In this document: positions 1 to 64,000 of the stretch, piece by piece
How the letters are laid out: every line of letters starts with the position of its first letter
Numbering within the stretch: the first letter of the stretch is position 1
Assembly (NCBI RefSeq): GCF_024502345.1
Contig: NZ_JALDNN010000001.1
Strand: one strand, 5' to 3'
Length of the DNA: 64,000 nucleotides
Source: Escherichia coli
GTDB taxonomy: Bacteria; Pseudomonadota; Gammaproteobacteria; Enterobacterales; Enterobacteriaceae
Notes under the pieces: model-generated
What the model saw: the letters and a program-made list of their open reading frames with translations, nothing else
Told to the model about the DNA's origin: nothing
Database searches by the model: none
Made by a program: the position numbers and the translations under genes

Positions 1-3000
1 ACAAGGAGCGGAATTTACATTATCACCAGAAAATGAAACTGGAATGACTCTGTTTGCCAATAACACCGTTTCAGGAGAATATAATAACGGCGGGGCAATA
101 TTTGCTAAAGAAAACTCAACGCTGAATCTTACGGATGTTATTTTTTCTGGTAACGTCGCAGGCGGCTATGGTGGCGCAATCTATTCTTCTGGTACTAACG
201 ATACCGGTGCCATCGATTTACGTGTCACTAACGCCGTGTTTCGCAATAACATCGCTAATGACGGCAAAGGTGGTGCAATTTATACCATCAATAATGATAT
301 CTATTTAAGTGATGATGTTTTTAACAATAACCAGGCATATACATCAACAAGTTACAGTGATGGCGATGGCGGCGCAATCGATGTCACAGATAATAATAGC
401 GACAGCAAGCATCCTTCAGGTTATACGATAATAAATAACACTGCCTTTACAAATAACACTGCCGAAGGTTATGGCGGGGCGATATATACCAATAGCGCGA
501 CGGCTCCCTATCTTATTGATATTTCTGTTGATGACAGCTACAGCCAGAACGGAGGCGTGTTAGTCGATGAGAACAATAGCGCAGCAGGCTATGGAGATGG
601 TCCTTCCTCTGCGGCGGGTGGCTTTATGTATCTCGGCTTAAGTGAAGTTACCTTTGATATTGCCGACGGAAAAACGCTGGTTATCGGCAATACAGAGAAT
701 GACGGAGCTGTTGACTCTATTGCTGGTACCGGGTTGATCACCAAAACAGGTTCCGGCGATCTGGTACTTAATGCAGATAACAATGACTTTACTGGTGAGA
801 TGCAGATTGAAAACGGTGAAGTTATTCTGGGCCGCAGCAACTCCCTGATGAATGTCGGAGATACTCATTGCCAGGACGATCCGCAAGACTGCTACGGTCT
901 GACGATAGGGAGTATTGATAAGTACCAGAATCAGGCAGAGCTAAACGTTGGCTCGACCCAACAAACTTTTGTGCACGCATTGACGGGCTTTCAGAATGGC
1001 ACTTTAAATATCGATGCTGGTGGCAACGTTACTGTTAATCAGGGCAGTTTTGCTGGCATCATCGAAGGTGCTGGTCAGCTCACCATTGCGCAAAACGGCA
1101 GCTACGTGCTGGCAGGGGCGCAGTCGATGGCGCTAACCGGCGATATAGTCGTTGATGATGGTGCGGTGCTTTTGCTGGAAGCCGACGCGGCAGATCTTAC
1201 CGCTCTCCAGGACGATCCGCAGTCGATCGTGTTAAACGGCGGTGTGCTCGATCTCTCTGATTTCTCCACCTGGCAGAGCGGCACATCATACAATGATGGC
1301 CTTGAAGTCAGTGGCAGCAGCGGAACGGTTATCGGCAGTCAGGATGTGGTAGATCTTGCAGGCGGAAACGATATGCATATCGGCGGCGACGGGAAAGATG
1401 GCGTCTACGTGGTGATCGATGCGGGTGACGGGCAGGTCAGCCTGGCAAATGACAATCAATACCTCGGCACAACGCAAATCGCTTCCGGTACGCTGATGGT
1501 GAGCGACAACTCGCAGCTTGGAGATACCCATTATAACCGCCAGGTTATCTTTACCGATAAGCCACAAGAAAGCGTGATGGAGATTACTGCCAATGTCGAT
1601 ACTCGCTCTACAACGACTGAGCATGGGCGTGATATTGAAATGCGCGCCGACGGTGAAGTGGCAGTTGATGCGGGGGTAGACACGCAGTGGGGCGCACTGA
1701 TGGCTGACAGCAGCGGGCAGCATCATGATGAGGGTAGCACATTGACGAAAACGGGGGCGGGTACGCTGGAGCTGACCGCCAGCGGTACAACGCAGTCGGC
1801 GGTACGTGTCGAAGAAGGCACCCTGAAAGGTGATGTTGCTGATATCCTTCCTTATGCTTCATCACTGTGGGTTGGTGACGGGGCAACGTTCGAGACTGGC
1901 GCGGATCAGGATATTCAGTCTATCGATGCTACTTCCAGCGGCACTATCGACATCAGCGATGGTACGGTTTTGCGCCTGACCGGGCAGGATACTTCCGTCG
2001 CCCTTGATGCCTCACTGTTTAACGGCGATGGGACGCTGGTAAATGCTACCGATGGCGTGACGTTGACAGGCGAGCTTAATACCAACCTTGAAACTGACAG
2101 CCTGACCTATCTTGCTGACGTGACGGTTAATGGTGATCTGACCAATACGTCCGGTGCGGTTAGCCTGCAAAATGGCGTCGCTGGCGATACGCTGACGGTA
2201 AACGGTGATTATACCGGCGGCGGTACGCTACTGTTCGACAGCGAATTAAACGGCGATGACTCGGTAAGCGATCAATTGGTGATGAACGGTAATACTGCTG
2301 GCAACACAACTGTGGTGGTTAACTCCATTACAGGGATTGGTGAGCCGACATCGACAGGCATTAAAGTGGTTGATTTCGCAGCTGATCCCACGCAGTTTCA
2401 AAACAATGCACAGTTCAGTCTGGCTGGCAGTGGCTACGTCAACATGGGAGCGTATGACTACACGCTAGTGGAAGATAACAACGACTGGTATCTGCGATCG
2501 CAAGAAGTAACGCCGCCATCGCCACCTGAGCCAGACCCGACTCCCGATCCTGATCCCACGCCGGATCCTGACCCAACCCCCGACCCGGCCCCTACGCCTG
2601 CTTACCAGCCGGTGCTGAATGCCAAAGTTGGCGGTTATCTCAATAACCTGCGGGCGGCAAATCAGGCGTTTATGATGGAGCGACGCGATCACGCTGGTAG
2701 CGATGGTCAGACGCTGAATTTACGTGTTATCGGCGGACGTTATCATTACACGGCGGCAGGGCAACTGGCTCAGCAGGAAGACACTTCTACGGTGCAGCTT
2801 AGCGGTGACCTGTTTAGCGGGCGCTGGGGCGATGATGGCGAGTGGATGCTTGGGATTGTAGGTGGCTACAGCGATAACCAGGGCGACAGCCGCTCGAGTA
2901 TGACCGGAACTCGCGCCGATAACCAGAACCACGGTTATGCCGTTGGGCTGACCTCAAGCTGGTATCAGCACGGTAATCAGAAGCAGGGGGCCTGGCTGGA

Positions 3001-3508
3001 TAGCTGGCTGCAATACGCGTGGTTTAACAATGATGTTTCCGAACAAGACGATGGCGTGGATCATTACCATTCGTCGGGGATTATCGCCTCGCTGGAAGCG
3101 GGGTATCAGTGGTTACCGGGGCGTGGTGTGGTGATTGAACCGCAGGCGCAGGTGATTTATCAGGGCGTGCAGCAGGATGATTTTACCGCCGCTAACCGTG
3201 CGCGCGTGTCACAATCGCAGGGTGATGATATTCAGACGCGGCTGGGTTTACACAGCGAATGGCGTACCGCTGTTCATGTCATACCAACATTAGATCTGAA
3301 TTATTATCACGATCCCCATTCGACGGAAATTGAAGAGGATGGCAGCACTATCAGTGACGATGCGGTGAAGCAATGGGGTGAAATAAAAGTGGGAGTCACG
3401 GGCAATATCAGTCAGCGAGTGTCCCTGCGCGGCAGCGTGGCGTGGCAGAAAGGGAGTGATGATTTTGCCCAGACGGCAGGGTTTTTGTCGATGACGGCGA
3501 AATGGTAA
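1..3508 (+). CDS. yfaL: AIDA-type autotransporter adhesin, 5' end outside window (open frame runs to position 2)
   Basis: Long ORF with repeated GGAIY passenger motifs, Pro-rich PDPTPDPDPT linker (about 2521-2590) and a C-terminal beta-barrel ending in W; position next to ubiG/gyrA as in K-12. Confidence 0.85.
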   Translation, partial: QGAEFTLSPENETGMTLFANNTVSGEYNNGGAIFAKENSTLNLTDVIFSGNVAGGYGGAIYSSGTNDTGAIDLRVTNAVFRNNIANDGKGGAIYTINNDIYLSDDVFNNNQAYTSTSYSDGDGGAIDVTDNNSDSKHPSGYTIINNTAFTNNTAEGYGGAIYTNSATAPYLIDISVDDSYSQNGGVLVDENNSAAGYGDGPSSAAGGFMYLGLSEVTFDIADGKTLVIGNTENDGAVDSIAGTGLITKTGSGDLVLNADNNDFTGEMQIENGEVILGRSNSLMNVGDTHCQDDPQDCYGLTIGSIDKYQNQAELNVGSTQQTFVHALTGFQNGTLNIDAGGNVTVNQGSFAGIIEGAGQLTIAQNGSYVLAGAQSMALTGDIVVDDGAVLLLEADAADLTALQDDPQSIVLNGGVLDLSDFSTWQSGTSYNDGLEVSGSSGTVIGSQDVVDLAGGNDMHIGGDGKDGVYVVIDAGDGQVSLANDNQYLGTTQIASGTLMVSDNSQLGDTHYNRQVIFTDKPQESVMEITANVDTRSTTTEHGRDIEMRADGEVAVDAGVDTQWGALMADSSGQHHDEGSTLTKTGAGTLELTASGTTQSAVRVEEGTLKGDVADILPYASSLWVGDGATFETGADQDIQSIDATSSGTIDISDGTVLRLTGQDTSVALDASLFNGDGTLVNATDGVTLTGELNTNLETDSLTYLADVTVNGDLTNTSGAVSLQNGVAGDTLTVNGDYTGGGTLLFDSELNGDDSVSDQLVMNGNTAGNTTVVVNSITGIGEPTSTGIKVVDFAADPTQFQNNAQFSLAGSGYVNMGAYDYTLVEDNNDWYLRSQEVTPPSPPEPDPTPDPDPTPDPDPTPDPAPTPAYQPVLNAKVGGYLNNLRAANQAFMMERRDHAGSDGQTLNLRVIGGRYHYTAAGQLAQQEDTSTVQLSGDLFSGRWGDDGEWMLGIVGGYSDNQGDSRSSMTGTRADNQNHGYAVGLTSSWYQHGNQKQGAWLDSWLQYAWFNNDVSEQDDGVDHYHSSGIIASLEAGYQWLPGRGVVIEPQAQVIYQGVQQDDFTAANRARVSQSQGDDIQTRLGLHSEWRTAVHVIPTLDLNYYHDPHSTEIEEDGSTISDDAVKQWGEIKVGVTGNISQRVSLRGSVAWQKGSDDFAQTAGFLSMTAKW

Positions 3509-3520
3509 TCGCTGTCTGAC

Positions 3521-3615
3521 CATCACTATTGCCGGATGCGGCGTAAACGCCTTATCTGGCCTACGGAGAGCATTTGTAGGCCTGATAAGACGCGGCAAGC
3601 GTCGCATCAGGCATT
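3521..3615. repeat. REP/BIME palindromic elements (inverted pair)
   Basis: gccggatgcggcgtaaacgccttatctggcctac followed by inverted gtaggcctgataagacgcg...gcgtcgcatcaggc, matching REP consensus. Confidence 0.7.
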
Positions 3616-3648
3616 GGCGCGGTTGCCGGATGAATCCAAACAACAACC

Positions 3649-4371
3649 TCACTTATTCTGCGTGTGCAGCATATAGTTCACATCCACGCCGGGGCCGAGT
3701 TTAAAAGTATTAGTGATCGGGTTGTAATGTAGCCCGGTTATATGTCGCTCTTTAAGGCTTGTCTGATCTACCCAGCCAAGCAGCTCTGCCGGTTTAATAA
3801 ACTTCTTCACATCATGCGTGCCTTTGGGCACCATGCGCAAAATATATTCCGCGCCAACCACCGCCATCAGCCATGACTTGCCGTTGCGGTTAAGCGTCGA
3901 GAAAAAGACATCGCCGCCCGGTTTCACCAGTTGCGCACAGGCTCTGACCACTGACTGCGGATCGGGGACGTGCTCCAGCATCTCCATGCAGGTCACCACA
4001 TCATACTGCCCGGCATGTTTTGCCGCGTGCTCTTCCACGGTTTCCTGCACGTAATCCACCTGAATGCCGCTTTCCAGCGCGTGCAGCTTTGCCACCTGCA
4101 ATGGCTCAAAGCCCATATCCAGACCGGTCACCGTCGCGCCTTCGCGCGCCATACTCTCGGCCAGAATGCCGCCGCCACAACCGACATCGAGCACCTTTTT
4201 GCCAAATAAGCCGCCAGCACGCTCGGCAATATAGCCCAGACGCAGCGGGTTAATGCGGTGCAGCGGTTTGAACTCACCTTCCAGATCCCACCAGCGGGAG
4301 GCGACGGCTTCAAATTTAGCGATCTCTTCGTGGTCTACGTTATGGTTTACCGGCGATTTTTCGGCATTCAT
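3649..4371 (-). CDS. ubiG: ubiquinone biosynthesis O-methyltransferase
   Basis: Translation [23 protein letters not shown]... with SAM-binding VLDVGCGGG motif; 240 aa from the internal Met of the 256-aa track ORF. Confidence 0.93.
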
Positions 4372-4464
4372 TGGCACTTCTACTCCGTAATTGGCAAGAC
4401 AAACGAGTATATCAGGCATTGGATGTGAATAAAGCGTATAGGTTTACCTCAAACTGCGCGGCTG

Positions 4465-4473
4465 TGTTATAAT
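4465..4473 (+). promoter_or_regulatory. putative extended -10 element (TGnTATAAT) of gyrA promoter
   Basis: tgttataat about 45 nt upstream of the gyrA ATG, followed by an agaggga ribosome-binding site. Confidence 0.4.
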
Positions 4474-4517
4474 TTGCGACCTTTGAATCCGGGATACAGT
4501 AGAGGGATAGCGGTTAG

Positions 4518-7145
4518 ATGAGCGACCTTGCGAGAGAAATTACACCGGTCAACATTGAGGAAGAGCTGAAGAGCTCCTATCTGGATTATGCGATGTCGGT
4601 CATTGTTGGCCGTGCGCTGCCAGATGTCCGAGATGGCCTGAAGCCGGTACACCGTCGCGTACTTTACGCCATGAACGTACTAGGCAATGACTGGAACAAA
4701 GCCTATAAAAAATCTGCCCGTGTCGTTGGTGACGTAATCGGTAAATACCATCCCCATGGTGACTCGGCGGTTTATGACACGATCGTCCGTATGGCGCAGC
4801 CATTCTCGCTGCGTTACATGCTGGTAGACGGTCAGGGTAACTTCGGTTCCATCGACGGCGACTCTGCGGCGGCAATGCGTTATACGGAAATCCGTCTGGC
4901 GAAAATTGCCCATGAACTGATGGCCGATCTCGAAAAAGAGACGGTCGATTTTGTTGATAACTATGACGGCACGGAAAAAATTCCCGACGTCATGCCAACC
5001 AAAATTCCTAACCTGCTGGTGAACGGTTCTTCCGGTATCGCCGTAGGTATGGCAACCAACATCCCGCCGCACAACCTGACGGAAGTCATCAACGGTTGTC
5101 TGGCGTATATCGATGATGAAGACATCAGCATTGAAGGGCTGATGGAACACATCCCGGGGCCGGACTTCCCGACGGCGGCAATCATTAACGGTCGTCGCGG
5201 TATTGAAGAAGCTTACCGTACCGGTCGCGGCAAGGTGTATATCCGCGCTCGCGCAGAAGTGGAAGTTGACGCCAAAACCGGTCGTGAAACCATTATCGTC
5301 CACGAAATTCCGTATCAGGTAAACAAAGCGCGCCTGATCGAGAAGATTGCGGAACTGGTAAAAGAAAAACGCGTGGAAGGCATCAGCGCGCTGCGTGACG
5401 AGTCTGACAAAGACGGTATGCGCATCGTGATTGAAGTGAAACGCGATGCGGTCGGTGAAGTTGTGCTCAACAACCTCTACTCCCAGACCCAGTTGCAGGT
5501 TTCTTTCGGTATCAACATGGTGGCATTGCACCATGGTCAGCCGAAGATCATGAACCTGAAAGACATCATCGCGGCGTTTGTTCGTCACCGCCGTGAAGTG
5601 GTGACCCGTCGTACTATTTTCGAACTGCGTAAAGCTCGCGATCGTGCTCATATCCTTGAAGCATTAGCCGTGGCGCTGGCGAACATCGACCCGATCATCG
5701 AACTGATCCGTCATGCGCCGACGCCTGCAGAAGCGAAAACTGCGCTGGTTGCTAATCCGTGGCAGCTGGGCAACGTTGCCGCGATGCTCGAACGTGCTGG
5801 CGACGATGCTGCGCGTCCGGAATGGCTGGAGCCAGAGTTCGGCGTGCGTGATGGTCTGTACTACCTGACCGAACAGCAAGCTCAGGCGATTCTGGATCTG
5901 CGTTTGCAGAAACTGACCGGCCTTGAGCACGAAAAACTGCTCGACGAATACAAAGAGCTGCTGGATCAGATCGCGGAACTGTTGCGTATTCTTGGTAGCG
6001 CCGATCGTCTGATGGAAGTGATCCGCGAAGAGCTGGAGCTGGTTCGTGAACAGTTCGGTGACAAACGTCGTACTGAAATCACCGCCAACAGCGCAGACAT
6101 CAACCTGGAAGATCTGATCACCCAGGAAGATGTGGTCGTGACGCTCTCTCACCAGGGCTATGTTAAATATCAGCCGCTTTCTGAATACGAAGCGCAGCGT
6201 CGTGGCGGGAAAGGTAAATCTGCCGCACGTATTAAAGAAGAAGACTTTATCGACCGACTGCTGGTGGCAAACACGCACGACCATATTCTGTGCTTCTCCA
6301 GCCGTGGTCGCGTCTATTCGATGAAAGTTTACCAGTTGCCGGAGGCCACTCGTGGCGCGCGCGGTCGTCCGATCGTCAACCTGCTGCCGCTGGAGCAGGA
6401 CGAACGTATCACCGCGATCCTGCCGGTGACCGAGTTTGAAGAAGGCGTGAAAGTCTTCATGGCGACCGCTAACGGTACTGTGAAGAAAACCGTCCTCACC
6501 GAATTCAACCGTCTGCGTACCGCCGGTAAAGTGGCGATCAAACTGGTTGAAGGCGATGAGCTGATCGGCGTTGATCTGACCAGTGGCGAAGATGAAGTAA
6601 TGCTGTTCTCCGCCGAAGGTAAAGTGGTGCGCTTTAAAGAGTCTTCTGTCCGTGCGATGGGCTGCAACACCACCGGTGTTCGCGGTATTCGTTTAGGCGA
6701 AGGCGATAAAGTCGTCTCTCTGATCGTGCCTCGTGGCGATGGCGCAATCCTCACCGCAACGCAGAACGGTTATGGTAAACGTACTGCAGTGGCGGAATAC
6801 CCGACTAAGTCGCGTGCGACGAAAGGGGTTATCTCCATCAAGGTTACCGAACGTAACGGTTTAGTGGTTGGCGCGGTGCAGGTAGATGACTGCGACCAGA
6901 TCATGATGATCACCGATGCCGGTACGCTGGTACGTACGCGCGTTTCAGAAATCAGCATCGTGGGCCGTAACACCCAGGGCGTGATCCTCATCCGTACTGC
7001 GGAAGATGAAAACGTAGTGGGTCTGCAACGTGTTGCTGAACCGGTTGACGAGGAAGATCTGGATACCATCGACGGCAGTGCCGCGGAAGGGGACGATGAA
7101 ATCGCTCCGGAAGTGGACGTTGACGACGAGCCAGAAGAAGAATAA
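4518..7145 (+). CDS. gyrA: DNA gyrase subunit A
   Basis: 875-aa translation beginning [47 protein letters not shown]; acidic C-terminal tail; wild-type S83 and D87 in the QRDR. Confidence 0.98.
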
Positions 7146-7166
7146 TTTTACTTCTTCATGCCAAAA

Positions 7167-7186
7167 GGGAGCTATCTCCCTTGTTT
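7167..7186 (+). terminator. putative intrinsic terminator after gyrA
   Basis: gggag-ctat-ctccc hairpin followed by a T-rich tract. Confidence 0.4.
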
Positions 7187-7293
7187 GAATTGAAAAGTCC
7201 AGGCTGCAAAGTCTGGGCTTTTGTCGTATTAGGGCGCGGTAAAGTTTGGCTGTGTCCGTAAAAAATGGCTGGCTATACACAAGGAATGTGGCA

Positions 7294-14140
<6,847 letters not shown>

Positions 14141-15790
14141 GTGAACTGGCGCAGAATCGTCTGGCTATTGGCGTTGGTTACTCTGCCAACGCTTGCGGAG
14201 GAGACGCCGTTACAACTGGCACTGCGCGGTGCGCAGCACGATCAACTGTATCAGCTGTCGTCATCAGGCGTGACCAAAGCCTCGACATTACCTGACTCGC
14301 TCACCACGCCGTTAGGGAGTTTGTGGAAACTGTATGTTTACGCCTGGCTGGAGGATACCCATCAACCGGAGCAGCCCTACCAGTGTCGCGGAAACTCCCC
14401 GGAAGAGGTTTATTGTTGTCAGGCTGGGGAGAGCATAACGAGCGATACCGCGCTGGTACGTTCCTGTGGGCTCTATTTTGCGCCGCAGCGGTTGCATATT
14501 GGCGCAGATGTGTGGGGGCAATACTGGCAACAGCGTCAGGCACCTGCGTGGTTAGCGTCTCTTACTACGCTGAAGCCAGAAACCTCGGTAACGGTTAAAT
14601 CGCTGCTTGATTCATTAGCGACGTTACCTGCGCAAAACAAAGCTCAGGAAGTCTTACTGGATGTGGTGCTGGACGAGGCGAAAATCGGTGTCGCATCCAT
14701 GCTCGGTAGTCGGGTACGGGTGAAAACCTGGAGCTGGTTTGCCGATGATAAACAGGAAATCCGTCAGGGTGGTTTTGCTGGCTGGTTAACCGATGGTACA
14801 CCGCTGTGGGTTACTGGCAGTGGCACCAGCAAAACGGTACTGACCCGTTATGCGACGGTGCTTAATCGGGTTTTGCCAGTGTCGACGCAAGTTGCCAGTG
14901 GGCAATGTGTAGAGGTGGAGCTGTTTGCCCGCTATCCGCTGAAGAAAATCACAGCGGAAAAGAGTACGACGGCAGTAAAACCCGGCGTACTTAATGGGCG
15001 CTATCATGTGACGTTTACTAATGGTAACCACATTACGTTTGTCAGCCACGGTGAGACGACCTTACTGAGCGAAAAGGGCAAACTGAAATTGCAGTCGCAT
15101 CTCGATCGTGAAGAGTACGTTGCCAGAGTTCTGGATCGCGAGGCGAAAAGTACGCCCCCTGAGGCAGCGAAAGCCATGACCGTGGCGATTCGCACTTTTT
15201 TACAGCAAAACGCCAATCGGGAAGGCGATTGCCTGACCATCCCCGACAGCAGCGCCACGCAGCGTGTTTCTGCTTCGCCAGCGACCACGGGGGCGCGAAC
15301 GATGACCGCCTGGACGCAGGATCTCATCTATGCAGGCGATCCGGTTCATTATCATGGCAGTCGCGCTACCGAAGGGACACTTTCCTGGCGGCATGCCATG
15401 GCCCAGGCGGGGCAGGGAGAGCGTTACGACCAGATACTCGTGTTTGCTTATCCCGACAACAGCCTTAGCCGCTGGGGAGCGCCACGCTCAACCTGTCAGT
15501 TATTACCCAAAGCGAAAGCCTGGCTGGCGAAAAAAATGCCGCAGTGGCGGCGTATATTACAAGGCGAGACGGGGTACAACGAACCAGACGTGTTTGCGGT
15601 CTGTCGTTTAGTCTCAGGTTTCCCCTATACCGATCGGCAGCAGAAACGGCTGTTTATTCGTAACTTCTTTACGCTTCAGGATCGGCTGGATTTAACCCAT
15701 GAGTATCTGCACCTGGCCTTTGATGGTTATCCCACCGGGCTTGATGAGAACTATATCGAAACGCTGACCCGACAATTATTAATGGACTAA
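14141..15790 (+). CDS. yfaQ: DUF2300-family periplasmic protein
   Basis: 549-aa ORF starting with GTG immediately after the yfaS stop; signal peptide MNWRRIVWLLALVTLPTLA. Confidence 0.75.
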   Translation: MNWRRIVWLLALVTLPTLAEETPLQLALRGAQHDQLYQLSSSGVTKASTLPDSLTTPLGSLWKLYVYAWLEDTHQPEQPYQCRGNSPEEVYCCQAGESITSDTALVRSCGLYFAPQRLHIGADVWGQYWQQRQAPAWLASLTTLKPETSVTVKSLLDSLATLPAQNKAQEVLLDVVLDEAKIGVASMLGSRVRVKTWSWFADDKQEIRQGGFAGWLTDGTPLWVTGSGTSKTVLTRYATVLNRVLPVSTQVASGQCVEVELFARYPLKKITAEKSTTAVKPGVLNGRYHVTFTNGNHITFVSHGETTLLSEKGKLKLQSHLDREEYVARVLDREAKSTPPEAAKAMTVAIRTFLQQNANREGDCLTIPDSSATQRVSASPATTGARTMTAWTQDLIYAGDPVHYHGSRATEGTLSWRHAMAQAGQGERYDQILVFAYPDNSLSRWGAPRSTCQLLPKAKAWLAKKMPQWRRILQGETGYNEPDVFAVCRLVSGFPYTDRQQKRLFIRNFFTLQDRLDLTHEYLHLAFDGYPTGLDENYIETLTRQLLMD

Positions 15791-15794
15791 TGCT

Positions 15795-16571
15795 ATGCGA
15801 AAGATTTTTCTTCCGTTGTTACTGGTGGCGCTTTCGCCTGTCGCTCACAGTGAAGGTGTGCAGGAAGTCGAGATTGACGCACCGCTCTCAGGCTGGCATC
15901 CGGCAGAGGGCGAAGATGCCAGTTTTTCACAATCGATCAATTACCCGGCGTCGTCCGTCAATATGGCAGATGATCAAAATATCTCAGCGCAGATCCACGG
16001 CAAAATAAAGAATTATGCTGCGGCGGGTAAAGTTCAGCAGGGCCGGCTGGTGGTCAACGGTGCCAGTATGCCGCAGAGAATTGAATCCGATGGTTCATTT
16101 GCACGCCCTTATATTTTCACTGAAGGCAGCAACAGCGTGCAGGTCATCAGCCCAGATGGGCAAAGCCGACAAAAAATGCAGTTTTACTCAACGCTGGGCG
16201 CTGGAGTGATTCGCGCACGTTTACGGCTGGTTCTCTCGTGGGATACGGACAATACCGACCTCGATCTTCACGTTGTCACGCCCGATGGCGAACACGCCTG
16301 GTACGGTAACACCGTGCTGAAAAACAGTGGTGCACTGGATATGGATGTCACGACGGGGTATGGACCCGAGATTTTCGCCATGCCAGCGCCAGTTCACGGG
16401 CGCTATCAGGTGTATATCAACTACTACGGCGGGCGCAGCGAAACGGAATTAACCACCGCCCAACTGACGCTGATCACCGATGAAGGATCGGTCAATGAGA
16501 AACAGGAAACATTTATTGTACCGATGCGTAATGCTGGCGAGCTGACGCTGGTGAAAAGTTTTGACTGGTGA
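15795..16571 (+). CDS. yfaP: DUF2135-family secreted protein
   Basis: 258-aa ORF with signal peptide MRKIFLPLLLVALSPVAHS, last gene of the cluster. Confidence 0.75.
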   Translation: MRKIFLPLLLVALSPVAHSEGVQEVEIDAPLSGWHPAEGEDASFSQSINYPASSVNMADDQNISAQIHGKIKNYAAAGKVQQGRLVVNGASMPQRIESDGSFARPYIFTEGSNSVQVISPDGQSRQKMQFYSTLGAGVIRARLRLVLSWDTDNTDLDLHVVTPDGEHAWYGNTVLKNSGALDMDVTTGYGPEIFAMPAPVHGRYQVYINYYGGRSETELTTAQLTLITDEGSVNEKQETFIVPMRNAGELTLVKSFDW

Positions 16572-16845
16572 TCCATCCCTTCACACAACCTGGCTCTTTC
16601 TTTTTTCAGATAAGACTGCTGGGCGATCTGCCGACGCCAGGATATAACCATTAACAAGCGTCGGCAGATTGGTCATTTCTTATTTTTCGTACTGAGAACT
16701 GTCCATTTACTCCGGCTTTCCTGGTTAAGGCAATGGTTTCTAAGCGATACGCATTATTGCAATGGTGACAGAACATTGCGGTAACACGCTTTTACCGCTA
16801 CCTTAACCACACTCCATCGGTCACCTGAGGCGGAGCTTCGCCCCT

Positions 16846-19695
16846 TTGAAATACCTTGCTTCTTTTCGTACAACCCTGAAAGCCTCGCGCTACATGTTCA
16901 GAGCATTGGCGTTAGTGCTCTGGCTGTTGATTGCTTTTTCATCCGTTTTTTACATCGTTAATGCGTTACATCAGCGAGAATCGGAAATTCGTCAGGAATT
17001 TAATCTGAGTTCCGATCAGGCTCAGCGCTTTATTCAACGCACCTCTGATGTGATGAAAGAGCTGAAGTACATCGCCGAAAATCGCTTATCGGCAGAAAAC
17101 GGTGTGCTTTCCCCGCGTGGACGAGAAACGCAGGCGGATGTGCCTGCGTTTGAACCGCTGTTTGCCGACTCCGATTGTTCAGCAATGAGTAACACCTGGC
17201 GAGGTTCTCTGGAGTCATTGGCGTGGTTTATGCGCTACTGGCGCGATAATTTTTCTGCGGCTTACGATCTCAATCGGGTATTTTTAATCGGCAGCGATAA
17301 CCTCTGCATGGCCAATTTCGGTCTGCGTGATATGCCAGTGGAACGCGATACCGCGTTGAAAGCGTTGCATGAACGCATCAATAAATATCGAAATGCACCA
17401 CAAGATGATAGCGGCAGTAACCTCTACTGGATCAGCGAAGGTCCGCGCCCTGGCGTCGGGTATTTTTACGCGTTGACGCCAGTTTATCTGGCGAACCGGT
17501 TGCAGGCGCTTTTGGGTGTCGAGCAGACCATCCGGATGGAGAATTTTTTCTTACCTGGTACGTTGCCGATGGGGGTTACCATTCTTGATGAAAATGGTCA
17601 TACCCTGATTTCGCTTACCGGACCAGAAAGCAAAATTAAGGGCGATCCTCGCTGGATGCAGGAACGCTCCTGGTTTGGCTATACGGAAGGGTTCCGGGAG
17701 CTGGTGCTGAAGAAAAATCTGCCACCCTCATCGCTAAGCATCGTTTATTCGGTGCCGGTTGATAAGGTGCTGGAACGCATTCGCATGTTGATCCTTAACG
17801 CAATTTTGCTGAATGTGCTTGCCGGAGCTGCATTGTTTACTCTCGCGCGGATGTACGAGCGGCGTATTTTCATTCCGGCGGAAAGCGACGCCCTGCGACT
17901 GGAAGAACATGAGCAGTTCAATCGCAAGATTGTCGCCTCCGCGCCAGTGGGTATCTGCATTTTGCGTACCGCTGATGGCGTCAATATTTTAAGTAACGAA
18001 CTGGCGCATACCTATCTCAATATGCTTACGCATGAGGACCGCCAACGACTGACGCAAATTATCTGTGGGCAGCAGGTCAATTTTGTTGATGTCCTGACCA
18101 GCAACAATACCAATCTGCAAATCAGCTTCGTCCATTCGCGCTATCGTAATGAAAACGTGGCCATTTGTGTGCTGGTGGATGTTTCTTCGCGCGTGAAGAT
18201 GGAAGAGTCGTTGCAGGAGATGGCACAAGCAGCGGAACAGGCGAGCCAGTCAAAATCGATGTTCCTTGCCACCGTCAGTCATGAGCTGCGAACGCCGCTG
18301 TATGGCATTATCGGTAACCTGGATCTGTTGCAAACCAAAGAGTTACCGAAAGGCGTCGATCGTCTGGTGACGGCAATGAACAACTCTTCCAGCCTGTTGT
18401 TGAAAATTATCAGCGATATTCTCGATTTCTCGAAGATTGAATCAGAACAGTTGAAGATCGAACCGCGTGAGTTTTCACCGCGTGAAGTGATGAACCACAT
18501 CACCGCCAACTATTTACCGCTGGTGGTACGCAAGCAGTTAGGCTTGTACTGCTTTATTGAACCGGATGTGCCAGTGGCTTTAAATGGCGACCCGATGCGT
18601 TTACAGCAGGTCATCTCCAACCTGTTGAGTAACGCCATAAAATTCACCGATACCGGCTGTATAGTTTTGCATGTTCGCGCTGATGGCGATTATCTCTCTA
18701 TCCGTGTTCGCGATACCGGCGTGGGGATACCGGCGAAAGAAGTGGTGCGCTTGTTTGATCCCTTCTTCCAGGTCGGAACGGGCGTACAGCGAAACTTCCA
18801 GGGGACCGGTCTGGGTCTGGCGATTTGTGAAAAACTGATCAGCATGATGGACGGCGACATCTCGGTAGATTCAGAACCGGGAATGGGCAGCCAGTTTACC
18901 GTGCGTATTCCGTTGTACGGCGCTCAGTACCCGCAGAAAAAAGGCGTGGAAGGGTTGAGTGGTAAACGCTGCTGGCTGGCGGTCCGCAATGCGTCGCTCT
19001 GTCAGTTCCTGGAAACCAGTTTGCAGCGCAGCGGCATCGTCGTAACAACATACGAAGGGCAGGAACCGACTCCCGAAGATGTGTTAATTACTGACGAGGT
19101 AGTGAGTAAAAAATGGCAGGGTAGAGCGGTAGTGACCTTCTGTCGTCGCCATATTGGTATTCCGCTGGAGAAAGCGCCAGGGGAGTGGGTACACAGTGTG
19201 GCTGCTCCGCATGAGCTACCGGCATTGTTGGCGCGTATTTATTTGATCGAGATGGAGAGCGACGATCCTGCTAACGCTCTGCCGTCGACGGACAAAGCGG
19301 TCAGCGATAATGACGATATGATGATTCTGGTCGTGGATGATCATCCGATTAACCGACGTCTGCTGGCAGATCAGTTGGGATCGTTGGGCTATCAATGTAA
19401 AACCGCGAATGATGGCGTCGATGCGCTTAATGTACTTAGCAAGAATCATATTGATATCGTGCTTAGCGACGTCAACATGCCAAATATGGATGGTTACCGC
19501 TTGACGCAACGCATTCGTCAGTTGGGACTGACGTTGCCGGTAATCGGAGTAACTGCTAATGCGTTGGCTGAAGAGAAGCAGCGGTGTCTGGAGTCCGGTA
19601 TGGACAGCTGCCTGTCGAAGCCGGTAACGCTGGATGTGATAAAACAGACGCTGACGGTATATGCCGAGAGGGTCAGGAAATCGCGGGAATCGTAG
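16846..19695 (+). CDS. rcsC: hybrid sensor histidine kinase of the Rcs phosphorelay
   Basis: 949-aa ORF MKYLASFRTTLKASRYMFRALALVLWLL...; H-box SHELRTPL, ATPase motifs and C-terminal receiver domain (VVDDHPINRRLL); apparent TTG start. Confidence 0.96.
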   Translation: MKYLASFRTTLKASRYMFRALALVLWLLIAFSSVFYIVNALHQRESEIRQEFNLSSDQAQRFIQRTSDVMKELKYIAENRLSAENGVLSPRGRETQADVPAFEPLFADSDCSAMSNTWRGSLESLAWFMRYWRDNFSAAYDLNRVFLIGSDNLCMANFGLRDMPVERDTALKALHERINKYRNAPQDDSGSNLYWISEGPRPGVGYFYALTPVYLANRLQALLGVEQTIRMENFFLPGTLPMGVTILDENGHTLISLTGPESKIKGDPRWMQERSWFGYTEGFRELVLKKNLPPSSLSIVYSVPVDKVLERIRMLILNAILLNVLAGAALFTLARMYERRIFIPAESDALRLEEHEQFNRKIVASAPVGICILRTADGVNILSNELAHTYLNMLTHEDRQRLTQIICGQQVNFVDVLTSNNTNLQISFVHSRYRNENVAICVLVDVSSRVKMEESLQEMAQAAEQASQSKSMFLATVSHELRTPLYGIIGNLDLLQTKELPKGVDRLVTAMNNSSSLLLKIISDILDFSKIESEQLKIEPREFSPREVMNHITANYLPLVVRKQLGLYCFIEPDVPVALNGDPMRLQQVISNLLSNAIKFTDTGCIVLHVRADGDYLSIRVRDTGVGIPAKEVVRLFDPFFQVGTGVQRNFQGTGLGLAICEKLISMMDGDISVDSEPGMGSQFTVRIPLYGAQYPQKKGVEGLSGKRCWLAVRNASLCQFLETSLQRSGIVVTTYEGQEPTPEDVLITDEVVSKKWQGRAVVTFCRRHIGIPLEKAPGEWVHSVAAPHELPALLARIYLIEMESDDPANALPSTDKAVSDNDDMMILVVDDHPINRRLLADQLGSLGYQCKTANDGVDALNVLSKNHIDIVLSDVNMPNMDGYRLTQRIRQLGLTLPVIGVTANALAEEKQRCLESGMDSCLSKPVTLDVIKQTLTVYAERVRKSRES

Positions 19696-19890
19696 GACGG
19701 ATAAGGTGTTTATGCCGCATCCGGCATTCAGTGCAAATGCCAGATGCGACGCTGACGCGTCTTATCTGGCCTACTTTAATGTAATCTGTTGAAATAATGG
19801 GAATCGTAGGACGGATAAGGCGTTTACGCCGCATCCGGCAATCGGTGCAAATGCCAGATAAGACACTAACGCGTCTTATCTGGCCTACAG
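19696..19890. repeat. REP/BIME elements (two copies) between convergent rcsC and rcsB
   Basis: Two near-identical units gacggataaggygtttaygccgcatccggca...gccagat.agacgc...gcgtcttatctggcctac. Confidence 0.7.
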
Positions 19891-19894
19891 ATGA

Positions 19895-20545
19895 TTAGTC
19901 TTTATCTGCCGGACTTAAGGTCACAGAAGAGAGATAATTCAGCAGGGCGATATCGTTCTCGACACCCAGCTTCATCATCGCAGATTTCTTCTGGCTACTG
20001 ATGGTTTTAATACTGCGGTTCAGCTTTTTAGCGATCTCGGTCACCAGGAAGCCTTCCGCAAACAGGCGCAGAACTTCACTCTCTTTTGGCGAGAGACGCT
20101 TGTCACCGTAACCACCAGCACTGATTTTTTCCAACAGGCGAGAAACGCTTTCCGGGGTAAATTTCTTCCCTTTCTGCAGCGCGGCGAGAGCTTTCGGCAG
20201 ATCGGTCGGTGCACCTTGTTTCAGCACGATCCCTTCGATATCCAGATCCAATACCGCACTAAGAATCGCCGGGTTGTTGTTCATGGTCAGAACAATAATC
20301 GACAGGCTTGGGAAATGGCGCTTGATGTACTTAATTAAGGTAATGCCATCGCCGTACTTATCGCCAGGCATGGAGAGATCGGTAATCAACACATGCGCAT
20401 CCAGTTTCGGCAGGTTGTTGATCAGTGCTGTAGAGTCTTCAAATTCGCCGACAACATTCACCCACTCAATTTGCTCAAGTGATTTGCGAATACCGAACAA
20501 GACTATCGGATGGTCATCGGCAATAATTACGTTCATATTGTTCAT
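19895..20545 (-). CDS. rcsB: response regulator RcsB (LuxR/FixJ family)
   Basis: Translation MNNMNVIIADDHPIVLFGIRKSLEQIEWVNVVGEF... 216 aa from the internal Met of the track ORF. Confidence 0.97.
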   Translation of the reverse strand: MNNMNVIIADDHPIVLFGIRKSLEQIEWVNVVGEFEDSTALINNLPKLDAHVLITDLSMPGDKYGDGITLIKYIKRHFPSLSIIVLTMNNNPAILSAVLDLDIEGIVLKQGAPTDLPKALAALQKGKKFTPESVSRLLEKISAGGYGDKRLSPKESEVLRLFAEGFLVTEIAKKLNRSIKTISSQKKSAMMKLGVENDIALLNYLSSVTLSPADKD

Positions 20546-20561
20546 GTAATAGGCTACCTTG

Positions 20562-23234
20562 CTACAGCAAGCTCTTGACATAACTGTCAATGTCGCTGAT
20601 GTATTTTTCTATTCCTGGAACATCCTTCTCACGAATCAGATGTTCCAGCGTTTCACATAACTGCTTGCCGGGTACCAGATTTAGCATGGCAAATACGCCT
20701 TTAAGACGATGAGCCGTTTGGGCTAACGCAGCAAAGTCACTGGTTGCTGCTTCAGTATACAGCCTCTTAACATCATCCGGTACTGTGTCTACAAAGAGCG
20801 CATAATAGCCGCTGGCATGGAGTTGCGCATTTTCATCTCCGCCCAGAGGCGATTCTGTCACCTCTTCCTGCGCCAGTTGCACTTCAATTAATTGTAAGAC
20901 CGCTTCCTGCATAGCGTTGCTCATATTGAAGTTGACGCACAATTGACCAGGCCCAATTTCCCGTACGCCAGACTCATCATCGCTTAAAAGCAAGCCAGAG
21001 GCAGTAAGATTAGACGGATTATCCGTTAAAAAGATATCATAATCTTGACTAATTAATCTTTCATCGGGTGTGATACAGGTTGCACCCCAATTTTCTAACT
21101 GGCGAGTGACAATATTCCGAATTTCTGCCGAAGTAACATCCACCATTACGCAGACATCATCCAGTAAACGCTCTTCTTCCTCTTCAACTTCCGGGTCAGC
21201 TGCGAGCATTTTGATATGCACAGAGTAGCGTGTACCAAGCCCATCCCGCGTTTTGATGTTTAAATGACCGCCCAGTTTACGTGCCAGTTGATCGCTCAGC
21301 CAGAATGCCAGCGGGTCCGCCTTGCCATAGCGATCGTTTTGGGTCTGGTTGATAAACGGGAAGTGCAAATTATCCATTTCATGAATGCTTACGCCTTCTC
21401 CGGTGTCCAGAATGCGGAACGTCAGGCGGTCTTCGGAGGACTCATCCTGATCAACCTCAAGGGTGATTTTTCCCAATTGCGTTGAGGTCACGGCATATTG
21501 CATCAGTAGCAGCAAAATACGTCGTAAGGCATCGCGATCGCCACGGCGCATATCGTGTGCTTTCAGATGATTGTTAATCAGCAGTTGCAGACCTTTACGC
21601 TTGATGGCAGGCAACACTGAAGGCACAACTTCATCAATTAAATCCTGCACGGAGAACAGCACCGTCTCACTTTTCCAGCTATCGTCCGCAAGCATGTTCG
21701 CTAACTGTATTTCATCGACCAGCCGCACCAGCACATCTGCCTGATTCGCCAGTTGTTTGCTTTCCGGGGCGTTGAGTTTAGCCGCGCTCTCCGCCAGGGA
21801 CTGTGCAGGTTCTTTCAGCGCATCGCCAATGTTTTTCATAAAGGTCATCCGCCCCTGCTGGTTTTTCTCATACAGACGCTGCGCCTGCTTGAGTTTCTTG
21901 TTTACCAGCACTTCGCGATCCTGATCGCGAATAATGAAAATTTGTGTGCGCGGCGCGACCTGGCTGCGGAACATGCGGATCTCATACAGCTCGTTATTGA
22001 TCGTCGCCTGAATAATCCCCTGATGCTGTTCCGCCATGGTGGTGATGTTTTGCAGATTCAAATGCGGCAGCAAATGATCGGCAATTTTGTTACTTATGAC
22101 AGTGCGGTTCGATTCCTGATCGTGAACCAGCAGGCCGAGCGGCAGCAGTGAGACTATCTCTTCATTGATTGCCCGTAAAATGCGCAATTCGTTATTGACC
22201 GCCGTGTTGGGTAGACTTTCTGTACTGCGACTGGAGAAATGGCGGAATGTGGTATAGCCAAATAACGCCAGCGCCAGCAAACCGATGTTCAGCAGCAGTG
22301 GCAGCAGAATGTTTTGCAACGTATCCAGCAATAAGGTGCCATAAGGAACCTGCCAGACCAGTCGCATATCGGTAGAGTTGAGTGCCGAGGAGATTTCAAT
22401 CTTCGTACTGTTAAAGTGGATACTGACGCTATCCGTCCCTTCTTTCTCATTATCATTGTCTCCCGTTGCCGTCGCGTCTGGCTCAAGGCGGAAACTGTCC
22501 AGCGGCATACCCGGTGGGATCAAATCATTAATCGGCAGATCAAAAGCCACGACCGTTGCCAGATGTCCCGGCTGGTTGAACGTGGTACGTAAGGTAAAGT
22601 AATGACCGTTCTGCCAGGCCAGGCGGCGCATGTTAGAAAAACTTTCGCGTTCATCGAGGGCGTTGGCCTGTTGCAACATCTCTGCACGACGTGAATCAAC
22701 AATGTCACTGACGGTCGATTCTTTAAATCCGGAGGTGAGATCTTTGAGGGGCAGGGTTGAGATCAGTACCAGACTGTTATCCTGACCATTCAGGTAATAC
22801 ATTGACCACGGTACATTTTCTGCGCCCCACAATGTGTCCAGATAGGTGGACATCCGTTGAGTCATCTCAAGCGTTGAGTTGTCGTGAGAGCCAAAGATTA
22901 ACGCTTCCGTTTTGCGGCGCGGTTTTTCCAGATAGTAGACATCCTGTTTCAGGCGCGTCTCTTGTAAACCTTCGCCGGAGGAGGGGGAGGTCGTCGCGGC
23001 AATGTTGTCGTAGATCTGCCAGGTCACGTAACGCCAGTTATCGACGCGCTTTTGGATAGCATGGGTAATGTCGACAATCTGGTAACTTTTATCTTTCAGC
23101 CAGGCGTTAACGGCGCTTTGTACCATTACACCCATCGTCACCAGTAACACAATGATCAACAGTAAAAAGAAGCGGGTAATGCTCCCCGGTAGGAGTGAAA
23201 AGCGGGTCGTGGCCGTTGTCTCTTTCTGACGCAT
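20562..23234 (-). CDS. rcsD: phosphotransfer intermediate protein RcsD
   Basis: 890-aa membrane protein ORF immediately upstream of rcsB on the same strand; C-terminal HPt-like region. Confidence 0.93.
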   Translation of the reverse strand: MRQKETTATTRFSLLPGSITRFFLLLIIVLLVTMGVMVQSAVNAWLKDKSYQIVDITHAIQKRVDNWRYVTWQIYDNIAATTSPSSGEGLQETRLKQDVYYLEKPRRKTEALIFGSHDNSTLEMTQRMSTYLDTLWGAENVPWSMYYLNGQDNSLVLISTLPLKDLTSGFKESTVSDIVDSRRAEMLQQANALDERESFSNMRRLAWQNGHYFTLRTTFNQPGHLATVVAFDLPINDLIPPGMPLDSFRLEPDATATGDNDNEKEGTDSVSIHFNSTKIEISSALNSTDMRLVWQVPYGTLLLDTLQNILLPLLLNIGLLALALFGYTTFRHFSSRSTESLPNTAVNNELRILRAINEEIVSLLPLGLLVHDQESNRTVISNKIADHLLPHLNLQNITTMAEQHQGIIQATINNELYEIRMFRSQVAPRTQIFIIRDQDREVLVNKKLKQAQRLYEKNQQGRMTFMKNIGDALKEPAQSLAESAAKLNAPESKQLANQADVLVRLVDEIQLANMLADDSWKSETVLFSVQDLIDEVVPSVLPAIKRKGLQLLINNHLKAHDMRRGDRDALRRILLLLMQYAVTSTQLGKITLEVDQDESSEDRLTFRILDTGEGVSIHEMDNLHFPFINQTQNDRYGKADPLAFWLSDQLARKLGGHLNIKTRDGLGTRYSVHIKMLAADPEVEEEEERLLDDVCVMVDVTSAEIRNIVTRQLENWGATCITPDERLISQDYDIFLTDNPSNLTASGLLLSDDESGVREIGPGQLCVNFNMSNAMQEAVLQLIEVQLAQEEVTESPLGGDENAQLHASGYYALFVDTVPDDVKRLYTEAATSDFAALAQTAHRLKGVFAMLNLVPGKQLCETLEHLIREKDVPGIEKYISDIDSYVKSLL

Positions 23235-23545
23235 TCGTGTTTATGACCTGTTAAAACTTCGCGAAGTGATAGGGCAGTATAAAGGGTACAGTGTGAAATT
23301 CCAGACTCTTACCTGATTGATGATTCTCTATTCTCCCGTGATATTTATCATCCTGCATTGGGGGAAATAGATGTACAAGCGCCATTTTGCTGTACAAATA
23401 ACCTACGAAAAGCCCAACGAAATTAATTGCAAATAAACGAAGATTGCTGGAAATTATGCTGATGTTAATTATTTGTGAAATAGTTAACAAGCGTTATAGT
23501 TTTTCTGTGGTAGCACAGAATAATGAAAAGTGTGTAAAGAAGGGT

Positions 23546-23638
23546 AAAAAAAACCGGATGCGAGGCATCCGGTTGAAATAGGGGTAAACAGACATTCAGA
23601 AATGAATGACGGTAATAAATAAAGTTAATGATGATAGC
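23546..23638 (-). ncRNA. micF: MicF antisense sRNA
   Basis: Reverse complement reads GCTATCATCATTAACTTTATTTATTACCGTCATTCATTTCTGAATGTCTGTTTACCCCTATTTCAACCGG...GCCTCGCATCCGG followed by a T-run; divergent from ompC. Confidence 0.85.
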
Positions 23639-23972
23639 GGGAGATATTCTAGTTGCGAGTGAAGGTTTTGTTTTGACATTCAGTGCTGTCAAATACTTAA
23701 GAATAAGTTATTGATTTTAACCTTGAATTATTATTGCTTGATGTTAGGTGCTTATTTCGCCATTCCGTAATAATCTTAAAAAGTTCCCTTGCATTTACAT
23801 TTTGAAACATCTATAGCGATAAATGAAACATCTTAAAAGTTTTAGTATCATATTCGTGTTGGATTATTCTGCATTTTTGGGGAGAATGGACCTGCCGACT
23901 GATTAATGAGGGTTAATCAGTATGCAGTGGCATAAAAAAGCAAATAAAGGCATATAACAGAGGGTTAATAAC
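23639..23972. promoter_or_regulatory. micF-ompC divergent control region (expected OmpR-binding region)
   Basis: AT-rich intergenic region between the divergent micF and ompC; individual sites not resolved by eye. Confidence 0.45.
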
Positions 23973-25085
23973 ATGAAAGTTAAAGTACTGTCCCTCCTGG
24001 TCCCAGCTCTGCTGGTAGCAGGCGCAGCAAATGCTGCTGAAGTTTACAACAAAGACGGCAACAAATTAGATCTGTACGGTAAAGTAGACGGCCTGCACTA
24101 TTTCTCCGACAACGATAAGGTTGATGGCGACAAGACCTACATGCGTCTTGGCTTCAAAGGTGAAACTCAGGTTACTGACCAGCTGACCGGTTACGGCCAG
24201 TGGGAATATCAGATCCAGGGTAACGCTCCGGAAAGCGAAAACAACTCCTGGACCCGTGTGGCATTTGCTGGTCTGAAATTCCAGGACGTTGGTTCTTTCG
24301 ACTACGGTCGTAACTACGGCGTTGTTTACGACGTAACCTCCTGGACCGACGTGCTGCCAGAATTCGGTGGCGACACCTACGGTTCTGACAACTTCATGCA
24401 GCAGCGTGGTAACGGCTTCGCGACCTACCGTAACACCGACTTCTTCGGTCTGGTTGACGGCCTGAACTTTGCTGTTCAGTATCAGGGCAAAAACGGTAGC
24501 GTAAGCGGCGAAGGCATGACCAACAACGGTCGTGATGCTCTTGAGCAGAACGGTGACGGTGTTGGTGGTTCTATCACTTATGACATCGGTGAAGGCTTCA
24601 GCTTCGGTGGTGCGATCTCCAGCTCCAAACGCACCGCAGAGCAGAACAACAGTGCTCGTTTCATCGGTAATGGTGATCGTGCAGAAACCTACACTGGTGG
24701 TCTGAAATACGACGCTAACAACATCTACCTGGCTGCTCAGTACACCCAGACTTATAACGCAACTCTGGCTGGTGATTTAGGCTGGGCGAACAAAGCCCAG
24801 AACTTTGAAGTGGTTGCCCAGTATCAGTTCGACTTCGGTCTGCGTCCTTCTGTTGCTTACCTGCAGTCCAAAGGTAAAAATCTGAATGCCAACATCGCTG
24901 GTCGTACTTACGACGACGAAGATCTGGTGAAATATGTTGATGTTGGTGCTACCTACTACTTCAACAAAAACATGTCCACCTATGTTGATTACAAAATCAA
25001 CCTGCTGGACGACAATAACTTCACCCGCGCTGCTGGCATCAACACTGATGACATCGTAGCTCTGGGTCTGGTTTACCAGTTCTAA
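23973..25085 (+). CDS. ompC: outer membrane porin C
   Basis: [46 protein letters not shown]...; C-terminal LGLVYQF; 370 aa. Confidence 0.97.
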
Positions 25086-25103
25086 TCTCGATTTCTATCG
25101 AAC

Positions 25104-25126
25104 AAAGGGCCTGCGGGCCCTTTTTT
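25104..25126 (+). terminator. intrinsic terminator of ompC
   Basis: gggcc-tgcg-ggccc hairpin followed by tttttt. Confidence 0.65.
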
Positions 25127-25196
25127 CATTGTTTTCAGCGTACAAACACAGTTTTTTGGTGTACTCTTGCGACCGTTCGCATGAGGATAATCACGT

Positions 25197-26252
25197 ATGG
25201 AAATAAGCTTTACCCGCGTGGCACTGCTGGCTGCCGCGCTCTTCTTTGTTGGTTGCGATCAAAAACCACAACCCGCCAAAACCCACGCTACTGAAGTTAC
25301 CGTTCTTGAAGGCAAAACCATGGGTACCTTCTGGCGTGCCAGCATCCCGGGCATTGATGCCAAACGCAGTGCCGAACTTAAAGAAAAGATTCAGACCCAG
25401 CTGGACGCCGACGATCAGCTGCTTTCGACCTATAAAAAAGATTCCGCGCTGATGCGCTTTAACGACTCGCAAAGTTTGTCGCCGTGGCCGGTAAGTGAAG
25501 CGATGGCCGATATCGTCACCACCTCGCTGCGCATTGGCGCAAGGACCGATGGTGCGATGGATATAACCGTCGGGCCGCTGGTGAATCTGTGGGGCTTTGG
25601 CCCGGAACAACAGCCGGTTCAAATTCCGAGCCAGGAACAGATCGATGCGATGAAAGCCAAAACTGGTTTACAGCACCTTACGGTCATTAATCAGTCGCAT
25701 CAGCAATATCTGCAAAAAGACCTGCCGGATTTATATGTCGATCTCTCTACCGTCGGCGAAGGTTATGCGGCGGATCACCTGGCACGCTTGATGGAGCAGG
25801 AAGGGATTTCCCGCTATCTGGTGTCGGTGGGGGGCGCGCTGAACAGCCGTGGTATGAACGGTGAAGGCCAGCCGTGGCGGGTAGCGATTCAAAAGCCAAC
25901 CGATAAAGAAAATGCGGTTCAGGCCGTGGTGGATATCAACGGTCATGGTATTAGCACCTCTGGCAGCTACCGTAACTATTACGAACTGGACGGCAAACGT
26001 CTTTCCCATGTTATCGATCCGCAAACCGGGCGTCCCATCGAACACAATCTGGTATCCGTGACGGTGATTGCTCCGACGGCGCTGGAAGCCGATGCCTGGG
26101 ATACTGGCTTGATGGTACTCGGGCCGGAGAAAGCCAAAGAGGTTGTTCGCCGGGAAGGGCTGGCGGTTTATATGATCACCAAAGAAGGCGATAGCTTTAA
26201 AACCTGGATGTCACCACAGTTTAAAAGCTTCCTTGTCAGCGAAAAAAATTAA
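25197..26252 (+). CDS. apbE: FAD:protein FMN transferase (ApbE family lipoprotein)
   Basis: 351-aa ORF with lipoprotein signal (LLAAALFFVGC); position between ompC and ada. Confidence 0.88.
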   Translation: MEISFTRVALLAAALFFVGCDQKPQPAKTHATEVTVLEGKTMGTFWRASIPGIDAKRSAELKEKIQTQLDADDQLLSTYKKDSALMRFNDSQSLSPWPVSEAMADIVTTSLRIGARTDGAMDITVGPLVNLWGFGPEQQPVQIPSQEQIDAMKAKTGLQHLTVINQSHQQYLQKDLPDLYVDLSTVGEGYAADHLARLMEQEGISRYLVSVGGALNSRGMNGEGQPWRVAIQKPTDKENAVQAVVDINGHGISTSGSYRNYYELDGKRLSHVIDPQTGRPIEHNLVSVTVIAPTALEADAWDTGLMVLGPEKAKEVVRREGLAVYMITKEGDSFKTWMSPQFKSFLVSEKN

Positions 26253-26258
26253 AGCGCA
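26243..26258 (+). promoter_or_regulatory. putative Ada box in the ada promoter
   Basis: aaaaaattaaagcgca about 70 nt upstream of the ada ATG, resembling the AAANNAAAGCGCA Ada-binding consensus. Confidence 0.5.
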
Positions 26259-26325
26259 AGATTGTTGGTTTTTGCGTGATGGTGACCGGGCAGACTAAAG
26301 GCTATCCTTAACCAGGGAGCTGATT

Positions 26326-27390
26326 ATGAAAAAAGCCACATGCTTAACTGACGATCAACGCTGGCAATCTGTCTTAGCCCGCGACCCGAATGCCGACGGC
26401 GAATTCGTTTTCGCCGTGCGTACCACAGGCATCTTTTGCCGTCCGTCTTGCCGCGCCAGACATGCTTTGCGGGAAAACGTCTCCTTCTACGCAAATGCCA
26501 GCGAGGCACTCGCCGCTGGCTTTCGCCCCTGCAAACGTTGTCAGCCAGAAAAAGCCAATGCCCAGCAACATCGGTTGGATAAAATCACCCACGCGTGTCG
26601 ACTGCTGGAACAGGAAACGCCTGTAACGCTGGAAGCCTTAGCCGACCAGGTGGCGATGAGTCCATTTCATCTACATCGGTTGTTTAAAGCGACTACCGGA
26701 ATGACGCCTAAAGCCTGGCAACAGGCCTGGCGCGCTCGCCGTTTGCGCGAATCGCTGGCGAAAGGGGAGAGCGTGACGACGTCTATTCTTAACGCCGGAT
26801 TCCCCGACAGCAGCAGTTACTATCGCAAAGCTGACGAAACGCTGGGCATGACGGCTAAACAATTCCGTCACGGTGGCGAAAATCTGGCGGTGCGTTACGC
26901 GCTGGCTGATTGTGAGCTGGGTCGTTGCCTGGTGGCAGAAAGCGAGCGGGGGATTTGCGCGATATTGCTGGGCGATGATGACGCGACACTAATCAGCGAG
27001 TTGCAGCAGATGTTTCCCGCTGCCGACAACGCGCCTGCCGATCTGATGTTTCAGCAACATGTGCGTGAAGTGATCGCCAGCCTCAATCAACGCGATACGC
27101 CGCTGACGTTACCGCTGGACATTCGCGGCACTGCTTTTCAGCAACAAGTCTGGCAGGCACTGCGCACGATACCTTGCGGTGAAACCGTCAGTTATCAGCA
27201 ACTGGCTAACGCCATCGGCAAACCGAAAGCGGTACGGGCCGTTGCCAGCGCCTGTGCCGCCAACAAGCTGGCTATCATAATACCCTGTCATCGGGTGGTC
27301 CGTGGTGATGGCACACTTTCCGGTTACCGCTGGGGCGTGTCGCGTAAAGCGCAACTGCTGCGCCGCGAAGCTGAAAATGAGGAGAGGTAA
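26326..27390 (+). CDS. ada: bifunctional transcriptional activator / O6-methylguanine-DNA methyltransferase Ada
   Basis: 354-aa translation MKKATCLTDDQRWQSVLARDPNADGEFVFAVRTTGIFCRPSCRAR... with C-terminal PCHRV active site. Confidence 0.97.
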   Translation: MKKATCLTDDQRWQSVLARDPNADGEFVFAVRTTGIFCRPSCRARHALRENVSFYANASEALAAGFRPCKRCQPEKANAQQHRLDKITHACRLLEQETPVTLEALADQVAMSPFHLHRLFKATTGMTPKAWQQAWRARRLRESLAKGESVTTSILNAGFPDSSSYYRKADETLGMTAKQFRHGGENLAVRYALADCELGRCLVAESERGICAILLGDDDATLISELQQMFPAADNAPADLMFQQHVREVIASLNQRDTPLTLPLDIRGTAFQQQVWQALRTIPCGETVSYQQLANAIGKPKAVRAVASACAANKLAIIIPCHRVVRGDGTLSGYRWGVSRKAQLLRREAENEER

Positions 27391-28040
27391 TGTTGGATCT
27401 GTTTGCCGATGCTGAACCGTGGCAAGAGCCACTGGCGGCTGGAGCGGTAATTTTGCACCGTTTTGCTTTTAACGCTGCGGAGCAACTGATCCGCGATATT
27501 AATGACGTTGCCAGCCAGTCGCCGTTTCGCCAGATGGTCACCCCCGGGGGATATACCATGTCGGTGGCGATGACCAACTGTGGGCATCTGGGCTGGACGA
27601 GCCATCGGCAAGGTTATCTCTATTCGCCCATTGATCCGCAAACAAATAAACCGTGGCCCGCCATGCCACAGAGTTTTCATAATTTATGTCAACGTGCGGC
27701 TACGGCGGCGGGCTATCCAGATTTCCAGCCAGATGCTTGTCTTATCAACCGCTACGCTCCTGGCGCGAAACTGTCGCTGCATCAGGATAAAGACGAACCG
27801 GATCTGCGCGCGCCAATTGTTTCTGTTTCTCTGGGCTTACCCGCGATTTTTCAGTTTGGTGGCCTGAAACGTAATGATCCGCTCAAACGTTTGTTGTTGG
27901 AACATGGCGATGTGGTGATATGGGGCGGTGAATCGCGGCTGTTTTATCACGGTATTCAACCGTTGAAAGCGGGGTTTCATCCACTCACCACCGACTGCCG
28001 CTACAACCTGACATTCCGTCAGGCAGGTAAAAAAGAATAA
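27390..28040 (+). CDS. alkB: Fe(II)/2-oxoglutarate-dependent DNA/RNA demethylase AlkB
   Basis: 216-aa ORF overlapping the ada stop (TAATG); HxD...H motif (LSLHQDKDEPD ... RLFYHGI). Confidence 0.96.
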   Translation: MLDLFADAEPWQEPLAAGAVILHRFAFNAAEQLIRDINDVASQSPFRQMVTPGGYTMSVAMTNCGHLGWTSHRQGYLYSPIDPQTNKPWPAMPQSFHNLCQRAATAAGYPDFQPDACLINRYAPGAKLSLHQDKDEPDLRAPIVSVSLGLPAIFQFGGLKRNDPLKRLLLEHGDVVIWGGESRLFYHGIQPLKAGFHPLTTDCRYNLTFRQAGKKE

Positions 28041-28115
28041 AAATAAGAATTATTATTGCTGTGCGCGCGAAGATGTTTAAACTGCGGGCTGTAATTCATT
28101 GTCCGGGTTTTCTGC

Positions 28116-29759
28116 ATGGAACTTCTTGTACTTGTCTGGCGGCAGTATCGCTGGCCATTTATCAGTGTGATGGCGCTAAGCCTCGCCAGTGCGGCATTAG
28201 GCATTGGCTTAATTGCTTTTATCAATCAGCGCCTTATCGAAACGGCGGATACCAGTCTGCTGGTATTGCCGGAGTTTCTGGGATTATTGCTGCTGTTGAT
28301 GGCAGTCACTCTCGGATCGCAACTGGCGCTCACCACTTTGGGGCATCACTTCGTTTACCGACTGCGTAGTGAATTTTTCAAGCGGATTCTGGATACCAAC
28401 GTCGAGCGCATTGAACAACTCGGTAGCGCCTCGTTGCTGGCGGGATTAACCAGCGATGTGCGCAATATCACCATTGCTTTTGTGCGTCTGCCGGAACTGG
28501 TGCAGGGGATCATTCTCACTATCGGTTCAGCGGCGTATCTGTGGATGCTGTCGGGCAAAATGTTGCTGGTAACGGCTATCTGGATGGCGATCACCATCTG
28601 GGGTGGTTTTGTACTGGTGGCGCGGGTGTACAAACATATGGCGACCCTGCGTGAAACCGAAGACAAGCTGTACACGGATTTTCAAACCGTACTCGAAGGG
28701 CGCAAAGAGCTGACTCTGAATCGGGAACGCGCCGAGTATGTGTTTAACAACCTCTACATTCCTGATGCGCAAGAGTATCGCCATCATATTATCCGCGCAG
28801 ACACCTTCCATCTTAGTGCCGTGAACTGGTCAAACATCATGATGCTGGGCGCTATCGGCCTGGTGTTCTGGATGGCGAACAGTCTCGGTTGGGCTGATAC
28901 CAACGTTGCTGCGACCTATTCGTTGACACTGTTATTCCTGCGTACGCCGCTGCTTTCGGCGGTTGGCGCATTGCCGACGCTGCTGACGGCGCAGGTGGCG
29001 TTTAACAAGCTGAACAAATTCGCACTCGCGCCTTTCAAAGCAGAGTTTCCGCGCCCGCAGGCGTTTCCCAACTGGCAAACGCTGGAGCTGCGTAACGTGA
29101 CGTTTGCTTATCAGGATAACGCGTTTTCCGTTGGTCCGATTAACCTCACCATCAAACGTGGTGAACTGCTGTTTCTGATTGGCGGCAACGGTAGCGGAAA
29201 ATCGACGCTGGCGATGTTGCTGACGGGCTTGTATCAGCCACAAAGCGGCGAAATCTTGCTGGATGGCAAACCTGTCAGCGGCGAACAACCGGAAGATTAT
29301 CGCAAACTGTTTTCGGCAGTGTTTACCGATGTCTGGCTGTTTGATCAACTGCTGGGGCCGGAGGGTAAACCCGCTAACCCGCAACTGGTTGAGAAGTGGC
29401 TGGCGCAGCTGAAAATGGCTCATAAGCTTGAGTTAAGCAACGGGCGTATTGTTAACCTGAAGTTATCAAAAGGGCAGAAAAAACGCGTGGCGCTGTTGCT
29501 GGCGCTGGCAGAAGAACGCGATATTATCCTGCTGGATGAATGGGCGGCGGATCAGGATCCACACTTCCGTCGTGAGTTTTATCAGGTGTTGCTGCCGCTG
29601 ATGCAGGAGATGGGTAAAACTATTTTCGCTATCAGTCATGATGATCATTACTTTATCCACGCCGACCGCCTGCTGGAAATGCGCAATGGGCAACTTAGCG
29701 AGCTGACGGGCGAAGAGCGCGATGCCGCTTCGCGTGATGCCGTTGCCCGGACGGCATAA
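28116..29759 (+). CDS. yojI: ABC transporter, fused permease/ATPase (microcin J25 efflux type)
   Basis: 547 aa; N-terminal TM region; Walker [10 protein letters not shown], signature [12 protein letters not shown], Walker B IILLDE. Confidence 0.9.
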
Positions 29760-29964
29760 TATTACGACGCTGACCTGGCGGACTGCTGCCGTCAGGTCAA
29801 TATGCTAAAAATCCCTTCATTTCTAATAACCCTATAATTAATCAACGAAATTATAATGTTTCTAAAATTAGAATATAATTTATAAACATTATTTAAATGT
29901 TGTTACTTAAGTGTTACCGTTGATGCCGCGCAAATCTCACCTGCAATAAAGCGACTAAAAGTAA

Positions 29965-31623
<1,659 letters not shown>

Positions 31624-31627
31624 TGAT

Positions 31628-32100
31628 GTGCCACATCCGGCATGGTATGCCGGATGTGGCGTATGCTGATAAGACGCGCCAGCGTCGCATCAGGCAACCG
31701 GCTCGGGCGTTAGATGTCGGATGCGGCGTGACCGCCTTATCCGACCTACGGGGTGGAGCACTTCACAGCGGTGTAGGCCTGATAAGACGCGTCAGCGTCG
31801 CATCAGGCAACCGGCTCGGACGTTGGATGTCGGATGCGGCGTAACCGCCTTATCCGACCTACGGGGTGGAGCACTTCACAGCGGTGTAGGCCTGATAAGA
31901 CGCGTCAGCGTCGCATCAGGCAACCGGCTCGGACGTTGGATGTCGGATGCGGCGTAACCGACTTATTCGACCTACGGGGTGGAGCACTTCACAGCGGCGT
32001 AGGCCTGATAAGACGCGTCAGCGTCGCATCAGGCAACCGGCTCGGGCGTTAGATGTCGGATGCGGCGTGACCGCCTTATCCGACCTACGGGGTGACGCAC
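31628..32100. repeat. mqo terminator hairpin followed by a tandem array of about four 113-bp BIME/REP units
   Basis: Perfect 13-bp inverted repeat ccacatccggcat/atgccggatgtgg, then a 113-bp unit (gataagacgcg.cagcgtcgcatcaggcaaccggctcgg.cgtt.gatgtcggatgcggcgt.accgccttatccgacctacggggtggagcacttcacagcgg.gtaggcct) repeated with few substitutions. Confidence 0.8.
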
Positions 32101-32111
32101 TTCACAGCAGT

Positions 32112-32600
32112 TTAGCGAACTACCGCGTTGTCAATTTTCTCTTCCGCCTTCCAGACGCGGTACTTCACATCTACATTGTCTGGCGTATACACCACGATCG
32201 GCAGCTTGCTGTTGTAACGCAGCATTCCAGCATCGCCCAGATACGCGGTGACAAATTTCTTCTCTTTCTTGCCATCCGGGCAGGCCATCATCGTGGAAAC
32301 CGGCGAGCTAACTTTATCAAAGACATAATAATCATAGCCCCAGCCTTCCAGCGTTTTGCTTTCCAGCTTCCCGCCGAGACGATGCAAATTGCAATCGACT
32401 TCCAGCGTCTGACCGATTAACAGTTCTACTTTCAGGGTAGATTCATCTTCTTGCGGGGTTAACTGAATCACCTGACGCTTCATGCCTTTTTCAGCTTGTG
32501 GATAAGGCGCGATTTTTTCCAGTGGCTGGACGCTCTCTGCCGCCCAGGCGGAAGTGGTGGCGAAAGCGGCAAACAATACTGCAGGTAGAATGGTCTTCAT
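32112..32600 (-). CDS. eco: ecotin, periplasmic serine protease inhibitor
   Basis: 162-aa translation [71 protein letters not shown]... Confidence 0.95.
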
Positions 32601-33006
32601 TTTTTGCTTTCCTTCTTCATTTATAGGTTTGCACCGATGATGTCGCTGAAGGTTAACATATTCATCAGATTTATTAATTTGCTTTATGAATAACTTAAAG
32701 AATATTCAGACAATTTTACCTGCTCTTTTAGTGTTAAATTCTGATGAGAGAGCAAAACAGCAGAAATATCTCTGGTGAATTAATCGCTATATAAATATAT
32801 TTATAACCATTTGAAATGTGAGCAAAAGCCCGTTTTTGCCACGCTTCCCGCCACTCTTTTGATCCTGCTACAGGTTTTACCTCGATCGGGGTATGCATCT
32901 TTGACACATCCTTTAATATCTTAGCGGCTATAAAAATGGCTTATTAATTATGCGGTTTATTTGGTCGCTCTCAATTTTCAGAGCGCGTTAATGATGGAAG
33001 GTCAAT
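32601..33006. promoter_or_regulatory. eco/napF divergent promoter region
   Basis: 406-bp AT-rich intergenic region between divergent genes; individual Fnr/NarP sites could not be confirmed by eye. Confidence 0.35.
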
Positions 33007-33501
33007 GTGAAGATTGATGCATCCCGTCGGGGCATACTCACTGGTCGCTGGCGCAAAGCCAGTAACGGTATCCGTCCGCCCTGGTCCGGTGATGAATCTC
33101 ATTTTCTGACCCATTGCACCCGCTGCGACGCCTGTATTAATGCTTGTGAAAACAACATTCTGCAACGCGGCGCGGGCGGCTATCCGAGCGTTAATTTCAA
33201 AAATAACGAGTGCAGCTTCTGTTACGCCTGCGCGCAGGCTTGCCCCGAATCGCTATTTTCTCCGCGCCACACCAGGGCCTGGGATTTGCAGTTCACCATT
33301 GGGGACGCGTGCCTGGCGTATCAGTCAGTTGAATGCCGCCGCTGTCAGGATAGCTGTGAGCCAATGGCAATTATCTTTCGCCCGACGCTCTCCGGGATCT
33401 ACCAGCCGCAACTTAATAGCCAACTTTGCAACGGATGTGGAGCATGTGCAGCCAGCTGTCCGGTATCAGCCATAACTGCGGAGTATCTCCATGCACACTA
33501 A
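33007..33501 (+). CDS. napF: ferredoxin-type protein NapF
   Basis: 164 aa, GTG start, multiple CxxCxxCxxxCP iron-sulfur motifs. Confidence 0.93.
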   Translation: MKIDASRRGILTGRWRKASNGIRPPWSGDESHFLTHCTRCDACINACENNILQRGAGGYPSVNFKNNECSFCYACAQACPESLFSPRHTRAWDLQFTIGDACLAYQSVECRRCQDSCEPMAIIFRPTLSGIYQPQLNSQLCNGCGACAASCPVSAITAEYLHAH

Positions 33502-33754
33502 CTGGCAAGTTTGCAGCCTGGTCGTGCAGGCCAAAAGCGAACGAATTTCAGACATCAGCACCCAACTGAACGCCTTTCCCGGCTGTGAAGTTGCTGTCAG
33601 CGACGCGCCGAGCGGTCAGTTGATTGTGGTGGTGGAAGCAGAAGACAGCGAAACGCTGATCCAAACCATTGAGTCAGTACGCAACGTAGAGGGCGTGCTG
33701 GCGGTGTCGCTGGTTTATCACCAGCAGGAAGAGCAAGGTGAGGAAACACCATGA
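33491..33754 (+). CDS. napD: NapA chaperone NapD
   Basis: 87-aa ORF overlapping napF and napA ends; [17 protein letters not shown]... Confidence 0.9.
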
Positions 33755-36237
33755 AACTCAGTCGTCGTAGCTTTATGAAAGCTAACGCCGTTGCGGCCGC
33801 TGCGGCGGCTGCCGGTCTCAGCGTGCCGGGCGTTGCCCGCGCCGTTGTTGGTCAGCAGGAAGCCATCAAATGGGATAAAGCGCCGTGCCGTTTCTGCGGT
33901 ACTGGTTGCGGCGTTCTGGTCGGAACGCAGCAGGGGCGTGTGGTGGCCTGTCAGGGCGACCCGGACGCACCGGTTAACCGTGGCCTGAACTGCATTAAGG
34001 GCTATTTCCTGCCCAAGATCATGTACGGTAAAGACCGTTTGACGCAGCCGCTGCTGCGTATGAAAAACGGTAAATATGACAAAGAAGGCGAATTTACCCC
34101 AATCACCTGGGATCAGGCCTTCGATGTGATGGAAGAGAAATTCAAAACCGCCCTGAAAGAAAAAGGGCCGGAATCGATCGGTATGTTCGGTTCTGGTCAG
34201 TGGACTATCTGGGAAGGTTATGCCGCGTCCAAGCTGTTTAAAGCGGGCTTCCGTTCGAACAACATCGACCCGAACGCGCGTCACTGTATGGCGTCGGCAG
34301 TAGTTGGCTTTATGCGTACCTTTGGTATGGATGAGCCGATGGGCTGCTATGACGACATCGAGCAGGCTGACGCGTTTGTGCTGTGGGGCGCAAACATGGC
34401 GGAGATGCACCCGATCCTCTGGTCACGCATCACTAACCGTCGTCTCTCTAACCAGGACGTCACCGTGGCGGTGCTTTCAACCTACCAGCATCGTAGCTTC
34501 GAGCTGGCGGATAACGGCATCATCTTTACGCCACAGTCTGACCTGGTGATCCTGAACTACATCGCCAACTATATCATTCAAAACAATGCGATAAATCAGG
34601 ACTTCTTCAGCAAACACGTTAACCTGCGCAAAGGGGCGACGGACATCGGCTACGGTTTACGTCCGACCCATCCGCTGGAAAAAGCAGCGAAGAATCCGGG
34701 TTCTGACGCCTCCGAACCGATGAGCTTTGAAGATTACAAAGCCTTCGTTGCTGAGTATACGCTGGAAAAAACCGCTGAAATGACCGGCGTGCCGAAAGAC
34801 CAGTTAGAACAACTGGCGCAGCTGTATGCCGATCCGAACAAGAAAGTCATATCCTACTGGACGATGGGCTTCAACCAGCATACCCGTGGTGTGTGGGCCA
34901 ACAACCTGGTCTACAACCTGCACCTGCTGACCGGCAAAATTTCCCAGCCGGGTTGCGGTCCGTTCTCCCTGACCGGGCAGCCTTCCGCGTGTGGTACTGC
35001 GCGTGAAGTGGGCACCTTTGCTCACCGTCTGCCTGCGGACATGGTGGTAACTAACGAGAAACATCGTGATATCTGCGAGAAGAAGTGGAATATCCCGAGC
35101 GGCACCATTCCGGCGAAAATCGGTCTGCATGCGGTAGCACAAGACCGTGCGCTGAAAGACGGCAAGCTGAATGTTTACTGGACCATGTGTACCAACAACA
35201 TGCAGGCCGGGCCGAACATCAATGAAGAGCGTATGCCGGGCTGGCGCGATCCGCGCAACTTCATCATCGTCTCCGATCCGTATCCGACAGTCAGTGCGCT
35301 GGCCGCCGACTTGATCCTGCCGACCGCAATGTGGGTAGAGAAAGAGGGCGCTTACGGTAACGCCGAACGCCGTACTCAGTTCTGGCGTCAGCAGGTACAG
35401 GCGCCAGGCGAAGCGAAATCGGATCTCTGGCAGTTAGTCCAGTTCTCCCGCCGCTTCAAAACTGAAGAAGTATGGCCGGAAGAGCTGCTGGCGAAGAAAC
35501 CGGAACTGCGTGGCAAAACGCTGTACGAAGTTCTGTATGCCACCCCCGAAGTGAGCAAATTCCCGGTATCCGAACTGGCGGAAGATCAGCTGAACGATGA
35601 ATCCCGCGAGCTGGGCTTCTATCTGCAAAAAGGGCTGTTCGAAGAGTACGCATGGTTTGGTCGCGGTCACGGTCACGATCTCGCGCCGTTCGATGACTAC
35701 CACAAAGCGCGCGGTCTGCGCTGGCCGGTGGTGAACGGTAAAGAAACGCAGTGGCGTTACAGCGAAGGTAACGACCCGTACGTGAAAGCGGGCGAAGGCT
35801 ATAAGTTCTACGGTAAACCGGATGGTAAAGCGGTGATCTTCGCGCTGCCGTTCGAACCGGCGGCGGAAGCACCGGATGAAGAGTACGACCTGTGGCTCTC
35901 TACCGGACGCGTCCTGGAGCACTGGCACACCGGCAGTATGACTCGCCGTGTGCCGGAACTGCACCGTGCCTTCCCGGAAGCGGTCCTGTTTATTCACCCG
36001 CTGGATGCGAAAGCGCGCGATCTGCGCCGTGGCGACAAAGTGAAAGTGGTTTCTCGCCGTGGCGAAGTGATCTCGATTGTCGAAACGCGCGGTCGTAACC
36101 GTCCGCCGCAGGGCCTGGTGTACATGCCGTTCTTCGACGCCGCACAGCTGGTTAACAAACTAACGCTGGACGCGACCGATCCGCTCTCGAAAGAGACGGA
36201 CTTCAAGAAGTGCGCGGTCAAACTGGAGAAGGTGTAA
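33751..36237 (+). CDS. napA: periplasmic nitrate reductase catalytic subunit
   Basis: 828 aa; twin-arginine signal [20 protein letters not shown]; N-terminal 4Fe-4S Cys cluster; molybdopterin oxidoreductase length. Confidence 0.98.
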
Positions 36238-36243
36238 GCCATT

Positions 36244-36939
36244 ATGTCCCGGTCAGCGAAACCTCAAAATGGTCGCCGCCGCTTTCTGCGCGATGTCGTT
36301 CGCACAGCAGGCGGGCTGGCTGCCGTGGGTGTGGCGCTGGGGTTACAACAGCAAACCGCACGCGCATCTGGCGTGCGGTTGCGCCCGCCCGGAGCCATAA
36401 ACGAGAACGCCTTTGCCAGTGCCTGTGTGCGTTGCGGTCAGTGTGTTCAGGCTTGCCCTTACGACACCTTAAAACTGGCGACGCTGGCCTCTGGCCTGTC
36501 GGCGGGCACGCCATATTTTGTCGCACGGGATATTCCTTGCGAAATGTGTGAGGACATTCCGTGCGCCAAAGTGTGCCCGAGCGGTGCGCTGGATCGTGAG
36601 ATTGAATCGATCGACGACGCGCGGATGGGGCTGGCGGTACTGGTGGACCAGGAAAACTGTCTCAACTTTCAGGGGCTGCGCTGCGATGTTTGTTATCGCG
36701 AATGCCCGAAAATTGATGAGGCCATCACCCTGGAGCTGGAGCGCAACACGCGTACCGGTAAGCACGCCCGCTTTCTGCCGACGGTTCACAGCGACGCCTG
36801 TACCGGTTGCGGTAAGTGCGAAAAAGTATGCGTGCTGGAACAACCGGCAATCAAGGTGTTACCGCTGTCACTGGCGAAAGGGGAGTTAGGTCACCATTAC
36901 CGCTTCGGCTGGCTGGAGGGGAACAATGGCAAATCGTAA
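36244..36939 (+). CDS. napG: ferredoxin-type protein NapG
   Basis: 231 aa with Tat-like signal RRRFLRD and four Fe-S Cys clusters. Confidence 0.94.
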
Positions 36940-37789
36940 ACGTGACGCCGGGCGCGAGGCGCTGGAGAAAAAAGGCTGGTGGCGCAGTCACCGTTGGCTG
37001 GTGTTACGTCGCCTTTGTCAGTTCTTCGTGCTGGGGATGTTTTTGAGCGGTCCGTGGTTTGGTGTGTGGATCTTGCACGGCAACTACAGCAGTAGCCTGT
37101 TATTCGACACCGTTCCGCTGACCGATCCGCTGATGACGCTGCAAAGTCTTGCCAGTGGTCATCTGCCTGCCACGGTGGCGTTGACCGGTGCGGTGATTAT
37201 CACCGTGCTCTACGCCCTGGCAGGAAAGCGATTATTTTGCAGCTGGGTCTGCCCGCTGAACCCGATTACCGACTTAGCGAACTGGTTACGCAGGCGCTTT
37301 GACCTCAATCAGTCTGCGACGATCCCTCGCCACATTCGCTACGTGCTGTTGGTGGTCATTCTGGTGGGATCTGCCTTAACTGGCACGCTCATCTGGGAAT
37401 GGATCAACCCCGTTTCCCTGATGGGGCGTAGCCTGGTAATGGGCTTCGGCAGCGGCGCGCTGCTTATTCTCGCGCTGTTTTTATTTGATCTACTGGTCGT
37501 TGAACACGGCTGGTGCGGGCACATTTGTCCGGTTGGCGCGCTGTATGGCGTGCTGGGTAGCAAAGGTGTGATTACCGTTGCGGCCAGCGATCGGCAGAAA
37601 TGTAACCGCTGTATGGATTGTTTTCATGTTTGCCCGGAACCGCATGTGCTACGTGCCCCGGTGCTGGATGAACAAAGCCCGGTGCAGGTCACCAGCCGCG
37701 ATTGCATGACGTGCGGTCGCTGCGTGGATGTCTGTTCTGAGGATGTATTTACAATAACTACACGATGGAGTTCGGGAGCGAAATCATGA
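36926..37789 (+). CDS. napH: membrane ferredoxin-type protein NapH
   Basis: 287 aa, TM segments plus C-terminal CxxCxxC motifs. Confidence 0.94.
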
Positions 37790-38229
37790 AAAGCCATGAC
37801 CTGAAGAAAGCGCTGTGTCAATGGACGGCGATGCTGGCCCTGGTGGTAAGCGGCGCGGTTTGGGCGGCTAATGGCGTCGATTTTAGCCAGTCGCCGGAAG
37901 TATCCGGGACGCAGGAAGGGGCCATTCGGATGCCAAAAGAGCAGGATCGGATGCCGCTGAACTATGTGAATCAGCCGCCAATGATCCCGCATAGCGTTGA
38001 AGGTTATCAGGTAACGACCAATACCAACCGCTGCTTGCAGTGCCACGGTGTCGAAAGCTATCGCACCACTGGCGCGCCGCGTATCAGTCCTACTCACTTT
38101 ATGGACAGCGACGGCAAAGTGGGCGCGGAAGTGGCTCCGCGTCGTTATTTCTGTCTGCAATGTCACGTACCGCAGGCCGATACCGCGCCAATCGTGGGGA
38201 ATACCTTTACCCCATCAAATACCGAATGA
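37786..38229 (+). CDS. napB: periplasmic nitrate reductase dihaem cytochrome c subunit; final codons appear replaced at the prophage junction
   Basis: [27 protein letters not shown]... with two CxxCH motifs (CLQCH x2); ends ...NTFTPSNTE whereas the remembered reference ends ...TPSKGYGK. Confidence 0.88.
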   Translation: MKSHDLKKALCQWTAMLALVVSGAVWAANGVDFSQSPEVSGTQEGAIRMPKEQDRMPLNYVNQPPMIPHSVEGYQVTTNTNRCLQCHGVESYRTTGAPRISPTHFMDSDGKVGAEVAPRRYFCLQCHVPQADTAPIVGNTFTPSNTE

Positions 38230-38671
38230 AGTGGACTATCGAAAATTGCAGGAACTGTTCACGCGGATCGCCATCGATAAACATATTCAGCAAAAGCTTG
38301 AACATCCTCACCACCAGCTGGTGGCTACCTACCAGTCATTAAACCGCAAGTATTCAGAATTGCTGGAGGAATACAAAATCCTTCGGCGCTGCTTCTCTGT
38401 TTCCGCTCTTGTTCCTTATACCGACGTATGGACACATAAGCCTGTTCAGTTTTATCCAGGCAAACATCCATGCGAAAAACCTGCCGACATGCTGAAACAG
38501 ATCATTAGCGCCAGCAGCAGACCGGGGGATATCGTTGCCGATTTCTTTATGGGCTCTGGTTCAACTGTGAAAGCTGCAATAGAACTTGGCCGTCGGGCGA
38601 TCGGCGTAGAACTGGAGGCAGACAGGTTTATACAGACCACCGAAGAGGTGGAAAAACTGAAAAAATCATAA
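38219..38671 (+). pseudogene. 5'-truncated phage DNA N6-adenine/N4-cytosine methyltransferase (C-terminal fragment only)
   Basis: HPCEKP and DIVADFFMGSGSTVKAAIELGRRAIGVELE (FxGxG SAM-binding motif I) present; no DPPY catalytic motif and no in-frame start after the napB junction. Confidence 0.6.
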
Positions 38672-38816
38672 CGATCACCACGCTCCCCCGTTGCTGTGGT
38701 GATCACCATCTTCAGGCACCGGGAATCATCCTTAATTTTTACTTGAACATAAGAGCCCGGTTGCCTGATCCCCTTCAATCACACACAGCGCCATCCGAAC
38801 TATCGGAGGTGAGGCT

Positions 38817-39095
38817 ATGACCAGAATGAGCACCATTTACAGCAGACTTTCATATGGATCAGGAACCACGCTTGCCGGCTGCGGTGTATCAGCGAAGGCA
38901 TATGCCGAAACAGCTAAAACAGCAAAAGAGGTGTCCTGGATGTTGGCCGACAGAATTGCAGGGTTAAGCCTGAGTGACTGGGCAATTATTGTCGGTATCG
39001 CATGCACAGTTATCACCTGTGCAGTGAACTGGTATTACAGGAAAAAGGAAAGGGAGGACCGGCTTAATGGCAATGTCACCAAAGCAGAAGAATAA
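38817..39095 (+). CDS. putative holin (pinholin-like, possible dual start MTRM)
   Basis: 92-aa ORF with strong RBS ggaggtga, hydrophobic TM segment WAIIVGIACTVITCAVNWYY and charged C-terminus; directly upstream of the endolysin. Confidence 0.6.
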   Translation: MTRMSTIYSRLSYGSGTTLAGCGVSAKAYAETAKTAKEVSWMLADRIAGLSLSDWAIIVGIACTVITCAVNWYYRKKEREDRLNGNVTKAEE

Positions 39096-39615
39096 ACTGA
39101 GCGCAGCGGTCGTTGGGTTAATTCTTGCCGGGGCTTCCGCACCCGTGATTCTCGATCAGTTTCTGGATGAGAAAGAGGGTAACAGCACAACAGCGTACAA
39201 GGACGGCTCTGGTATATGGACCATTTGTCGTGGCGCTACGATGGTTGATGGCAAGCCAGTAGTTCAGGGCATGAAGCTGTCTGCTGAGAAATGTTCCAAG
39301 GTGAACGCCATAGAACGCGACAAGGCGCTGGCGTGGGTCGAGCGAAACATCAAGGTGCCACTGACCGAACCACAGAAAGCCGGGATCGCGTCTTTCTGCC
39401 CATATAACATCGGTCCCGGAAAATGTTTCCCATCTACGTTCTATAAGCGAATAAATGCTGGCGACCGTGAAGGTGCCTGTGAAGCGATCCGCTGGTGGAT
39501 AAAAGACGGTGGTCGCGATTGTCGTCTGACCAAAGGGCAGAAGAACGGTTGCTATGGTCAGGTTGAACGGCGAGACCAGGAAAGCGCGTTGACGTGCTGG
39601 GGGATAGACCAGTGA
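39067..39615 (+). CDS. SAR endolysin (T4-lysozyme-like muramidase with N-terminal signal-anchor-release domain)
   Basis: N-terminal [19 protein letters not shown] hydrophobic segment followed by the E-x8-D-x5-T catalytic triad context ([20 protein letters not shown]). Confidence 0.85.
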
Positions 39616-40127
39616 GCCTGCGCTATCAGTTCATTGTTATTTTGTTGCTGGTGGCCGTTGCATTCTTCGCGGGTAGTGTATGGAGCAGCCGCGGTTGGGA
39701 AAAGAAGTGGGCCGAGCGTGACAGCGTAGAATCATCGCAAACAGCGAACGCACAGACCGCCGCTCGCATGATTGAACAAGGGCGTATTATTGCCCGTGAT
39801 GAGGCTGTAAAAGATGCACAAGCACAAGCCGCTAAATCCGCTGCCACTGCTGCTGGCCTGTCTGCCACTGTTAACCAGCTGCGTACCGAAGCAACAAAGC
39901 TTGCCACTCGCCTGGACGCCGCAAAGCACACCGCAGATCTTGCCACTGCCGTCAGAAGCAAAACAGCCGGAGCCGACGCCGCAGTGCTCGCCGACATGCT
40001 CGGACGCCTTGCAGAAGAAGCTCGATATTATGCTGAGCGATCTGACGAAAGCTACCGGGCAGGAATGACGTGTGAGCGCATTTACGACTCAGTGAGGCAG
40101 TCAAACAACAACAGGGTTAGAAGATGA
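39594..40127 (+). CDS. i-spanin Rz
   Basis: N-terminal TM ([15 protein letters not shown]) plus coiled-coil Ala/Gln-rich periplasmic domain; overlaps the endolysin end; contains the embedded Rz1 frame. Confidence 0.75.
39814..40068 (+). CDS. o-spanin Rz1 (lipoprotein) embedded in the +1 frame of Rz
   Basis: Signal peptide with lipobox-like LLTSC, then a Pro-rich mature region; entirely inside Rz. Confidence 0.65.
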
Positions 40128-40354
40128 ACGCAGAAAACCTAAGTGAAGCGTATTACCTCAATAACGATATAAAAGAACTACAACTTCAGAAAAGCATACT
40201 GGAAAGTGGTGCCGGACTTGGTGTGACAATCCAGTCTACCTATCAGGATAACGCCTTTCTTGATGCCATACGCCCGCATGCAGTGGCTGAACTTGATCGC
40301 CGTATTGTGGAGAAGAAAAAAAACCTCTCCACTCTGGGTGTTACATTCTCTTAA
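40124..40354 (+). CDS. hypothetical small prophage protein (76 aa)
   Basis: ORF starting 4 nt before the Rz stop (translational coupling); no recognisable motif. Confidence 0.35.
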
Positions 40355-40738
40355 ATGAGAACAACAATAAAAGGTTATGTCTGCTTTGCCACATTCTGAG
40401 AGTATGAGTTTTATTTGGTAGTCAATCAGTTACTTTATTGGTTTGCTTTCCGATGGAAGATAGATGTTTCCACAGAAGGGGCAAATTAACGTTATATTGT
40501 TTTTTATTCTCGACAGACTGTGCTTTGACTGGCGGGAGCAATGAGGACAAGTACTTTTCACATGGCGTAAAGTACGCATCTTGATATCTTTGAGTATCGA
40601 CATGTTGATTGTCCTGGTGGGCGGTTAACAACCATACACCACATGTTGGCTAATAGCTTCTTTTATAACCGTTACGATGTAGTCGTTAGCCATAATCAAT
40701 CAAGCCTCGCAATAGCGGGGCTTTTTAACAACTGAGGA

Positions 40739-40942
40739 ATGAGCATTACAGTAGTTCTTACAGCTAAGCAGATTGAAGACCTGGCTGCCTTCGCAAAAGA
40801 AGATGGCCAGCCACAATATACCATCACTACCGGAACAATCCCTGAGTTCGAAGCGGATGATGGCGAGGTTATCCCTGAGTACACCGGGCTGATTGCCTAT
40901 TCCGAGTCGCTAGAGCATAGCGTTCTACAGCTCGATAACTAA
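40739..40942 (+). CDS. hypothetical small acidic prophage protein (67 aa); a degenerate paralogue lies at about 42.78-42.96 kb
   Basis: ORF with the motif F-E-ADDG-x-I-P-x-Y-TGL; a similar C-terminal fragment (FDADDGTLSPNTLGLL...) recurs at 42823-42962. Confidence 0.35.
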   Translation: MSITVVLTAKQIEDLAAFAKEDGQPQYTITTGTIPEFEADDGEVIPEYTGLIAYSESLEHSVLQLDN

Positions 40943-40989
40943 CGAATCAACATAACTTTCCATCCGCCATGACACCACAATGCTCGTAG

Positions 40990-41110
40990 ACATGCCAGGA
41001 AGCCTGGCAGAAGAAGCTCGATACCATGCTGAACGCGCTGATGAAAACTACCGAGCAGGAATGACATGTGAGCGGATTTATGAGTCCGTAAAAATACTAA
41101 CAATGAACCG
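40990..41110 (+). pseudogene. remnant 3' end of a second Rz/Rz1 spanin gene
   Basis: Translates to ...[29 protein letters not shown]..., about 80 percent identical to the Rz C-terminus at 40000-40127; no upstream gene body. Confidence 0.6.
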
Positions 41111-41129
41111 TAGAGGAAAAATAATAGCT

Positions 41130-41514
41130 CTATAAATTAAGATGTTGACGGTTTTCGTGGATAAATTTGTGAATTTTTACTATGAAGGAAATACGACTCT
41201 TCCTTGAGTCAAAATCCCTGACAACTTAGGGTGATAGATAAAGGTCTTACGCAGCATGACATAATTTTCGATTTAAGCTATTTAAATTAATTTTTAAGAT
41301 CAAAACCCACTGAGATTTACTTACAAAACTAAACCTTGCTATGTCTGGTTAATCATGCGTTAATGAATGTCTGGTTTGTAACGAATTTATCTGAAGCAGT
41401 CGCTGTAATAATTTTATTCCTTGTTCCTGTTGAGATTTCCTTGTTAGCTTTTCTCTCTGATAAATTTTTTTCGGACCATTCTGCCCAAGGGCTTACTCAA
41501 TAAAGGTAATGTTT
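41130..41514 (+). promoter_or_regulatory. long AT-rich leader/promoter region upstream of the cold-shock gene
   Basis: About 380 bp AT-rich non-coding sequence before csp, as is typical of the long 5' UTRs of cspA-family genes. Confidence 0.35.
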
Positions 41515-41727
41515 ATGTCTAATAAAATGACTGGTTTAGTTAAATGGTTTAATCCTGAAAAAGGTTTTGGTTTTATCACTCCAAAAGATGGTAGTAAAGA
41601 TGTGTTTGTTCACTTCTCTGCTATCCAGAGTAATGATTTCAAGACGTTGAATGAGAATCAGGAAGTTGAATTTAGTGTTGAACAGGGACCTAAAGGCCCC
41701 ACGGCAGTTAATGTCGTGGCTGTATAA
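41515..41727 (+). CDS. cold-shock protein, CspA family (prophage-borne, CspB/CspI-like)
   Basis: [70 protein letters not shown] with RNP1/RNP2 motifs. Confidence 0.9.
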
Positions 41728-41931
41728 GGTAACTGTTATTACTAATAATATTCACTTCAGATGTCCGTGTTGCCACGGATCTCAGTACCGAACGTCAAAC
41801 TTTGATGTTACTGAAAAAAATCCTTTCGGAGCAAAATGTATTTTTTGCAAATCAACAATGATTACATTTGATAATATTGCACTGTACATTCGTTCTGGTC
41901 AGTCTTCGTTAGAATTCAGAAAATAAATTTC

Positions 41932-41953
41932 AGGCTCCTTATGGAGCCTTTTT
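41932..41953 (+). terminator. intrinsic terminator
   Basis: aggctcc-ttat-ggagcct hairpin followed by ttttt. Confidence 0.6.
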
Positions 41954-41999
41954 TGTATGCTGAACCGACAATCTCTGTAAGAGACATCACGGTAAAATT

Positions 42000-42230
42000 A
42001 TGAAAAAAGTCATCGTTTTTTTTAATGCAGAACCAGCAGTTGTTGTAACCGTAATGAAAGGTATTACTACGATAATGCGTGAGTTTCCCAATGGGGAAAA
42101 AGCACACCTACCCGTGATGTCAGCGGGATTTCCATCTCTGACAGGAGACCATAAAATAGTTTATGTAGCCTCTGATCGTGATGTCAGTTCAGAAGAGATC
42201 CTCGAGGCAGCCTCGAAGCTTTTGAAATGA
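42000..42230 (+). CDS. YmcE-like small protein (76 aa)
   Basis: 76-aa ORF immediately upstream of a gnsA/B-like gene, the same arrangement and size as ymcE-gnsA in K-12; identity not verified. Confidence 0.4.
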   Translation: MKKVIVFFNAEPAVVVTVMKGITTIMREFPNGEKAHLPVMSAGFPSLTGDHKIVYVASDRDVSSEEILEAASKLLK

Positions 42231-42434
42231 GATCTGGTTGTTTCGTGACCGACCCGGATTTTAGTACAGTGGTTTGTGTGGTCGCGAGCTCTTTTGCATG
42301 AAGATTGTACTGCAAACTATTGATAATTGAGTCTTTCTATTCTATCTTTTAAACATATCAGCGCTTATACAAGTGCTCTACGGGGAATGTAACATGCCTG
42401 GCGTTGATACGTTAGAGATCAAGAGAGGTAAACA

Positions 42435-42608
42435 ATGAACGTCGAAGATTTAAAAAGAAAAACTGAAGCGGATATTTCTGAATTCATCACAAAAAAAATT
42501 ATTGAACTCAAAAAAAAGACAGGAAAAGAAGTTTCCGATATCCAGTTTAATGCTCGTGAAAAAATGACTGGGCTTGAAAGCTATGATATTAAAATCACAT
42601 TAATCTAA
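42435..42608 (+). CDS. GnsA/GnsB-family protein (57 aa; below the ORF-track size cutoff)
   Basis: Manual translation MNVEDLKRKTEADISEFITKKIIELKKKTGKEVSDIQFNAREKMTGLESYDIKITLI, close to remembered GnsA/GnsB sequences. Confidence 0.8.
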   Translation: MNVEDLKRKTEADISEFITKKIIELKKKTGKEVSDIQFNAREKMTGLESYDIKITLI

Positions 42609-43049
42609 TTGTTATAAGACTCAGTTCGAGTGAAAAAGCATTATCTTGAAAGGTAATGCTTTTTTATTTCTGTCATAAAATTTAGAACGTTGTCAAAGCC
42701 TTCACTTCTAACCACAGATTTTCTGCTTACCTTTTAACGGGTCCTCCTTGACGATTCTGACCATCGAGGGGCAGCAGCGGCGCGGGATTTGGAGCATTTT
42801 TGATTCTTCACGCAACCATTTCAGCATTTGATGCTGATGACGGAACACTATCCCCGAATACACTGGGTTTGTTGCATTCTCTGATTCAAAAGAACACGGT
42901 GTGCTTCAACTTGGCTGAGCAGGCATTACAGCAGACATTCACTGAGTGCCTGCGACAAAGTTAAATGGCATCAAGCATGCGATGATGATTGATTAATAAT
43001 TGAGCTATGCATGGTATAATAAGCCCCATTCATTGAAAGGTTAACCACC

Positions 43050-43214
43050 ATGTCATTTTTCGATTATGCAATGCAGCGTGTTGGGCTTGCAGCCAATACG
43101 ACTGTCATGTGCCCGATATGCGGACATAAATCCACACACTCGACCACGAAAGTACGCCAACAACAGGCGTTACTTTGCCCTAAATGTAAATCGCTGTTTG
43201 TCATTCACAGATAA
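43050..43214 (+). CDS. hypothetical small zinc-ribbon protein (about 54 aa; below track cutoff)
   Basis: Manual translation MSFFDYAMQRVGLAANTTVMCPICGHKSTHSTTKVRQQQALLCPKCKSLFVIHR with CPxCG...CPKC; followed by terminator hairpins. Confidence 0.3.
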   Translation: MSFFDYAMQRVGLAANTTVMCPICGHKSTHSTTKVRQQQALLCPKCKSLFVIHR

Positions 43215-43233
43215 CATGCGACCTGCTGAATAT

Positions 43234-43256
43234 AACCGCCTACGGGCGGTTTTTTA
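43234..43256 (+). terminator. intrinsic terminator (a second hairpin gccactttcgagtggc + T-run follows at about 43271-43293)
   Basis: ccgcc-tacg-ggcgg hairpin followed by tttttt. Confidence 0.6.
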
Positions 43257-43370
43257 TTGCCATCACAAAGGCCACTTTCGAGTGGCTTTTTTAATGGTCA
43301 TCACGACGGGTATTACAGCAGGAATTACTGAGTGCCTGCGATAATGCTCAATATTTTTATCGGAGTGAAT

Positions 43371-43559
43371 ATGCCACCGCGCACACCGAAGGCCGGCCTG
43401 AAAGGGGCGATACAAAAAAGGGAAAAAATGAAAAGACATAAGCGAAATAAAAAAGCCACCACATCTGCAAATGTGATGGCTGGCATTCGGATTAATTCAG
43501 GTTGGCTGAATAAGTTAGCCGCAGATATTACTAAAATAATTAATGAAGCATGTCCCTAA
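43371..43559 (+). CDS. hypothetical small highly basic protein (62 aa)
   Basis: ggag RBS 5 nt before the ATG; translation MPPRTPKAGLKGAIQKREKMKRHKRNKKATTSANVMAGIRINSGWLNKLAADITKIINEACP. Confidence 0.35.
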   Translation: MPPRTPKAGLKGAIQKREKMKRHKRNKKATTSANVMAGIRINSGWLNKLAADITKIINEACP

Positions 43560-43947
43560 TCTCATCTGAGATATCTCTTGGCCCTGCAGGCTGAGGCGCA
43601 ACCAACCGGGTCGGAAGTCTCTCGAAGAAACCACCACCACCATGATGATGAAAACCCCGGTTATTTTTATAACTATTGAAGTTACTGTCGGTAGTGAGAA
43701 GGATGTTGCACTGGTGCGAGCAGTCAACAACAACGACATCACCTGCATTCAGGTGCATTCGTTTGTGAAGAAATTGCATAAGTCTCCTTATCAAGAGGCA
43801 ATCAGCACTCCTCTCAAGGCTGGTACGCCAACGTCCCACCGCTGACGGGCTGAGCCATTACCTTACCCAGACTCAACGATAAGTAACATCCTGATATTCA
43901 GACAGTAACTGTAATCGATAATGCTGAAGAATAGGCAGTAAATACAG

Positions 43948-44595
43948 GTGACTGATATGGCAACACTGAAGGATTTATCAAACCAGTTAAAGCAACTGCA
44001 AAAGCAAATCCCGTTTGCCACAGCTCAGGCGATGACAAAAGTTGTACGCCAGATTGAGTTGGCTCAGAAGACGGCATTCGAACGACATCTGGAGAGCCCC
44101 ACGCCGTTTACCGTTAAATCAGTTGGTTCGGTGGCGGCAAGAAAGAACAATCTGACCGCAAAGGTTTTTGTCCGTGATACCGCTGCTGGTTATCTGGAAC
44201 CATTCGAGTTTGGCGGAGAGCACAAGCTCAATAGCCAGGCTCTATTAAATCCCAAGAACGTTAAGCTAAACAAATACGGCAACATGCCGCGTAATAAGCT
44301 CTCACAGCTTAAAGCAAAGGAAAATGTATTCGTAGGTGAGGTTGATGGCGTTAACGCTGTCTGGCAGCGTAAGAAGCCGATGAAAGCTAAGAAGCGACGG
44401 GCCAAACGTTCCGCTAACGGGACGCGAAGACCGAAACGCAAACAGCGTTCTCCAAAGCTTTTGATCCGGTTTGGTGATGCGCTACCTGTGACTCCAGTGC
44501 TGGGGTATATGGATAGGGCCCGTACCATGGCGAACGCACTGCTACCGTCTGCTTTAAATCAGGCGATAGCAGAAGCCATCAGGACGGCAAAATAA
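43948..44595 (+). CDS. hypothetical prophage protein (215 aa) with Lys/Arg-rich segment
   Basis: ORF with a central basic tract KKPMKAKKRRAKRSANGTRRPKRKQRSPK; no recognisable catalytic motif. Confidence 0.45.
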   Translation: MTDMATLKDLSNQLKQLQKQIPFATAQAMTKVVRQIELAQKTAFERHLESPTPFTVKSVGSVAARKNNLTAKVFVRDTAAGYLEPFEFGGEHKLNSQALLNPKNVKLNKYGNMPRNKLSQLKAKENVFVGEVDGVNAVWQRKKPMKAKKRRAKRSANGTRRPKRKQRSPKLLIRFGDALPVTPVLGYMDRARTMANALLPSALNQAIAEAIRTAK

Positions 44596-44605
44596 AAGCA
44601 GTAAC

Positions 44606-45109
44606 TTATAAGTTAATTTCGCAAGCTTTTATGAAGCTGTTTACTGCAGTTGTCGATCCAGAAACATTGGCTGACATGGAATGCTGGTTTCCGCCATCCT
44701 TTGTTTGCACACCAACTAACACTTTGGATTTCGCCCCCTGAAGCTGCTTAAGCACTGTTTTCAGTTGGTCCGTGTCATCCGATTGAATCTGGAGGCTCTG
44801 AACATTACGTCTTGAAAGGGTAGCATCGAGCTTCACTGCGGTATTCCCGTCGACCTTCATTATCAGGTCCATTGGTACCTCTGATAGTGATTCGGTGCTT
44901 TTATCCATTTCAACGTATGCCGCCGATAGCTTTTCTTTAGTGCAGTCAAACACAATGGCGCCATTGTCGGATGAAACCTCGCCAAGCATCATTGCTTTCT
45001 TACCACCAGAGAAAAGGTCATCTTCAGTATTAGTTACCCACTGGGCATGAGCAATTGGTGATGCCAGCACTGCGGCTACGAAAGTTATTTTGATTATATT
45101 GTTACCCAT
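44606..45109 (-). CDS. secreted/periplasmic protein, moron-like, opposite strand to the phage late genes
   Basis: Signal peptide MGNNIIKITFVAAVLASPIAHA then a soluble domain; convergent with the neighbouring phage genes (Bor-like placement, but no lipobox). Confidence 0.5.
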   Translation of the reverse strand: MGNNIIKITFVAAVLASPIAHAQWVTNTEDDLFSGGKKAMMLGEVSSDNGAIVFDCTKEKLSAAYVEMDKSTESLSEVPMDLIMKVDGNTAVKLDATLSRRNVQSLQIQSDDTDQLKTVLKQLQGAKSKVLVGVQTKDGGNQHSMSANVSGSTTAVNSFIKACEINL

Positions 45110-45253
45110 TACATTCTCCTTGTATTGAATAGGAATAATCATAGTCGGAGCGAATGGTCGAAGCCATTAAAAAAATGGGTCCTTCCTGAGACTTTTGTAA
45201 GGCACGGGCATTGCGCGCCGCGGTGTTTTCCTAGCTACAACTTTCAGATTTGT

Positions 45254-45402
45254 GTCCCATGTCCCACCTCTGGCGATCATTACGGACACCTCGCCAGCTC
45301 TGGCTATTCCAGTTTATTCCAGTGGGACATTCTGGTGGGACATGGCAAAAATGTCCCAGGCGAATGTCCCACCCCAGAAAATGTCCCAGGTGATGTCCCA
45401 TG
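45254..45402. promoter_or_regulatory. array of 8 copies of (A)TGTCCCA, 6 direct and 2 inverted; putative cosB-type binding sites
   Basis: Motif at 45254, 45261, 45322 (inverted), 45335 (inverted), 45351, 45364, 45381 and 45393, the last overlapping the terminase small-subunit ATG; GC-rich gcgcgccgcgg lies just upstream (about 45212-45225). Confidence 0.45.
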
Positions 45403-45969
45403 ACCACGATGAACCAGAGTCAGTACGCACAACATTCAGGTGTGGATCGCAAAACAATTGGTCGGTGGATTAAAGCCGGGCGCTTCATTGTGATGGACGG
45501 AGACCTGATTGACGTAGAGGCCAGCGATGCGGCATTGAAGAAAAACCGCGATGGCAAAGACCCGCGCGCCTCGAACGCGAAGAAAAAGAAAACTCCCGTC
45601 GTTAGCGATAACGATGATGACGGTGATGAAATCAATAAAACTGTCCGCCAGATAATGCTCACTGAAGGGGCAGATCTTTCGAGAGAGGAAGCGGGACGTA
45701 TCCGCGAGAATTACATGGCCCTGCAGGCAAAGCTGCAGTATGAAAAAGACAGCGGCCAGCTTATTGAGCTGACAGCAGCCGAGGAGGTTTTATTCAACGC
45801 CTTTCGCCAACAGCGTGATGCCTGGCTTAACTGGCCGTCCAGGGTGGCGCCGCTAATGGCTGCTGATCTGGATGTACCGGCGGACAGGATGACAGAGGTG
45901 CTGATTGAACATGTCCACAAACACATCTCAGTCCTCGGAGAGCCAGAGTTTAACCCGGCAGAAGATTGA
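45400..45969 (+). CDS. terminase small subunit (lambda Nu1-like)
   Basis: N-terminal winged-helix region (RKTIGRWIKAG) and C-terminal resemblance to lambda Nu1; immediately upstream of the large subunit. Confidence 0.75.
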   Translation: MTTMNQSQYAQHSGVDRKTIGRWIKAGRFIVMDGDLIDVEASDAALKKNRDGKDPRASNAKKKKTPVVSDNDDDGDEINKTVRQIMLTEGADLSREEAGRIRENYMALQAKLQYEKDSGQLIELTAAEEVLFNAFRQQRDAWLNWPSRVAPLMAADLDVPADRMTEVLIEHVHKHISVLGEPEFNPAED

Positions 45970-48034
45970 GCGTCTTGAATTAAGCGTCCGCAAAGGCTGG
46001 ACACCCCCGCCGCGTATCAGTGTGCCGCAGTGGGCAGATGACTATCGTAAGCTGGCAAAAGAGGCTGGGAGCACTTCGGGAAACTGGGAAACATCGACGG
46101 TAGAAATTGCCCGCGGACCGATGCTTGCCGCGACGGAGTCCGGGGTTCATATCATCACTGTAATGTGCTGTACCCAGTTGATGAAGACAGCACTGCTGGA
46201 AAACCTTTTTGGCTATTTTGCCCACCTCGATCCTTGTCCGATACTGCTGCTGCAGCCGAAAGAAGAAGCCGCTGAACAGTTTTCGAAAGAGCGTATTAGC
46301 CCGCTGGTAAGGGTGACGCCGGTACTGCGTAAAATCATCGGTGATTCGAAACAGAAAAGCTCGAAAGAAACCATTCTTTACAAGGCATTCACTGGCGGAT
46401 TTCTGGCGCTGGCGGGTGCTGGTAGCCCTGATAACCTTGCGCGTCGTCCGATTCGTGTCCTGCTGGCGGATGAAGTGGACAAGTACCCGATAACCCGCGA
46501 AGGCGATCCAATTGCGCTGGCCGAAGAGCGTACAGCGACATTTGGCCTGACCTGGCTGTCTGTACGCGCCTGTTCGCCGACGGTGGAGGATGAGAGCCGC
46601 ATTGCTGACAGCTACGCCGACTCCGATCAGCGCCGGGCATCTGTGGTTTGCCCGCACTGTGGCCACCGCCAGTTCCCCGACTTTTTCAAACACGTTCAGT
46701 GGCCGAAAGAGGGAGATAAACACCTGACTAAATCGGCGATGCTCTATTGCGAATGCTGTGGTAGTGGCTGGTCCGAAGGACAGCGCCTCAGAGCTCTGCA
46801 CACTATTCGATGGCATCAGACGCGCCCATTTGAGTGCTGCGGGGAGCGGCACTCACCGCTGATGGATTATGACCTTGCCTGGCGGGCGGCAGACGAGGGC
46901 AGCGTTGAAAAGGTCTGGCAATGGTCAGAGTCGGAACGGCATGCGGTCTATCGCGCAATCTGCCCCTCCTGTGGAAAGGAGGCAGTCGATAACCACCACG
47001 CGGGGTACCAGGCATCCAAGCTTTTCAGCCCCTGGCAAAAAGATAAGCCGTCGGATATTGCGAAAAAATATATCGATGCGAAGGGCGATCCGGATAAGGA
47101 ACAGGCGTGGTGGAATACCCAGATGGGGCTTCCGCACCGACCTAATCATGGGAAACAGCTCCCTGTTGATGTTCTGCTGGCGCGCCGGGAAATATTTCCG
47201 GCCGTCGTTCCGGACGGGGTGGCATTGTTAACAGCTGGAGTTGATACCCAGGACGATCGCTTCGAAATTACGATCACCGGCTGGGGGAGAGATGAAGAAT
47301 CGTGGTCGGTCGCGCATGACGTTATTTATGGTGACCTTGAGACGGAAGAACCCTGGAAGCGACTGGATGCATACCTGAAACAGATCTGGCGACGTGGTGA
47401 CGGGCGCGGCCTGAATATCATGGCAACGTGCATGGACTCCGGTGGCCACCATACGCAGAAGGTATACGAATTCGCCAAAGAGCGTCTTGGCCGTCGTGTC
47501 TGGGCAATTAAGGGGGAGTCTGCACAGGGAGGTAAACGCAATCCTGTCTGGCCGACCAAACGACCATCATCGAAAAGCAAAGCCAGTTTCCGCCCTGTCA
47601 TTCTGGGGGTTAACTCAGCGAAAGACGTGATACGCGGTCGCCTGCATCTTGAGCCACCCAAACCTGGCGCCGCCGCTGCGGGTTATATGCATTTTCCTGA
47701 CGATCGCGATCTCGGGTACTTCAATCAGCTGCTGGCGGAGCGACTGGTTTACAAAGTCATTTCCGGGCAGCGGTACAGTATCTGGGAAGCAATACCAGGA
47801 CGAGCTAACGAAGCGCTTGACTGCCTCGTTTACAGCTATGCCGCGCTGTGCGGTCTCAAACATATGGGGTTAAAACTCAACGTCCGGGCCGCCAACCTCG
47901 AAGCCGATCCGGATAAGTTCCTGCCAGCGCCAGTTGGACAGGAAGAAAAAATCAATTACGAGCTGCCGGGTGCGGTTATTGAAGAACCAGCGCCGGTCAA
48001 ACGTAAGCGAATATCGCAACTCCTGCCGAAATAA
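45905..48034 (+). CDS. terminase large subunit (lambda gpA-like)
   Basis: 709 aa; conserved blocks shared with lambda gpA (VPQWADDYRKL, CPHCGHRQF, LTAGVDTQDDRFEITITGWG, ATCMDSGGHHT, NEALDCLVYSYAA). Confidence 0.9.
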   Translation: MNMSTNTSQSSESQSLTRQKIERLELSVRKGWTPPPRISVPQWADDYRKLAKEAGSTSGNWETSTVEIARGPMLAATESGVHIITVMCCTQLMKTALLENLFGYFAHLDPCPILLLQPKEEAAEQFSKERISPLVRVTPVLRKIIGDSKQKSSKETILYKAFTGGFLALAGAGSPDNLARRPIRVLLADEVDKYPITREGDPIALAEERTATFGLTWLSVRACSPTVEDESRIADSYADSDQRRASVVCPHCGHRQFPDFFKHVQWPKEGDKHLTKSAMLYCECCGSGWSEGQRLRALHTIRWHQTRPFECCGERHSPLMDYDLAWRAADEGSVEKVWQWSESERHAVYRAICPSCGKEAVDNHHAGYQASKLFSPWQKDKPSDIAKKYIDAKGDPDKEQAWWNTQMGLPHRPNHGKQLPVDVLLARREIFPAVVPDGVALLTAGVDTQDDRFEITITGWGRDEESWSVAHDVIYGDLETEEPWKRLDAYLKQIWRRGDGRGLNIMATCMDSGGHHTQKVYEFAKERLGRRVWAIKGESAQGGKRNPVWPTKRPSSKSKASFRPVILGVNSAKDVIRGRLHLEPPKPGAAAAGYMHFPDDRDLGYFNQLLAERLVYKVISGQRYSIWEAIPGRANEALDCLVYSYAALCGLKHMGLKLNVRAANLEADPDKFLPAPVGQEEKINYELPGAVIEEPAPVKRKRISQLLPK

Positions 48035-48042
48035 GGAAAATC

Positions 48043-48306
48043 ATGTTCAACCGGAACACCAGCCTGCTTGCCGGCGCAATGACTGACGATCAGCTCAGGG
48101 ATGCGCTTGCGAAAGCTCAGCAGGCGTACATTGATTTAGCAACCGGGAGCCACGGTGTTTCGTTTTCCTATACGCAGGGAGACGGGACGCGATCAGTGTC
48201 CTATCAGCAAAGCACCCTGGCTGATCTGCTGGCCCTGATTCAACTTCTGCAGGCGCAACTGGGGATTATCTCTCGTCCCCGGAAACCAGCGAGGTTTAGA
48301 TTCTGA
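48043..48306 (+). CDS. head-tail joining protein (gpW-like)
   Basis: 87-aa ORF between terminase and portal, the same size and position as lambda W. Confidence 0.6.
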   Translation: MFNRNTSLLAGAMTDDQLRDALAKAQQAYIDLATGSHGVSFSYTQGDGTRSVSYQQSTLADLLALIQLLQAQLGIISRPRKPARFRF

Positions 48307-49943
48307 TGAATAAAGTACAGATACTGGGCTCTGATGGGCAGCCGTTGCGACAGCAGCGTCCCTCTATGCTGGTGGGGGGGAGCCGCGTACCTTATGACGC
48401 AGCTGACTCTTTCAGCGATCAACTGGCGAACTGGCAACCCGCGCTGTGGTCCCCGGACAATGAAATTAACATTTACCGGGATCGCATCGTGTCCCGCGCA
48501 CGCGATCTGGTCCGTAATGACGGCTGGGCAAACGGTGCGGTCACACGTCTGCTGGATAATGCGGTTGGTGCCAACTTCCGCCCCATCATGAAACCCGATT
48601 ACCGTGTTCTCAGAATGATCACCGGAAACAAGGCGTTTGATGCGTCCTGGGCGGAAGAGTACGGAAAAGCACTGGACGGGCACTGGCGGACCTGGAGTAA
48701 CGATCCTGGCCGGTATTGTGATGTTGAACGAAAACTCACCGTGTCGCAGATGTTACGCCTGGGATTTCGTCACAAGCTTATTGACGGGGATGCTCTGGCC
48801 ATTCTCCAGTACAGAACTGACAGGCTTGGTCCCGGAAGAGGGCGTTACGCCACCACGGTACAGATTGTCGATCCTGACCGCCTCAGTAATCCTCAGCAGA
48901 ATTTCGATATGCCAAATGTCCGTGGTGGCGTTGAAATTGATGCGGACGGTGCGCCGGTTGCTTACCACATCAGGGAGGCCCATATCGGTGACTGGTGGAG
49001 CGGGGCTAAAACCATGACGTGGCAGCGTATCCCGCGTGAAACTGACTGGGGCCGCCCGCATGTGGTTCACGATTTTGATCATGAGCGTGGCGCGCAGCAC
49101 CGTGGTAACGGCATCCTGACTCCGGTTATTCAGCGTCTGAAAATGCTGGTGAAGTATGACCAGAGTGAGCTTGAGGCAGCAATTCTTAATGCCATATTTG
49201 CCGCTTACATTGAGTCACCCTATGACCCTGCGATGGTTCAGTCTGCCCTGGGCGAGACCTATGACGAGTCGGAGTTAGGCACTTATCAGGACGGGCGTGT
49301 TGAGTTCCATAACGATCGGCGTCTGACACTTCAGAATGGTGCCCGAATGCCCATTCTTTATCCTGGTGAGAAAATCACGACGGTTAACGCGGCGCGGCCC
49401 TACAGCAATTTTGAAGTCTTCGAATCTGCTGTTCTCCGTAATTTTTCTTCAGGAACAGGGTTGTCCCCACAGCAGGTCACCCAGGACTGGTCTGACGTTA
49501 ACTACAGTTCTGCACGCTCCTCGTTGCTGGAGGCATGGAAAACACTGACTCGCCGCCGGGACGATTTTTCTACCGGCTTCGCTCAGCCCATTCTCACCGC
49601 CTTTGTTGAAGAAGTTCACGACAATGAGGATTTACCCCTGCCCGCAGGCGCACCTGATTTTGTTGACGCCAGAGCCGCGTATTCTCGCGCGCGCTGGATG
49701 GGGCCAGGGCGCGGCTGGGTGGATCCGGTTGCAGAGAAAAAAGGCGCCATTCTTGGTCTGGATGCCGGACTTTCCACCCTCGAGATTGAGGTGGGTGAAA
49801 ACGTCGGTGAAGACTGGGAAGAAGTGCTTGATCAGCGCCAGAGAGAAATTGAGTCATGTCTTAAACGCGGATTACCGCTTCCGAGCTGGGCACAGGCTGA
49901 CCAGTTTGCGAGCCAGACCATTACCGATCCGGAGGAAAAGTGA
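48306..49943 (+). CDS. portal protein (lambda gpB-like)
   Basis: 545-aa ORF following gpW, upstream of an S49-type protease. Confidence 0.8.
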   Translation: MNKVQILGSDGQPLRQQRPSMLVGGSRVPYDAADSFSDQLANWQPALWSPDNEINIYRDRIVSRARDLVRNDGWANGAVTRLLDNAVGANFRPIMKPDYRVLRMITGNKAFDASWAEEYGKALDGHWRTWSNDPGRYCDVERKLTVSQMLRLGFRHKLIDGDALAILQYRTDRLGPGRGRYATTVQIVDPDRLSNPQQNFDMPNVRGGVEIDADGAPVAYHIREAHIGDWWSGAKTMTWQRIPRETDWGRPHVVHDFDHERGAQHRGNGILTPVIQRLKMLVKYDQSELEAAILNAIFAAYIESPYDPAMVQSALGETYDESELGTYQDGRVEFHNDRRLTLQNGARMPILYPGEKITTVNAARPYSNFEVFESAVLRNFSSGTGLSPQQVTQDWSDVNYSSARSSLLEAWKTLTRRRDDFSTGFAQPILTAFVEEVHDNEDLPLPAGAPDFVDARAAYSRARWMGPGRGWVDPVAEKKGAILGLDAGLSTLEIEVGENVGEDWEEVLDQRQREIESCLKRGLPLPSWAQADQFASQTITDPEEK

Positions 49944-50806
49944 ATCTACCCCATCTGGCCCAGCGATTATTTAACACCCCGCTGGCGCTGCACCCGAGTA
50001 AAGCCGAAGTCATCATGGCATCCGTAATGGACCGATTTGGTATCAGTAAAATCGAATCTTCTCTTGCCATGGAGGATGACTGGTACGGATATGACGATAA
50101 CCGGGGACGTGAATCCCGTAGTGATCCGGGTTATGACAATGTGCTGGGTGTCGCCGTCATCCCGATATGCGGAACGCTGGTGCAAAAACTGGGCAGTCTG
50201 CGTCCGTACAGTGGAATGACAGGGTATGACGGCATTCGTCAGGCGTTTCTTACTGCGATGGAAGATCCCGACATTTCGGGCATTTGCCTGGATATCGACT
50301 CACCCGGCGGCGAGGTCGCTGGATGCTTCGATCTGGTTGATGTCATTTACGGCTCCCGGGGGAAAAAGCCTATCCATGCCATTCTGACGGAAAGCGCTTA
50401 TTCCGCTGCGTATGCCATTGCCAGTGCAGCGGACCGGATTTCTGTTCCGCGCACCGGCGGAGTGGGTTCTGTGGGTGTGATCACCATGCACCTTGACTGG
50501 ACGCAGCGGATTAAAGATGACGGTCTTAAAGTTACGATCATCACCTATGGATCCCGCAAGGCTGAAGGTTCGCCGCTGAGAGAGTTGTCAGATGAAGCTC
50601 TGGCCGCCATCCAGCAGGACATTAACACCATGGGCGAATTGTTTGTGAACACTGTTGCCAGAAACCGGGGGATTAGCGCAAAGGTTATAAAAAGTACCCA
50701 GGCCGCCTGTTTTATGGCTGCTGATGGCGTTGAAATTGGACTGGCTGATGAGGTGTGTCCTCCTGACGCTGCGTTCAAAAACTTACTTGAAAAAACAGGA
50801 GCCTGA
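49940..50806 (+). CDS. head maturation protease (S49/ClpP-like, lambda gpC-like)
   Basis: GICLDIDSPGGEVAG ... ILTESAYSAAYAIASAADRI resembles SppA-type serine peptidase motifs. Confidence 0.8.
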   Translation: MNLPHLAQRLFNTPLALHPSKAEVIMASVMDRFGISKIESSLAMEDDWYGYDDNRGRESRSDPGYDNVLGVAVIPICGTLVQKLGSLRPYSGMTGYDGIRQAFLTAMEDPDISGICLDIDSPGGEVAGCFDLVDVIYGSRGKKPIHAILTESAYSAAYAIASAADRISVPRTGGVGSVGVITMHLDWTQRIKDDGLKVTIITYGSRKAEGSPLRELSDEALAAIQQDINTMGELFVNTVARNRGISAKVIKSTQAACFMAADGVEIGLADEVCPPDAAFKNLLEKTGA

Positions 50807-50807
50807 A

Positions 50808-51398
50808 ATGGCAAAGAAAAAGACGTTTAGTTTTGCTCACCTCATTGGTCTTGGCCCTTCCGCTTCTGAGGAAGAAGAGGATAAAAAAGCCAAAAAAGCG
50901 AAAGCCCGTCGCGCGGAAGAGGACGAGCGCGAAGATGATGCCGATGATGATGAGCGCGACGACGACGCGGAAGAAGACGAACGCGACGATGATGCTGAAG
51001 ATGACGGCGATGATCCGGATGCGTCAGAAGATGATGATTCTGAAGACGACGGCGACGACGATCGCAAAGAGAGTAAGGCGGTAAAAAATGCACGCGCTGC
51101 TGAGCGTAAACGCTGCGCCCGTATTTTCGGCAGTAAGCATGCAGCTGCGAATCCTTCACTGGCCGCGTCACTGGCTTTCAATACCGGGATGAGTTCTGCG
51201 GCAGCAATTAATGTCCTAGCCTCTTCGGCTCCGGCCGCAGCCGCATCTCAGCCATCCCGTAAACGCTCTCTCGATCAGCGTATGCAGGAAAGCCACCAGG
51301 TCCGGCTTAATCCGGATAGCGGACAGAAAGAGACCGGAAAGTCTGCGCTGGTAAGTAAAATGACCGGCCTCTACAACTCCACAAGAGGAGAGAAATAA
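50808..51398 (+). CDS. acidic low-complexity head protein (possible scaffold)
   Basis: aggag RBS; Asp/Glu-rich repeats (EDEREDDADDDERDDDAEEDERDDDAEDDGDD) then an Ala/Ser-rich tail; sits between protease and decoration/capsid genes. Confidence 0.5.
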   Translation: MAKKKTFSFAHLIGLGPSASEEEEDKKAKKAKARRAEEDEREDDADDDERDDDAEEDERDDDAEDDGDDPDASEDDDSEDDGDDDRKESKAVKNARAAERKRCARIFGSKHAAANPSLAASLAFNTGMSSAAAINVLASSAPAAAASQPSRKRSLDQRMQESHQVRLNPDSGQKETGKSALVSKMTGLYNSTRGEK

Positions 51399-51802
51399 TG
51401 GATCAGTTTGGTCAGAATGCGTTTGCGCCTGGCATGAAGAGCGCGCTGTTTGTTCCGGATCAGCTTGTCGCTGGCACGCTCCAGCTGGTGACTGACACCG
51501 GGATCATTACGGGCGGTGCCTTTAAGCGTGGTACTGTCCTGGGCCTGGTGGCTGCCAGCGGGAAATACACGCAATGTGTGAAAACGGCTGAAGATGGCAG
51601 TCAGTTACCCGTTGCTATTCTGGTTGATGATGTTGATGCATCGTCTTCCGATCAGAACGGCGGCCTGTATCTGATGGGGGAATTCAACCAGCACCGAATT
51701 ATTTTTGATAACTCCTGGACGACCGCTGACCTGAAAAAAGCGCTCCGACCGCTGGCTATCTTCCTGAAAGACAGTGACCAGGCACCTGTAACCACCTCCT
51801 GA
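51398..51802 (+). CDS. head decoration protein (gpD-like)
   Basis: 134-aa ORF immediately upstream of the major capsid gene. Confidence 0.55.
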   Translation: MDQFGQNAFAPGMKSALFVPDQLVAGTLQLVTDTGIITGGAFKRGTVLGLVAASGKYTQCVKTAEDGSQLPVAILVDDVDASSSDQNGGLYLMGEFNQHRIIFDNSWTTADLKKALRPLAIFLKDSDQAPVTTS

Positions 51803-51899
51803 TTTCCCCCACGGCTCTCCTGACGAATGCTTTAACCGGCAGGGGCTGGCTCGTTTAAATTTTTTGCCAGCTGCGGCTGGCACTATCAAGAGACTGAAT

Positions 51900-52949
51900 A
51901 TGGAAAATATTTTTGATACCAGCGTGCTGGTGCAGGTTGTTCCTAACCTGAAAACCAGTCAGAACTGGCTGCTCGATCGCTTCTTCCCGAATGTCGTGAC
52001 TTACGAGACTGAAGAAGTGGCGATTGATGTTGATGTCGGCCTGCGTCGTATGGCGCCGTTCGTCTCCCCGCTGGTGGAAGGTAAGCTGGTCGAATCCCGT
52101 AAATACCAGACCAATACCTTCAAACCGGCATACATCAAAGATAAGCGCGCGCCGGACCTGCGCAAACCTATCCGCCGCCAGATTGGTGAGCGTATTGGCG
52201 GGGAATATACCGCTGCCGAGCGCGAAATGCTGAACCTTCAGTTTGAAATGACTGACCAGATTGACATGATCAACCGTCGTCTGGAATGGATGGCGGCGAG
52301 TGCGCTGGTGTCTGGGACCGTAACCGTCGCCGGGGAGGGCTATGAAACTAAGGTGGTGGATTTCGGGCGTGCTTCGGATCTGACCATCACTCTTAGCGGC
52401 TCGGATAAATGGCCACTGACCGTTGCAGCTGGCGCTACCAATACCCAGCCATCAGATGACATTGAAATCTGGCAGACTACTTTCCTGAAAGAGTCCGGCT
52501 CTGTCGCCACGGATCTGGTCTTTACGAATAAGTCATGGCGTGCATTCCGACTGGATACCACCATCAAGGATAACGCCATTACATTCCCGGCGCTGAGCCC
52601 GTTTGGTAACCAGATTAACGCCGGCCCACAGGTAATGAAGGGCGCAATTTATAAAGGGCGCTGGGGTAACTTTGACCTCTGGTTATATAACGACTGGTTT
52701 ATTGACCCGCTGGACAACGTCGAGAAGCCTATGATCCCCGATGGCGCTGTCATTATGAGTGGTGCCGATCTGATGGGTACCCGCGCCTTTGGCGTTATCC
52801 TGGACCCGGCTTTCAACTACGGTCCGCTGGCTTATGCGCCAAAATCCTGGGTGAAAGAAGATCCAGCCCAGCGTCTTATCCTGATGCAATCCTCCCCGCT
52901 GGTAATTCCGAGCCGGGTAAATGCATCCCTCTGCGCAACGGTGGTCTGA
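51900..52949 (+). CDS. major capsid protein (lambda gpE-like)
   Basis: About 350 aa; LDRFFPN and MQSSPLVIPS resemble lambda gpE LRLFFRE and IQSAPLMLLA. Confidence 0.8.
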   Translation: MENIFDTSVLVQVVPNLKTSQNWLLDRFFPNVVTYETEEVAIDVDVGLRRMAPFVSPLVEGKLVESRKYQTNTFKPAYIKDKRAPDLRKPIRRQIGERIGGEYTAAEREMLNLQFEMTDQIDMINRRLEWMAASALVSGTVTVAGEGYETKVVDFGRASDLTITLSGSDKWPLTVAAGATNTQPSDDIEIWQTTFLKESGSVATDLVFTNKSWRAFRLDTTIKDNAITFPALSPFGNQINAGPQVMKGAIYKGRWGNFDLWLYNDWFIDPLDNVEKPMIPDGAVIMSGADLMGTRAFGVILDPAFNYGPLAYAPKSWVKEDPAQRLILMQSSPLVIPSRVNASLCATVV

Positions 52950-52950
52950 T

Positions 52951-53331
52951 ATGGCAAAACAACCTAATACCGGGCTGGCTGATGATCTGAATGCAGAAGG
53001 ATCTGCCAAAGACGGCCTGAGCGTTGACAACCTGAATGCTGGCGATAACACCCAGGAAAAACAGCCTTTGAGCAAAACAGATGATGCCGAATTGTCTGTT
53101 GATGACGATGGTGGTGACGAAAAATCCGGAGACACTGAATCGCAGGAGTATGTGGTGTTGAAAGGGAATTGCATTCGTCATGACGGGGAGATGTACCGCG
53201 AAAATATGCGCATCCCTGTAACCGGCAAAGATGCTGAGCGTCTTCTGCAGTCCGGCGTTATTGCTGATGTTGATGTGCTTCGTAAGCGAGTTCTTGCTTC
53301 TCAGCCATCAGTTTCAGTTACGACAGGGTAA
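52951..53331 (+). CDS. hypothetical head protein (FI-like position)
   Basis: About 126-aa acidic ORF after the capsid gene. Confidence 0.4.
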   Translation: MAKQPNTGLADDLNAEGSAKDGLSVDNLNAGDNTQEKQPLSKTDDAELSVDDDGGDEKSGDTESQEYVVLKGNCIRHDGEMYRENMRIPVTGKDAERLLQSGVIADVDVLRKRVLASQPSVSVTTG

Positions 53332-53335
53332 TGAC

Positions 53336-53695
53336 ATGGGCGTGGACTGGGATTCTCATCTTCTGAGTCCGCTGCATGATGTCTTTGGCGATGAGCACGA
53401 GTACCGTCCACGTAACGGTACTCCTTTTACAATTAACGGGATTTTTGACCGTGGTTATGCGCAGGTTGCTGAAAACCTTGATGGCGATTCAGAAATTAAC
53501 ACCTCCAGCCCGATGTTGGGTGTGCGCGATGCTGAATTTCGCAAGCTGGGTAAATCGCAACCTGCTGTATCTGACCGGGTATTTATAAAGACGGTCGGTG
53601 GTCACATCATCAATCAGTTATTTGTTGTGTCAAACGTCGAACCCGACAGTCATGGCGGATCTCGTCTTGTCCTCAATGTGGTAAAACCGCGATGA
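53336..53695 (+). CDS. head-tail connector/head completion protein (FII-like position)
   Basis: About 119-aa ORF by position in the head-to-tail transition. Confidence 0.4.
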   Translation: MGVDWDSHLLSPLHDVFGDEHEYRPRNGTPFTINGIFDRGYAQVAENLDGDSEINTSSPMLGVRDAEFRKLGKSQPAVSDRVFIKTVGGHIINQLFVVSNVEPDSHGGSRLVLNVVKPR

Positions 53696-54237
53696 ATTCA
53701 GCAGCGATACGGCAAATGGTTGTCACTGCACTAACCGGGACAACCAGCGCGGGCGACCGCGTATTCTCTCCACGCGACTGGTCAACTTCACCAGATATGT
53801 ATCCTGTGTTGTTGGTTCAGACGCCTTTTGAACAGAAAAAATCACAGGGGCGTAATACCCCTGCTTTTACCACCCTCACCACTGTCAGGATCACTGGGCG
53901 CGTTCAGGAGTATGACGGCGATACAGTGGATGATGGAGCCATGCGGGCAGAGCTGGCGCTTGAAAGCCTTCGCGAGCAGGTGGAGCGCGCGGTGATCAAC
54001 AGCTACGAACTGACGCGGAATATTCAGAAATACGCGGAAGTTCGTTCAACCATCAATGTTGATTCAGAAGGAGAGGCCCATATGGGGCAGCTTCTTTTCG
54101 AGATCGATATAGAGCATTACCAGGGGCCGGAAGATTTTTATCCTGTCCAGTCGGTTCCCCTTGAGGGCATGGATATTGCGGTCGACATGCCAGACGGCAC
54201 AGTTAAACCGGGTATCAGCCTCAATCTTCAGGAGTAA
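53692..54237 (+). CDS. putative tail completion/neck protein
   Basis: 181-aa ORF overlapping the neighbouring stop codon; by position. Confidence 0.4.
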   Translation: MNSAAIRQMVVTALTGTTSAGDRVFSPRDWSTSPDMYPVLLVQTPFEQKKSQGRNTPAFTTLTTVRITGRVQEYDGDTVDDGAMRAELALESLREQVERAVINSYELTRNIQKYAEVRSTINVDSEGEAHMGQLLFEIDIEHYQGPEDFYPVQSVPLEGMDIAVDMPDGTVKPGISLNLQE

Positions 54238-54240
54238 TCC

Positions 54241-54438
54241 ATGTTTGTTAAGCCGAACAACGGGCTCAGCGTTCGCTGCCCCGTCAAGGGCATCCCATTG
54301 CCTAAAGAGGGTGCTGAAGTACCTGACAATATTTTCTGGCGTCGCCGTCTGAGCGATGGGGACGTGATCCTCTCTAAAAAGGATGAGGGCGCGCCAGAGA
54401 AACAATCATTACCTAAAAAAGCGGGAGAAAATGAATGA
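54241..54438 (+). CDS. hypothetical small protein (65 aa)
   Basis: ORF immediately upstream of, and overlapping, the sheath gene. Confidence 0.3.
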   Translation: MFVKPNNGLSVRCPVKGIPLPKEGAEVPDNIFWRRRLSDGDVILSKKDEGAPEKQSLPKKAGENE

Positions 54439-55937
54439 CCGTACCTTTCGCTCGTGTTCCCGATAACCTGCGGGTAGGGCTTTTCTTCGTTGAGTTTGAT
54501 AACTCAATGGCGAATAACGCCACTGCCACGCAGCGCACCCTGCTTATCGGTGGGATGCTCAGTACCGGCTCAACCCTCCCTGGTATTCCGCAGCGAGTTT
54601 CCTCTTCGGATACCGTCGGTGAGCTGACAGGAAAAGGGGGAATTCTGCAGGCCATGATGGCGGCGTATCAGAAAAATGATACCGCAGCCGAAGTCTGGAT
54701 CCTGCCGCTGGAGGAAGACTCCGATTCCATGGTGGCTGCAACCGGCACCATTAGAGTGAGCAGCGCACCGACGGAAACCGGAGTGATCTCCCTTTATATT
54801 GCTGGTGAGCGCATTCAGTTGACCGTTGTAGCAACAGATACGGTGGCAGCGATCGCCACCTCTCTGGCCGCGGCGATTAACGCAAAAACCACGCTACCTG
54901 TAACCGCCAGTGCGACTACGGATACCGTAACCCTGACCGCGAAGAATCTTGGTGCTACGGGTAATGGGATCGACATTCGCCTGAACTTCCTCGGCTTACC
55001 TGGAGGCGAGTCCACACCTGCAGGCCTGGAACTGACGATTACTGCTATGTCTAACGGAGTCGGGGCTCCGGATATTACCGGCGAGCTGGCAAACCTGCAG
55101 GATCGGACATTCGATTTCATCATCAACCCTTACGACGATACAACCTCGTTGAATGTGATGAAGGAGTTCCTGTCAGACACTGGCGGTCGCTGGGCATGGG
55201 ACAAGCAGCTTTATGGCCATTCCTTTGGTACAACCACCGGGACTTACGCCCAGCTCGGTACCAAAGGTGAGCTGCGCAATAACCAGCATGAGACCCTGCT
55301 GGGCGTAAATAAATCGCCGTCCCCTTCCTGGGCATGGTCTGCAGCTTACACCGGCGCAGCTGCGGTGAGTCTGCGTAATGACCCCGGCCGCCCGCTACAG
55401 TCGCTCGCTGTTCAGGGGGTGCTTGCGCCAGAACTGCAGGATCGCTTTGAGCTGACCGAGCGTAACAATCTGCTGTACAGCGGCATTTCGACATTTACGG
55501 TCGATGACGATGGCACGGTGCGCATTGAAAACCTGATCACCACCTACCAGAAAAACAGCTATGGCGATGCAGATGACAGTTATCTGGAAGTGGAGACGCT
55601 GTTCAGCCTGATGTTTGTGACCCGCTACCTGCGCACAGCGGTGACCAGCAAGTTTGGCCGTATGAAGCTTGCTGCGGATGGAACCCGATTTGCACCTGGC
55701 GCGGCGATCGTCACGCCAAACATTATCAAGGCCGATCAGATTGCCGAGTACCAGACTCTGGTATGGAACGGTTATGCGCAGGATGCGGAGGCATTCGCAA
55801 AAAATATCATCGTCGAGCAGAACGCCAAAAATCCGAACCGCGTCGATGTGCTGTGGCCGGGAACCCTCATGAACCAGTTGCGCATTTTCGCGCTGCTCAA
55901 TCAGTTCCGCACTCGGGCTGAATCAACAGGAGCTTAA
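54435..55937 (+). CDS. contractile tail sheath protein (Mu gpL-like)
   Basis: 500-aa protein followed by a 123-aa tube-size gene, a frameshifted chaperone and the tape measure: the canonical myovirus order. Confidence 0.7.
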   Translation: MTVPFARVPDNLRVGLFFVEFDNSMANNATATQRTLLIGGMLSTGSTLPGIPQRVSSSDTVGELTGKGGILQAMMAAYQKNDTAAEVWILPLEEDSDSMVAATGTIRVSSAPTETGVISLYIAGERIQLTVVATDTVAAIATSLAAAINAKTTLPVTASATTDTVTLTAKNLGATGNGIDIRLNFLGLPGGESTPAGLELTITAMSNGVGAPDITGELANLQDRTFDFIINPYDDTTSLNVMKEFLSDTGGRWAWDKQLYGHSFGTTTGTYAQLGTKGELRNNQHETLLGVNKSPSPSWAWSAAYTGAAAVSLRNDPGRPLQSLAVQGVLAPELQDRFELTERNNLLYSGISTFTVDDDGTVRIENLITTYQKNSYGDADDSYLEVETLFSLMFVTRYLRTAVTSKFGRMKLAADGTRFAPGAAIVTPNIIKADQIAEYQTLVWNGYAQDAEAFAKNIIVEQNAKNPNRVDVLWPGTLMNQLRIFALLNQFRTRAESTGA

Positions 55938-55940
55938 ACG

Positions 55941-56312
55941 ATGGCAGGTGATACTACTAACCGCCTGGCGGGAACCGCCTATGTCACTGTTAACGGTGTG
56001 ACGGTAATGGTGGAGGGCTCGTTTAAATACCAGGCTGCCACCGTAAACCGTACCACCCTGACAGGGATGGATGGTGTGCACGGATATAAGGAAAAACCTG
56101 TGGCGCCATACATTTCTGCCCGACTGCGTGACAGTGGCGGAACGAATGTGCAGGGCTTTAACCAGCAGACGAACGTCAACGTGATCGCCGAGCTGGCTAA
56201 CGGGAAAACTATCATTGGCCGTTCACTCTGGACGGTCAACGTCCAGGAAGTGGAAAGCGAAGATGCAGTATTTGATGTTCGCTGGGAAGGCCGCGACGTA
56301 ACGGAGAACTAA
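55941..56312 (+). CDS. tail tube protein
   Basis: 123-aa ORF directly after the sheath. Confidence 0.65.
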   Translation: MAGDTTNRLAGTAYVTVNGVTVMVEGSFKYQAATVNRTTLTGMDGVHGYKEKPVAPYISARLRDSGGTNVQGFNQQTNVNVIAELANGKTIIGRSLWTVNVQEVESEDAVFDVRWEGRDVTEN

Positions 56313-56313
56313 G

Positions 56314-56741
56314 ATGGCTGAGATTGAACGCGTTAAAACCATTCCATTAACCGTAGCGCTGGATGATGCTGCGGAGAAGACCACTTATACGCAGCTGGAG
56401 CTGAAAGCACCCACGCTAAGCCAGGCTGAGCAGTTTTACGAGAAACAGGCTGCGTCAACGTCGCTCGCGGCGATGCGCCTGCTTATTGCGCTGGTTTCCG
56501 GTACGCGTGAAAGCGTACTGCAGCCGATGGATTTTCTCGACTTCCGTAAGTGTGAGGAGTATCTGCTCAGTTTTTTGACCTGGAAGCCCTGACAACCTGG
56601 CAGGAAATGGCCGCTGACGTCACCTTCTATTTCCGCTGGTCTGAGGACAGGGCGTGGGGAATGACCCGCGCCCGGCTGAAATGGTGGGTGGCGCAGGCAT
56701 CCCGGATAAACAAGCTTAGGAAACCTGAAGACGATGAGTAA
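56314..56741 (+). CDS. tail assembly chaperone with programmed -1 frameshift (short form ends 56592; extended form to 56741)
   Basis: Slippery heptamer T-TTT-TTG at 56571-56577 in frame X-XXY-YYZ; the -1 frame stays open for 56 codons and ends 5 nt inside the tape-measure ORF. Confidence 0.65.
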
Positions 56742-58662
56742 TTCTTTTGATTTTGAGCTGGTGGCCAGCGACCAGGTTAGCGAGGCTATAGACCGCATTA
56801 ATGAGGCTGTCCGTGACCTGGAGCCGAAGCTAGATAAAACTAAAGAAGGGCTCAAGTTAGGCGGTCAGGAAACAGCCGACGGACTGAGCGGTTTTATTTC
56901 TCGCCTCGAGAATATGTCGAAGAGCGCGCGGGATAACGTGCAGTTTATTGGCGACATGGTTCCCCCACTGAAAATGGTGGGGGAGCTCACGGGGAAGATG
57001 GGGGCGCTGGGGTTAGCCGGTGCTGCCGGCTACGGACTGAAACAGGTCGCTTATGGATTTCGGGAGGCATCCCGTCAGGCCTATAATCTTGATGTCTCGG
57101 CAAAAAATGCGGGAATGCGCGTTGACGATTTTACCCGACTTTCCGGGGCAATGCGTATTCTTGGGGCAGACAGCGAGAGCGCTAATGCATCAATAGAAGG
57201 TATTTTCAAAGCATTCAATGAGGCTGCCAGTGGTAAAAACGAGGGGGTTATGGCAGCGATGGCGCAAATTGGTGCTCAAATCCAAAAAAACAGCGATGGT
57301 TCAGTAAATACCCTTAAAACACTGGAGTCTATCGCAAAAATTTTTCCAACCTTGCGACCTGAACAGCAGAAGTCCGCCGCTGATGCACTTGGGCTGACGC
57401 CCGAATTGCTGGCGCTAATGCGTGACGGTGAGCGCATGAAAAAGCTGCTGGCGAAATCGGATGAATTTGGTCTGACTGTGGATCCGGCACTAAATCAGCA
57501 ATTGAGTGAAGTGAACGGCACTATGAATGAGCTCAGCGCATCCTGGGATGGTCTGTGGCAACGTTCAAAAAACAAGGCACTTAAGACCATTCTTTCGGAT
57601 GGTTCAGTCAAAGACGGCCTTGAAGGTGTTACCGATCTGTTCACTAATGGTGATTTTACTGGGCTGTCTCATGCTCTCGGTTTTATCAACAGCAATGATG
57701 CTGAGAAACTACGGCGCATTCAGAACGATAAGGAACTTTATAACAGCTTACCCCGCAGTGAACGTGGGCAGGTTGACGCGGGTTTCATGACTGATGCTGT
57801 AAGAAAGCGGTACGATGCGAATTACCGCGCGACCGATTCTGCGATTCAATTGCAGAATGACTTATCCGCTATCAGCCAGCCACAATCCAACGTTGCACGC
57901 GGCAATGTTCCTTACGGGGAAACAAGGAATAACGCAATTGGCTTCAGAAATAATAATCCCGGTAATTTGAGGGCTGCAGCAAACGCAACGGGTAAAAATG
58001 GCGGATTTTCTACCTTTGCGAATGATGCCGACGGAAGAGCTGCAATGGCGAGACAGCTGATGTTGTATGGTGACAGGGGGAATAATACTCTGGATGGGAT
58101 TATTCATACCTATGCTCCGCAATCAGAGAATAATACTCGTGCATATATTGATTCCGTATCAAAAAGTACTGGGTTTGGAGCGCAGCAGCGTATTAATCTC
58201 CACGATCCTGATGTGTTAAAAACACTGATGGCAGCAATGATTAAACATGAAAGCGGAGCACAGCCGTATACCGAAAATGAACTGAGCGATTCTGTCCGGA
58301 CGGCCATCATTGACGATCGGTGGAAGGGTTTACGTAGCCCGGAAGTTCTGGCTCAACAGCGATATGATATTATCTCAGGTTCGCAAACTGGAAATCGTGA
58401 CTCCAGCACTCTTAGTAACCCGAGTGATGAAACTGATATTCTCTCAGGCTCGCAGAACAGAAATCGGGAATCCATCATTCTGAGTGATACGGGTAAGAAA
58501 AGTGATGAAAGTGTACTCGGCGACAATCTGGCTAAGTCTCTTAAAGAGGCAATGTCAGAACAACCACTTAAGCTCGAAATCACAATGGTTAATGATAAGG
58601 GTGAGCGAAAAACCTATAATGCGGAAAATAATGGCAGAATAACAACGGCCATGAATTACTGA
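56734..58662 (+). CDS. tail tape measure protein
   Basis: 642-aa ORF directly after the frameshifted chaperone pair; helical Ala/Leu-rich N-terminal part. Confidence 0.7.
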   Translation: MSNSFDFELVASDQVSEAIDRINEAVRDLEPKLDKTKEGLKLGGQETADGLSGFISRLENMSKSARDNVQFIGDMVPPLKMVGELTGKMGALGLAGAAGYGLKQVAYGFREASRQAYNLDVSAKNAGMRVDDFTRLSGAMRILGADSESANASIEGIFKAFNEAASGKNEGVMAAMAQIGAQIQKNSDGSVNTLKTLESIAKIFPTLRPEQQKSAADALGLTPELLALMRDGERMKKLLAKSDEFGLTVDPALNQQLSEVNGTMNELSASWDGLWQRSKNKALKTILSDGSVKDGLEGVTDLFTNGDFTGLSHALGFINSNDAEKLRRIQNDKELYNSLPRSERGQVDAGFMTDAVRKRYDANYRATDSAIQLQNDLSAISQPQSNVARGNVPYGETRNNAIGFRNNNPGNLRAAANATGKNGGFSTFANDADGRAAMARQLMLYGDRGNNTLDGIIHTYAPQSENNTRAYIDSVSKSTGFGAQQRINLHDPDVLKTLMAAMIKHESGAQPYTENELSDSVRTAIIDDRWKGLRSPEVLAQQRYDIISGSQTGNRDSSTLSNPSDETDILSGSQNRNRESIILSDTGKKSDESVLGDNLAKSLKEAMSEQPLKLEITMVNDKGERKTYNAENNGRITTAMNY

Positions 58663-58967
58663 TCACTGTCGTCATTTCGTTAAGGAAGAAGTTATGAATG
58701 AAAAAGTTTTTGGAGCAAAAGCCATTTAGACTCCAAAGGTTTTTGCGCTTGTTTACCTGGTAATTGGCATTTTCCTCGTTTTTTCTGTTGTCTCAATGAA
58801 TTTCACGGCGATTACGATATCGGTGGTAAGTGCATTGCTTTTACGTGTGCTTTATGAGTTCCTAATGAACTCATTCAAGGCGACTGAGCATCTTTACAGG
58901 ATCGCCGAATCTCTTGACCGTAATGGATCCAGCGATAAATAGATAAGTCATTTCAGTGCATATGTAA

Positions 58968-58990
58968 ACCGCCGACATGGCGGTTTTTTT
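58968..58990 (+). terminator. intrinsic terminator inside the tail module
   Basis: accgcc-gacat-ggcggt hairpin followed by ttttttt. Confidence 0.6.
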
Positions 58991-59002
58991 ATTTCCGGAG
59001 GC

Positions 59003-60409
59003 GTGATGCCGTCAATTATCCAGGACGCAATAACTTCTCTTTTGGGGGGAGATACCAGCGATGACTGGCAGGGGCAGTTACGGCCCAGCTCATTCAGAGG
59101 TGTGCCATTTGCAATTGTTGCTGAGGAAGGGAGCCACGGCCGACGCCAGGCGGTACATGAATATCCCTACCGTGATACAGCCTGGATAGAGGATATCGGG
59201 CGGGCAACACGGCGATTTGTTATTCGCGGTTTCTTGATCCAGAACAGCCAGGTTTACGGCGGCGGCGATGCTATCACGCAGCGCCAGTCACTGATTGAAG
59301 CCTGTGAACAAAAAGGTAGCGGTACGCTTGTCCATCCGACACTGGGCGAATTAACGGTTTCCATCCCTGAGAATGGTTTGCGTATTTCCGGTTCGATGGA
59401 GAACGGGCGAGTATTTGAATTTACCCTGATGGCAATTGAATCAGGGCTTAAAGTGTTTGCTGTCACGGGCAGTACCGTTGCAGGCGCCACGGTGAAAACC
59501 AACTATCTGAAACTGGTCAGCACTGCTGTGCTGAGCACGATTGCCAGAGTTAAGAGTGAAATCCGCGGTGTCACACAGGCTATAAACACCATCAGAGGCA
59601 CGGTCACGTTCTGGACTAACATGGTTGACAGCACCATCAGTCAGGTCACGAATCTCAGCAATGTCCTGAACTCCACGTTCGGGAATACCCGGTACGGACG
59701 TTACAGTAAAGGCTCTGTGGGCGGTAGTTCCTCTGCTGTTGCTGGCAAATCGTCAGTTGCTGATGTGGATGATGAGAGAGCACTGGCTGACAAGGTAACA
59801 GCCCAGTCGGTAATGGACCGGAAAAATGTTACCGACAGGTCGAGCCAGCTTAGCAGCTCCAACACACCTGATGAGTTTGTCCAGGGCGTCGCCGACGTGG
59901 TAAACGCAATTCTTAACAGCGCCGGCAGCGTTAATGACCGAATCACAGCGCTGGAAAAACTGGCTAATTCAATCAGCACGGAGTACCAGCAGTCCGACAG
60001 CAGCAAAGCGATTTCGGCGACCATGAACACGCTGATTGTTGTGCTATGTACTGGTGCCATGACCAGTGCCGCTGCGGACTCCAGACCAGCCAGTACAGAC
60101 GAGGCAGAAGAGTTAACTCAACGAGTTTCTGTGCAACTTGATACGGCGCTGGTTCTGGCTGGAGACCGCGCGGACGATGATATGTATAACGCGCTTCTCG
60201 CCGTCAGATCGGCATTCCTTTCTACGATGAGTGAGCGTGCTTCTGGTCTGAGCGAGCTTCTGCAGGTTACTACCGCTCAGCCGCTTCCGGCGCTGACGCT
60301 GGCAAACCGATTATACCAGGATGCCACCCGTGCAGATGAACTGGTACAGGAAGCGCGCGTACCGCATCCGGCGTTTATGCCGACAACCATGAAGGTACTG
60401 AGGCAATGA
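59003..60409 (+). CDS. tail/baseplate protein (Mu gpN DNA-circulation-like position)
   Basis: 468-aa ORF, first gene after the tape measure. Confidence 0.5.
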   Translation: MMPSIIQDAITSLLGGDTSDDWQGQLRPSSFRGVPFAIVAEEGSHGRRQAVHEYPYRDTAWIEDIGRATRRFVIRGFLIQNSQVYGGGDAITQRQSLIEACEQKGSGTLVHPTLGELTVSIPENGLRISGSMENGRVFEFTLMAIESGLKVFAVTGSTVAGATVKTNYLKLVSTAVLSTIARVKSEIRGVTQAINTIRGTVTFWTNMVDSTISQVTNLSNVLNSTFGNTRYGRYSKGSVGGSSSAVAGKSSVADVDDERALADKVTAQSVMDRKNVTDRSSQLSSSNTPDEFVQGVADVVNAILNSAGSVNDRITALEKLANSISTEYQQSDSSKAISATMNTLIVVLCTGAMTSAAADSRPASTDEAEELTQRVSVQLDTALVLAGDRADDDMYNALLAVRSAFLSTMSERASGLSELLQVTTAQPLPALTLANRLYQDATRADELVQEARVPHPAFMPTTMKVLRQ

Positions 60410-61491
60410 ATGCAGACAGCGATCTGGATGTTGTTTCTTTGACGGTCGACGGCAAAATCATCGAGGGGTGGGATTCTGTCCGGGTAACGCGGGGTATTGA
60501 GCGTTTTCCCTCTGATTTCGATCTTGGGCTAATGGATTACTTCCCTGGCAACGAAGATCGTCAACTCGTTGAAGAGGGAATGTCTTGTGAAGTTCGTATC
60601 GGAGATGATCTGACACTGACGGGATATGTTGATGACTGGGAACCCGCACTATCGCGCTCCCGCCATGAGGTCCGCGCCACGGGCAGGAGCAGATGTCAGG
60701 ACCTGGTGGATTGCTCAGCCGAGTGGCCTAACAACGTCATCAATGCCAGTAATGCGCTTGAAATTGCTTCTCGCCTGGCATCCTACTACGGCATCACCGT
60801 AACCACGGATGTTGATGAACTTGTGAAGGTACCCCAGTTCACTCTGAACTGGGGTGAGTCTCCGCAAGAAGTCATCGATCGGGTGGCCAGATGGTCTGCT
60901 CTGCTTTACTACGATCAGCCCGATGGAAACCTGTTACTGACCCGGGTGGGAACACGTCGTGCGGCAAGTGGGATAGCCGAAGGGGTAAATGTCGAGCAGG
61001 CATACTACCGCAAATCGATGGCTGACAGGTTTTCAGATTATGTCGGTGTATCAATGAGCGTTTCTCCAATTGCAGGGTATTCGCCTGATACGGCCTATGA
61101 CGCTGTGACTCTGGCAACGGCGAGAGATCCGGAGGCCGCCCGCATGCGGTACCGAAAACATATATCGATTGTGGAAAGTACCCTGATGGCTACTCAACAG
61201 GCACAAAGTGCGATCGACTGGGAAATGAACCGGCGGTACGGACGTTCAAAACAGCTCTCGGTAACCATCGATTCCTGGCGGGATAAAGACGGGAAACTGT
61301 GGGAACCAAACACATTGATCCCCGTTGATCTTCCCACCTTACGGTTGCCGAAGACTGAATTGCTACTGGCAGAAGTCACCTATATGCGCGATGACTACGG
61401 CACCCATGCACGCATGACGCTGATGCCGCCTGAAGCATTCTCCGTTCAGCCATATGCCTTCTACCAGAACCTGGCGGGATTCAATACATGA
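60406..61491 (+). CDS. baseplate hub/tail protein (Mu gpP-like position)
   Basis: 361-aa ORF overlapping neighbouring stop codons. Confidence 0.5.
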   Translation: MNADSDLDVVSLTVDGKIIEGWDSVRVTRGIERFPSDFDLGLMDYFPGNEDRQLVEEGMSCEVRIGDDLTLTGYVDDWEPALSRSRHEVRATGRSRCQDLVDCSAEWPNNVINASNALEIASRLASYYGITVTTDVDELVKVPQFTLNWGESPQEVIDRVARWSALLYYDQPDGNLLLTRVGTRRAASGIAEGVNVEQAYYRKSMADRFSDYVGVSMSVSPIAGYSPDTAYDAVTLATARDPEAARMRYRKHISIVESTLMATQQAQSAIDWEMNRRYGRSKQLSVTIDSWRDKDGKLWEPNTLIPVDLPTLRLPKTELLLAEVTYMRDDYGTHARMTLMPPEAFSVQPYAFYQNLAGFNT

Positions 61492-62072
61492 AGCAACTAT
61501 TTAAACATGCAGCGACCAGGATCGCCGGCATGCTGGGGATTGGCCGGATCACGGCTATGAAAGATGGTGGGGTGGTGCAGTCTATCCAGTACCAGACTCC
61601 GCTGGAGGTGGCCAGCGCTCCGCGGATGGCAGAATTTGGCTTTTCATCCGGCCTGCCGTCAGGGACTGACGTGGTTCTGGCTTTTATTGGCGGTGATCGT
61701 TCCAGCGCGGTGGTAATTGCGTCCAACCATCAGGGGTTCCGTCATACAGGCCTGAAAGCGGGCGAAACGGTCATGTATAACCAGTGGGGCCTTAATATTC
61801 TCCTGACGGAGAAGGGGATCTTCCTGGATGCAAAGGGCCAGAATGTTGAGGTCAATAACGCCACTAACGTGACCATCAATGCCAGCCAGGGGATCCTTGC
61901 AAATACCCCGATCCTGAGGTGCACGGGTGACATTGTTGATAACTGTGAAACCAATACCCGAACACTGAAAGAGCTGCGGGATGCACATAATGACCATGAT
62001 CATGTGGTTAAAAATGCCCAGAGTGGCAATGACAATATCCGCAGCCAAAAAACAGAGGATCAGGTGACATGA
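61488..62072 (+). CDS. baseplate spike/assembly protein (gpV-like)
   Basis: 194-aa ORF by size and position. Confidence 0.5.
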   Translation: MKQLFKHAATRIAGMLGIGRITAMKDGGVVQSIQYQTPLEVASAPRMAEFGFSSGLPSGTDVVLAFIGGDRSSAVVIASNHQGFRHTGLKAGETVMYNQWGLNILLTEKGIFLDAKGQNVEVNNATNVTINASQGILANTPILRCTGDIVDNCETNTRTLKELRDAHNDHDHVVKNAQSGNDNIRSQKTEDQVT

Positions 62073-62506
62073 GTGACATCGCTTCATTCTGGAATGTGGA
62101 TGAGATGTTTGCTGACTGGCAGAAAGGGCTGGGTGAACTCACCACGGGGAACGATTTACAGACTGCAATACTGGACAGCCTGTTTACCGACAGGCTGGCG
62201 CGCGCTGACGATGATTATGAGGATAGCGATCGCCGCGGCTGGTGGGGGGATTCCGGGGAGGAATCCCAACTGGGATCCCGGCTGTGGCTGCTACGGCGGA
62301 AAAAACTGACCCCGGATGTAGCAAAAAAAGCGGAGGAATACTCGAGTGAAGCGCTCAACTGGTTAAAGGTTGATGGCGTTGTCAGCGAGGTTATTCCTGT
62401 TGCAAGGATCGTCCTGCCTGACCGGCTCAATCTCATTATCCGCTATCAGGCACCGGGGAAGGACTGGCAGGAATTCAGGTTTTACTGGATATGGGAGCAA
62501 CGTTAA
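62069..62506 (+). CDS. baseplate wedge protein (GPW/gp25-like)
   Basis: 145-aa ORF upstream of the J-like gene. Confidence 0.5.
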   Translation: MSDIASFWNVDEMFADWQKGLGELTTGNDLQTAILDSLFTDRLARADDDYEDSDRRGWWGDSGEESQLGSRLWLLRRKKLTPDVAKKAEEYSSEALNWLKVDGVVSEVIPVARIVLPDRLNLIIRYQAPGKDWQEFRFYWIWEQR

Positions 62507-62507
62507 T

Positions 62508-63650
62508 ATGCCGTTTAAACGACCGACGCTGAGCGAACTCCGCGACGGAAACCGGAAATTTATGCAGGCGGAGCTTGAGGATGTTGGTGCGCTCCTGCGC
62601 TTCGCGAACCTGAAGGTACTGGCTGACATGGATGCGGGGATGGGGCATCTGCATTACGCCTACCTTGACTATATTGCCCTGCAGACAAACCCGTTTACCT
62701 CTACCGATGAGTATCTCGCCGGGTGGATGGCCCTTAAGCAGGTATTCAGAAAACCAGCTGCAGCGGCGAAGTCGCCTGCGGTACAGGCTAGTGGCAGTGT
62801 TGACTGTATTATCCCTGTTGGCTCGATCATTAACCGCGGGGACGGATACCAGTACCGGACGGATGCAGATCTTAAAATTCAGGCAGATGGATTTGGTATC
62901 GTCGCGGTGACGGCCATACTGCCGGATATTACCAGTGATGTAACGGGTGGAGGCGCGCGCGGTAACGCTGATGCCGGGACCATAATGACCCTGGACGCGA
63001 ATATTGCTGGCGTGGATCCACAGGTAACGTTACTGTCCGCTGCGACCGGCGGAGCCGATATTGAAACGGAAGAGGATTTTCGCAGTCGTGGCTTGCTGGC
63101 ATGGCAGAATCCGCCTCAGGGTGGAAGCGACGCCGATTATAAAAAATGGGCGCTTGAGGTTTCGGGCGTCACCCGCGCGTGGGTAAAGCGGCGTCTGAAC
63201 GGGGCCGGGACCGTTGGCGTGTATATCATGTGTGATCGGAATGACAATGGTGGGTTTCCGGTCGGTACCGACGGAATATCCCAACTTGAGGACTGGGGGG
63301 CTGTTAAAGCCACCGGAGACCAGCTCGCTGTCGCCGACCACATCTATCCGCAGCAGACAGACACTGCCATTGTTTTCGTATGTTCCCCGATCAAGAAAGT
63401 CATCAATATTGAAATCTCTGGGATCAAAAATGCCGACAGCACCACAGTTCAGGGGATAAAAGACGCGCTGACGGCGCTGTTTTTTGATGAAGCTAACCCT
63501 GATGGTTCCGGGAAAGTTTACCTCTCTGATATTAACGGGAGTATCGGCGGTGTTAGCGGCACGACGGGCTATATTCTTAACTCTCCGACGGCCAATATCA
63601 CCTTTGCTGTTGGCGAAATTCCGGTGCTTGGCGGGGTGAATTTTGTATGA
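62508..63650 (+). CDS. baseplate J-like protein
   Basis: About 380-aa ORF from the internal Met MPFKRPTLSELRDG; size and position match baseplate J. Confidence 0.55.
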   Translation: MPFKRPTLSELRDGNRKFMQAELEDVGALLRFANLKVLADMDAGMGHLHYAYLDYIALQTNPFTSTDEYLAGWMALKQVFRKPAAAAKSPAVQASGSVDCIIPVGSIINRGDGYQYRTDADLKIQADGFGIVAVTAILPDITSDVTGGGARGNADAGTIMTLDANIAGVDPQVTLLSAATGGADIETEEDFRSRGLLAWQNPPQGGSDADYKKWALEVSGVTRAWVKRRLNGAGTVGVYIMCDRNDNGGFPVGTDGISQLEDWGAVKATGDQLAVADHIYPQQTDTAIVFVCSPIKKVINIEISGIKNADSTTVQGIKDALTALFFDEANPDGSGKVYLSDINGSIGGVSGTTGYILNSPTANITFAVGEIPVLGGVNFV

Positions 63651-64000
63651 GCCTCTTTTCAAAAAATGATTATGCCGGTGCGCTTGGTGCGCTGCTACCG
63701 ACGGGCAGGGCGTGGCCCCGGTCGCAAAGAACGGTACAGGCTGCGGTATTACGGGCACTGGGCAGCGCGTTTCAGCGTTCTGACAACGATGCGCAAAGCC
63801 TGATTACTGGTGCTTTTCCCCCTACAGCGACGGTAATGTTGTCAGAATGGGAAAGCTCTCTGGGGTTACCAGATGATTGTGCGATTGGTGAATCCGGTGG
63901 CGTCAGCGATCGCCAGCGCGCCGTGGTGGCAAAGTTAATCAGCACCGGCGGCCTGAACCGCGATTATTACATCCGGGTGGCTGCAGCTCTTGGTTATACC
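63647..64000 (+). CDS. tail/baseplate protein (YmfQ / Mu gp48-like), 3' end outside window
   Basis: ATGA overlap with the preceding gene; open frame MSLFSKNDYAGALGALLPTGRAWPRSQ... runs to the window end. Confidence 0.5.
   Translation, partial: MSLFSKNDYAGALGALLPTGRAWPRSQRTVQAAVLRALGSAFQRSDNDAQSLITGAFPPTATVMLSEWESSLGLPDDCAIGESGGVSDRQRAVVAKLISTGGLNRDYYIRVAAALGYT

Follow-up and report, generated by a model that had tools for sequence, protein, structure and literature searches.

An intact lambdoid-phage lysis cassette with a dual-start holin, a SAR endolysin and nested spanins in a truncated Escherichia coli prophage

The four lysis genes

Four genes, all on the plus strand, occupy positions 38817 to 40127 of the window, by which we mean the whole 64,000-nucleotide stretch of Escherichia coli DNA that was analysed. 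They encode a holin, an endolysin and the two spanins Rz and Rz1. A sequence-only reading had placed here a SAR-endolysin/holin cassette with a nested spanin pair, and all the features it named are present in the sequence, with the genes at the positions claimed for them. The cassette is an intact and ordinary lambdoid-phage lysis module, made up of a dual-start holin, a SAR lysozyme and nested Rz/Rz1. Modules of this type are already known from phages, RefSeq and sequenced phages already contain the proteins, and novelty is low. The discovery value is correspondingly small and lies in the correct annotation of a standard lysis module. That the cassette is intact is supported by perfect matches elsewhere: three IMG/VR loci, on two contigs, have a holin 100% identical to this one, and a prophage of E. 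coli in which Q and terminase are still present has the identical endolysin.

The holin gene (38817-39095, plus strand) runs from an ATG at 38817 to a TAA ending at 39095 and encodes 92 residues with the N-terminus MTRM. Its 3' end overlaps by 29 nt the endolysin gene (39067-39615, plus strand; ATG 39067 to TGA 39615), which encodes a 182-residue muramidase of the T4-lysozyme fold. The endolysin matches Pfam PF00959 (E = 7.6e-24), and its AlphaFold model (pLDDT 75.7) superimposes on the structures 4ZPU and 3HDE over 176-184 columns with TM scores of 0.66-0.71, and also matches the fold of T4 lysozyme. The catalytic triad E37, D46 and T52 (Glu-8aa-Asp-5aa-Thr) is invariant in 25 aligned sequences. 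Ahead of the lysozyme region, where a signal-anchor-release (SAR) segment had been claimed, lies a hydrophobic stretch of 19 uncharged residues (residues 11-29, 39097-39153, plus strand; mean Kyte-Doolittle hydropathy 2.2, 47% small residues). The proposed comparison with R21 of phage 21 proved to be a full-length one: with phmmer, residues 4-153 align to residues 2-147 of the 3HDE chain (E = 1.5e-17), the N-terminal hydrophobic segment included, and the alignment with RrrD (4ZPU) is likewise full-length.

Both the window endolysin and P1 Lyz are Sec-exported SAR endolysins, export being predicted for the former, but P1 Lyz has a Cys in its SAR segment and is controlled by disulfide caging, whereas residues 1-35 are free of Cys in the window protein, as they are at all 84 related loci. 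Because the alignment to R21 is full-length, the triad is kept and the SAR segment lacks Cys, we assign the endolysin to the R21 type; the missing Cys would point to steric control or control through refolding rather than to disulfide caging. The sole A-x-A site in the N-terminus is ASA at residues 22-24, immediately followed by Pro25, and a Pro at +1 blocks signal peptidase I. That Pro, together with the alignment of the segment to the SAR helix that R21 retains, led us to judge a cleavable signal peptide unlikely.

The i-spanin gene Rz extends from 39612 (or 39594) to 40127 on the plus strand. The start is either the GTG at 39612, which forms a GTGA overlap with the endolysin stop codon, has GGGGA 8 nt upstream and is the start used in RefSeq for a 98.5% identical prophage, or a GTG at 39594. 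Rz matches Pfam DUF2514 (E = 4.8e-49) and phrog_312, 'Rz-like spanin' (E = 4e-56). An N-terminal TM helix (residues 7-25, Kyte-Doolittle 2.5) is combined with a helical periplasmic domain rich in Ala, and the only Cys is at position 154. As the sequence-only reading had it, Rz1 is wholly embedded in the +1 frame of Rz: the o-spanin gene (39814-40068, plus strand) lies inside Rz at an offset of 202 nt and ends 59 nt before the Rz stop. Rz1 carries the lipobox L-T-S-C23 (Cys codon 39880-39882) with Val at +2, and its mature form would have 62 residues, 16% of them Pro, and Cys residues at positions 36 and 40 of that form. Both the embedded Rz/Rz1 architecture and the lipobox consensus [LVI][ASTVI][GAS]C, which LTSC fits, are described in PMC6139136. 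Rz1 also matches phrog_11621, 'Rz-like spanin' (E = 1.4e-7), a crude regular-expression search recovers an embedded +1 lipoprotein reading frame in 58 related loci, and the homologue in Nissle keeps C23 but not C16. The RefSeq feature tables of two related E. coli prophages contain no Rz1/o-spanin CDS, and one should be added to the annotation of both.

Related cassettes and the character of the holin

The gene order of the cassette is that of phage 21 (S21-R21-Rz-Rz1) and of DLP12 (essD-rrrD-rzpD/rzoD). In these systems, as in the window, the holin is small, its M-x-x-M dual start includes a basic residue in the extension, and a hairpin is predicted to overlap its Shine-Dalgarno sequence. Also common to all are a SAR endolysin that has the E-x8-D-x5-T triad and a Cys-free SAR segment, and an Rz1 nested in Rz. 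The proteins themselves differ. The endolysin is about 33% identical to its counterparts, and the window Rz is instead a DUF2514 protein, similar to gp55 of N15, with no other Pfam match, including to PF03245 (Phage_lysis), the family that marks the gene in the Rz position at two related loci. The holin is distantly similar to EssD, with which it shares the MxxM start, a YG(T/S) motif and an N-x-Y-[YF]-[KR]-x-KE tail, but it is about 24% identical (pairwise E = 0.002) and 21 residues longer, with a charged segment of 28 residues between the putative TMD1 and TMD2.

Closer relatives are found in the coliphages mEp237 and HK225, the Klebsiella phage Mulock and the prophages of E. coli Nissle 1917 and 027_SK3, all of which have the same holin and leader as the window, and where the annotation of these genes names a holin, a SAR endolysin and spanins. 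The holin of HK225 is 98% identical to that of the window in amino-acid sequence and that of Mulock about 76%; at the nucleotide level, identity is 88-91% for mEp237 and HK225. The endolysin subfamily of the window recurs in mEp237, Nissle and 027_SK3, whereas HK225 and Mulock combine an R21-like endolysin with other spanin types. A further likeness is to the linear-plasmid prophage N15, whose genes 52-55 follow the same order (DNA methyltransferase, stem-loop, holin, lysozyme, DUF2514 protein). Gene 55 has about 80% nucleotide identity to the window Rz, and the N15 holin (gene 53, 101 aa) is absent from the nucleotide matches to the window holin region.

To which kind of holin does the first gene belong? 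The protein matches Pfam PF16080, the HP1 holin family (51.8 bits, cut-off 28.8; match limited to residues 41-78), the holin group phrog_20 (E = 1e-19) and, marginally, PF04971, the phage 21 S family (27.9 bits, cut-off 26). NCBIfam has no model for the holin, Rz or Rz1, and we found no experimental work in the literature on this enterobacterial holin subfamily. The founder of PF16080, Hol of the Haemophilus phage HP1 (HP1 Hol), behaved as a pinholin in experiments and has a SAR endolysin as its partner; its expression was lethal without lysis and caused no leakage of beta-galactosidase (PMC7312051). In HP1, a P2-like myovirus rather than a lambdoid phage, the holin gene likewise overlaps a downstream SAR muramidase gene. 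HP1 Hol lacks a dual start, whereas one is near-invariant in the window subfamily; an unusual topology was reported for HP1 Hol, and TMD predictors disagreed between one and two helices (PMC7312051).

Topology is similarly ambiguous for the window holin. Hydropathy reveals a single robust TM helix, TMD2 (residues 55-74, followed by a basic C-terminal tail), so the reading frame upstream of the endolysin has a clear membrane helix. One face of this helix, as read from the sequence, consists of small and polar residues (G60, T64, T67/C68 and N71). The putative TMD1 (residues 11-26) is short and polar, with 16 uncharged residues of which 75% are G/A/S/T/C; its mean hydropathy of 0.70 is the same as that of EssD TMD1, over 16 versus 22 uncharged residues. 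The AlphaFold model, built with 33 homologues, is poor (pLDDT 58.8) and shows residues 1-27 as coil, with no helix at TMD1. Because the candidate TMD1 is short, composed of small and polar residues, and modelled as coil, an S21-like topology with two TMDs is putative. A remoter possibility is that the holins of this subfamily are single-pass, N-out pinholins and that the dual start controls when an N-terminal tail of 54 residues is translocated.

Genomic context bears on the same question. The holins of 85 related loci were extracted by coordinates, and across 86 of 86 related loci, with four endolysin subfamilies, a SAR endolysin follows the holin and a soluble endolysin never does. Three of these subfamilies account for all 84 readable viral or prophage loci; two relatives from Pectobacteriaceae, with holin identity of about 60-66%, have the fourth type, with a Cys inside the hydrophobic segment. 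These partner endolysins, from Pectobacterium and Brenneria, presumably resemble P1 Lyz. Physical linkage partly forces the association, because the endolysin gene begins within the 3' part of the holin gene.

It had been argued that the upstream membrane protein is probably a pinholin because the endolysin is of SAR type. That argument is invalid by itself, since P1 Lyz is accompanied by the holin LydA and the antiholin LydB (PMC9025707); LydA is unrelated to the window holin, and the P1 antiholin is the product of a separate gene. What the argument concluded nevertheless has independent support: membership of PF16080, the marginal match to the phage 21 S family and the exclusive pairing with SAR endolysins make the window holin a probable pinholin, and probable is as far as we go because one TM helix is robust and the putative TMD1 is short and polar. 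The competing explanation is that the protein makes large holes in the canonical way, or is a single-pass N-out/C-in holin of another mechanistic class, and simply co-occurs with SAR endolysins, in the way that LydA co-occurs with Lyz. The lone robust helix and a phage 21 S family score barely above the cut-off fit that explanation. On the other hand, the founder of PF16080 kills without lysis or enzyme leakage, no soluble endolysin occurs at the 86 loci, and TMD2 has a small and polar face. We regard a large-hole or other-class holin as unlikely.

The dual start and the leader hairpin

The holin gene is preceded by an untranslated leader (38711-38816, plus strand) that is conserved from a TTCAGGC block to the start codon in phages with unrelated upstream genes. 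Two start codons are available: Met1 (38817) gives a 92-residue product, the putative antiholin, and Met4 (38826) an 89-residue product, the putative holin. Both are well conserved. In an alignment of 33 diverse homologues M4 is invariant and M1 is conserved in at least 90%, and position 3 is K or R in 31 of the 32 aligned holins that include the first start, the remaining one (P0094) having I. The N-terminus reads MTRMS at 79 of 85 loci and MTKMS at the other six, and the Pectobacteriaceae relatives have MRRM and MTKM. The sequence-only reading had likened MTRM to the dual start of lambda S. The likeness to a dual start stands, but the closer analogue is the MKSM of phage 21/DLP12 rather than the MKM of lambda. 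A role for the extra N-terminal positive charge has been established for S107 and S21-71 (PMC9636201).

Within the leader a hairpin (38789-38811, plus strand; CGCC-A-UCCGA / UCGGA-GGUG) is predicted that would sequester a GGAGG (38805-38809) situated 7 nt before the first AUG, while a GAGG (38811-38814), 11 nt before the AUG of Met4, stays free. In the window leader alone the stability of this hairpin is not unusual (z = -1.77), but each of the 26 distinct leaders keeps it, with energies of -7.4 to -12 kcal/mol when they are folded separately. Compensatory variants occur in three independent arrangements (UCCGU/ACGGA, CUCCG/CGGAG and CCCC/GGGG), the hairpin is also present in the Brenneria and Pectobacterium relatives, and a comparable hairpin, again overlapping the Shine-Dalgarno sequence, forms when the DLP12 essD leader is folded. 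The leaders were folded one by one rather than pair-counted on a MAFFT alignment, which we abandoned because variable loop length misaligns the fifth pair and the divergent arms of two leaders (L037 and L082). Rfam contains no known RNA family matching the holin leader or the inverted repeat described below; its matches within 38000-44000 all lie downstream and include the cspA thermoregulator. The folding evidence makes the hairpin a candidate sdi-like start-site selector, that is, an mRNA structure sequestering the Shine-Dalgarno sequence of Met1 and partitioning initiation between the two starts, similar to the control known from lambda and phage 21.

Taken together, these observations suggest, with a probability that we put at roughly 0.8, that the cassette is an intact lambdoid-phage lysis operon working in the manner of phage 21. 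Under such a scheme the hairpin would hide the Shine-Dalgarno sequence that lies at the right distance from Met1, so that most ribosomes would start at Met4 and make the 89-residue holin. A minority starting at Met1 would produce the 92-residue form; its extra N-terminal Arg would slow the emergence of the N-terminal region into the periplasm, so that this form would act as an antiholin. The holin, related to those of HP1 and phage 21, would accumulate in the inner membrane until a timed collapse of the proton-motive force, most likely via small 'pinholes'. The endolysin, after Sec export, would stay inactive in the membrane, anchored by its SAR segment; on depolarisation it would be released, refold and cleave the murein, after which Rz in the inner membrane and the lipoprotein Rz1 in the outer membrane would disrupt the outer membrane. 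The conserved hairpin and the near-invariant M-x-[K/R]-M start could make this holin subfamily, widespread in enterobacteria, a convenient second dual-start pinholin system; the subfamily would also be useful for asking whether a 16-residue polar segment can be a releasable TMD1.

The upstream repeat and the state of the prophage

A spacer of 145 bp separates the holin start from the stop codon (38671) of a DNA methyltransferase gene. As the sequence-only reading had noted, it contains a perfect 9-bp inverted repeat without a T-run (38673-38704, plus strand), with arms GATCACCAC (38673-38681) and GTGGTGATC (38696-38704) and a 14-nt loop; ACCATCTTC follows directly on the second arm, hence the absence of a U-tract. 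The repeat is more than chance. A perfect 9-bp inverted repeat with a loop of 3-20 nt occurs in 0.56% of shuffled 145-bp spacers, and as RNA the repeat folds at -17 kcal/mol (z = -4.06), which none of 200 shuffles equals.

A terminator scan did not call the repeat, but mEp237, HK225, Mulock and many IMG/VR loci have at this point a true, GC-rich hairpin with a T-run, about 10 nt before the same TTCAGGC block. This suggests that the repeat is the U-tract-less counterpart, at the 3' end of the methylase gene, of the intrinsic terminator of related phages. It might also be imagined as a DNA-level site, protein-binding or methylation-sensitive, since GATC occurs in both arms, the repeat abuts the stop codon of a methyltransferase gene and the lack of a U-tract means that it is not a canonical terminator. 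We find that improbable: related phages that have no methylase gene carry GC-rich hairpins with T-runs at exactly this position, a stem-loop is annotated in N15 between the methylase gene and the holin gene, and in one variant of the repeat (L008) a C-to-T change leaves the bases paired only through a G-U wobble, a sign of constraint on an RNA structure.

The methyltransferase gene is itself a fragment. Its remaining 3' part (38220-38671, plus strand; about 43% of the gene) matches Pfam PF01555 at profile positions 132-215 of 221 only, and aligns from near nt 604 of the intact 1053-nt gene of E. coli 027_SK3. The junction, read directly at 38219/38220, joins it to the 3' end of napB. The prophage is thus truncated: a deletion has fused napB to the middle of the methylase gene and the left arm has been lost. 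In consequence Q and the late promoter are absent and the cassette, structurally intact, has lost its normal control, unlike those of mEp237, HK225, Mulock and the Nissle 1917 and 027_SK3 prophages, which keep Q and a complete late region.

Absence of the late promoter makes activity of the cassette in this genome uncertain, and we lean slightly towards its being a silent relic here, unexpressed without Q and pR' and with no present host function. The junction lies inside the methylase gene and the prophage parts upstream of it are absent from the window, a scan for promoters gave no sigma-70-like site in the stretch from napB to the holin, and the methylase fragment, about 450 nt without an obvious translation start, should favour Rho-dependent polarity. 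Conversely, none of the four reading frames is broken, and each is the same or almost the same as in apparently complete prophages, and the cassette is downstream of and co-oriented with the nap operon, with only a U-tract-less hairpin between them. Read-through from nap, induced anaerobically by nitrate, could in principle trigger autolysis of the host or low-level expression of the lysis genes, in which case a phage lysis clock would have been accidentally rewired to a respiratory signal; we consider this very improbable. The operon concerned, napFDAGHB, is controlled by Fnr and NarP, and the lysis operon lies directly downstream of it in the same orientation. The junction between napB and the methylase gene documents a prophage lysis cassette stranded behind a host operon.

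Gene layout and the endolysin

The sequence-only reading of this cassette is essentially right in both its observation and its interpretation. To it we add comparative support for the dual start together with an RNA hairpin, the exclusive pairing of the holin with SAR endolysins, doubt over TMD1, a terminator-position reading of the upstream repeat, and a putative deletion fusing the cassette to the nap operon.

As had been stated, four overlapping reading frames, all on the plus strand, can be read in the window at 38817-40127. These are a 92-aa holin (ATG 38817 to TAA 39095; N-terminus MTRM), a 182-aa endolysin (ATG 39067 to TGA 39615) that shares 29 nt with the holin, Rz (GTG 39612, or 39594, to 40127; 171 aa counted from 39612) and the 84-aa Rz1 (39814-40068), which lies entirely within Rz in the +1 frame at an offset of 202 nt. 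For Rz we prefer the start at 39612 over that at 39594; this GTG and the endolysin stop share GTGA, GGGGA stands before it, and the RefSeq start of Rz in a 98.5% identical prophage is the equivalent one. The cassette is a known kind of module, annotated already in mEp237, HK225, Mulock and many prophages. The transcription unit probably includes a fifth gene, a 76-aa ORF (40124-40354) whose start overlaps the Rz stop codon as ATGA and which has a full-length match to PHROG 5415 (unknown function; E = 3e-35).

The endolysin belongs to Pfam Phage_lysozyme (E = 7.6e-24). In a PDB comparison, its residues 4-153 align with the full-length phage 21 enzyme R21 (3HDE; E = 1.5e-17), and it also aligns with RrrD (4ZPU), the DLP12 enzyme; both alignments take in the N-terminal hydrophobic segment. 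Residues 11-29, the signal-anchor-release (SAR) segment claimed earlier, are without charge and 47% Gly/Ala/Ser. The sole A-x-A site is directly followed by Pro, which works against signal-peptidase cleavage. The E-x8-D-x5-T triad (E37, D46, T52) is invariant in 25 diverse relatives, and the AlphaFold model (pLDDT 75.7) matches T4 lysozyme as well as 4ZPU and 3HDE (176-184 columns, TM 0.66-0.71). Since there is no Cys in residues 1-35, the protein is, on sequence grounds, an R21-type SAR enzyme and not of the disulfide-caged P1 Lyz type.

Members of the 182-aa subfamily have eight Cys in the periplasmic part (residues 54-177) and a Cys-bearing insertion of ~10 residues that R21/RrrD-type enzymes do not have, which suggests several disulfides. 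At three related loci (L011, L023 and L031) the SAR core is followed by ASA-S, not ASA-P (residues 22-26), in principle a candidate signal-peptidase site.

Holin family, topology and dual start

The holin had been called a probable pinholin on the strength of the SAR endolysin. That step does not hold by itself, because in P1 a SAR endolysin, Lyz, goes with the holin LydA (PMC9025707). For independent evidence we asked which endolysin accompanies the holin across IMG/VR, phage and prophage loci. The gene after the holin is a SAR-type lysozyme in all 84 readable loci, and these enzymes fall into three subfamilies: the 182-aa type of the window, an R21/RrrD-like 190/167-aa type and a 164-aa type. 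Two relatives, in Brenneria and Pectobacterium (holin identity ~60-66%), carry a fourth type with a Cys within the hydrophobic segment, which we take to resemble P1 Lyz. A soluble endolysin was never found beside the holin among the 84 loci and these relatives, though the linkage is partly structural, since the endolysin gene begins within the 3' end of the holin gene.

The holin scores 51.8 bits against PF16080 (HP1 holin family; cut-off 28.8) and marginally against PF04971 (phage 21 S; 27.9 bits, cut-off 26), and it matches PHROG 20 'holin'. HP1 Hol, the founder of PF16080, kills E. coli with neither lysis nor beta-galactosidase leakage, has a SAR endolysin as its partner and was judged a pinholin by its authors (PMC7312051). 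With PF16080 membership and SAR-only pairing in its favour, we put the probability that the holin is a pinholin at roughly two in three.

Hydropathy indicates one unambiguous TM helix (residues 55-74), with a basic tail after it. The segment that may be TMD1, residues 11-26 (LSYGSGTTLAGCGVSA), has a mean hydropathy of 0.70, the same as TMD1 of EssD, the S21 homologue of DLP12; its uncharged stretch is 16 residues, against 22 in EssD. The candidate two-TMD topology is left in doubt because this segment is short and because the AlphaFold model made with 33 homologues, itself poor (pLDDT 58.8), shows residues 1-27 as coil. TMD predictors likewise disagree over HP1 Hol (PMC7312051). In direct comparison the holin is only 24% identical to EssD; the landmarks MxxM, YG(T/S), L-D-[KR], S-x-W-A and N-x-Y-[YF]-[KR]-x-KE are common to both. 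Between the putative TMD1 and TMD2 lies a 9-nt tandem repeat (38910-38927; ACAGCTAAA ACAGCAAAA) encoding TAK-TAK; its copy number in homologues is one, two or three, for proteins of 89, 92 or 95 aa, a slippage-type length polymorphism.

The MTRM start had been likened to the dual start of lambda S. Across 33 diverse homologues, M1 is conserved in at least 90% and M4 is invariant, and among the 32 sequences covering the first start, 31 have K or R at position 3. At the DNA level, MTRMS opens 79 of 85 loci and MTKMS six, and the Brenneria and Pectobacterium relatives start MRRM and MTKM. In the established model, S107 and S21-71 owe their antiholin role to an additional positive charge at the N-terminus (PMC9636201, citing Blasi 1990 and Barenboim 1999), and by analogy we infer a device of this type here. 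MKSM of phage 21 is a nearer analogue of the MTRM start than MKM of lambda.

The leader (...CGCCAUCCGAACUAUCGGAGGUGAGGCUAUGACCAGAAUG) folds into a hairpin at 38789-38811 (-11.8 kcal/mol; CGCC-A-UCCGA paired with UCGGA-GGUG) in which the GGAGG 7 nt before AUG1 is buried, while the GAGG 11 nt before AUG4 stays free. As its stability in the window sequence alone is unremarkable (z = -1.77), the evidence is comparative: on folding, the hairpin is kept in 26/26 distinct leaders, with the compensatory arrangements UCCGU/ACGGA, CUCCG/CGGAG and CCCC/GGGG. An analogous hairpin forms when the essD leader of DLP12 is folded, and it overlaps the Shine-Dalgarno sequence there.

The spanin pair

Rz contains a single Cys, a TM helix at its N-terminus (residues 7-25) and a helical domain rich in Ala; it matches DUF2514 (E = 4.8e-49) and PHROG 312 'Rz-like spanin', and N15 gene 55 shares ~80% DNA identity with it. 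Rz1 matches PHROG 11621, and its lipobox, L-T-S-C23 with Val after the Cys, agrees with the published consensus (PMC6139136). C23 is the predicted lipidated residue because a Nissle homologue retains C23, not C16. Mature Rz1 has 62 residues, 16% of them Pro, and two further Cys. A +1 lipoprotein ORF was found embedded in Rz at 58 related loci; the RefSeq feature tables of two related E. coli prophages hold no Rz1/o-spanin CDS, a frequent omission (PMC6139136).

Some 0.9 kb past the intact gene there is an orphan 3' fragment of another Rz allele (40990-41135; ~79% identity across ~110 nt), suggesting that 40128-40980 was inserted through recombination within Rz.

The upstream repeat and the nap junction

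The 9-bp perfect inverted repeat reported in the 145-bp spacer 5' of the holin is present, GATCACCAC / GTGGTGATC at 38673-38681 and 38696-38704, with a 14-nt loop, followed by ACCATCTTC and no T-run. Only 0.56% of shuffled spacers have a comparable repeat, and as RNA it reaches -17 kcal/mol (z = -4.06; 0/200 shuffles equal). Structure at the RNA level is argued by the variant at the related locus L008, where pairing survives only through G-U wobble.

In an alignment, ~105 nt from TTCAGGC (38711) to the holin start codon are conserved among phages with differing upstream genes. Directly before this block, a GC-rich hairpin followed by a T-run, a canonical intrinsic terminator, stands in mEp237, HK225 and Mulock and in most of the IMG/VR loci; loci with the methylase gene upstream have in its place the GATCACCAC hairpin without a U-tract. 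N15 shares the order methylase, stem-loop, holin, lysozyme, DUF2514 protein. We read the repeat as a hairpin belonging to the 3' end of the methylase insert. It would correspond, in weak or decayed form, to the terminator by which the lysis genes are normally insulated and which Q-modified polymerase would read through. The slot just 5' of the holin leader has different cargo in the Pectobacterium/Brenneria relatives (L090 1924-2382 and L089 1620-2281, both minus strand), an AcrIF11-like ADP-ribosyltransferase (anti-CRISPR family) in one and a HicA/HicB toxin-antitoxin pair in the other, and appears to mark a moron insertion hotspot.

The window comes from the E. coli chromosome, and as far as 38219 its nap operon shows 100% identity to many strains. 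At 38219/38220, napB (...CCCCATCAAA) runs, with CAA microhomology, into a phage methyltransferase gene of 1053 nt at its nt ~604 (TACCGAATG...), and NapB lacks its last five residues, ending ...TPSNTE, not ...TPSKGYGK. Neither napC nor ccmA, next after napB in other E. coli, was found after napB or in the window. The interval 38205-38235 is probably a deletion or rearrangement junction, with misassembly as the alternative; none of the complete E. coli genomes of our collection has the junction. Q, which lies ~3.3 kb upstream of the holin in intact relatives, is missing upstream of the cassette in the window, as is the late promoter, while terminase and head genes carry on downstream. Three IMG/VR loci, on two contigs, carry a holin with 100% identity to the one in the window, and strain 027_SK3 has an identical endolysin. 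The cassette, in the same orientation as nap, is intact, with its normal control lost.

Downstream, at 40430-43214, comes a moron-like block such as Qin-type and similar E. coli prophages typically carry. It contains two YnfU-like zinc-ribbon ORFs at 40430-40603 (minus strand) and 43050-43214, the full cspA thermoregulator 5'UTR of a CspA-family gene (41370-41786; Rfam RF01766, 142.8 bits), a YmcF-like ORF (41651-41926), a sub-threshold STnc220 sRNA match (41884-41960) and a GnsA/GnsB-family ORF (42435-42608).

Follow-up and report, generated by a model that had tools for sequence, protein, structure and literature searches.

A truncated second copy of Rz in an Escherichia coli prophage as the probable scar of an out-of-register join between two lambdoid late regions

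The stretch of DNA analyzed here (64,000 nt of E. coli contig NZ_JALDNN010000001.1, RefSeq assembly GCF_024502345.1; referred to below as the window) contains phage genes adjoining a host flank that is 100% E. coli nap operon. At the border, the host gene napB is joined through its 3' end to a truncated phage DNA-methyltransferase gene, and searches with either start codon found no recorded gene for the fused NapB product. The lysis genes follow, namely holin, lysozyme and an intact Rz with an embedded Rz1, and these are succeeded by three small genes (the cargo), a truncated second copy of the Rz 3' end (dRz) and a gene with a cold-shock leader (Table 1).

Table 1. Coordinates of the features at the repeated Rz end, given as positions in the window
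Feature	Coordinates	Strand	Evidence or remark
Truncated phage DNA-methyltransferase gene	38216-38220 (fusion point)		Fused to 3' end of host napB
Holin gene	38817-39095		
Lysozyme gene	39067-39615		
Intact Rz (i-spanin, DUF2514)	39594-40127	+	PHROG 312 'Rz-like spanin', E = 4e-56
Rz1 (o-spanin)	39814-40068	+	+1 frame inside Rz; lipobox LLTSC, proline-rich mature part
Repeat copy 1	39975-40093	+	Inside intact Rz
orf76 (76 aa)	40124-40354	+	PHROG 5415, E = 3e-35; ATGA overlap with Rz stop
YnfU-family zinc-ribbon gene (57 aa)	40430-40603	-	NF038384, 76.4 bits versus cutoff 36; PF23499
Terminator-like hairpin and T-run	40703-40727	+	Just upstream of orf67; read from sequence
orf67 (67 aa, acidic)	40739-40942	+	PHROG 9518, E = 4e-38
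Junction interval with novel joint	40943-40970		28 nt, origin ambiguous
Truncated Rz pseudogene dRz	40971-41135	+	PHROG 312 positions 132-169 only; contains repeat copy 2 (40971-41089)
cspA-type thermoregulator 5' UTR and cspI-like gene	41370-41786 (CDS 41509-41727)	+	Rfam RF01766, 142.8 bits versus gathering score 78

The intact Rz may start at a GTG codon at 39594 (177 aa) or at 39612 (171 aa). Its residues 8-165 match positions 13-172 of the 173 positions of the PHROG 312 profile, and PF10721 is assigned to Rz in identical loci. A single N-terminal hydrophobic stretch, read by eye from the translation, predicts a transmembrane domain with type II topology. The architecture described for phage lambda combines an Rz protein that has an N-terminal transmembrane domain with an embedded Rz1 lipoprotein (PMC5295617; spanins are also treated in PMC6139136), and the intact copy of the window shares with it the N-terminal transmembrane domain, the DUF2514 periplasmic domain and the lipoprotein gene in the +1 frame. 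In each of these features, as far as they can be predicted from sequence, it is a lambda-type two-component spanin.

An initial annotation of this region had described two small ORFs behind the intact Rz. Both are present, but a third gene, of the YnfU family and on the minus strand, had been missed, so that the cargo consists of three genes and not two. The 76-aa ORF (orf76) had been considered translationally coupled to Rz, in agreement with the four-nucleotide overlap at the Rz stop codon, and the acidic character ascribed to the 67-aa ORF (orf67) is borne out by 13 D/E versus 2 K/R residues. Both proteins are strongly conserved, with a mean column identity over 24 homologues of 88% for orf76 and 94% for orf67, and both are regarded as real genes; neither has relatives in NCBIfam, PADLOC or PDB. 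AF2 predicts a generic two-helix hairpin for orf76 (pLDDT 82), which in a comparison with BFVD matched uncharacterized proteins, none of them with an E-value below 0.001, and its model of orf67 (pLDDT 62.8) was too poor for a structure search. The YnfU translation contains two CxxC pairs, CPHC and CPFC; YnfU reportedly first came to light in ribosome profiling, as a small protein (bioRxiv 10.1101/511675).

The terminator-like hairpin upstream of orf67 also precedes this gene in three other loci (L206, L208 and L213), and Rfam returned weak matches to terminator-containing families at 40627-40730 and 40662-40724. Promoter-like matches were at chance level (10 versus 8.7 expected). With regard to the traits of a phage moron, an accessory gene with transcription of its own, the cargo is patchily distributed and carries the terminator-like hairpin; orf76 is coupled to Rz and not independent. 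The three genes include no transposase, and the repeat search found no inverted repeats in 38000-43500. Insertion of a transposon with duplication of its target site was considered and rejected, the flanking copies being 119 nt long and only 82% identical.

The cargo genes occur in many settings outside the window. In E. coli, orf76 follows an intact Rz, for example in locus L003 and, with the same 4-nt overlap, in strain MEI4O1-23; elsewhere it adjoins many unrelated neighbors. In other loci orf67 lies 35 nt after an intact Rz or, in E. coli Nissle 1917, ~210 nt after it, and in further loci it follows a plus-strand ynfU, a 91-aa ORF or orf76. In other prophages orf67, orf76 and ynfU stand after intact Rz genes in varied combinations, and among 80 viral loci collected via orf67 a piece of Rz follows this gene only in the five loci of the window type. 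The initial annotation had interpreted the repeated Rz ends as a footprint of recombination between lysis cassettes, with the cargo inserted between them. A recombination footprint between phage late or lysis regions is upheld; the cargo, however, was probably not inserted between pre-existing repeats and probably arrived together with the left, intact Rz.

The direct repeat itself was recovered by local alignment and by a repeat finder as 119 ungapped nucleotides with 97/119 (81.5%) identical positions and a start-to-start spacing of 996 nt. A recurrence of the Rz 3' end at about 80% identity had been noted previously, with coordinates ~20 nt too far to the right, and the translation quoted for the second copy was correct. 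In the pairwise alignment that had been recommended as a check of significance, the repeat scored 75, compared with 10.7 +/- 1.4 and a maximum of 18 over 300 shuffles. The terminal 34 nt of the intact Rz (40094-40127) are absent from the repeat, and copy 2 ends with its own tail, KILTMNRRGKIIAL, and a stop codon at 41133-41135. Rz homology begins abruptly at the left edge of dRz, and the N-terminal part of Rz is missing, as implied by the earlier description of a second copy without a gene body. Compared with lambda Rz, dRz keeps only the region that matches by position the C-terminal coiled coil and the C-terminal domain; the N-terminal transmembrane domain, a signal peptide and the first coiled-coil domain were not found in it. 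Its Rz1 frame reads TPQCS*TCQ..., with a TAG stop and with neither a start codon nor a lipobox. In these respects dRz, as read from its predicted products, is not a two-component spanin of the lambda type.

Downstream of the csp gene lie ymcF-like, ynfN-like and gnsB-like genes and then a second ynfU. The intact counterpart of dRz was found only by synteny, through a homologue of ynfN; a protein search for a full-length Rz with the dRz tail gave only proteins of 43-75 aa. The set of ynfN homologues comprised 80 IMG/VR viral loci, 64 of which contained the csp-ynfN module together with enough upstream sequence. A full-length Rz lies directly upstream of csp in 52 of these 64 loci; the remainder consists of five loci of the window type, two with other partial Rz genes and five with an unrelated upstream region. 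In the closest relatives Rz ends 396-400 nt before csp, compared with 397-398 nt for dRz in loci of the window type, and the homology of the Rz-csp loci to the window starts at 40971-40981, with none before it. In four loci (L115-L118) both Rz and the Rz1 embedded in it are intact, and from the 3' end of Rz onward these loci are 96.7% identical to 40981-41799 of the window. A comparison with relatives that lack the intervening segment had been suggested in the initial annotation, and these loci supply it: their intact Rz occupies the position that dRz has in front of this csp module, and relative to them the window has 996 extra bases bracketed by the repeat. A layout with a full second Rz, which would have spoken against the annotation, was looked for and was present at no related locus; the nearest case is L114, in which a near-complete Rz is followed directly by a 94-aa partial Rz adjoining csp.

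The same order is seen in a Qin-type prophage of strain 33F4 (L004; rrrQ-rzpQ-cspI-ymcF-ynfN-gnsB), which is collinear with 40971-42608 of the window in both gene order and spacing; its rzpQ is complete, whereas the window keeps only the last ~55 codons. The nucleotide identity of the window to Qin-like loci is only 69-80%. Judged by these alignments, dRz is part of the Qin-like cold-shock module that lies downstream of it, csp-ymcF-ynfN-gnsB. In more distant lineages, too, csp is preceded by a full Rz; among them are Qin-like E. coli loci (75-80% identity), L119-L122 (89%) and L109-L113 (86%). Since this arrangement is found in all outgroup lineages, it is taken as ancestral for the module and the window type as derived. 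Loci of the L115 type are ~6% diverged from the window on both sides and therefore represent a sister lineage rather than the direct parent.

Of the differences between copy 1 and copy 2 of the repeat, 12 are synonymous and 10 nonsynonymous (pS 0.44, pN/pS 0.25), and pN/pS falls to 0.12 in the last 28 codons. Because the two differ mostly at synonymous sites, the copies were separate functional alleles that diverged under selection, and not the products of a recent duplication. The 119 nt of dRz are 89.1% identical to the Rz of L115-L118 and 81.5% identical to the resident Rz. The divergence of dRz from L115 (10.9%) exceeds that of the adjacent spacer (3.8%); this is not a clean test of rates, because ymcF-gnsB farther downstream also differ by ~8%.

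The arrangement of Rz, cargo and dRz is absent from complete RefSeq E. coli genomes and from GenBank phages. The block from 39000 to 43500 nevertheless recurs at full length and 95.8-98.8% identity in many assemblies and IMG/VR contigs, always with both Rz and the fragment, and shorter spans across the dRz junction are 99.8-99.9% identical in other assemblies. In index blocks of public assemblies the 51-aa ORF that can be called in dRz was found in 215 and orf67 in 936. The scar is considered old because identical copies occur in hundreds of assemblies; the organism names attached to dRz homologues are only Citrobacter. Carriers differ upstream in their antiterminator Q types and in having a methylase or another gene, and downstream in having GpA-type, TerL-type or Nu1-type terminases; as the flanking modules differ in this way, the block appears to circulate as a unit in mosaic prophages.

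The reading to which we assign a probability of about 0.8 is that two lambdoid late regions underwent one non-homologous crossover out of register, which gave rise to the arrangement, dRz being a vestige of the Rz allele that belonged to the csp module. Two co-resident or co-infecting lambdoid genomes would have been misaligned by ~1 kb. The left parent, with the order holin-lysozyme-Rz/Rz1-orf76-ynfU-orf67, would have been broken 0-28 nt past the stop codon of orf67, at the site where other prophages carry a conserved hairpin, and the right parent, with the order holin-lysozyme-Rz/Rz1-csp onward, would have been broken inside Rz, ~165 nt before its stop codon. In the recombinant, the left parent would then have contributed the lysis cassette and the right parent the late genes together with the csp module, the orphan 3' end of Rz being a mere passenger. 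Such a recombinant should be viable because it retains one complete lysis cassette. The data show the repeat itself, that its copies are alleles, that dRz is syntenic with intact Rz genes, that the cargo genes are distributed independently and that dRz drifts neutrally; we infer that there was one non-homologous crossover and that it proceeded in the direction given.

Homology to orf67 of the Nissle type ends at 40944, and the 28-nt joint aligns weakly with Rz and about as poorly with the flank of the hairpin. Since there is no homology at the left edge of dRz, the join looks non-homologous. An exact left parent, with Rz, orf76, ynfU, orf67 and the hairpin and without the fragment, was not found among the loci, which include partial versions of it (L003, L072 and L213). 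Apart from L114, internal deletion of Rz in L022 and a holin-Rz deletion fusion in L012 and L014 are independent scars of the same kind, and they support the general picture.

The order of events might also be reversed: the layout of L115-L118 would then be secondary, produced by recombination across the 119-nt repeat that deleted 996 bp and left a chimeric functional Rz. Direct repeats of this length and 82% identity are plausible substrates, and the Rz of L115 does resemble the resident allele over its 5' portion (94% for the protein), whereas beyond roughly the midpoint of the repeat it resembles the fragment. In addition, the 3' part of the fragment in L023 has been replaced by another Rz-type end, so this homology patch still serves as a substrate for recombination. 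However, a full Rz precedes csp in every more distant lineage, L115 shows none of the changes specific to the fragment and is ~6% diverged on both flanks, and the residues common to L115 and the resident allele are mostly the family consensus. The reversed polarity is therefore unlikely.

A similarly doubtful proposal is that the post-lysis region is an organized exchange zone for accessory genes, in which the conserved hairpin would act as a recombination or processing site for swaps and the Rz/dRz pair as a second patch of homology. If this were true, the repeat could allow reversible loss of the three-gene cassette.

It is considerably less probable that dRz has been kept for a function, either as a 51-aa peptide from the Rz C-terminus or as a cis element for the downstream csp gene. 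The ORF, callable from an ATG at 40980, is open and identical in most carriers, bears the NCBI name DUF2514 family protein, and is separated from the csp 5' UTR downstream by 235-400 nt. Against a function, there is no Shine-Dalgarno sequence ahead of this ATG, and a product with neither a transmembrane domain nor a signal peptide cannot reach the periplasm, where Rz acts (PMC5295617). A Leu-to-Pro change specific to dRz lies in the coiled-coil region, and the Rz1 frame is interrupted by the stop codon mentioned above. Polymorphism among carriers comprises 10 nonsynonymous and 3 synonymous changes in dRz (pN/pS 1.0; a small sample), compared with 57 and 68 in the intact Rz (pN/pS 0.27), and the values for the other intact genes are 0.25 for csp, 0.41 for orf76 and 0.55 for orf67. 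With these small dRz counts, the difference gives p = 0.04 in a Fisher test against the intact Rz and p = 0.08 against all intact genes pooled. Seven database homologues of dRz were obtained, all short (43-75 aa) and with variable ends; P0001-P0005, and probably P0006, are the same Rz fragment, whose ORF length is 51, 55, 72 or 75 aa. P0007, from L022, was considered as the same fragment in another context and was rejected, as it results from the independent internal Rz deletion. Replacement of the 3' part in L023 also argues against a function, as does the presence of working csp modules with a complete Rz at this position in the 52 loci described above. Most likely, to judge from its sequence features, dRz is a promoterless, non-functional vestige of a different Rz allele that drifts neutrally among carriers. 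For annotators, this means that the 51-aa "DUF2514 family protein" at this place is a pseudogene fragment.

Slightly less credible still is duplication in situ, in which the 3' end of the resident Rz was copied within one genome, for instance by slipped or unequal sister exchange during insertion of the cargo. Such an event would account for two direct copies that bracket an extra segment and for the lack of a full second Rz at any locus. However, the copies differ at 18.5% of positions, mostly synonymously, compared with a divergence of the whole block of no more than ~5% among carriers; dRz is closer to the Rz of L115-L118, with the similarity continuing downstream, than to the resident gene; and past the repeat the copies continue into different tails. 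A chance resemblance or an artefact of the assembly, for which only the short length of the repeat speaks, can practically be dismissed given the alignment score relative to the shuffles and the recurrence of the junction at 98-100% identity in at least 24 independently assembled contigs, some of them megabase-scale chromosomal records, as well as in IMG/VR contigs.

The out-of-register crossover can be compared with known mosaic joints. Truncated Rz genes are known in defective prophages of E. coli K-12, an example being the rzpR pseudogene of Rac, likewise an orphan piece of Rz that persists in a prophage. Fragments of the Rac type mark prophage decay, whereas dRz marks a join between modules, with an intact Rz 1 kb upstream, and its block circulates among otherwise complete prophages. 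Mosaic junctions of lambdoid phages were reportedly the subject of the HK97-HK022 work of Hendrix and Juhala. As in the mosaic joints of tailed phages, two modules of different ancestry have been joined here, one functional cassette has been kept and the flanking modules vary. Most described joints, however, lie at gene borders and leave no trace, whereas the right-hand break here would lie inside a gene, so that the scar has stayed visible in the form of a 165-nt fragment and a direct repeat of 119 nt. Two models of such joints have been contrasted, namely recombination without extended homology and exchange at short conserved boundary sequences (PMC3029335); the present joint would be an example of the former. 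The kind of scar is thus familiar from phage mosaicism, and this specific scar is undescribed as far as was searched. It shows neither a new mechanism nor a new function and is an ordinary by-product of phage mosaic evolution. Visible out-of-register scars are direct evidence for the formation of mosaics, because most joints leave no trace, and the present scar provides a dated and polarized example. The right-hand parent has an intact counterpart, and each of the three cargo genes is distributed independently.

The conserved hairpin was observed separately. Its sequence, GCATTACA-GCAGGCA-TTCACTGAG-TGCCTGC-GATAATG (38 nt), lies directly 3' of orf67, orf76 and plus-strand ynfU in other prophages, and the sequences just past it diverge completely. 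Copies were found with an nhmmer profile, and no Rfam family matched the element; RNAalifold gave eight pairs, seven of which have compensatory double changes. The first orf67 of the window lacks the hairpin exactly where the Rz fragment joins, and two copies, at 42923-42960 and 43312-43346, flank the second ynfU. Among 5,426 complete E. coli genomes, 150 contain the hairpin; in one of them, that of NEB10-beta, it is located in a lambdoid prophage, after the last of the genes that come after the lysis cassette.

Rz, the spanin gene of the lysis cassette, has been rearranged independently in several related prophage or viral loci (L114, L022, L012 and L014), and breakpoints seem to recur in this gene. 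The types of rearrangement are listed in the table, together with the features of the window discussed below.

Rz rearrangements in related loci and features of the window
Feature	Source	Coordinates	Strand	Remarks
Near-complete Rz, then 94-aa partial Rz	L114	2306-3143		partial Rz adjoins csp
Internal deletion in Rz	L022	4340-4640		
Holin-Rz deletion fusion	L012 and L014			holin residues 1-60 joined to Rz from residue 75
YnfU-family zinc-ribbon gene	window	40430-40603	-	
Prophage csp with full cspA-type thermoregulator 5' UTR	window	41370-41786		RF01766
ymcF-like CxxC gene	window	~41729-41926		downstream of csp
Degenerate second copy of orf67 3' part	window	42800-42964		after gnsB
Hairpin, first copy	window	42923-42960	+	
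YnfU-family zinc-ribbon gene (ynfU2)	window	43050-43214	+	
Hairpin, second copy	window	43312-43346	+	

Each small gene past the lysis cassette ends with a hairpin, immediately beyond which the sequences diverge totally. The hairpin lies directly 3' of the 67-aa acidic ORF (orf67), the 76-aa ORF (orf76) or ynfU2 in approximately 120 related loci, compensatory changes are found in seven of its eight stem pairs, and 150 out of 5,426 complete E. coli genomes carry it, one of them (strain NEB10-beta) in a lambdoid prophage. The conserved element spans 38 nt and reads GCATTACA-GCAGGCA-loop-TGCCTGC-GATAATG; no match to it was obtained in Rfam. This hairpin may mark a module boundary or serve in recombination or RNA processing.

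In the window, its two copies flank the plus-strand YnfU-family gene on either side. The two genes of this family are divergent (∼32% identical), have opposite orientations and lie within 2.6 kb. The degenerate orf67 copy, which is located past gnsB and shows 71% over residues 45-65, continues into the first hairpin copy, so that the region contains a second, nested partial duplication (orf67/ynfU). The start of orf67 itself (window 40739-40754, ATGAGCATTACAGTAG) is similar to the sequence bordering the hairpin on its 5' side (GCATTACAGCAG); three matches were found in the window versus 0.39 expected, two of the three being the hairpins themselves, and the likeness may be due to chance.

The 5' UTR of the csp gene scored 142.8 bits against RF01766, compared with a gathering score of 78.

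Host napB, lacking its last codons, is joined at 38216-38220 to a phage gene for a DNA methyltransferase, in the middle of that gene, so that the prophage is without everything upstream of this junction. Public assemblies list no gene that encodes the fused NapB product. The fusion point consists of a 4-5 nt overlap, and the methyltransferase gene is 97.7% identical to its counterpart in a Nissle 1917 prophage.

Follow-up and report, generated by a model that had tools for sequence, protein, structure and literature searches.

A probable Citrobacter-type allele of the lambdoid cspI-ymcF-ynfN-gnsB cargo cassette in an Escherichia coli prophage

We analysed a cold-shock-related gene cluster in a 64,000-nucleotide stretch of the E. 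coli contig NZ_JALDNN010000001.1 (assembly GCF_024502345.1), hereafter the window. Judging from sequence comparison, we put at roughly 80% the probability that the region is a Citrobacter-type allele of a known lambdoid-prophage cargo cassette, cspI-ymcF(ynfQ)-ynfN-gnsB, seated in a low-GC slot that follows Rz and precedes the packaging genes. A first-pass annotation had described three genes here. We found four within 41336-42669, namely csp, a ymcF/ynfQ-like gene, ynfN and a gnsB-like gene, the zinc-ribbon ymcF/ynfQ having been overlooked. Its broader reading of the region as cold-shock and membrane-physiology moron cargo is supported by gene order and position in the prophages Qin and Tritos and by colinearity with E. 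coli 33F4. Cassettes of this type are already catalogued and are ordinary in lambda-like prophages, and host-physiology cargo in a prophage is already established for the K-12 Qin and phage Tritos versions, to which the present case adds little. The useful yield is a corrected annotation: four genes, an ATT start for ymcF, a full-length 76-aa YnfN and no YmcE.

Composition and setting of the cassette

The features discussed below are as follows:

38817-39095, holin, a lysis gene left of the cassette
39067-39615, lysozyme, a lysis gene left of the cassette
39594-40127, Rz/DUF2514, a lysis gene left of the cassette
40430-40603, minus strand, gene for a YnfU-family zinc-binding small protein, low-GC cargo left of the cassette
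40971-41135, plus strand, duplicated 3' fragment of Rz/DUF2514, directly 5' of the csp promoter region
41336-41364, plus strand, predicted cspI-type sigma-70 promoter (-35 TTGCTA at 41336-41341, 17-nt spacer, -10 GTTAAT at 41359-41364)
41370-41514, plus strand, 145-nt 5' untranslated leader of the cspA/cspI thermosensor type (Rfam RF01766)
41515-41727, plus strand, csp, 70-aa CspI/CspG-type cold-shock protein (Pfam, NCBIfam, blastp)
41738-41926, plus strand, ymcF/ynfQ-like gene, 62 aa, zinc-ribbon type with two Cys pairs (Pfam PF23641)
41932-41955, plus strand, intrinsic terminator of the csp-ymcF unit, a 7-bp GC-rich hairpin (41932-41949) followed by T6
42000-42230, plus strand, ynfN, 76 aa (blastp, phrog_3425)
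42231-42434, plus strand, ynfN-gns spacer, 204 nt, homologous to ymcE DNA, with three in-frame stops
42320-42348, plus strand, predicted gns promoter TTGATA-17-TATCTT, inside the spacer (promoter scan)
42435-42608, plus strand, gnsB-like gene, 57 aa (Pfam PF08178)
42628-42669, plus strand, gns terminator, a long hairpin with A-tract and U-tract
43050-43214, plus strand, second YnfU-family gene, right of the cassette
45905-48034, GpA-type large terminase, right of the cassette

The cassette lies where the first-pass annotation had placed it, between the lysis genes (Rz ends at 40127) and the terminase (from 45905), and shares one orientation with the late lysis and packaging genes. At 35.8%, its GC content is below the 53-55% of the flanking phage genes. 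The cassette proteins are 100% identical to known database entries, mostly from Citrobacter, and the host flank of the prophage is 100% E. coli. Searching 5,426 complete E. coli genomes, we obtained matches in 14, the best place reaching 79.8% identity over 49% of the query; since no place in these genomes covered at least 80% of the query, this allele was not seen there. An own predicted and conserved promoter, two terminators, atypical GC content and the position between Rz and terminase are all features of a phage moron. Transcription in the lysogen apart from the lytic programme has been shown for the homologous Tritos genes only, and would extend to the present genes by analogy. The minus-strand and leader open reading frames (ORFs) of the region had no Pfam match.

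Directly 5' of the csp promoter region, the Rz fragment forms part of a direct repeat (39975-40093 and 40971-41089, 82% identity). It matches positions 124-160 of 161 of the Pfam DUF2514 profile (E=1.5e-9), shares 55% identity with the RzpQ C-terminus and looks like the scar of an ancestral Rz-csp junction such as that of Qin. The YnfU-family genes on either side match NCBIfam NF038384 (E=8.8e-22 for 40430-40603, which also matches Pfam PF23499 at E=8e-15, and E=1.1e-20 for 43050-43214), and promoter and terminator scans assigned the second a promoter-like site (42993-43020) and a terminator (43234-43251) of its own. On its left the prophage meets E. coli napB abruptly at 38219/38220, and no integrase or regulatory genes were found on the napB side of the window.

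Four genes and their expression signals

The CspA-family gene named in the first-pass annotation is borne out. Its product matches the Pfam CSD profile (E=8e-33, 65 of 66 profile positions) and the NCBIfam CspG equivalog (145.6 bits, cut-off 144), carries both the RNP1 (KGFGFI) and RNP2 (VFVHF) motifs, and by blastp shares 90% identity with K-12 CspI, 80% with CspG and 72% with CspB. The start is ATG 41515, 7 nt past an AAGG Shine-Dalgarno (SD) sequence; ATG 41509 was rejected as too near that sequence. These domains and motifs, together with a long structured 5' untranslated region, place the product in the cold-inducible CspA subfamily (CspA/B/G/I), and induction by temperature downshift would be expected from homology.

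The long AT-rich leader described earlier also held up. The Rfam cspA thermoregulator model aligned over its full length (1-428) to 41370-41786 with a score of 142.8 bits (gathering threshold 78; E=8e-37). Model position 1 lies 145 nt before the csp ATG, and the published cspI 5' untranslated region is likewise 145 nt long (PMC6719143). At 37 °C the minimum-energy fold is a single long stem-loop that pairs the SD/AUG region, with a fold-energy z-score of just -1.28 that is not distinctive by itself; the cspI and cspG leaders are RNA thermometers by experiment (PMC13271884). AT-rich DNA precedes the putative promoter at 41336-41364, whose role we infer from sequence. The promoter block CTTGCTATG...GTTAATCATGCGTTAATG is unchanged in K-12 cspI, phage Tritos, C. 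braakii and C. amalonaticus and ends 6 nt ahead of Rfam model position 1. This site escaped a generic promoter scan, as position 2 of GTTAAT is not an A.

The terminator had been assigned to csp alone, whereas the 62-aa YmcF/YnfQ-like gene lies between the two. The product of this gene matches Pfam PF23641 (E=6.5e-37, profile positions 2-62 of 62), keeps the Cys pairs CPCC...CIFC and is 76% identical to K-12 YmcF and 73% to YnfQ (blastp). It sits just 3' of a cspG/cspI-type gene, as YmcF and YnfQ do, and starts with ATT, 10 nt after the csp stop. At the aligned start codon 26 of 35 copies have ATT and 5 have ATG, and several copies offer no alternative in-frame start after the upstream stop. 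The in-frame ATG 41711 was rejected as a start, being not conserved and followed by a stop before the ATT in some homologues. The terminator after ymcF was found by a terminator scan (-13.2 kcal/mol, z=-3.97, 0 of 200 shuffles as stable), and a hairpin with a T-run stands at the same position in most related loci, the Raoultella stem differing in sequence. Another hairpin, aligned by Rfam as the 'cspA terminator' (41757-41786), was discarded as a terminator, as no T-run follows it and it lies within the ymcF CPCCHG codons. We also discarded a conserved YnfR-like small ORF, which lacks an ATG at the K-12 position and is broken in E. coli 33F4. Another 20-codon ORF (41941-42003) is present but unsupported.

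Similarity of the two small downstream products to YmcE and Gns had been set beforehand as the test of the earlier calls; the Gns half passed and the YmcE half failed. The 76-aa ORF does exist, but blastp against K-12 YmcE gave no match at E≤10. Its product is YnfN, with full-length similarity to the 76-aa E. coli 33F4 YnfN (75% identity), to K-12 YnfN (78%) and to phrog_3425 (E=7e-42, positions 1-75 of 76). We collected 160 YnfN homologues, of 75-76 aa and with a conserved N-terminus (MKKVIVFFN). The AlphaFold model (pLDDT 86.8) has five strands and a C-terminal helix. Among 47 species, 35 have ynfN linked to a csp gene and 32 have a YnfU homologue within 2.5 kb of it. Small, widespread and csp-linked, with no solved fold relative of its model found, YnfN is a modest lead.

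Between ynfN and gns, the ymcE-homologous frame of 42231-42445 is interrupted by three stop codons, and no plus-strand ORF of at least 30 aa was found within 42231-42434; thus, no open frame overlaps the gns start as ymcE does in K-12. The spacer nonetheless resembles YmcE above chance (tblastn 22.7 bits; shuffles 12.8 ± 2.0, 0 of 300 as high), its frame-2 translation reading KLLIIESF and REVNNE where YmcE has NLLIIESF and PEEVNSE. An alignment of seven spacer loci placed the conserved blocks at the -35/-10 region and at the SD (GAGAGG) upstream of gns; the conserved core of the ymcE-homologous spacer is the predicted gns promoter. In Citrobacter sp. R56, ynfN and a ymcE-like stretch occur together ahead of gns, indicating that ynfN and ymcE are separate segments rather than alleles. 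A derivation of ymcE as a frame-shifted copy of ynfN was likewise rejected, since tblastn found nothing resembling YnfN at the K-12 cspG locus, whatever the frame (best E=1.5).

The 57-aa ORF had been called GnsA/B-like, correctly. Its product matches Pfam PF08178 (E=5e-32, positions 1-54 of 54), phrog_2301 (E=1.6e-35) and the sequence of the solved GnsA structure, PDB 4XO2 (E=3.3e-20), and is 82-86% identical to GnsB and 61% to GnsA. The gns terminator (-20.9 kcal/mol, z=-4.95, 0 of 200 shuffles as stable) was missed by the generic scan because its stem has few G-C pairs.

We regard three further, linked readings as jointly doubtful: that ymcE is no gene, that YnfN is a core cold-shock component and that ynfN expression is gated. 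The ymcE frame may be open by accident where it crosses the gns promoter and leader, in which case Gns proteins would not be the toxins of a toxin-antitoxin pair. YnfN could belong to the core of a cold-shock gene island in Enterobacterales (csp, ymcF, ynfN, ynfU, gns), and the terminator after ymcF could control YnfN through Csp-dependent antitermination.

Proposed working and alternative readings

By analogy with characterized relatives, transcription from the cspI-type promoter would produce the 145-nt leader, whose 37 °C fold would hide the ribosome-binding site and refold in the cold. We therefore propose that the CspI-like RNA chaperone is made mainly after downshift. The YmcF zinc-ribbon protein would be translated from the same mRNA, its SD overlapping the csp stop codon, and most transcripts would end at the terminator after ymcF. 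The space ahead of ynfN is too short for a separate promoter, and the gene is probably expressed by read-through. The gnsB-like gene, with its own predicted promoter and terminator, would increase the unsaturated fraction of membrane fatty acids, as K-12 GnsA and GnsB do; to our knowledge, the Gns lipid phenotype is known from overexpression alone. According to a preprint that cites Sugai 2001, cold-sensitive mutants are rescued and unsaturated fatty acids increase when gnsA or gnsB is overexpressed, and in K-12 such overexpression suppresses secG-null or fabA6 phenotypes (bioRxiv 10.1101/2024.03.27.586906). The cassette as a whole would thereby lend the lysogen extra cold-acclimation capacity. 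Cold induction, ynfN read-through and the lipid effect are each argued here from homology.

Because the cassette runs parallel to the late operon, it would be transcribed in lytic growth too, which counts against the proposed working. The cassette might serve mainly the phage, as a late-operon passenger whose Csp chaperone or antiterminator, and perhaps Gns membrane changes, aid late expression, lysis or packaging in the cold. Its position between the lysis and packaging genes and its presence in isolated viable temperate phages fit that account, as does the movement as one unit of the 4.2-kb holin-to-gns block (~96% identity), paired in six genomes with one or other of two packaging modules. 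However, an invariant cspI promoter and a thermosensor leader belong to the cassette itself, and its two terminators would stop simple read-through. In addition, uninduced lysogens contain transcripts of the homologous genes (PMC9928086), and the same gene set occurs in phage-free loci (cspG-ymcF-ymcE-gnsA in K-12, csp-ynfN in Klebsiella and Pectobacterium). We consider benefit mainly to the phage unlikely, while noting that it is compatible with lysogen cold acclimation and not mutually exclusive with it.

Two further proposals assign the cassette a role in prophage maintenance or defence. Database names suggest that gns encodes a type II toxin that stabilizes the prophage, with the small upstream gene (ymcE in K-12 and, supposedly, the 76-aa ORF here) as its antitoxin: PF08178 is entitled 'GnsA/GnsB toxin', RefSeq (NCBI PGAP) names E. 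coli Gns homologues 'addiction module toxin', ymcE overlaps the gnsA start in K-12, and ymcE-gnsA appears in a list of E. coli toxin-antitoxin pairs in PMC8484670, citing Wei et al. 2015. Against this, the 76-aa ORF bears no relation to YmcE, and between it and gns lie 204 nt containing a predicted promoter, leaving gns without an adjacent, co-transcribed cognate antitoxin, and the sole ymcE-like DNA carries the three stops. The annotated distance from ynfN to gnsB is 171-172 nt in both K-12 Qin and the Qin-type prophage of E. coli 33F4, with no ymcE annotated in the interval, and Tritos and mEp460_ev081 share the Qin spacing. YnfN occurs without gns in 36 of 47 species loci, unlike an obligate toxin-antitoxin pair, and PADLOC matched neither Gns nor YnfN. 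We judge this proposal very improbable, and the 'addiction module toxin' label of GnsB is hard to square with cassettes that have no YmcE. Even less credible, to the point of being negligible, is a csp product acting in superinfection defence as an anti-phage effector of the retron Se72 or CSD_V type. It does match PADLOC CSD_V (E=3.4e-16), a generic CSD match and the only PADLOC hit in the cassette, and the NCBIfam retron Se72 effector (E=2.5e-14); yet the latter scores 52.9 bits, below its cut-off of 82, whereas the CspG equivalog cut-off is exceeded and identity to CspI is 90%. No reverse transcriptase or ncRNA lies near csp, where the cspA leader is the only Rfam match. The retron Se72 and CSD_V matches reflect the common CSD fold.

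Comparison with known systems

The claim that the same gene trio occurs in K-12 cryptic prophages holds for Qin (rrrQ-rzpQ-cspI-ynfQ-ynfR-ynfN-gnsB) but not for ymcE, which is not part of the prophage version; in K-12, ymcE-gnsA sits with cspG-ymcF, a locus without prophage annotation in the K-12 record. Qin and the present cassette have common genes, order, strand and place directly downstream of an Rz (DUF2514) gene, and their DNA is colinear (77% over 1032 nt and 80% over gnsB), with the same invariant promoter block, ymcF/ynfQ ATT start and terminator place. The E. coli 33F4 Qin-type cassette has the same order and is colinear over 1429 nt (74.7% identity). Whereas ynfN is intact here at 76 aa, K-12 ynfN is annotated at 51 aa; full-length residues 1-8 and 7-75 match different reading frames in K-12, where the T run after codon 5 is one base shorter. 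The 21-codon ynfR ORF of Qin, an sORF induced by cold (PMC6001520), is not kept here. Unlike Qin, the present prophage separates its intact Rz from csp by about 1 kb of additional cargo (a 76-aa phrog_5415 gene, the YnfU gene, a 67-aa phrog_9518 gene and the Rz fragment), and its cassette proteins are closest to Citrobacter entries.

The cassette is also carried by viable temperate lambdoid phages, namely Tritos (a prophage of AIEC LF82), mEp460_ev081, 2H10, HannyBb, PhiR63_1 and PhiR42_1, in the order endolysin-DUF2514-cspI-'cold-shock protein' (ymcF)-ynfN-gnsB. These match our cassette at 76-79% nucleotide identity over 80-95% of its length and represent a different allele with other neighbours on both sides; Tritos ynfN is annotated short, at 51 aa. 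In Tritos lysogens, CspI and YnfN are transcribed 93-fold and 27-fold above the prophage background, making both morons by experiment (PMC9928086), and co-induction of cspI, ynfQ and ynfN by 5.8- to 6.5-fold has been reported (PMC11228462).

Chromosomal relatives share parts of this arrangement. At the E. coli cspH / cspG-ymcF-ymcE-gnsA locus, nucleotide identity to the cassette is 75% for csp-ymcF and 73% for gns, and protein identity is 80% for CspG, 76% for YmcF and 61% for GnsA; the ymcF ATT start is common to both, and the gns -35 TTGAT(T/A) and SD are conserved. This locus lacks ynfN, has no phage genes annotated in the stretch examined and holds an open 76-codon ymcE frame at the place of the stop-ridden spacer here. 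In Klebsiella, Pectobacterium and Enterobacter, csp-ynfN loci have no phage genes and are usually without ymcF and gns, and YnfN (60-72% identity) is encoded directly 3' of a cold-shock-domain gene, with YnfU-family genes nearby and a divergent csp pair adjoining a GH94 glucan-synthase gene.

Gene content and expression signals of the cassette

Four small genes on the same strand occupy the interval 41.5-42.6 kb, as judged from the ORF listing and the raw sequence. The first-pass annotation had read this cassette, which lies between the lysis genes and terminase of the prophage, as a csp-ymcE-gns trio. That observation is partly confirmed: the csp and gnsB-like genes stand, the YmcE assignment and the csp terminator do not, and a fourth gene, ymcF, had been overlooked. 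The interpretation built on the trio is likewise partly supported. The main value of the analysis is a corrected annotation of the cassette, together with two minor leads, namely that Gns occurs in the absence of YmcE and that YnfN is an orphan protein linked to csp.

Features of the cassette and its flanks
40430-40603 (-): YnfU-family zinc-binding small gene
41336-41364 (+): predicted csp promoter, TTGCTA-17 nt-GTTAAT, directly upstream of the leader
41515-41727 (+): csp, 70 aa; Pfam CSD, E=8e-33
41738-41926 (+): ymcF/ynfQ-like gene; Pfam PF23641 (YmcF-like), E=6.5e-37
41932-41955 (+): first terminator, 7-bp GC-rich hairpin and T6, 3' of ymcF
42000-42230 (+): ynfN, 76 aa; phrog_3425, E=7e-42
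42320-42348 (+): predicted gns promoter, TTGATA-17-TATCTT, from a promoter-like site scan
42435-42608 (+): gnsB-like gene, 57 aa; PF08178, E=5e-32; PDB 4XO2 (GnsA), E=3e-20
42628-42669 (+): gns terminator; fold -20.9 kcal/mol, z=-4.95
43050-43214 (+): YnfU-family zinc-binding small gene

The CspA-family gene is as claimed: beyond the CSD domain match, its product exceeds the NCBIfam CspG equivalog cut-off (145.6 versus 144 bits) and shares 90%, 80% and 72% identity with K-12 CspI, CspG and CspB, respectively (blastp). Its true start is ATG 41515, 7 nt past an AAGG Shine-Dalgarno; ATG 41509 was rejected as too near that site. The Rfam cspA thermoregulator model matches at full length (41370-41786; 142.8 bits, gathering score 78), and from model position 1 to the ATG the leader measures 145 nt, as published for the cspI 5'UTR (PMC6719143). 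The cspI, cspG and cspB leaders were recently demonstrated to be RNA thermometers, in which a single large stem-loop occludes the ribosome-binding site at 37 °C (PMC13271884). The leader in the window has a minimum-energy fold of this shape, though of unremarkable energy (z=-1.28). The promoter block is invariant across the window, K-12 cspI, phage Tritos (a prophage of AIEC LF82) and two Citrobacter species. The terminal terminator hairpin of the Rfam model aligns to 41757-41786, the CPCCHG codons of ymcF (TCCGTG-TTGC-CACGGA), and is followed by no T-run.

The overlooked gene lies directly 3' of the csp stop, and its product shares 76% identity with K-12 YmcF and 73% with YnfQ. It starts at ATT 41738, 10 nt past that stop, and its Shine-Dalgarno overlaps the csp stop codon (TAAGGT). 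Among the 35 copies compared, 26 start with ATT at the aligned position and 5 with ATG, and several copies lack an alternative in-frame start downstream of the preceding stop; the in-frame ATG 41711 is not conserved. The terminator that had been assigned to csp comes after ymcF instead (fold -13.2 kcal/mol, z=-3.97). Most related loci also have a hairpin and T-run at this point; the Raoultella stem differs in sequence. Spanning the ymcF 3' end and this terminator (41884-41960, +) is a full-length, sub-threshold Rfam match to the Salmonella sRNA STnc220 (43.2 bits versus gathering score 60; E=1.5e-5), a possible sign that the 3' end of the csp-ymcF transcript persists as a stable fragment.

Because ynfN starts only 45 nt past the end of the first terminator, leaving little space for a promoter, read-through is its likeliest mode of expression; this fits the published finding that cspI, ynfQ and ynfN are induced together (PMC11228462). 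In K-12, the cold-induced ynfR (PMC6001520), of 21 codons, overlaps the terminator hairpin; it is not conserved in the window and is interrupted in E. coli 33F4, which has a Qin-type prophage. The window has a different 20-codon ORF (41941-42003, +), whose stop codon overlaps the start of ynfN (ATGA).

YnfN, Gns and the ymcE-homologous spacer

The 76-aa product had been called YmcE-like. It is YnfN, with 75% identity to the 76-aa YnfN of 33F4 and 78% to that of K-12, and has no blastp similarity to K-12 YmcE at E<=10. Conversely, YnfN similarity was found in no frame of the K-12 cspG-ymcF-ymcE-gnsA locus, where ymcE has 76 codons and overlaps the gnsA start. The 57-aa product is a Gns protein, as proposed (82-86% identity to GnsB, 61% to GnsA).

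In the window, homology to ymcE falls in the 204 nt between ynfN and gns. Translated in one frame, this spacer gives ...KLLIIESF... and ...REVNNE where YmcE has NLLIIESF and PEEVNSE, and the similarity is above chance (22.7 bits; shuffles 12.8 +/- 2.0, with 0 of 300 as high). Judged from the sequence, YmcE protein cannot be made from the cassette, since the frame contains three stop codons. Alignment of seven loci shows the gns -35/-10 region and the gns Shine-Dalgarno as the conserved blocks of the spacer, so that its conserved part looks more like promoter and leader than coding sequence. Pfam and RefSeq use 'addiction module toxin'-type names for Gns proteins, and ymcE-gnsA has been listed as a toxin-antitoxin pair (PMC8484670). 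With a spacer that cannot encode YmcE, this label does not fit the cassette well.

In a Citrobacter sp. R56 locus (L021, 4509-5892), csp-ymcF-ynfN are followed by a ymcE-like stretch, gns and ynfU. The stretch shows 52% identity over 42 aa, with an in-frame stop ahead of it. As both are present in this locus, ynfN and the ymcE-like segment are distinct.

Surroundings of the cassette and the host junction

GC content falls to 35.8% across 41136-42670 and 39.9% across 40128-43260; the lysis and terminase genes are at 53-55%. The two YnfU-family genes also lie in this low-GC stretch, as do two PHROG families lacking assigned function, a second copy of the Rz 3' end and the frameshifted remains of a 67-aa gene. 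These features look like scars of recombination. A 119-nt direct repeat (39975-40093 and 40971-41089, 82% identity) accompanies ORF 40980-41135, a second, truncated Rz (DUF2514) 3' end directly upstream of the csp promoter region, which looks like a relic of a Qin-like Rz-csp junction. The 67-aa gene (phrog_9518) is intact at 40739-40942; its second, frameshifted copy lies at 42814-42915, where one frame reads ...IPEYTGFVAFSDSKEHGVLQLG*.

Six public genomes have a 4.2-kb holin-to-gns block in common with the window (38707/38754-42953, 95-97.5% identity), to the right of which they carry two different packaging modules. In the five with an HNH/Terminase_4/TerL module, the block stops at 42953, inside a 26-nt sequence (42941-42966) that recurs 386 nt downstream (43327-43352); the end of the block may mark a joint left by mosaic recombination. 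For the terminase protein, the sole exact record is an Enterobacter asburiae accession.

Up to 38219 the host flank matches napA-G-H-B of E. coli O157:H7/O55:H7 at 100% identity; there it breaks off abruptly about 10 nt short of the napB end (38219/38220; context 37765-38671). A truncated DNA methylase gene (C-terminal part) and phage lysis genes follow, with no integrase or regulatory genes on the napB side of the prophage within the window. The junction occurs in no complete E. coli genome; it could stem from a deletion that truncated the prophage and fused it to napB, or from a chimeric assembly. Elsewhere in the host part, MicF sRNA (23546-23639, -) adjoins ompC, and two naRNA4/REP-type arrays (19695-19885 and 31664-32085) have 2 and 4 copies over the Rfam threshold.

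Relation to known cassettes

We surveyed ynfN neighbourhoods in 47 species-representative genomes encoding YnfN. A csp gene lies upstream on the same strand within 1 kb in 35 loci, ymcF immediately upstream in 20 and gns downstream in 11; seven have the full four-gene set. YnfU-family genes occur within 2.5 kb of ynfN in 32/47 loci (chromosomal csp loci included), which suggests that csp genes are linked to a wider set of small proteins, YnfU included. The Klebsiella and Pectobacterium ynfN locus is chromosomal and adjoins a GH94 glucan-synthase gene (L011-L016: GH94 glucan synthase - ynfU - csp(-) - csp(+) - (ynfU) - ynfN, phage genes absent). The prophage cargo probably has its chromosomal counterpart, or its source, in this arrangement. 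YnfN proteins are 75-76 aa long with an invariant N-terminus. The 51-aa K-12 annotation looks like a frameshift product, since in Qin (L003, about 6110-6185, -) the segments matching full-length residues 1-8 and 7-75 are in different reading frames, and the run of T that follows codon 5 has one base fewer than in 33F4 and the window.

The trio had been placed in K-12 cryptic prophages. This holds for cspI and gnsB, which are in Qin; ymcE sits in the cspG-gnsA locus, which has no prophage annotation in the K-12 record. Qin carries rrrQ-rzpQ-cspI-ynfQ-ynfR-ynfN-gnsB in exactly the same order and position, and in 33F4 terminase genes come after the same cassette; the DNA is colinear with both (77% identity to Qin; 74.7% to 33F4, over 1429 nt). 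Temperate phage isolates Tritos, mEp460_ev081, 2H10, HannyBb, PhiR63_1 and PhiR42_1 carry the cassette at 76-79% identity. In Qin, 33F4, Tritos and mEp460_ev081, the annotation likewise places gnsB about 170 nt after ynfN and shows no ymcE gene in the gap. In the Tritos lysogen LF82, CspI and YnfN are transcribed 93-fold and 27-fold over the prophage background and have been termed morons (PMC9928086).

A search of 5,426 complete E. coli genomes found the allele of the window in none. Each of the four proteins has a 100% identical counterpart among existing 'MULTISPECIES Enterobacteriaceae' entries, and they cluster otherwise with proteins mostly from Citrobacter. Given these matches and those to Qin, 33F4 and the phages, the cassette is already known, and the copy in the window is a Citrobacter-type allele.

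Follow-up and report, generated by a model that had tools for sequence, protein, structure and literature searches.

Confirmed AUU start codons in Escherichia coli were limited, in a 2016 survey, to infC and pcnB (10.1101/063800). Initiation at AUU has been put at 1-2% of that at AUG (10.1101/063800) or at 6-8-fold below it (PMC3592434), and in vitro the cold is especially unfavourable to translation of AUU mRNAs (PMC5499595). At the UAA-GGU-AUU junction of infC, the classic AUU-start gene, reinitiation and de novo initiation contribute about equally (PMC3592434). The small gene ymcF, found beside cspA-family genes, is annotated with the same start codon; RefSeq and Pfam already record this gene together with the family, the name and the ATT start, all of which are known. 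Transcripts of ymcF and ymcE change together with cspG (PMC10920338), and ynfQ, entered as "Qin prophage, cold shock induced", changes in step with cspI and ynfN (PMC11228462). The name ynfQ carries two meanings: in RefSeq and in PMC11228462 it denotes the Qin-prophage paralogue of ymcF beside cspI, the sense used here, whilst in PMC6001520 it denotes an unrelated 37-aa membrane-like small open reading frame (sORF) between ydfJ and ydfK. In the searchable literature we found no paper dedicated to ymcF or ynfQ, no experimental support for the ATT start of either (N-terminal peptide or initiation-profiling peak), and no description of a conserved junction, tied to csp adjacency, in which a stop codon lies within the Shine-Dalgarno (SD) element of an AUU-initiated gene. 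Here we analyse a ymcF locus in a stretch of 64,000 nucleotides from an assembly assigned to E. coli (GCF_024502345.1, contig NZ_JALDNN010000001.1), referred to below as the window; all features lie on its + strand unless stated otherwise.

Results

The csp-ymcF cassette and its transcript

The first cistron of the cassette, csp (41515-41727), encodes a CspG/CspI-like cold-shock protein of 70 aa that scores 145.6 bits against the model NF007378 (CspG; cutoff 144) and matches the Pfam CSD family with E = 8e-33; its ATG at 41515 stands 8 nt after an AAGG. The sequence at 41370-41786 matches the cspA thermoregulator (Rfam RF01766), comprising the long cold-shock 5' UTR and the csp coding region, over model positions 1-428 of 428, with 142.8 bits (gathering score 78) and E = 2.3e-38. 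A terminator search of the region found five terminator-like sites where 0.7 would be expected, none of them between csp and ymcF. An intrinsic terminator at 41932-41955 follows ymcF, with a 7-bp GC-rich stem and TTAT loop at 41932-41949 (AGGCTCC-TTAT-GGAGCCT) and a run of T residues (TTTTT). The RF01766 match, the lack of a terminator between the two genes and the presence of one after ymcF together suggest that csp and ymcF form a bicistronic mRNA, predicted to be cold-inducible in the manner of cspA. Separately, a sub-threshold Rfam match to the Salmonella sRNA STnc220 (41884-41960, +; 43.2 bits, gathering score 60, E = 8e-6) extends over the 3' end of ymcF and the terminator, and the STnc220 entry may represent a 3'-end fragment of the homologous Salmonella csp-ymcF transcript.

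The flanking genes are those of a lambdoid prophage, probably one of Citrobacter: a holin, an endolysin and an Rz-like spanin upstream and the small and large terminase subunits downstream, so that the cassette sits in the moron region that separates lysis genes from terminase genes. The cassette continues with a ynfN-like gene (42000-42230; phrog_3425, E = 7e-42) and a gnsB-like gene of the GnsA/GnsB family (42435-42608; PF08178, E = 5e-32), occupying the positions that ynfN and gnsB or gnsA hold in E. coli.

Several smaller features were observed alongside these. A 20-codon sORF (41941-42003, +; MEPFLYAEPTISVRDITVKL) has its first codon within the terminator loop downstream of ymcF and at its other end overlaps the ynfN-like gene, sharing an ATGA with the start codon at 42000. 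The sORF stands where E. coli has ynfR, a 21-aa, SPA-tag-validated, cold-shock-induced sORF between cspI and ynfN (PMC6001520), the 3' ends of the two being apparently in different frames, and it is doubtful that the sORF and ynfR are conserved as a protein. On the opposite strand, 40430-40603 (-) encodes a small prophage zinc-binding protein of 57 aa with the pattern CPHC...CPFC, which belongs to the YnfU family (NCBIfam, 76.4 bits against a cutoff of 36, together with a Pfam YnfU match), so that this moron region carries, with ymcF, two unrelated small Cys4 proteins. At 40980-41135 (+), a 51-aa ORF aligns with DUF2514 (Rz-like spanin) at the C-terminal end alone, over profile positions 124-160 of 161; apparently a second lysis gene once stood here, of which recombination between the lysis and csp cassettes has left this piece.

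Identity and extent of the gene downstream of csp

The original prediction, made from the letters of the window, was of a possible zinc-ribbon ORF at 41651-41926 that overlaps csp and has no clean start codon. The ORF listing of the window contains this frame (91 aa, including FRCPCCHGSQYRTSNFDVTEKNPFGAKCIFCKSTM), which lies in the +1 frame relative to csp and begins within it. Once csp has ended (TAA, 41725-41727), a single in-frame ATG remains, at 41858-41860, equivalent to codon 41 of the gene described below, and between the two the sequence and ORF listing contain no in-frame ATG, GTG or TTG; the remaining in-frame ATGs of the ORF, at 41651 and 41711, are both inside csp. The listing, and the terminator-like hairpin that follows the frame, thus confirm an ORF without a clean start after csp.

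Whilst the open frame is real, the gene proper is shorter, comprising 62 codons and a TAA at 41738-41926, clear of csp. Its product is well above chance expectation for an open frame. It matches the Pfam family PF23641 ("YmcF-like") with 126.6 bits, far over the curated cutoff of 27 (E = 4.2e-37), residues 2-62 aligning to profile positions 2-62 of 62, and the core of the gene shows dN/dS of about 0.1 across genera. All invariant residues of the family (C9, P10, C12, H13, G14, Q16, R18, S20, N28, P29, G31, F36 and M41) are kept, as are the nearly invariant C34 and C37, and the gene shares the family's position directly 3' of a cspA-family gene in one transcription unit, with a gap of 10 nt and no terminator before 41932. 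The best protein matches, at 95% identity, are Citrobacter proteins named 'cold shock small protein YmcF'; identity is 73-83% to E. coli copies and 95-100% to Citrobacter copies. At least 1000 contigs in a public collection encode exactly these 62 aa, beginning with M, and a 100%-identical protein occurs in a Citrobacter freundii metagenome-assembled genome and on several IMG/VR prophage contigs. A DNA search of complete E. coli genomes returned an 82%-identical locus carrying cspI, ymcF, ynfN and gnsB in that order (RefSeq), at which ymcF is annotated "cold shock small protein YmcF" (WP_071526745.1); the ymcF segment has matches in 4478 of 5426 E. coli genomes, with ymcF or, for prophage copies, ynfQ annotated among the matches listed. 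We therefore have high confidence, on the strength of these matches, that the window feature is an intact and already annotated small gene of the ymcF family, known as ynfQ in the Qin-prophage copy of E. coli.

Coverage of the family in other resources is thin. NCBIfam holds no YmcF-specific model and returned only a sub-threshold match to the ECs_2282 family (NF047912, putative zinc-binding), at 16.9 bits against a cutoff of 37. No PHROGs v4 family was matched, though the neighbouring ynfN-like (phrog_3425) and gnsB-like (phrog_2301) genes do have one, the likely reason being that ATT-initiated ORFs are not called in phage genomes. A profile search for distant relatives among 1.84 billion representatives gave 41 matches, many of them short fragments, with none at E below 1e-30 and no functional lead, indicating that the family is small.

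A decayed gene, in which the start codon has been lost and translation has ceased, had been offered as one explanation of the missing start, and the lack of any ATG, GTG or TTG from the csp stop to codon 41, together with the lack of a PHROGs family, would fit such a history. The pattern of substitution does not. Among 77 distinct core sequences of 41 codons each, drawn from 80 species-level genomes, variable columns are concentrated at third codon positions (40 of 41, against 19 of 41 at first and 15 of 41 at second positions), mean pN/pS is 0.116 and Jukes-Cantor-corrected dN/dS is 0.07, so that the ymcF core is under strong purifying selection, with dN/dS of about 0.07-0.12. The protein aligns to the family profile over its full length with every invariant residue in place, and ATT occupies the start position in 63 distinct loci from many genera, including the chromosomal copy of E. 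coli K-12; a dead gene would not hold AT(T/C) and the SD element invariant whilst the spacer between them drifts. Decay is thus barely conceivable, and the homology and conservation checks proposed with the prediction came out in favour of a gene, with homologues present and the frame conserved.

The start codon of ymcF

To locate the start codon we aligned 105 distinct loci by their FRCPCCHG motif and recorded, in each, the codon that lies six positions before it. This codon is ATT in 63 loci, ATG in 33 and ATC in five, the other four having N-terminal indels with an ATG nearby, and the neighbouring codons (-1 to -3 and 2 to 4) are free to vary. No ATG, GTG or TTG occurs anywhere in the upstream open frame in 25 of the 68 ATT/ATC loci, and 23 of these 25 have an in-frame stop within 10 codons upstream; in Kosakonia the csp TAA is itself in the ymcF frame, 4 codons before the start. 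In RefSeq, the E. coli ymcF coding sequence beside cspI begins at ATT, 10 nt past the cspI stop, and the K-12 chromosomal cspG-ymcF-ymcE-gnsA cluster has an identical 10-nt gap. In those 25 loci, then, ATT or ATC is found at the homologues' start position with no canonical alternative; the window itself does have an ATG 9 codons upstream. The start of the family profile, the RefSeq annotation, the 105-locus codon pattern and the conserved junction described below all point to the ATT at 41738-41740, 10 nt after the csp stop, as the start of ymcF, an assignment we consider very probably correct. The original suggestion of an unusual translation start was accordingly well founded, the position being ATT in the window and ATG or ATC in some other genera.

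The principal competing assignment is a canonical ATG inside csp, either 41711 (giving 71 aa) or 41651 (giving 91 aa), which would make the two genes truly overlapping in different frames. In its favour, no stop interrupts the frame from 41651 onwards, databases contain the exact 71-aa product (WP_224770504.1 and others, labelled 'cold-shock protein'), and versions of 70-72 aa are recorded from other genera. The ATG at 41711, however, is shared by the window and its close Citrobacter relatives and missing from E. coli K-12-type, Salmonella, Kosakonia and other loci, and it appears to be a by-product of csp encoding Asn-Val (AAT GTC) rather than a start, since in close relatives it is directly followed by an in-frame stop (ATG TCG TAG or ATG TCG TGA; L006, L009 and L098-L104 in our numbering of the loci). 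No SD-like motif was seen upstream of either ATG, the residues before ATT are unconserved and the family profile begins at ATT, and in stand-alone homologues the start ATG falls exactly at the ATT position. The segment 41651-41737 is thus best regarded as a chance-open upstream part of the ORF, non-coding for YmcF, that in many relatives carries in-frame stops at -4 to -10 codons. A start within csp is very unlikely on this evidence and was rejected, and the suggested overlap with csp was not borne out, close relatives having in-frame stops between the csp-internal ATG and the ATT. A minor longer isoform from ATG 41711 may nevertheless be made in the Citrobacter-like lineage. Some database records carry forms of YmcF of 70-72 aa that derive from fortuitous upstream ATGs.

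The csp-ymcF junction

At the junction (TAAGGT, 41725-41730), the csp stop codon TAA is nested in the ymcF SD element AAGG, with eight bases between G41729 and the start codon. An alignment of 18 diverse junctions shows an invariant T(A/G)AGG, an unconserved spacer of 7-8 nt and AT(T/C), after which conservation follows a codon pattern; no csp-adjacent locus departs from T(A/G)AGG.

Such an arrangement raises the possibility that YmcF is appended to the C terminus of Csp, either through a +1 frameshift or through readthrough of the stop, in a prfB-like manner. The ymcF frame is +1 relative to csp and is open across the junction in the window, and the prophage copies of E. coli end csp in CUU UGA (some reading CTT TGA GG), with that stop codon lying in an SD-like element, an arrangement reminiscent of the prfB shift site; in one genome, Citrobacter sedlakii NBRC 105722, csp and ymcF are genuinely fused in frame. 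The last sense codon of csp nevertheless varies (CTT, CTC, GTA, CGC or CAC), and in the window it is GTA, which is unable to slip +1. In Kosakonia the 9-nt gap puts the two genes in the same frame, where readthrough and not a shift would be needed, and in many loci in-frame stops separate the junction from the ATT (at -8 in L001 and at -7 in others). Stand-alone, ATG-initiated genes of 62 aa show, moreover, that the free small protein is the functional unit. With the slippery codon unconserved, the gap 9 or 10 nt by lineage and stand-alone genes in existence, the Csp-YmcF fusion was rejected as exceedingly improbable. In the C. sedlakii locus (L015, approximately 2940-3190), a deletion of the csp 3' end has joined csp and ymcF in a single frame without a stop, and the ymcF start position there is ATG, not ATT.

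Start codon usage and csp adjacency

The start codon was also compared with the presence of csp. Where a csp stop lies 9-10 nt upstream (72 distinct loci), the codon is ATT in 67, ATC in five and ATG in none, whereas loci without an adjacent csp have ATG in 36 of 41, typically with a stronger AGGAG, an association that is confounded by phylogeny, only a handful of independent lineages lacking csp. The ATG-start loci without adjacent csp are from Enterobacter and Leclercia, Klebsiella and Raoultella, and others. Five ATT loci lack an intact adjacent csp: three (L042, L058 and L073) have an ORF that ends at -13, and the other two (L050, Enterobacteriaceae bacterium UBA7338, and L070, Escherichia sp. 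ESNIH1; approximately 2975-3010) have a short upstream ORF, MKKG(Y/H)YYY, overlapping the ymcF start. This 8-codon uORF (MKKGYYYY or MKKGHYYY) contains the SD element and ends 5 nt into ymcF, and it possibly substitutes for csp in translational coupling. In Klebsiella and Raoultella (L034, L045 and L019; approximately 2960-3000), a remnant of the csp 3' end (..VVNVVAKRG*) precedes an ATG-start ymcF, which implies an ancestral csp-ymcF pair followed by csp loss and a change from ATT to ATG. The association of an AT(T/C) start with csp adjacency and a stop-in-SD junction may be new.

In our preferred reading, csp and ymcF are co-transcribed behind a cspA-type cold-shock 5' UTR, the transcript ending at the terminator at 41932, and translation of ymcF starts at ATT 41738, read as fMet, the AAGG that serves as its SD element sharing bases with the csp stop codon (TAAGG). 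Ribosomes finishing csp at that stop would then be re-used at the weak AUU and its 4-nt SD, and cold-shocked cells would make YmcF in a low, constant proportion to the massively translated Csp. That the ATT with its short SD is used mainly by, or tolerated only with, ribosomes terminating csp 10 nt upstream has, in our judgement, an even chance of being correct. The stronger proposal, that the ATT start is a selected device, kept only where csp or a substitute ORF terminates within the ymcF SD 9-10 nt upstream and giving way to ATG with a stronger SD where the gene is free-standing, is put forward tentatively and falls somewhat short of that.

Alternatively, the ATT may be served by ordinary de novo binding of 30S subunits at the AAGG SD, independently of csp translation, the ATT then being simply neutral or serving to lower expression, possibly with IF3 as its sensor, as happens in infC. 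An SD at suitable spacing is conserved, and there is no inhibitory hairpin to open: RNAalifold on 18 diverse loci found no conserved RNA hairpin masking the ymcF initiation region, only four invariant pairs within the coding region, and in a single-sequence fold (z = -2.1) the SD is largely unpaired, so that the classical unmasking form of coupling is unsupported. About half of expression at the infC-like junction is de novo (PMC3592434), and IF3 discrimination against AUU is established for infC (PMC5499595). Against this, a clearly free-standing initiation region with ATT or ATC was found in none of the 105 loci, every ATT locus having an ORF that terminates at or next to the SD, and estimates of de novo initiation at AUU lie between 1-2% and about 15% of the AUG level, with poorer performance in the cold (10.1101/063800, PMC3592434, PMC5499595). 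De novo initiation without coupling is a serious alternative for the mechanism, and one to which we give substantial weight while judging it clearly less probable than not. Poor AUU translation at low temperature sits uneasily with a role in cold shock, unless a low yield is what is wanted.

The YmcF protein

YmcF is a basic protein of 62 aa with four Cys residues in two knuckles, C9-P-C-C12 and C34-I-F-C37. An AF2 model built on a 65-sequence alignment (mean pLDDT 78) has short strands near both knuckles and a helix at 44-52. The predicted zinc ribbon is therefore plausible as a putative assignment, given the two CxxC knuckles and this model, but its structural backing is weak: a search of BFVD gave no significant structural relative, and the PDB contains no sequence relative. 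The type of fold, a net positive charge and the partner in the operon prompt a guess that YmcF serves, in the cold, as a zinc-ribbon adaptor with nucleic acid or the machinery of transcription or translation as its target. The nearly invariant additional Cys11 and the invariant His13 are not explained by a simple Cys4 zinc site.

The segment CPCCHGSQY (window 41762-41785, YmcF residues 9-16) recalls CPCHGSQY, the Rieske box II sequence in the cytochrome b6f iron-sulfur subunit. The resemblance is at motif level and is not significant (E = 0.02-0.7), and it is probably a coincidence; a Rieske [2Fe-2S] protein was considered and rejected, since box I (CxH) is missing and 62 aa is incompatible with the Rieske fold.

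Discussion

The immediate consequence of these results is for annotation. Standard ORF callers miss ATT-initiated genes, and several database records hold a spurious 71-aa form of YmcF that overlaps csp; recognising the ATT start gives the right ymcF product. The interest of the csp-ymcF pair beyond this lies in its stop-in-SD/AUU junction, which is strictly associated with csp adjacency. Should the ATT prove to be a selected device, ymcF/ynfQ would be a conserved case of natural AUU initiation in the enterobacteria, alongside infC and pcnB, with a UAAGG-AUU termination-reinitiation junction as in infC, and YmcF would be present at a small fixed ratio to Csp, or be IF3-responsive, in cold shock. 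A conserved AUU start in a cold-shock operon, correlated with a stop-in-SD junction, makes a simple natural test system, in which reinitiation could be set against IF3-controlled de novo initiation in the cold.

The closest known systems are E. coli YmcF (cspG-ymcF-ymcE-gnsA) and YnfQ of the Qin prophage (cspI-ynfQ-ynfN-gnsB), to which the window gene corresponds: each is a full-length PF23641 protein of 62 aa with the common motifs CPCCHGSQYR...GAKCIFCK, begins at ATT 10 nt after a cspA-family gene across a T(A/G)AGG stop/SD junction, and is followed by ynfN/ymcE-like and gnsA/B-like genes. The window lineage differs in its extra in-frame ATG, inside csp, 9 codons upstream. Small Cys4 zinc-ribbon proteins, such as the TFIIE-alpha zinc ribbon, YnfU and the ECs_2282 family, are further comparisons for the protein. 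For the junction, the nearest is infC, the classic AUU-start gene encoding IF3, in which a conserved AUU (or AUC) start likewise lies just past the stop of the preceding cistron (PMC3592434, PMC5499595) and that stop adjoins GG, the sequences being UAA GGU AUU in infC and UAA GGU AAC UGU U AUU in the window. The two differ in the distance from stop to start, which is 3 nt in infC and 10 nt in the window, and the proteins are unrelated. In infC, moreover, the AUU acts as the sensor for IF3 autoregulation, whereas no such loop is known for ymcF.

Follow-up and report, generated by a model that had tools for sequence, protein, structure and literature searches.

A structure-conserved hairpin family at module junctions in the late region of enterobacterial prophages

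Introduction

The closest described analogues of the element reported herein are the promoter-early stem-loop (PeSL) regulatory cassettes of T4-type phages (Arbiol et al., 2010; PMC2839356). PeSLs concentrate in hyperplastic regions of small genes of unknown function, and recombination between their copies is the mechanism proposed for the shuffling of those genes (PMC2839356). The element described here, termed R, is a hairpin with two copies in the late region of a prophage within a 64,000-nt stretch of Escherichia coli DNA (the window). Both R and the PeSL are short conserved stem-loop motifs with G-T pairs, and both begin at the upstream stop codon and bound small genes that are inserted, deleted, or replaced in variable regions. 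The PeSL has a full sigma-70 promoter whereas R has only a −10-like GATAAT and no −35, PeSL stem-loops have been shown to terminate transcription whereas R is usually without a U-run, and there are about 50 PeSLs per lytic T4-type genome compared with one to three R copies per temperate phage. Moreover, the outer boxes of R are fixed while its inner stem covaries, unlike in the PeSL.

Lambdoid phages provide a second precedent, in which conserved boundary (linker) sequences at module junctions could target homologous recombination (PMC3233612, its refs 20 and 21). R fits this boundary-sequence model as a short conserved intergenic sequence at mosaic junctions, but it makes up a defined family of strand-specific hairpins in which covariation is seen, is found in the lysis-to-packaging interval only, and reaches well beyond the classical lambdoid phages (myovirus ZF40, phiP27, and ST64B). 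The attC sites of integrons resemble R in lying after the cassette open reading frame (ORF), in having conserved outer boxes around a variable paired center, in using one strand, and in forming arrays of unlike copies. However, R is without the RYYYAAC/GTTRRRY core and the extrahelical bases of attC, its copy number is very low and its junctions are variable, and no integron integrase was seen in the annotated neighborhoods of R that were examined. REP/BIME elements, which are thought to protect the upstream mRNA, are, like R, imperfect palindromes of about 35–40 nt located just past stop codons inside operons, but R differs from them in sequence, does not have the GTAG head, and is restricted to prophages, with one to three copies per element.

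The gene between the two R copies of the window also has described counterparts. The unit has the same predicted layout and the same position as lambdoid morons, and its sole unusual feature is the bordering R hairpins. The protein belongs to the same NCBIfam and Pfam family as YnfU of the E. coli Qin prophage, which likewise has two CPxC knuckles, is about 55 aa in length, and is encoded in a prophage late region; expression of this small protein is detectable in E. coli (bioRxiv 10.1101/511675). The window's protein represents a diverged YnfU branch (its Pfam score of 32 bits is just above the cut-off), and its gene follows the lysis genes and is read in the same direction as the late genes, whereas K-12 ynfU precedes lysis and is read in the opposite direction.

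The Late Region and Its Direct Repeats

The window between 39 and 44 kb is the late region of an enterobacterial prophage, and segments identical to the window are present in NCBI assemblies including GCA_040436445.1. The lysozyme gene (39067–39615) is followed by Rz/Rz1 (39594–40127) and then by a run of small accessory genes that includes, 3′ of Rz/Rz1, a 76-aa gene (phrog_5415) and an intact 67-aa gene (40739–40942, plus strand; phrog_9518). In the same run, a second YnfU-family paralog of 57 aa is encoded on the minus strand at 40430–40603 (NF038384, 76.4 bits; PF23499, E 8e-15), and its product is 32% identical over 31 aa to that of the gene at 43050. The window's 67-aa gene has no R behind its stop codon and is followed by a cspI/ymcF/ynfN/gnsB-like block that matches the E. 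coli Qin prophage. On the 3′ side of the repeat and zinc-ribbon region are a minus-strand DUF1883 gene and then structural and packaging genes.

A preliminary description of this DNA reported direct repeats that flank a four-cysteine ORF, and both features are indeed present, the ORF at 43050–43214 and the repeats at 42922–42966 and 43309–43352. The repeats are about 45 nt long and 82% identical with one indel, and their 15-mer core (ACTGAGTGCCTGCGA) occurs exactly twice in the 64-kb window compared with an expectation of 0.10 when up to two mismatches are allowed. The same description recognized a decayed paralog of the 67-aa ORF, and positions 42823–42918 (plus strand) do align at the DNA level with the 3′ third of the 67-aa gene at 40739–40942 and of its intact homologs in L129 and KSC1031. 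This pseudogene of the phrog_9518 family is a 3′ remnant, truncated at its 5′ end, with a 1-nt deletion after 42843 and the ancestral-frame stop codon TGA at 42916–42918. The first repeat had been assigned as the 3′ end of the paralog, but it sits just downstream, since the ancestral stop codon lies 4 nt before it; because the deletion shifts the frame and the ancestral stop precedes the repeat, the ORF tail given earlier ("...ALQQTFTECLRQS") is the repeat translated out of frame. Locus L129 has an intact 67-aa gene where the window has the pseudogene, relative to R and the zinc-ribbon gene.

The Zinc-Ribbon Gene and Its Cassette

The gene at 43050–43214 (plus strand) encodes a 54-aa protein with two CPxC knuckles (CPICG and CPKC), which matches NF038384 over residues 1–53 with 72.9 bits (cut-off 36) and PF23499 with 32.3 bits (cut-off 27). 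It is a YnfU-family protein and is predicted to bind zinc. The database search that had been suggested for this peptide leads to the YnfU family, with relatives in many loci (106 confirmed IMG/VR hits, of which 80 loci were kept as the homolog set). The homologs align over nearly the whole length (53–54 residues) at 72–100% identity, and the four cysteines are invariant in 24 distinct homologs. With a dN/dS of about 0.11, and with 27, 13, and 48 variable sites at the first, second, and third codon positions, respectively, the substitution pattern is that of a gene under purifying selection. The exact 54-aa protein is recorded in 323 blocks of public assemblies, and in the places that were read the gene has lysis genes on one side and terminases, of several unrelated types, on the other.

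A candidate sigma-70-type promoter precedes the gene at 42993–43020 (plus strand; consensus scan, 10 of 12 matches plus TG), with TTAATA, 16 nt, and the extended −10 sequence TGgTATAAT. Among the homologs TGnTAT(A/G)AT and an AAAGG/GAGG ribosome-binding site are kept while the upstream surroundings diverge. The preliminary description placed two consecutive intrinsic terminators after the gene. The first stands, with a 7-bp G+C-rich stem (43234–43251) and then a U-run (the whole at 43234–43258, plus strand), and most relatives of the gene have a terminator, of one of several types, within about 25 nt of its 3′ end. The second (43260–43297, plus strand) does end in T6, but its two-tier shape is like that of the repeats and it is a weak match to the R covariance model (17.3 bits, E 0.02). 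Its fold energy is −17.8 kcal/mol (z −4.85), its subtype adjoins another R in L116 with compensating stem changes, and it is missing from L134 at the matching position. It is probably a variant of the R family that resembles class B.

The prophages L314 and L316 have no zinc-ribbon gene, even though their left flank is 96.5% identical to the window. Given the conserved putative promoter, the terminator, and this absence from 96.5%-identical relatives, the zinc-ribbon unit reads as a classical moron that is present or absent between close relatives. A PADLOC analysis of the cassette genes matched no known defense system. An analogy with Com/mom of phage Mu, where a zinc-ribbon protein binds a nearby hairpin, was rejected, as there is no meaningful similarity to Com and a zinc-ribbon gene accounts for only 3 of 106 genes downstream of R in a pattern-selected set. 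In ZF40, R simply comes after a Mom-like gene.

Sequence and Structure of the R Family

R is a 39-nt two-tier hairpin in which an outer stem (GCAUUA/UAAUGC) and a 10-bp inner stem are separated by a CA/GA internal loop. Its outer boxes are near-invariant (CAUUAC...GAUAAUG; (G/C)CATTAC and GATAATG(C/G) as DNA), and a recurrent 40-nt form, GGCATTACAGCAGGCATTCACTGAGTGCCTGTGATAATGC, has a fold energy of −24.3 kcal/mol (z −5.4). Owing to G-U pairs, which account for 110 of 877 pairs, folding is better on the sense than on the antisense strand, and the sense strand also scores far higher (64.5 vs. 24.1 bits in one example). In all cases R is oriented along the sense strand of the late genes.

The inner stem varies while it stays paired. 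In the seed alignment, which was filtered on folding energy, 96.7% of the cells are paired, 10 of 16 pairs are changed on both sides, and the covariation score is 0.451 compared with 0.187 when shuffled (a value of 0.451 was reached in none of 500 shuffles), while the control with slid partners gives only 34–44% paired. The filter on folding energy is offset by an alignment for which the neighboring 67-aa gene was the sole criterion, and this gives 94.2% paired with a score of 0.444 vs. 0.199. Furthermore, about 85% of the 67-aa gene homologs, a sample not chosen by R, have an R-family hairpin a few nucleotides past the stop codon, and in this sample CATTAC and GATAATG are fixed and the inner stems are wholly different (CAGGCA/TGCCTG, AAGCCCA/TGGGCTT, GGAGCCAUUC/GAGUGGCUUC, and others). 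These alignments show at the sequence level that R is structure-conserved, with a covarying inner stem and near-invariant outer boxes. The invariant boxes together with the CA/GA loop suggest that R may have a sequence-specific partner.

None of the Rfam 15 covariance models matches at R in the window, phi80, mEp390, or KSC1031, even with E up to 1–5. A full-text search of freely accessible literature for the R core returned no paper with the sequence, and word searches for a prior description returned only general models of mosaicism and the PeSLs. The family thus appears to be undescribed in searchable sources. Three simple assignments of R were rejected. As an intrinsic terminator it would need a U-run, but GAUAAUG follows the inner stem and a T-run is present in 14 of 118 unique right flanks, with the variant at 43260–43297 as the exception. 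The ATG in GATAATG is not a plausible start codon, as it opens an ORF of at least 30 codons in only 22 of 136 contexts. A link to Chi sites was considered for class B, in which GCTGGTGG is present in 15 of 23 contexts, but the density of Chi sites across these loci is 0.61 per kb and the other classes are without it.

R Copies of the Window

The first repeat of the window corresponds to R1 (42923–42961, plus strand; covariance-model score 30.6 bits, E 3e-6), which has an A-C mismatch in the inner stem and the 3′ box GACAAAG rather than GATAATG. R1 has two differences in about 46 nt from the copies that lie 5′ of the zinc-ribbon gene in other phages, and the GACAAAG end is found in all of the zinc-ribbon-linked copies that were read directly (the window, Chris1, and L134). 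The second repeat corresponds to R2 (43310–43347, plus strand; 36.5 bits, E 7e-8), a degenerate class A hairpin with a 1-nt deletion and one inner-stem mismatch in which both outer boxes are intact. Both copies are worn, as intact copies score 55–64 bits compared with 31–37 bits for R1 and R2, and they may no longer be functional here. R2 is followed by the leader and first eight codons (MPPRTPKA) of an HNH endonuclease gene, the remainder of which is gone (43348–43393, plus strand). This stub is 84–88% identical to the start of HNH endonuclease genes of E. coli prophages, and the R-HNH junction found in those prophages is matched by R2 together with the sequence on its right. The repeats are not a duplication confined to this locus but members of a dispersed, structure-conserved hairpin family.

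Distribution of R and the Genes Beside It

Among 5,426 complete E. coli genomes, 415 carry R (median, one copy), and it was also found in 52 phage records and in at least 120 IMG/VR contigs. Named carriers include phi80, mEp390, phiP27, cdtI, ST64B, Fels-1, Pectobacterium phage ZF40, many Klebsiella phages, and E. coli prophages, and these include phage types with unrelated gene sets. E. coli Nissle also carries R, as do many prophages of Klebsiella, Salmonella, and Citrobacter and species of Enterobacter, Leclercia, Kosakonia, Raoultella, Pectobacterium, Rahnella, Ewingella, and Mixta, so that R spans several families of the Enterobacterales. As phi80 carries R, strains of the DH5alpha type carry it as well, and in one of these it is located behind rha at 138108–138157 of CP025520.1.

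The genes beside R include those for DUF2560 and DUF551 proteins, an Acb2/Tad1-like 78-aa protein, Rha, a Mom-like protein, and the packaging HNH endonuclease. In phi80 R is just 3′ of rha, while in mEp390 and E. coli prophages it is just 3′ of homologs of the 67-aa gene. There are one to three copies per phage or locus, and 19 loci have two or three copies on one strand with unlike inner stems, often around a single small gene. A common spacing in these multi-copy loci is 311 nt, approximately one 81-aa gene plus a leader. Locus L134 is an example of such an array, with the order 97-aa gene, R, zinc-ribbon cassette, KilA-N/Rha-like and 85-aa genes, a second R, a promoter with a 94-aa gene and a terminator, R, and a 65-aa gene.

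Across 149 unique R contexts we compared 11,026 context pairs, and 89% of these have neither flank in common. Where at least 100 nt are shared on the left, 80% of the pairs lose homology within 5 nt of the 3′ edge of R. In total, 66 left and 99 right flank clusters are joined at R in 120 combinations. The inner-stem type mostly tracks the left (upstream) gene, in 68% of unique left flanks a gap of 0–2 nt separates the upstream stop codon from R, and the flanks downstream of R have no common motif. This pattern, taken from aligned contexts, shows that R is sharply bounded and lies at nucleotide-level junctions between otherwise unrelated modules.

Cassette Replacement Among Close Relatives

Relatives of the window reveal what occupies the same interval elsewhere. 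The order in E. coli KSC1031 is 67-aa gene, R, intact HNH endonuclease, and terminase, and in L129 it is intact 67-aa gene, R, and zinc-ribbon gene. The 96.5% identity of L314 and L316 to the window extends from 38754 to 42965 and takes in the same pseudogene. They share the first 30 nt of R1, including a private G-to-A change, and then diverge inside R1 (CCTGC|TGTAATG in L314 and L316, CCTGC|GACAAAG in the window), and past R1 they have a different cassette and an intact HNH gene. Since the shared sequence ends within R1, and the zinc-ribbon-linked copies that were read all end in GACAAAG, the alignments identify R1 as a chimera, the 5′ 30 nt of which belong with the left flank and the 3′ end with the zinc-ribbon cassette. 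The match between L290 and the window (99.8% identity) ends at the 5′ edge of R2, where L290 switches to a canonical phi80-type R followed by the flank known from phi80. L292 and the window are the same as far as the stop codon at 43213; L292 then has Rha, R, and a gene of 65 aa before the two sequences meet again at 43592.

Comparison of these near-identical prophages shows that they differ from the window by replacement of cassettes at or inside R1 and at R2. Other junctions of the zinc-ribbon cassette are not at R, but at 42988/9, just before the putative promoter, and at 43213, the stop codon, and so R is a frequent but not the sole point of exchange. The product of a deletion between R1 and R2 (pseudogene, single R, HNH stub) was not found, and the three pseudogene-bearing IMG/VR contigs either match the window or carry another cassette. 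The preliminary description proposed that small cassettes are gained and lost by recombination between the repeats. The exchange of cassettes is largely borne out by swaps with junctions at the repeats, while recombination as the mechanism is inferred and some junctions lie elsewhere, such that the original interpretation is partly supported and herein extended. The locus itself is ordinary, a YnfU-family moron between two worn junction elements.

Discussion

We propose, with a probability of about 0.6 for the reading as a whole, that this stretch of accessory genes, set between lysis and packaging in an enterobacterial prophage, is a zone of mosaic junctions in which a moron lies between worn copies of R, cassettes are exchanged by homology at R, and R has a job at the RNA level. 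Phage recombinases of the Red/RecET type work on patches of homology of about 30–40 nt, and the 30–40 nt shared among R copies would give enough homology for phage or host homologous recombination, which could then exchange cassettes. R would be retained for a structure-dependent role in the transcript, most likely as a 3′ hairpin through which the mRNA of the cassette before it is protected or processed as part of the long late transcript. In the window an ancestral order of 67-aa gene, R, and HNH endonuclease, as in KSC1031, would have gained the zinc-ribbon cassette, and the flanking genes would afterwards have decayed to the pseudogene and the eight-codon stub. Two observations fit less comfortably. 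The near-invariance of the outer boxes exceeds what a simple stabilizer hairpin explains, and R copies with unlike inner stems share too little sequence for efficient exchange with one another.

R might instead be a functional RNA or regulatory hairpin only, one that does not target recombination, with the modules assembled by random illegitimate joining and selection for intact genes. Random joining with selection is the main alternative to boundary sequences in the phage field (PMC3233612), and the junctions would coincide with R simply since R fills the short intergenic space. The cassette junctions outside R at 42988/9 and 43213 are what this explanation expects, and the pseudogene and HNH stub on either side indicate that imprecise events also happened at the locus. 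Nevertheless, where the left flank is shared, 80% of the pairs have their junction within 5 nt of the edges of R, and one junction lies inside R1 and gives a chimeric hairpin. Both observations are less readily accounted for, and it is hard to see how a near-identical 39 nt would join 66 left to 99 right flanks unless exchange were guided by homology or R traveled with the cassettes. We consider a purely functional role for R to be rather unlikely.

It is very unlikely that R is a site-specific recombination site that is recognized as a folded single strand in the manner of attC, such that a gene plus its R would be a mobile cassette, excised and inserted by a recombinase of the host or phage. 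The conserved outer boxes, the short unpaired spacer, and the variable but paired inner part would fit such a site, as would the association of R with the upstream gene, its strand specificity, and arrays in which neighboring copies are unlike, and the left end of the zinc-ribbon cassette does lie inside the 3′ box (CCTGC|GACAAAG). However, the core sites RYYYAAC and GTTRRRY are absent, no recombinase gene is present in the annotated neighborhoods or called-gene tables examined, there are only one to three copies per phage, the position of the junction varies (5′ edge, inside the 3′ arm, or 3′ edge), and R is present in phage types with unrelated gene sets.

We give similarly little credence to R as a small unit of terminator plus promoter like the PeSLs, with attenuation upstream and GATAAT as the extended −10 of the next gene. 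GATAAT is invariant, class A reads TG(T/C)GATAAT, downstream start codons are often 10–40 nt past R, and the stem-loop of a PeSL often overlaps its −10 box (PMC2839356). Yet there is no −35 at a workable spacing (16–18 nt), the classes other than A are without the TG, a T-run is found in just 14 of 118 unique right flanks, so that R is not a canonical terminator, and the zinc-ribbon cassette keeps a separate putative promoter 32 nt past R1. A constitutive promoter before HNH and terminase genes would also be odd in a prophage. Equally slight is the chance that R is the recombination site of a phage accessory-gene cassette system that has gone unrecognized, a folded and strand-specific site at which a host or phage enzyme would excise and insert units, and it is only jointly with this idea, and at the same low likelihood, that some of the units of small gene plus hairpin would carry counter-defense genes such as the Acb2/Tad1-like gene. 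Finally, the two repeats might have arisen on the spot as the zinc-ribbon cassette inserted, in the style of a target-site duplication. Such a local origin would explain direct repeats on both sides of an inserted unit but is extremely improbable, as R1 and R2 are only 82% alike, single R copies lie in hundreds of unrelated contexts, and the idea is refuted by the fact that each copy has closer relatives elsewhere than its partner, R1 differing at 2 in about 46 nt from the zinc-ribbon copies of other phages and R2 with its right flank matching the R-HNH junction of E. coli prophages.

The origin of phage mosaicism has long been debated between homologous exchange at boundary sequences and random illegitimate joining followed by selection, and R is a common element, easy to manipulate in well-studied hosts, on which the two views can be put to a concrete test. 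It flags the interval between lysis and packaging as an array of small accessory cassettes and, as one of the gene families linked to it is Acb2/Tad1-like, R could serve as a search handle for accessory and counter-defense genes. If the attC-like reading were true, R and its genes would be a phage counterpart of integron cassettes and their attC sites. If a role at the RNA level is true, R would add a new class of structured RNA to the late operons of phages.

Repeated Gene Ends and Remnants Around the Cassette

A direct repeat of 92 nt, with copies at 40002-40093 and 40998-41089 that are 84% identical, lies upstream of the zinc-ribbon cassette, and both copies correspond to the 3′ end of Rz. 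Three genes lie between them: one of 76 aa, the YnfU paralogue on the minus strand, and the one of 67 aa. The second copy (40998-41089) is a stub that runs into the cspI/ymcF/ynfN/gnsB block. The Rz-end repeat is a second instance in this region of cassettes that have repeated gene ends as their borders. A short ORF (MTILTIEGQQRRGIW...; window 42748-42831, with L001 4333-4461) has similarity to the beginning of a 42-aa hypothetical protein annotated in Citrobacter phage Chris1 and to a stretch of Fels-1 that lacks annotation. This ORF is probably a further gene remnant, located upstream of the phrog_9518 pseudogene (42823-42918).

The stretch 41370-41786, 5′ of the cspI-like gene, strongly matches the 5′ UTR of the cspA thermoregulator family (RF01766, 142.8 bits), and a sub-threshold STnc220-like match (43.2 versus 60 bits) is located at the terminator of the ymcF-like gene, 41884-41960. 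The bidirectional terminator 3′ of the gnsB-like gene (42633-42664) has a stem, GCATTA.C / G.TAATGC, that is the outer-box sequence of R, the dispersed 39-nt two-tier hairpin of enterobacterial temperate phages, without the inner hairpin (a 15.4-bit match to the R covariance model). This identity could be due to chance or could be a pointer to the origin of R.

On the 3′ side of the zinc-ribbon gene, comparison of window positions 43253-43305 with L134, a locus carrying R and the same cassette, reveals an additional hairpin of ∼38 nt in the window, previously described as a second terminator, with the direct repeat CATCAC on both sides. It looks like a small insertion that entered the first terminator module within its tail. 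Further downstream, a 62-aa plus-strand ORF (43371-43559) is unlikely to be a gene. It is made up of eight HNH codons joined to unrelated sequence, and the latter includes a terminator on the minus strand (43481-43454). The true gene at this spot is on the minus strand (43540-43839) and encodes a DUF1883 protein (PF08980, E 7e-15).

Genes and Motifs Near R in Other Phages

The Chi sequence GCTGGTGG lies within the loop and 3′ arm of R of the class B subtype in 15 of 23 unique contexts (e.g., L134 4110-4147), in the orientation recognisable by RecBCD coming from the nearby right (cos) end. Chi sites are frequent across these loci, at 0.61 per kb, so the presence of one here may be due to chance. 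In the locus from phage mEp390 (L003), a stretch at ∼2740-2800 (GGTTCGAATCC...), ∼100 nt 3′ of R, looks similar to the T-arm and acceptor end of a tRNA and is followed by a terminator.

Directly upstream of R, and ending at it, is a 78-aa gene in L084 and seven other loci, the product of which shows a match (E 4e-16) to PF24729, the Acb2/Tad1 hairpin domain. This suggests that R-bounded cassettes are the form in which counter-defence genes travel.
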